DNA from: Candidatus Hermodarchaeota archaeon
GTDB taxonomy: Archaea; Asgardarchaeota; Thorarchaeia; Thorarchaeales; Thorarchaeaceae
DNA: 14,198 nucleotides
Assembly (NCBI GenBank): GCA_048885865.1
Contig: JBHLLF010000019.1
Coordinates: 1-14,198, forward strand
Direction of reading: 5' to 3'
Shown here: in pieces, positions 1 to 14,198 of the stretch
Position numbering within the stretch: position 1 is the stretch's first letter
Layout of the letters: each line of letters begins with the position of its first letter
Notes under the pieces: generated by a model
What the model saw: only the letters and a program-made list of their open reading frames with translations
What the model was told of the DNA's origin: nothing
Database searches by the model: none
Program-made: the position numbers and the translations under genes

Positions 1-80
1 ATATGACAGTCTGCAGTCCTCGTCAAGTGCAAGAAGGAGTCGTTTGTCAATAGAGTCCAAGACATCCACCCTGACTATAC

Positions 81-458
81 TCAGTCAGTACTTGGTGGGA
101 TTAGCACTCTAAATAGATTATCATCAGGAGTGTCATGGAGCTCTTTTGATGCACAATAGATGCACCCAGCTTTAATCACTGATAATTCAAAGCCAACATC
201 TCTGAGTCTTTTGAAATATTCTAGATGCTCAGAGAGCTGGTCCAACAGTTTTGAAGAGTCCAACTCTATTAAATCAGGATTTTCTGGAACCGACATCTCG
301 ACCACAATAAAGAAAGCATCTCCCGCATGTTCGTCATGTTCAATCAGGATGCGCACCCAAGGCGTTCGATGTATCAGGGTTGTTAATTCATCCGATCCAG
401 CCGCTTCGCGGAGAATGGATGTGGCTTCATCGAATTTCTCTTTAAGGCTATAATTCAA
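81..458 (-). CDS. Hypothetical protein (125 aa)
   Basis: TTG start with an archaeal RBS GGTGAT 5 nt upstream (464-469 on the minus strand). Protein-like acidic composition, no recognised motif. Confidence 0.7.
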   Translation of the reverse strand: MNYSLKEKFDEATSILREAAGSDELTTLIHRTPWVRILIEHDEHAGDAFFIVVEMSVPENPDLIELDSSKLLDQLSEHLEYFKRLRDVGFELSVIKAGCIYCASKELHDTPDDNLFRVLIPPSTD

Positions 459-496
459 CTTCTATCACCAAAACATCATCGTTATCACATAGACTG

Positions 497-528
497 AAAA
501 AAGGAGGAGCACGAAGGGTGCTCCTTCC
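497..528 (-). terminator. Hairpin plus U-tract terminator after the CPBP protease gene
   Basis: 8-bp perfect stem AGGAGCAC (505-512) / GTGCTCCT (518-525), followed on the minus strand by T6 (497-502). Starts about 8 nt after the TAG at 536. Confidence 0.65.
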
Positions 529-535
529 AAGAAAT

Positions 536-1459
536 CTACCCACTGATTGCTGGAATTGATGCAGCTTCCTCCTGTGTTTCCGTGGAATCACTTTTTCTTT
601 CCCACACAAGGCTTCTGTAGCCAAAGACCAAGACTAATCCGATTACTACTGGGACATACAGTAGGATCATGTAGACATAGCCGTACCCACCAGGCACTAG
701 TTCTATTACGTTGATTGGAATAATATCGCTCACCGTGTTCCCCATTGCATGGAACAGCACTGCAGCTAGGACAGACCCATTGGTGTTGTTGAAGATCCAT
801 GTTCTTGTGATGGATACAGGAATCCACCAGATGAAGAAGGTGAATAGAGCACGACCCTCCCATCCAGACAAGCCTGGAATGAATGCGAGAGGTAGGTGCC
901 AGAGGCCTTCTATTATTCCCAGAATAATGCTTGATGTTGTTGCATCAAACCGAGCTTGTAGCATCGGGAGTGCATAACCTCGCCACCCAAACTCTTCGCT
1001 GAGCCCGCCATGGAGGCAGCTTGCCAAAAAGGGACCCAGGAGCATTAGGGGTTGATTCAACCAGAGCAGGGCTGGTTGTTGCATTCCCAGAATTAATCCA
1101 CTGGTCCGTGCTATCAGAAAGAACATTGGATAGAATGCAAAAGTGGCTATGAGCCATTCCATTCTAAATCGTCTGCTCCAGAATCTTTTCCATAGTTCTC
1201 TAACACCCTCTCGGCCTCTCGTTTTGCCTGCTATTACGAATCCGCCAATTGTTGGCCCAAATGGCATCGGGAGAAGGACTGCAAGCAATGAAACCAAACT
1301 AGCAAAATCAGTACCAGCAGTACCTACTCCTGCAGGCATCTGCAGCAATCCTGAGATGAACAACGCATTAAAAGCCCAAGTCCATCCGAACGCGATGCCG
1401 AAGAACAACATCAAGTTCGTCAGGTCAAATTGATTTGCTCTGTAGTTTTGAATTGCCAT
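536..1459 (-). CDS. CPBP family (CAAX/Abi) intramembrane glutamic endopeptidase
   Basis: Multi-TM protein with EEFGWRG, LWHLP and HAMGN motifs. ATG at 1459 is preferred over TTG at 1468. Confidence 0.9.
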   Translation of the reverse strand: MAIQNYRANQFDLTNLMLFFGIAFGWTWAFNALFISGLLQMPAGVGTAGTDFASLVSLLAVLLPMPFGPTIGGFVIAGKTRGREGVRELWKRFWSRRFRMEWLIATFAFYPMFFLIARTSGLILGMQQPALLWLNQPLMLLGPFLASCLHGGLSEEFGWRGYALPMLQARFDATTSSIILGIIEGLWHLPLAFIPGLSGWEGRALFTFFIWWIPVSITRTWIFNNTNGSVLAAVLFHAMGNTVSDIIPINVIELVPGGYGYVYMILLYVPVVIGLVLVFGYRSLVWERKSDSTETQEEAASIPAISG

Positions 1460-1485
1460 TGTAATCAAAAAGACAATGCTGCGAT

Positions 1486-1497
1486 TGATATTATATT
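1486..1497 (-). promoter_or_regulatory. Putative TATA box for the CPBP gene
   Basis: Minus strand reads AATATAATAT about 30 nt upstream of the ATG, the usual spacing for a leaderless archaeal transcript. Confidence 0.4.
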
Positions 1498-1683
1498 GAG
1501 CTTAACTCATGAGTTTGGCTTTCATCCTGTTCCTTCCTTTGGCGTCTCAAATCAAAACCAATCATTTCGTTTTCGAGCGCTATAGGGGAAGATGGACACT
1601 GACAAGAATGAAAGGAGGAAGAATGGAAGGAGTGTAACCAGCAGGCTTATCTCTTCCAGAAGCGGTGAGTTGCTGAACGCAGT

Positions 1684-2601
1684 ATGGACCTACTAGATAA
1701 GAGGATTCTAACTGAACTGACGAGAAACTGTAGAATAACCTACCAAGAGCTCAGCTCAAAGATAGGATTGACAGCTACTGGAACTAGGAAACGGGTTGAG
1801 AATCTGATAGACGATGGTACATTATACTCGTTTTCAATCCGTCCCACATTGAATTCAATGAATGCGGATATTGCTATCGCACTCGTAGAAACAGACGGTC
1901 AAGAATCCCCAGCTGATTTTCTCGAATCATTTGGAGAGAATGAAAGCGTTGGAGAAGTCAATCCCATTGCTACAAAGGATGGCGGTTTCTACTTGGTAAT
2001 CTCAGATTATATTGGCGCCAACGGCATTATCAACCTTGGAAGCTTTCTTAGAACGCTAGATTATGTTGAGAAGGTGGATATGCATTCTGTAATCACAGAT
2101 CCACAATATCATGGCAATTCTGTTGAATTCAAGCCACTTGAACTCAGGGTAATGAAGTATCTCACCCAAGATGCTCGGATGACAGTTAGTGAAATATCTG
2201 AGAAATCAAATCTTACAGTAAGACGAGTTAGAAACATCCTAAAGAAACTACAAGAAGATGGGGGAGTCAACTTCTTAATACGGTGGAATACTGCAGCCGC
2301 AGGAGCAGTTCGATTCTTCCTTCCTATTGAATACAATCCAAAGGATACAAACCATGAGGATTTGATTAATTGGCTCTTCGATGCATATCCGAAGGAGTTC
2401 TGGCTCTATTGGATTTCAACAAATAAACCCCTGATCTTTGCAAGTTTTACTGCTGAATCGATTGAAGAGGCTAGAAGAATATCTCTAGAGGTGCAGGAAA
2501 ATTCAGTGGTATCCTCAGTTGAAACTTGGATATGTTATCCACCGCGCAAGTTCAAGACCTATCCCGAAAAATGGTTGGAAGAGAAGCTCAGCCAGATATG
2601 A
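1684..2601 (+). CDS. Tandem (two-module) Lrp/AsnC family transcriptional regulator
   Basis: Two AsnC-type HTH segments (DLLDKRILTELTRNCRITYQELSSKIGLT... and LELRVMKYLTQDARMTVSEISEKSNLT...), each followed by a RAM-like region. Divergent from the CPBP gene. Confidence 0.9.
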   Translation: MDLLDKRILTELTRNCRITYQELSSKIGLTATGTRKRVENLIDDGTLYSFSIRPTLNSMNADIAIALVETDGQESPADFLESFGENESVGEVNPIATKDGGFYLVISDYIGANGIINLGSFLRTLDYVEKVDMHSVITDPQYHGNSVEFKPLELRVMKYLTQDARMTVSEISEKSNLTVRRVRNILKKLQEDGGVNFLIRWNTAAAGAVRFFLPIEYNPKDTNHEDLINWLFDAYPKEFWLYWISTNKPLIFASFTAESIEEARRISLEVQENSVVSSVETWICYPPRKFKTYPEKWLEEKLSQI

Positions 2602-2667
2602 GATCAATTCGATCTATTCGCATAGTTCCCAGATGCATTCATTACAATGCCCAAATTATGGTAGATG

Positions 2668-2689
2668 GAGGGTGAACCGAATCACCCTC
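2668..2689. other. Perfect 8-bp hairpin in the intergenic region
   Basis: GAGGGTGA-accgaa-TCACCCTC. No adjacent U-tract, function unknown. Confidence 0.35.
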
Positions 2690-2859
2690 GTATGCCAGAA
2701 ATACAGGTTCATGTTTCCTAGAAATTCGAATGCTCTGTAGTATCAAAAAGGGGCACTTAGTAACCTTGAAAAGCGCAATCCTGACTGAGTCGCGCTATAT
2801 TTAGAGATGCAATTTAGGGAAGAGTGGATGTTTATGAAGACGCTATTCGGGTGACGCGC

Positions 2860-3804
2860 ATGAGCAAGAGGAAATACATCAGGCAATACAAATGGTCAAA
2901 CGTTTATGCAATGATGCGAGGTGGAGGAGGGGAACTAAAAGAATGCACTGATGATTTCGAAGGACGCTTGGTGGTCATCACAGGTGCAACATCAGGAATT
3001 GGGTATGTAACTGCAAGAGAGTACGCCTCACATGGTGCAAACCTCCTTGTAATTAATCGTAATGAAGAAAAGTCGATTGCCCTATGTGAAGAGATCCGCC
3101 AGGAATTTCAAGTAGAATGTGATTATAGGATTGCAGATTTTTCACGATTATCTGAAATGCACAAGGTTGGAAAGGAACTTCTGGAGTCAGACTTAGACAT
3201 CGATGTTCTTATCCATAATGCTGGTATCTATTCAACGAAAAAGATAATCACTGAAGATGGCCATGAGCTGGTCTTTCAAGTAGATTATCTTGGGTCTTTC
3301 GTCCTGAATTATATGCTGAAGGATAAATTGAAAGCAAGAGGAAAAGCACGCATCATCTTTGTTAATTCAGAAGGTCATCGATTTGCTGTTTGGGGCATAG
3401 GACTGCATGACCCTACATATGAAAAACGTAGACATTCAGGTTTAGGGAGTTATGGTGTAGCGAAGACAGCCCAGCTTCTTTCGATGATCAAATTTGCTGA
3501 ATATTTCGAAGGGAGCGGCGTGACCATAAACGCGATGCACCCAGGAACTGTCAAAACCAATACTGGTTCAGACAATGGTCGAATATACCGTTGGTATAAG
3601 AGAAACTTGGTCGATCGTATCTCCAAAGATCCGCAAATATCTGCAACAGCGCTTTATTATCTGGGCGTTTCCAAGGAAATGGATGAAATAAGTGGCAAGT
3701 TCTTCAATCTAACAAAGGAGGAAGAACCCGCACCTCCAGCATTAGATAGGGAGGTAGCGGAGGAGCTTTGGTACAAATCAATAGAAATGGCTGGGTTGGA
3801 ATGA
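2860..3804 (+). CDS. SDR family NAD(P)-dependent oxidoreductase (retinol dehydrogenase-like)
   Basis: TGATSGIG Rossmann motif, HNAG, YGVAK (YxxxK), MHPGTV. The ATG at 2860 has a GGTGA RBS 5 nt upstream, so it is preferred over GTG at 2824. Confidence 0.9.
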   Translation: MSKRKYIRQYKWSNVYAMMRGGGGELKECTDDFEGRLVVITGATSGIGYVTAREYASHGANLLVINRNEEKSIALCEEIRQEFQVECDYRIADFSRLSEMHKVGKELLESDLDIDVLIHNAGIYSTKKIITEDGHELVFQVDYLGSFVLNYMLKDKLKARGKARIIFVNSEGHRFAVWGIGLHDPTYEKRRHSGLGSYGVAKTAQLLSMIKFAEYFEGSGVTINAMHPGTVKTNTGSDNGRIYRWYKRNLVDRISKDPQISATALYYLGVSKEMDEISGKFFNLTKEEEPAPPALDREVAEELWYKSIEMAGLE

Positions 3805-5399
3805 GCGAGAGCAATCATAGAACAGTTATTGTTGGCGGGGGAATGGCAGGCTTAACAGCTGCCGTGTATTTGTCAAGAGCTGGACATGACGTCCTTTTGC
3901 TAGAGAAGAACAAGGAATGCGGCGGGCTCCTCAACTCATTTGATCGAGACGGATTCACCTTTGATGCAGGTGCAAGATCAATACTGAATGCTGGAATAAT
4001 TCGACCTATGCTAAATGAACTAGGAATTGAGCTTGAATTTCTTGATAGCCCTGTATCAATAGGAATCGAGAATGATATCATCCCTATGACTTCGCAAACT
4101 GGCTTGGATGACTACAAGCGATTGCTAGAGAAGTTATATCCTGAAAGCATCAATGATATCGACAAAATCATCTCGAAAATTGAGAGAATTAAGAAAGATA
4201 TGGAGATTCTATATGGTATTGATAATCCCTATTTCAGGGATATGAAAAGCATAAGCTATCTCCTCAAAGAACTCCTTCCTTGGTTTGGAAAATTCATATT
4301 TGCCTTACGTCGAATGGGCAAAAACAACGAACCTGTTGAGTCCTTTTTGGAAAGACTGACTTCAAATCAATCCCTCATCGACATCATCGCTCAGCATTTC
4401 TTCAAGAAGACACCGACATCTTTCGCCTTGGGCTACTTCTATGTATACACTGATTATATCTATCCAAAGGGAGGTACAGGTCAATTACCGAAGGCGCTAG
4501 TGGGAAAAATCATAGAAGAGGACGGAAAGATTCAGAACGATACTGAAATTACCGAAGTCAATCTAGCTGATAAGAAGTTGAATGATAAGGATGGTAACGC
4601 GTATTCATATGATACTCTCATCTGGAGCGCAGATTTGAAGACATTGTATCGAATACTAAAAACCCAGAGCCTGGGAGAGGAGGATACTCAAAGAATCATG
4701 GAGCAGAAAGATCTGCTACTATCAAAGCGCGGATGCGATTCTATCTATTCATTATATGTTGGTGCAGATATCCCCCTGGAATCCTTTGGTTCTATTTCTA
4801 ACGGGCATTTCTTCTATACCCCGACGAGAAGAGGTTTGGGTGAGATTCATTGGTCCGAGCTCGATTCTTTGATCGAGAATTTTGAAACCAAATCAAGGGA
4901 AGAAGTTTTGCAATGGTTGGATAAATATTGTCAATTGACGACATATGAAATATCGATTCCCGCACTCAGAAATGCCGCATTAACTCCCGAGGGAAAAACG
5001 GGCCTGATAATAAGCATGCTATTTGAATACGATTTAATCAAAAAAGTCAGGGATGCCAACTGGTACGATGAATTCCGAGTCGAGGTCGAAACCCGAATGT
5101 TGGATACGCTTTCGAATTCCATCTATCCAGGTCTGAAGGACAAGGTGCTCTTTCAATCATCTGCAACCCCACTCAGTATTGAAAAGATTGCAGGAACTTC
5201 AGAAGGAGCTGTTGTAGGGTGGTCATATTTATCACCCGTCCCTGTTGTAGACAGTCTCCGAAAAATGTCAAGCTCAGTTAAGACGCCGATTCCAAACGTA
5301 TACCAAGCAGGCCAATGGGCTTATAGTCCAGCGGGAATACCTACTGCAATCCTTACGGGCTGGCATGCTGCGCAAAATGTAATGAAGACCAAGAAGTGA
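3801..5399 (+). CDS. NAD(P)/FAD-dependent oxidoreductase, phytoene desaturase (CrtI)/retinol saturase-like
   Basis: IVGGGMAGLTAA...LLEK...GG..FDAG dinucleotide fold, YPKGG, C-terminal NVYQAGQW..PAGIP. ATGA overlap with the SDR stop suggests translational coupling. Confidence 0.88.
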   Translation: MSESNHRTVIVGGGMAGLTAAVYLSRAGHDVLLLEKNKECGGLLNSFDRDGFTFDAGARSILNAGIIRPMLNELGIELEFLDSPVSIGIENDIIPMTSQTGLDDYKRLLEKLYPESINDIDKIISKIERIKKDMEILYGIDNPYFRDMKSISYLLKELLPWFGKFIFALRRMGKNNEPVESFLERLTSNQSLIDIIAQHFFKKTPTSFALGYFYVYTDYIYPKGGTGQLPKALVGKIIEEDGKIQNDTEITEVNLADKKLNDKDGNAYSYDTLIWSADLKTLYRILKTQSLGEEDTQRIMEQKDLLLSKRGCDSIYSLYVGADIPLESFGSISNGHFFYTPTRRGLGEIHWSELDSLIENFETKSREEVLQWLDKYCQLTTYEISIPALRNAALTPEGKTGLIISMLFEYDLIKKVRDANWYDEFRVEVETRMLDTLSNSIYPGLKDKVLFQSSATPLSIEKIAGTSEGAVVGWSYLSPVPVVDSLRKMSSSVKTPIPNVYQAGQWAYSPAGIPTAILTGWHAAQNVMKTKK

Positions 5400-5407
5400 T
5401 TCTAGTT

Positions 5408-6112
5408 TCACTGATTACGAGCAGCAAGATACGCCTTGTTCTCTCTTTCAATCGCTTCCTTATGAGTGGTTAGTGGAGCTGAAATTGCATCCAGGAGCTT
5501 TTGGGTAACGGTCCCTGATTCGACTATTTGGATACCTGCTTCCTCCGCAGCTGCATAGACCTCTTTCGCTAAGCTCTCTTGATATTTCAAGCGAGATGCA
5601 TGGGGTCGTAGAATAGGCCCAATGAAATCAACACCTGAATTATCAGCAATCTCTCGAGCAATATGTGTGACAACCTCGAAGTTTCCTATTTCAAACCACC
5701 CCCCACTGGACACGAATACAATCTTTGAGATGTTAACATTATCGTGAAACTTGGCTCGTGTTCTATCATTCTTTATCTCTAACAGAGGTTCGACGAGAGG
5801 CATTAATCTGTTCAGAAGATTCTGGAAATTACCCGGTAAGGGCAGGTAGATTGGAGTTGCAAGAACAAGTATGTCAGCTTCTCTTGCCTTTGCATATACC
5901 TGCTCCATATCGTCAGTATGAATACATACTCCTACTTTCTCATACCAACATTGGAAGTCTCCAATGCATGGTCTTATCTTCAGATCCTTTGAAAAAAGCA
6001 AGTCTACAGTTGCCCCTGCTTTCCTCATCCCTTCAAGCAATGGACCGAGTATCAAGTGGGTGTTTCCCTTTTCCTTATTCGGACTCCCATTAATTGCTAA
6101 TACGTCCGTCAT
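5408..6112 (-). CDS. Flavodoxin family / NADPH-dependent FMN reductase (iron-sulfur flavoprotein-like)
   Basis: INGSPNKEKGNT FMN-binding loop, CIGDFQCW...C..DDM cluster-like motif, ADILVLATPIY. Confidence 0.88.
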   Translation of the reverse strand: MTDVLAINGSPNKEKGNTHLILGPLLEGMRKAGATVDLLFSKDLKIRPCIGDFQCWYEKVGVCIHTDDMEQVYAKAREADILVLATPIYLPLPGNFQNLLNRLMPLVEPLLEIKNDRTRAKFHDNVNISKIVFVSSGGWFEIGNFEVVTHIAREIADNSGVDFIGPILRPHASRLKYQESLAKEVYAAAEEAGIQIVESGTVTQKLLDAISAPLTTHKEAIERENKAYLAARNQ

Positions 6113-6210
6113 GTCACATCCCTAACCAATCCTGATTGAGACCTGTACTGATGTAAGAAGATTTCTATCCGGAGGGGAGAAATATAACCTGCACATCCAG
6201 GTCTGTGTGT

Positions 6211-7473
6211 CTAGGATGAAAAATGAATCATTGAAAACTGATTTCTTCTCATCTTGATTACTATAGTGAGCACAATCAAGCCTGCGATGATGGGGATTGA
6301 AACACCAAGATAGCTGTAGAGCAGTGATGGTGCCGTATTACTAGTGGTGGGTTCGCTAGTCGGAGTGGTTTTGTAATCAATAGCTGACCAATTGAGTCTA
6401 AATGAATTTGCTGAGGGAACAAATTCCGCTAGATAGGCGCGAGCTTTTTCAATATTCAATGCGCCATATCCCGATTTCTCATCCCATCCAATGTCAAGCA
6501 TGTCTGTAGCACCCCAAACCAACGCATCTTCAATTTGACTGTTTGATGCCCATGGAAACTGATTCCAAAGGAGAACAGCTGAAGCTGCAGCTATTGGAGT
6601 GGAACAGGATGACCCTCCAAAGGTGCCATAATTGCCTGTGGTCTGCATATATGCAGGCACGCCACCTGCTGGAGCAACCAGAAATAGCTGGTCGCCATAA
6701 CCACCTTCATTGTATGTGCCAGTTCTATCAACTCTTCCAATAACTCGAACATATGGCAACGACTGAGGCACATCCTTTGGATGCAGCGGATATAGAGCAT
6801 TATCACATCCGGCGAAGAAGAGTGCCTCTCCATTTTCATATAGCTCTGAGACCTTATTCTGAAGTTCAACTAAAATCGGATCATCGAAGTCAATCAAATA
6901 CACTGTGGCAAGAAAACTCATCGTAAAGACCATTCTTCTGAAGCTCGTACCCCAATCGAATATGTCTATCAATTTCTGCATGTATATTCGATACGAGGCA
7001 ACATCCTCAACAGGATAGGCACCCCAAGGCCATGCACTATACAACGGAGCGTTTACGATTCCTGCCACACCTACTTCGTTGTTTATTGTGGAAGCAGCTA
7101 CGGATGCAACCGCTGCTTCATGAGAACTTGAGCTAGAAGTTGGATAAGGCAAGTATGAAGTAGAACTGCTATCCCATGAGAAACTGGCCTTTGCTGTTAT
7201 ATTCAGGTCTCCATTTTGATCATTAATAATAGCCTCCCCGACTACACATAGCCCAATAGCATCAGGTGAATTGAAAGAATAACCATAGTCCCAGACGCTG
7301 TGTATCTTAATGGCATCCAAATGCCAAGGGTCACCTTCAGGGTCGTTCGGAATGAATCCCTGAACAAGAAGGATATTTCCAAACAAATGGGCAATGACCA
7401 AGAATATTATTGCACTCATAAGAGCGAATGATTTTGAGAAATGGGACTTCGAGATTGCTACCTTATTGCCCAT
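6211..7473 (-). CDS. Membrane-anchored S8 (subtilisin-like) serine peptidase with atypical catalytic motifs
   Basis: N-terminal hydrophobic signal, PND..WHLDAI, SHEAAVASVAA (His motif), FGGSSCSTPIAAA (Ser motif), GWDEKSGYGALN, T/S-rich linker and a C-terminal TM with basic tail. ATG at 7473 (MGNK) is preferred. Confidence 0.8.
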   Translation of the reverse strand: MGNKVAISKSHFSKSFALMSAIIFLVIAHLFGNILLVQGFIPNDPEGDPWHLDAIKIHSVWDYGYSFNSPDAIGLCVVGEAIINDQNGDLNITAKASFSWDSSSTSYLPYPTSSSSSHEAAVASVAASTINNEVGVAGIVNAPLYSAWPWGAYPVEDVASYRIYMQKLIDIFDWGTSFRRMVFTMSFLATVYLIDFDDPILVELQNKVSELYENGEALFFAGCDNALYPLHPKDVPQSLPYVRVIGRVDRTGTYNEGGYGDQLFLVAPAGGVPAYMQTTGNYGTFGGSSCSTPIAAASAVLLWNQFPWASNSQIEDALVWGATDMLDIGWDEKSGYGALNIEKARAYLAEFVPSANSFRLNWSAIDYKTTPTSEPTTSNTAPSLLYSYLGVSIPIIAGLIVLTIVIKMRRNQFSMIHFSS

Positions 7474-7536
7474 GTCCAACAACCCAGATGAGAAGGAATC
7501 ACGGACATACTGGAAATTAAAAACACTCATCAAAGC

Positions 7537-7675
7537 AATAGAAAGAATGGAAGGAGGGGCGACGGGTGCACCCTTGCAGGGTGTGTCAAATGCGGCCTAT
7601 TCGTTTACAGCCGCACCTTCATCCGCCGCCAGTCACGAGCTCCTTCCTGACTATCTCGCGACACTCCCCGTCATC
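7537..7675 (-). repeat. Repeat copy R1: duplicated vhuU 3' end + intact variant SECIS + GCAA hairpin + pyrimidine tract
   Basis: 7617-7675 is identical over 59 nt to 11369-11427. The distal part shares AATAGAAAGAA, GAAGGAG and GCACCCTTGC with R3. Confidence 0.93.
7585..7622 (-). promoter_or_regulatory. Orphan eukaryote-like SECIS element (in R1)
   Basis: Minus strand: AUGAA-GGUGCGGCU-GU-AAA-CGAAUA-GGCCGCAUU-UGAC. Same 38-nt geometry as the vhuU SECIS, with a 9-bp stem fully paired (WC/GU). Confidence 0.75.
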
Positions 7676-7771
7676 ATAGATAAGCCGGACTGAATGAAAT
7701 ATAGGCTTAAATGCGTTCAAGTGGTGACACGATGAATGTTTAATCTAAAGAATATATGAGGATTAATAACA

Positions 7772-8584
7772 ATGCCATTTTTTGACAATGAAGGAGTTAG
7801 AATATATTATGAAATCGAAGGGGGAGGGCCACCTGTAATAATGATTCATGGATTTGCCGCAAATATCGAAGCTAATTGGAAAGCTACTAATTGGGTAGAT
7901 GTTCTTAAGGATGATTATAAATTGGTACTTGTAGATTGTCGTGGGCACGGGAAAAGCGACAAACCTAAAGATCCTGCTCAGTATGGAGAAAAGATGAACG
8001 ATGATATCGTTAAATTGCTTGATCATTTATCTATTGAGAGGGCTAATTTCTTCGGATATTCTATGGGGGCACGAATGACTACAGATATTTTGCTTCAAAA
8101 GCAAGAACGCTTCATTAGTGCTATTATTGGAGGATTCCCACTCTACTATCCTAAAAGAAGTACAAAACTCATGGCTAAAGTAATGATGAAAAGATGGATA
8201 AAAGGTTTAAAAAAAGCAAATCTTGATGATGTCAACGATAAAGCAGCTTTAAGATTCCGAAAGACAATTTCAGAATATCCTGACTCTCAATCACAAGATC
8301 TTGAAGCTTTAGTTTATGTTTTGGAAGGGGATATTCAACGTCCGGATGGTATACTCCCAACTGATCCCGAAAGGAAGAAAGCTCTTAGAAAAGTCAATGT
8401 GCCAGTTATGGCCGTTTACGGAGCTGATGACGATGTTATTAAAAGAGGTAAATCCACAGGAGCTCAATTAGTACCAGGTTCTTGTCAATTCCAAATCGAA
8501 GGAAAAGACCATATTACTGTTGTCGCAGATCCCAAATTTCACATGGTCGTAAGAGCTTTTTTGGACTACGTAAACAAGAAGTAA
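7772..8584 (+). CDS. Alpha/beta fold hydrolase
   Basis: HGF oxyanion motif, DCRGHGKS, GYSMG nucleophile elbow, GADDD acid and KDH His. Visibly AT-rich. Confidence 0.92.
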   Translation: MPFFDNEGVRIYYEIEGGGPPVIMIHGFAANIEANWKATNWVDVLKDDYKLVLVDCRGHGKSDKPKDPAQYGEKMNDDIVKLLDHLSIERANFFGYSMGARMTTDILLQKQERFISAIIGGFPLYYPKRSTKLMAKVMMKRWIKGLKKANLDDVNDKAALRFRKTISEYPDSQSQDLEALVYVLEGDIQRPDGILPTDPERKKALRKVNVPVMAVYGADDDVIKRGKSTGAQLVPGSCQFQIEGKDHITVVADPKFHMVVRAFLDYVNKK

Positions 8585-8701
8585 TCCAATACCGATTTTT
8601 TGGATTAATTCACCTAAAGGAAAATTCCATAATGCTATACCATTGTATAGAGCAGGTTATATTCAGTAATTCTTAGGTTGCCCAAAGTCTTATTGAAAAA
8701 A

Positions 8702-8826
8702 GAGAAAGGATGGAAGGAGTGACAGGCACGCGCCTTTGCAGGGCCGTCCAACCCAGACCATGTCTTTACGACTGGGTCTTTGTTCGCCGCCCATCATGAG
8801 CTCCTTCCTGACTATATCCCGACACT
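8702..8826 (-). repeat. Repeat copy R2: diverged vhuU 3' end + degenerate SECIS + GCAA hairpin + pyrimidine tract
   Basis: Aligns with R3. In the vhuU frame it reads CRDIVRKELMMGGEQ versus CREIVRKELVTGGG*. The SECIS core AUGA is mutated to ACAA (8780-8783). Confidence 0.9.
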
Positions 8827-11160
8827 GCGCCTTCTTCTCAAAATCAGAAATCCAGTAGCAATAGCAACAATAACTACTAGAATTCCTGAGTAGACCAATC
8901 TAATTGATTGAAGTCCTATTGGCTGTGCCATTTGAACTGCTATTTCTAATTCTGATAGCATTCCAAATATCGATTGCAGAGAATCATAGTAATTACTGGG
9001 ATTACTGACATTCACGTAATGTGTGATGCTTTGGTGTAGATCTTCAGCCGCTTCCATTAAGAAACTGTATATTTCAGGATATTCTTCTTGTCGATTACCT
9101 GTTGAAGCAACAACGAAGTCCATTGTGCTGACTGCTTCTTTCCAATATTGTGGAATGAAACCTCTCTGGAGCGTATCAACGTCAAACACTGAGAGATGGT
9201 GACAGCCGTCCTGAGCGTAGCTCATAAGACCATATGGGAACGCCCACAACCAGTGTTCATTCCATGTCCACTCCATTCTACTGGACGGATGATCATAGTT
9301 GCCCCAGGAAAATGCATCATGTGGGTGCCTTAATCCTAGAGCATGACCCGCCTCATGCATGGTGACATGAGTAAAGCCCAAAGTCCTATCCACATATGCT
9401 GAAATGGCTGCATCAAAACTTGGAGCAATAGTTCCGTTATCTTCAAAGACGATGTGGTACTGTCCATGGATACGAATAGGAACTGAAACCGACACATTAC
9501 CTGAGAGAGTTGATAGGCTATCAAGCGTGTTATTCAGAATTTCAGTAAAGGATAGCGATTGTGTATATCTTTGGTAGTTATATTCATCAAGAAAGAAAAC
9601 TTTCAAGGTGCCTTGATTTACTACAACTGACAATTCAGCGTTCATATGAGTGTCCCCGATATTTCCTTCGAGTCCAAGATATTCTAGAAGATCAATGTGC
9701 TTTCCTTGAGGGATTTCACAATCAGTAGCAACCAATTTCATATACCTGAAAGCATGTTCTGGATTCAAGGAAGCTGCCTCCTGTCGTACTATGAGAAAGG
9801 CATGCGCGCCTGCACTATTCGTTATCTCTCCACTTGCGGAAGGATCAAAGTCCCAACCTGCTGGAAGTGCGAATAGAAACTCTCGGATTACTAGTTGCTC
9901 TGGGGTTGTAGCATTGAACAATGAAGTGTATCGGTTAAGCAAATATTGGACAATCCGTTCCCGATCATAGGTATGAGCTTCAGAATTGGTGCTGTCTTGG
10001 AGGATTGATGCAAAACCAGAATCGGATTCCCAATCCCATTCAGTGAGAGAATAAGTCCAATCGATTTGAGGATTTACTTGTTTAAACTCAGAAACTATGT
10101 ATTCACAATCGAGACTTGTGCGGAGGTCATAATCCGTGGGATCGAGATCTATAGTAAGTATTTCGAACTTCACTTCTTTAAACTTGGAAATACTCTGATG
10201 ACTGGTTCCATAGAGTGGTAAATAATAGTAGGAAGGCAGAAACTTACATTCCACCGCCTTAGCAATATACTTGACCAAATCTTGGGTGAGTGCTTCTTGG
10301 GGATTAGTTCTATCTTCATATGTCCAAATGGGCGGAACATTTTCCTCAGTCACACTGTTCACAGTAGGTGTCGCGCCTAGGGGAGGACCAGTGTAATAAG
10401 TTGGACCCGCTGAGAGGTCCAGCCACAGCAATCGAGACTGCTTCCCACCTCCAGCGATTTGATAGGTTGATTGCCAAGGCATTGAGATGGAGGTGTACCC
10501 GTTAATCTCAGCATCTATCTCATTCTCTGATGCATTATAGTAATAGGGATGATGGCCGGCTGGGTCGAATGAATAGGTGTCTATGATGATCAAAGTGGGA
10601 GTAGGGTCAGAAATGATGTTCTCGGTGATATAGGCCTCAATAAGACTTGAGGGAGCGTAGTAAGCCCTAGGGTGGTCCAGATTGATAAACCAAGGCGAGC
10701 AATCCTCCCTTGAATTTTCATAAAGATAGGACCGATAGCCTTGGACATGGCTTAGACCAAGATATGATATGTCATAAGACAATGAGAAATTCATATCGTA
10801 GATCAATTGGTCTAATAGGGCATAATGGAGTGTGCTGATTGGCGCATACCATTGTGGGAGAGCACCAACAAGTGAGTCCTCAGAGATTCTTGTTTCATCA
10901 ATACCCAAGAATACTACATTGATATCATAATTCATGTGTTCCGGGAGGACTGGCAAAGTGAAAGATTCCTGAGCTGCATCAAGGTCTCTATATTCTGTTA
11001 GTGCGGTCGAATCCGATGGCTTAATGCTAGTAGGTGAACTACTTTGAGTTTCGGATGCAAGGGCTGCAAATCCGTTCGTAAGCAGAAGAACAATGACAAC
11101 TGTGGCTAAGATGATCTTGCTCGAATCTTGAGCTTCTAGGTTTGGAAATCCCATAGACAT
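8812..11160 (-). CDS. Large secreted, C-terminally anchored zinc metalloprotease (metzincin-like)
   Basis: HEAGHALGLRH (HExxHxxGxxH) followed by a GLMSY Met-turn. Signal-like KIILATVVIVLLLTNGFAALA and a C-terminal TM plus RRRR. Start uncertain (11232, 11160 or 11154). Confidence 0.8.
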   Translation of the reverse strand: MSMGFPNLEAQDSSKIILATVVIVLLLTNGFAALASETQSSSPTSIKPSDSTALTEYRDLDAAQESFTLPVLPEHMNYDINVVFLGIDETRISEDSLVGALPQWYAPISTLHYALLDQLIYDMNFSLSYDISYLGLSHVQGYRSYLYENSREDCSPWFINLDHPRAYYAPSSLIEAYITENIISDPTPTLIIIDTYSFDPAGHHPYYYNASENEIDAEINGYTSISMPWQSTYQIAGGGKQSRLLWLDLSAGPTYYTGPPLGATPTVNSVTEENVPPIWTYEDRTNPQEALTQDLVKYIAKAVECKFLPSYYYLPLYGTSHQSISKFKEVKFEILTIDLDPTDYDLRTSLDCEYIVSEFKQVNPQIDWTYSLTEWDWESDSGFASILQDSTNSEAHTYDRERIVQYLLNRYTSLFNATTPEQLVIREFLFALPAGWDFDPSASGEITNSAGAHAFLIVRQEAASLNPEHAFRYMKLVATDCEIPQGKHIDLLEYLGLEGNIGDTHMNAELSVVVNQGTLKVFFLDEYNYQRYTQSLSFTEILNNTLDSLSTLSGNVSVSVPIRIHGQYHIVFEDNGTIAPSFDAAISAYVDRTLGFTHVTMHEAGHALGLRHPHDAFSWGNYDHPSSRMEWTWNEHWLWAFPYGLMSYAQDGCHHLSVFDVDTLQRGFIPQYWKEAVSTMDFVVASTGNRQEEYPEIYSFLMEAAEDLHQSITHYVNVSNPSNYYDSLQSIFGMLSELEIAVQMAQPIGLQSIRLVYSGILVVIVAIATGFLILRRRRSVGI

Positions 11161-11286
11161 GATAATCACGTGAACTATGGAATACCTGAATATCAGAACT
11201 CGTGAACTCCCTAGTTGGTTTTTCATATTCATGCTTGATTAAATTCCCGAAAAACCAACCACACCCTTTGCTTTTGTGCAAATTCA

Positions 11287-11427
11287 AATAGAAAGAAAGG
11301 ATAGAAGGAGCAAGACTGGCGCACCCTTGCGGGGCTGTCCAACCCAGTCCAAGTCTTTGCGACCGGGTCTTCATCCGCCGCCAGTCACGAGCTCCTTCCT
11401 GACTATCTCGCGACACTCCCCGTCATC
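11287..11427 (-). repeat. Repeat copy R3 (resident): vhuU 3' end + SECIS + GCAA hairpin + terminator tract
   Basis: Native copy overlapping vhuU. Outer stem GAAGGAGC..GACUGGCG / CGCCAGUC..GCUCCUUC, then CCUUUCUUUCUAUUU. Confidence 0.93.
11337..11374 (-). promoter_or_regulatory. Eukaryote-like (Asgard-type) SECIS element of vhuU
   Basis: Minus strand: AUGAA-GACCCGGUC-GC-AAA-GACUUG-GACUGGGUU-GGAC. It has a UGAN/NGAN kink-turn quartet, a 9-bp stem and apical AAA, and lies 92 nt downstream of the in-frame UGA. Confidence 0.85.
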
Positions 11428-11535
11428 GTCTTCCTCGACCACGACGAAATGAGCGCCGCATGATAGTCAGCAGTCGTAGCACCGCACAACCATCTCAACG
11501 AGGTTGAGCAGTCCTTCCGGTATTTCTTCAGTCAT
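11371..11535 (-). CDS. vhuU: Selenocysteine-containing hydrogenase peptide VhuU (split C-terminus of the large subunit), 54 aa
   Basis: Manual translation gives MTEEIPEGLLNLVEMVVRCYDC-U(TGA 11469-11467)-LSCGAHFVVVEEDDDGECREIVRKELVTGGG*. It carries the DxUxxCxxH L2 motif missing from vhuA, has a GGTGTG RBS and starts 11 nt after the vhuA stop. Confidence 0.93.
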
Positions 11536-11546
11536 GTTTCACACCA

Positions 11547-12863
11547 TTATCTCTTCACCATAGGCTCTGGGAGCTTCAAGCTCTCGTGAGCCTTGTCTTC
11601 GAAAATCTGTTTAGCTGCGACCATGAGAGACTTCTCTATGCCCGCAATGTTGTTGTTAGTGGCGACGACGAGGTTCGCCTTGGTGAGGATCCCCTCGTCG
11701 TCTGAGATGTAGTTATGCATGAGAATGCCTCGAGGCGCCTCCACAATACCTACTCCATCACCCGCTTTAGGTTCCACATTGGAGAGTTTTACATCTGTGC
11801 TGACAATGTCGGGATCTTTGAGCAAAGTGGCAATCCATTCGAATGCCTGTACTAACTCCACAATCCTTGCATAGTGATATGCAAAGGTATGGTGTGAAGG
11901 TCTACCTACCAGCTCTCTCATTTCCTTAAGCGCCGCGTCTGCCAGAGGAGTTGCCATCCTTTCATTGACATTGCATCGGGCGAGGGTGTTTGCACGCCAG
12001 ATGCCGCCGGGGTATCCTGCTGGCTTATAGTACATGTGAGTTGCATAGCTGTGTTTCGCTACATGTTCACCATAGTACTTTGTGTAGTCCTTTGGCTCGA
12101 AATCTGCAACTATTTTGCCGCCTGGCTCTTGCACTCGTACAGTACCATCATAAATATCAAGTTCTCCTTTGTTTGAGAGACCTATGTAATAGGTTGGTAC
12201 TACAGCGACCTTTGTGATCACATCCAGATAGTCTGTTACCACCTTCTTTGCAAGGTCGACTGTATTTAGTGTAAGTTGCTGAATCTCTTCGAGTCGTCCA
12301 ATGAAGAAGTCTCGGTCTTCCTCCGCCATTGATGTTAACATTCCACCGGGAATTCCGGTAGTCGGATGGACAGCTTTTGCACCGATGGCTCTGATTAGCT
12401 CTTGACCGAACTCCATCATTTTGATTGCTTGAACAGCTACGTCAGGTAGGTCTCTCAACACGGCCGCTACATTTCTATCCGCGGGGTTTGCAAACGGCCC
12501 ATATACAAAGTCAGGAGCGGCAAGTGCATAGAAATGGATTGCGTGCGACGAGAACTGCTTTGCCTCTATCATCAACCTACGTAGTTTGATTGCAGCAGGC
12601 GGAGGCGTAATATCCCATGCCGCCTCAACAGCCTTGATTGATGCAAGATGATGAGGAATCGGGCAGATGCCGCAAATTCTGGGAGCAATCCGTGGAGCCT
12701 CCTCCATGGGGCGTCCCTCTAGGAATTTCTCAAAGAACCTCGTGCTATTCACGTTGAATTGCACATCTTTGACCTTGCCATCCTTGCCTAGTTTGAGTGT
12801 CAATGAGCCGTGACCTTCGAGTCGAGTCACTGGATCAATTCGAATGGTCTTTTCTTCTGTCAT
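11547..12863 (-). CDS. vhuA: F420-non-reducing [NiFe(Se)] hydrogenase large subunit (group 3c), lacking the C-terminal L2 motif
   Basis: IDPVTRLEGH, RFFEKFLEGR, RICGICPIPH (L1) and VEAPRGILMH are present. It ends ...PMVKR with no DPCxxC. Confidence 0.93.
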   Translation of the reverse strand: MTEEKTIRIDPVTRLEGHGSLTLKLGKDGKVKDVQFNVNSTRFFEKFLEGRPMEEAPRIAPRICGICPIPHHLASIKAVEAAWDITPPPAAIKLRRLMIEAKQFSSHAIHFYALAAPDFVYGPFANPADRNVAAVLRDLPDVAVQAIKMMEFGQELIRAIGAKAVHPTTGIPGGMLTSMAEEDRDFFIGRLEEIQQLTLNTVDLAKKVVTDYLDVITKVAVVPTYYIGLSNKGELDIYDGTVRVQEPGGKIVADFEPKDYTKYYGEHVAKHSYATHMYYKPAGYPGGIWRANTLARCNVNERMATPLADAALKEMRELVGRPSHHTFAYHYARIVELVQAFEWIATLLKDPDIVSTDVKLSNVEPKAGDGVGIVEAPRGILMHNYISDDEGILTKANLVVATNNNIAGIEKSLMVAAKQIFEDKAHESLKLPEPMVKR

Positions 12864-13783
12864 TTTGTCTTCGCCTCCTCGCGCTTGATTCTCATTCTTC
12901 CAAGGTGACTAGTAGCATAGTCGAACCTCCAGAAAGTTCCCAAGGGGTCTTTCACTTGTTCCGCCAACTTCTCGGGCTCAATTGGTGCATATGATCCTAG
13001 CATCGAGATTGATGCTGCGCCATGATCCTGCGTGACTGGGGGCGGTGGACCAAAGCATCCCCGACAAGTGGCACCCTTATTCACACACTGACCCTCACAC
13101 AGACCCCAGGTTGAAGAGCCTACGCAAATGTAGCCTTGTTCCAGTAGGCATCTGTCTGGGTCAGCAATCCCTTGATATGGTCGCAGAATCTCATCGATAG
13201 GAGTGTCCTTCTTCTCTCGATTGCAATAGTGGCATACAGTATGTGGAGGAAGATCTATGGGTTTGCCTGAGAGAAGTGCACTCACTGCTGTGTAGATAAG
13301 GTCAGGAGTGGGCGGACAGCCGGGGAGAAAGATGTCGATGTCTACAAAATCAGAGTTTGGCCTCACCACAGGGGCTATTCCAGGCAAGTTCTCATGGGGC
13401 ACCTCCCCATCCTTCACGGTCTTATTGTTCCTGAATTTGACATCATAGCACTCCTCGATATCAGAGAAATTAGCCAGACCTGGTATCCCACCAAAGCATG
13501 AGCATGAACCGAAGGCTATCAGTATCTGACATTTCTCGCGCATAACCTTCAGCAAATGAATATCCTCCTCAGTTCGTGCCATTCCCTCGTAGAGCCCAAC
13601 AACAATCGATTTGTCCTCATAGCTCTCAAGATGATGGAGCTTGAAGTCAGCCACTGCTTGCCAATACTTAATCTCAATTGCTGGAAGGACCTCCGCTAGT
13701 CGAAGGTGGATATCCACTAGACTCTGAAAGCATCCCCAACAACTCGAACCTTGGCCCATTGCGATTGGAACTGGATCTGCCAT
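12860..13783 (-). CDS. vhuG: F420-non-reducing hydrogenase small (Fe-S) subunit
   Basis: SCWGC, FGSCSCFGGIPGLAN, LPGCPP, TVCHYC, RCLLEQGYICVG...C...C...CRGCFG. ATGA overlap with vhuA. Confidence 0.92.
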   Translation of the reverse strand: MADPVPIAMGQGSSCWGCFQSLVDIHLRLAEVLPAIEIKYWQAVADFKLHHLESYEDKSIVVGLYEGMARTEEDIHLLKVMREKCQILIAFGSCSCFGGIPGLANFSDIEECYDVKFRNNKTVKDGEVPHENLPGIAPVVRPNSDFVDIDIFLPGCPPTPDLIYTAVSALLSGKPIDLPPHTVCHYCNREKKDTPIDEILRPYQGIADPDRCLLEQGYICVGSSTWGLCEGQCVNKGATCRGCFGPPPPVTQDHGAASISMLGSYAPIEPEKLAEQVKDPLGTFWRFDYATSHLGRMRIKREEAKTK

Positions 13784-13785
13784 CT

Positions 13786-14019
13786 CTAGACCTCCCTTAG
13801 TTGGAAGACGAGTTCATGATGCTCCTCTCCAGCGATCTCAACATCGCCCCATCGAAGTAGACCAAGGAGGTTCCACATGAGCACCTTCTTGTCCATCTCT
13901 GTCTTCTCGCTGATTGTGCTGACAGTTGCTGGGCCATCCTTGAGCAATTCAAGGATGGATTTCCTCTGCCGTGTTACATCAGCATAGTTCTGGTCAAAGT
14001 ACATCGTAAACTCTGTCAT
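13786..14019 (-). CDS. Small winged-helix protein (77 aa) within the hydrogenase operon
   Basis: RKSILELLKDGPATVSTISEKTEMDKKVLMWNLLGLLRWGDVE resembles a wHTH. The start at ATG 14019 overlaps the vhuD TGA (ATGA) and has a GGAGGT RBS. The upstream extension in the ORF track overlaps vhuD. Confidence 0.8.
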   Translation of the reverse strand: MTEFTMYFDQNYADVTRQRKSILELLKDGPATVSTISEKTEMDKKVLMWNLLGLLRWGDVEIAGEEHHELVFQLREV

Positions 14020-14198
14020 ACCCATGACCTCCCTATTGGGCCAACTTCTTTCACTTCTTCTATTAGCTTCGTCACTCCGTCTGCGAAGATCTGCGCCTCT
14101 GATGCACTCGCCCATTGAAGACGAATTCGCCTCGGGTCAATGCCAGCCTGCTTCACGGCTTCTGCCATAATCGCCCATCTCGCCCGGAGTTTGAGGTT
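14016..14198 (-). CDS. vhuD: Hydrogenase iron-sulfur subunit D (MvhD/VhuD), 3' part only
   Basis: Manual translation gives ...NLKLRARWAIMAEAVKQAGIDPRRIRLQWASASEAQIFADGVTKLIEEVKEVGPIGRSWV*, the characteristic MvhD C-terminus. The 5' end is outside the window. Confidence 0.88.
   Translation of the reverse strand, partial: NLKLRARWAIMAEAVKQAGIDPRRIRLQWASASEAQIFADGVTKLIEEVKEVGPIGRSWV

Follow-up and report, generated by a model that had tools for sequence, protein, structure and literature searches.

A gene array at the SECIS-bearing end of vhuU in a Thorarchaeota genome, possibly the product of gene-end displacement

The window, the whole stretch of 14,198 nucleotides that was analysed, belongs to a genome of 3.58 Mb (G000; 87% complete, contamination 5.3%). 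It carries vhuA, vhuU and, behind them, accessory genes separated by copies of the vhuU end (Table 1). The vhuA product matched NCBIfam VhuA with an E value of 2e-144, under the curated cut-off, and vhuA is 68–99% identical in relatives. The stop TGA of vhuU sits within the SECIS core, and a tRNA-Sec was found on contig C4. The first cargo protease has an HEXXHXXGXXH motif, with weak matches to Pfam M10/M12, and takes its final codons and stop from R2 sequence. The hydrolase cassette is of a Lokiarchaeia/Hodarchaeales type, with a GC content of 36% as compared with 46% for the genome. Exact-protein look-ups found neither the hydrolase nor VhuA on record. The pyrimidine tract is referred to as a putative terminator; a sigma-70 promoter/terminator scan was uninformative.

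Table 1. Positions of the features of the vhuU array in the window.
Feature	Position	Strand	Remarks
vhuA, F420-non-reducing hydrogenase large subunit	11547..12863	-	conserved upstream anchor
vhuU, 54-codon selenoprotein	11371..11535	-	Sec TGA 11467-11469 (codon 23)
R3, native vhuU tail + SECIS + 4-bp side hairpin + pyrimidine tract	11287..11427	-	SECIS at 11338-11374; allele linked to metzincin
Cargo 1, 806-aa metzincin-type protease with C-terminal membrane anchor	8812..11232	-	
R2, decayed copy, AUGA core lost	8703..8826	-	
Cargo 2, inverted alpha/beta hydrolase cassette	7676..8702	+	gene 7772-8584
R1, 59-nt tail identical to native + intact SECIS, different allele	7537..7675	-	
S8 protease, follows R1	6211..7533	-	
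Probable fourth eroded copy, pyrimidine-tract end only	1610..1646	-	

The three direct copies of the vhuU tail in the original prediction are real. All lie on the minus strand, with identities of 82.5% over 143 nt for R1/R3 (E 6e-31), 81.7% over 126 nt for R2/R3 and 71.3% for R1/R2. BLASTN and a profile of 33 native units gave no further copy in the genome; with zero copies beyond contig C19, a dispersed repeat or MITE was ruled out. The longest exact match between copies, 59 bases common to R1 and R3, is shorter than the 77-nt overlaps between contigs of this assembly, indicating that the repeats are not an assembly artefact. A separately assembled contig, possibly from the same sample, spans 8510-11398 with zero differences. 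One gene per interval, as predicted, holds between R3, R2 and R1; the third block has five genes if it is closed, as is probable, by the terminator-side remnant of a fourth copy. The match of this remnant is weak (E 0.07 locally). It is present in the congeneric genome G015 too, and its motif occurs six times in the genome, four of them at this locus in one orientation.

A SECIS had been predicted in every copy. R3 and R1 fit the Asgard eukaryote-like SECIS (AUGA, 9-bp stem, A-rich 11-nt loop, GA after the stem), but R2 has lost the core and fails these criteria. Among 15 sequences, 94% of stem cells were paired and five of the nine pairs showed compensatory change. The stems of R1 and R3 differ in sequence and both are fully paired. 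The SECIS assignment follows from this covariation and not from whole-unit folding z-scores, which were weak except for R1; an Rfam search gave nothing relevant. The passages of two Asgard SECIS papers that concern VhuU describe a lokiarchaeal element of the same build, in which AUGA is the stop and is followed by a 9-bp stem, an 11-nt A-rich loop and GA (Mariotti et al., 2016, PMC4989117; Huang et al., 2024, PMC11227280). For Lokiarchaeota VhuU.1, a stop TGA inside the SECIS core has been published as well (PMC4989117). Those passages describe no stranded SECIS copies or cargo arrays (PMC4989117; PMC11227280).

Relatives supported the prediction of repeated gene capture at the vhuU end, as both content and order vary. 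The first gene after vhuU belongs to nine different families at 18 loci in two genera. An empty state, vhuU-SECIS-S8 protease, was found in three genomes (G004, G081 and G097), while S8 has been displaced from first position in G000, G015 and G090. G015 carries the same two cargo genes in opposite order, in modules 96–98% identical to those of G000. The metzincin follows vhuU or one of its copies in G000, G015 and G010 only. G020 carries the hydrolase cassette too, there upstream of a corA-like gene and flanked by 13-bp direct repeats; its ends are the same at the two sites, as is its orientation relative to both anchors. Excision joints were sought in assembled contigs of public runs. The X5/X6 contig joint 7636-8798 (metzincin-S8, no hydrolase) matches the G015 order and was rejected as independent support because it may derive from the samples of G015 itself. 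Joints 7673-11438, 7636-11299 and 8721-7600, which may reflect repeat mis-mapping or the G015 order, were likewise set aside as evidence of circles.

The 5' edge of a copy goes with the preceding gene, and its SECIS allele goes with the following gene. The SECIS part of R3 is identical to that of G015 copy B, likewise upstream of the metzincin, and the SECIS part of R1 to that of G015 copy C. R2 has its 5' edge in common with copy C and its 3' edge in common with the native G015 copy A. The closest native allele to R2 is that of G008 (83%), and those closest to R1 are in another genus (86%). Copies within a genome are not mutual nearest relatives, and alleles are common across genera. The prediction that incoming units each bring a working SECIS allele was supported. 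Exchange points differ: those of R1 and of copies B and C in G015 fall in the tail/AUGA region, that of R2 on the terminator side. A module consists of a donor allele of the vhuU end, SECIS included, followed by cargo and the start of the stranded copy. Such modules are gained, lost and re-ordered as units via crossovers within the repeats, across genera too. R1 is read as the displaced older gene end, linked to S8.

The 59 bases that R1 shares with R3 could also stem from a tandem duplication of the gene end at this site with later decay, or from mis-assembly of mixed strains; the samples contain several strains, and contamination of G000 stands at 5.3%. Against this reading are the two stems, which differ, are fully paired and are closest to alleles of other genomes, the contig support over 8510-11398, and the presence of both cargo-repeat junctions of G000 in G015, an independent genome. 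This reading is largely refuted, and we regard it as highly improbable.

Homologous recombination on the conserved tail, offered originally as an alternative, fits best. We consider it somewhat probable that the array arose through the cell's general recombination, with a conserved gene end being displaced each time. DNA from a relative would pair in vhuA/vhuU, bringing its own version of the gene end together with the gene that follows. The donor would then be joined to the recipient within the old tail, by a homology-anchored illegitimate join or by a single crossover with a small circle, and the old vhuU end would be stranded behind the new cargo. If a native end then recombined out of register with a stranded copy, two one-cassette alleles could be stacked in either order, which would yield the arrangements of both G000 and G015. 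Selection would preserve the first copy, since vhuU requires its SECIS, and later copies would erode from the 5' side, with the pyrimidine-tract end mostly kept.

The same two-step displacement model has been proposed for Rhs tips (Jackson et al., 2009, PMC2935791) and for Vibrio cholerae T6SS effector/immunity arrays (Kirchberger et al., 2017, PMC5361080). There, as here, a new unit enters a conserved 3' region and the old end is shunted downstream as a variable-length fragment, no integrase is involved, and homologous exchange spreads the finished arrays. The vhuU array shows features expected of an Rhs-type process, with stranded fragments that vary in length and copies closest to the alleles of other strains. 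In Rhs and V. cholerae, however, a toxin tip is fused into the anchor protein within one gene family, whereas in vhuU-type arrays, which occur at many loci, whole unrelated genes stack up behind housekeeping genes left intact, behind RNAs and behind promoters.

G000 carries at least 12 further arrays, at tRNA, 16S rRNA and protein-gene ends and at promoters, none with a SECIS. Across the arrays, relatives included, the duplicated stretch measures between 13 and about 250 bp, many repeats being just 13–40 nt, and shared modules in relatives terminate at the repeats. In relatives, 34 downstream vhuU copies, all direct, start from -60 to +54. The SECIS appears to be a passenger and not the recognition signal, as 19 of these 34 copies begin past its core and the other arrays lack it. 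The proposal that the SECIS is a special att-like site was accordingly not supported, the variable exchange points also being at odds with it. A retro-copy model, with fixed 3' and ragged 5' ends, was dropped because no reverse transcriptase was found and promoter-side arrays exist.

The absence of a recombinase near the array, noted originally, extends to all of G000 as assembled. No match to PF00589, PF00239, PF07508 or PF16795, nor to PF02371, PF01797, PF01867 or PF00078, was found in this genome, at 87% completeness, where absence is not proof; DDE transposases lay outside the search. These families cover Y1, IS110, tyrosine and serine recombinases, Cas1 and reverse transcriptase. PF00589 is also absent from G015 and is present in just 8 of 23 high-quality family genomes. 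Transposons, casposons and retroelements fit poorly, as no enzyme of these families was found and the duplications are not short and uniform.

Some edges are fixed. In three genomes, about 20 copies of the ACAD-type tail have their starts within about 16 nt of a single point, and those of the tRNA-Ala type begin at the T-loop, a starting position typical for sites of tyrosine integrases. The longest vhuU copies cluster at -43 to -60 (P 0.03 in a rough simulation), others starting at -78, -18 and -4; the spread of shorter starts may reflect erosion, since copies behind one nucleotidyltransferase start anywhere from -3 to +46. Fixed starts at the ACAD and tRNA-Ala types, which random joins would not give, count against displacement, as does the clustering at vhuU. 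They favour site-specific accretion, in which the anchors are attB sites of a virus or plasmid with a replacement gene end in its attP, and the cassettes are decayed or captured CIME-like remnants that move when an integrase passes through. CIMEs are defined as recombinase-less relics retaining att sites (PMC7563491), a definition that such remnants would suit. A tyrosine recombinase is present in 29 of 86 family genomes, many decayed, and in G023 the distance between such a recombinase and an eroded ACAD-type tail is 1.2 kb. Homologues of the G023 enzyme, 84–91% identical, occupy unrelated places in other genomes and are often broken, which counts against accretion. Accretion would also call for at least a dozen different integrase specificities, with promoters as the targets of several. 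It also sits poorly with the variable exchange points within the vhuU repeat and with 33 vhuU loci, from draft genomes, in which no integrase or relic was found. A custom integrase profile had no match in any array locus fetched, and the vhuU, ACAD and tRNA-Ala tails had none in IMG/VR, searched with three exact patterns only. We regard accretion as possible but doubtful.

Streptococcal CIMEs resemble the vhuU array in recombinase-less cargo, direct gene-3'-end repeats, tandem stacking and a restored target, but derive from ICEs/IMEs with integrases at the same sites (PMC7563491). At vhuU the direct 3'-end repeats and restored target are present, but no cognate integrase-bearing element was found and exchange points vary. 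The additive islands of Ca. Actinomarinales have small cassettes closed by a target-end repeat, cross-genus exchange and few mobile elements, but use tRNA targets only (PMC7771536), whereas here a protein-coding gene whose end holds a recoding signal serves as an anchor, in addition to rRNA, protein and promoter anchors. Integrons share one-gene cassettes, front insertion, re-ordering and a cargo stop codon within the repeat, and the reversed order in G015 and the displaced S8 correspond to such re-ordering and front addition. The parallel with integrons drawn in the original prediction nevertheless fails on integrase and attC features. There is no IntI, the repeats are locus-specific copies of a host gene end, cargo genes point either way and have a 5' region of their own, and by inspection no RYYYAAC/GTTRRRY pair of attC core sites is conserved in the aligned copies.

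Three further observations weigh against displacement: the shared hydrolase cassette ends at vhuU and corA, the many 13–40 nt repeats, which are short for RadA, and the failure to find Rad52 or a bona fide DprA in G000, where the DprA-like match is a TIGR00725 protein. A dedicated, unrecognised Thorarchaeota machine that captures defined-end DNA and places it at the edges of many conserved genes, duplicating 13–250 bp of the target, would accommodate the precise edges at some anchors, the dozens of copies spread over more than 12 anchors in each genome without a known recombinase, and one cassette with the same ends and relative orientation at two unrelated anchors. We consider such a machine decidedly unlikely, as no candidate gene was identified and the edges of different anchors have no common motif by eye. 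The shared hydrolase end could be due to a weak microhomology of the corA 13-mer with the vhuU Asp-Asp codons, and foreign SECIS alleles show ordinary homologous exchange to be responsible for much of the process. Stated more broadly, as an undescribed Thorarchaeota capture system that places defined-end genes at gene, RNA or promoter edges and re-orders them with no known recombinase, the idea is still unlikely. The vhuU array would then be one site of that system, which would incidentally carry working SECIS elements to places beside unrelated genes and from one genus to another.

We found no published description of this type of array. Although tyrosine recombinases are mostly missing from this Asgard lineage, it acquires, stacks and shuffles accessory genes, some of them from other Asgard classes, at predictable addresses. 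New selenoproteins have been proposed to arise by SECIS acquisition (PMC11227280). Stranded intact SECIS copies behind unrelated genes offer a concrete route for such births, although no cargo gene here has an in-frame UGA. The SECIS alleles also act as natural lineage tags that separate donor from recipient.

Sequence comparison confirmed the three direct copies of the vhuU tail, SECIS and pyrimidine tract that had been proposed in the window (R1 to R3, R3 being the native vhuU end). They are 71–83% alike, with E-values as low as 6e-31, and neither BLASTN nor a profile built from 33 native units detected the unit outside this locus in the 3.58-Mb genome (G000), which belongs to the Thorarchaeota. 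Mis-assembly is unlikely: the longest exact repeat between copies is 59 nt, a contig spanning 8510-11398 shows no differences, and the congeneric genome G015 has both cargo-repeat junctions too. A weak fourth remnant at 1610-1646 closes a five-gene block (1610-7533) of S8, flavodoxin-like, amine-oxidase-like, SDR and AsnC genes. Several of these families reappear behind vhuU in genus g5, in differing orders, so the array probably reaches the contig end.

Coordinates of the repeat copies, of vhuU and of related features (C, contigs of G000; L, loci fetched from relatives; strand and positions of unprefixed entries are those of the window)
Feature	Location	Strand	Remarks
R3	11287-11427	minus	direct copy
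R2	8703-8826	minus	direct copy
R1	7537-7675	minus	direct copy
vhuU	11535-11371	minus	codon 23 is an in-frame TGA; terminates at the TGA within the AUGA core
Array	C14		3' end of a 413-aa gene, about ten copies; also promoter side of that gene, there and on C110
Array	C21		16S 3' trailer
Arrays	C54/C51/C61 and C23		tRNA ends
Further arrays	C13, C56, C42, C20, C106, C27, C16, C50		
Small ORF + nucleotidyltransferase	L049:710-1288; also L042, L061, L064, L071, L072, L074, L068, L037		
Tyrosine recombinase family, usually broken	L259:7566-8555; L263, L264, L265, L267		

As originally predicted, gene content downstream of vhuU varies among relatives. The window reads vhuU-R3-metzincin-R2-hydrolase-R1-S8, whereas G015 has the reversed order vhuU-A-hydrolase-B-metzincin-C-S8 (A to C, its vhuU copies), with modules 96–98% identical to those of the window. 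The native vhuU is directly followed by S8 in G004, G081 and G097, and in the genera g1 and g5, 18 loci have nine different gene families in first position. The commonest first cargo, found in four genera, is a toxin-antitoxin-like pair of a small ORF and a nucleotidyltransferase; in G014 a stranded AUGA core provides the TGA at which this cargo stops. The 5' edge of a copy goes with the preceding gene (R1 and B share the hydrolase edge, R2 and C the metzincin edge) and the SECIS allele with the following one (R3 equals B ahead of metzincin, R1 equals C ahead of S8, both 100%). R2 is the exception, its likeness to copy A beginning only at the pyrimidine tract, a pattern that places a second exchange point. 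Copy A is 92–93% like g5 natives; R1 is 86% like them and only about 77–80% like R3-type alleles. Judged by their sequences, vhuU-end alleles cross genus boundaries, which excludes local duplication of the vhuU end. Comparison of these loci shows that whole units have been gained, lost and re-ordered; the exchanges lay inside the repeats and brought in donor alleles of the gene end. The copy of the vhuU tail and SECIS that terminates a 77-kb contig of G015 (C8; L036:9555-9659) is identical to the native allele of G014, and a g5 contig (L076) terminates at the same bases.

The VhuU motif (window 11453-11478) is RCYDC-U-LSC, with an additional Cys ahead of Sec; the usual motif is DP-U-xxC. tRNA-Sec is present in G000, and compensatory changes back both the SECIS stem of 9 bp and a side hairpin of 4 bp, support that the shuffle control overstates because the sequences are related. 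R1 has an intact SECIS with a stem sequence unlike that of R3; R2 lacks the AUGA core and supplies the metzincin stop codon. The vhuU stop within the core has been published for Lokiarchaeota (PMC4989117).

The proposal that the SECIS is a special att-like capture site was not supported. Profile search of 210 kb of sequence following native vhuU genes gave 34 hits (E up to 1), all direct and none inverted. Thirty of these end at +76 to +90 from AUGA, an end point set in part by how far conservation reaches, and 19 start 15–54 nt beyond AUGA and therefore lack the SECIS core. Repeat detection found at least 12 further arrays of the same design in G000, on unrelated anchors; ACAD, uS19, mvhD, uvrB and rpl13e are putative anchor names, the repeats themselves having been tested. 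Modules common to G000 and relatives span repeat to repeat. On the evidence of these copies, the SECIS is not the recognition signal.

The window had been described as devoid of a recombinase, and family profile searches of G000 were likewise negative for recombinases of the tyrosine and serine types, archaeal integrases, IS110 and Y1 transposases, Cas1, reverse transcriptase and Rad52. With a Thorarchaeota-integrase profile, neither G000 nor the array loci yielded a convincing match; the best in G000, at E 7e-4, was compositionally biased. PF00589 was absent from the array-rich G015, G020, G035 and G084. It was present in 29 of the 86 genomes of the family and in only 8 of 23 good ones (absent from 15/23 high-quality Thorarchaeota); by this test Thorarchaeota seem to lack a core XerA, an absence unusual for archaea. 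In G023 an integrase lies close to an eroded tail of ACAD type, but it proved to be one of a tyrosine recombinase family, 84–91% identical across several genera and usually broken, whose members lie at unrelated loci.

On balance we lean towards a mechanism in which donor DNA would pair in vhuA/vhuU and enter, the incoming DNA would be joined inside the recipient's old tail, and stacking would follow, through out-of-register crossover or through small circles that are excised and re-enter; each of the two routes yields both observed gene orders. For Rhs tips (PMC2935791) and for V. cholerae immunity arrays (PMC5361080) the same model has been put forward. Sharp edges at some anchors resist it: the starts of the ACAD-type copies (about 20, in G000, G015 and G020) all fall from -134 to -118, tRNA-Ala-type copies start at the T-loop, and long vhuU copies gather at -43 to -60 (P about 0.03, crude simulation). 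Ragged short vhuU copies may reflect erosion. The hydrolase cassette resists it too, being found upstream of a corA-like gene in G020, G095 and one metagenome contig, flanked by direct repeats of 13 bp (or 9 bp) and with ends matching those at the vhuU site (89% over 7677-8678). These edges and ends keep alive a visiting integrase, under the CIME definition (PMC7563491), which we regard as improbable, and a dedicated system of undescribed kind, which we consider less probable still.

In its working the vhuU array resembles integrons and Rhs loci, yet it belongs to neither group. Cassettes with direct repeats of the target end are known to accrete at tRNAs (PMC7771536) and also at streptococcal gene ends; our verdict is that the array is real and a variant form of known gene accretion. 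Asgard mobile elements described previously (PMC8813620, PMC11529989) carry integrases, and such arrays are not described there; no description of these Thorarchaeota arrays was found in open-access full texts. The interest lies in the genome-wide pattern without a recombinase, rather than in the SECIS.

The hydrolase gene is 88–91% identical in DNA to Lokiarchaeia and Hodarchaeales genes. In G020 (L055:9100-10900) it forms, with a YdeI-like gene, a second small array between corA-like and GTPase genes; a YdeI-like gene, 79.5% similar, lies in the G000 16S array (C21:34662-35233). A Hodarchaeota homologue (L141:3356-5489) is placed between 427-bp direct repeats, 84% identical, that hold a whole 75-aa gene. 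Summed contig depth over the hydrolase region (window 7740-8580) was 10–40 times that of the flanks in two runs, the excess being contributed by numerous related alleles of AT-rich organisms. Elsewhere, short ORFs with the same repeated peptide in G019 (L047:3848-5690) point to a CRISPR array some 12 kb downstream of vhuU, and G000 encodes very large repetitive proteins of 2779–6554 aa (C7:55300-64500, C8:35000-85600, C34).
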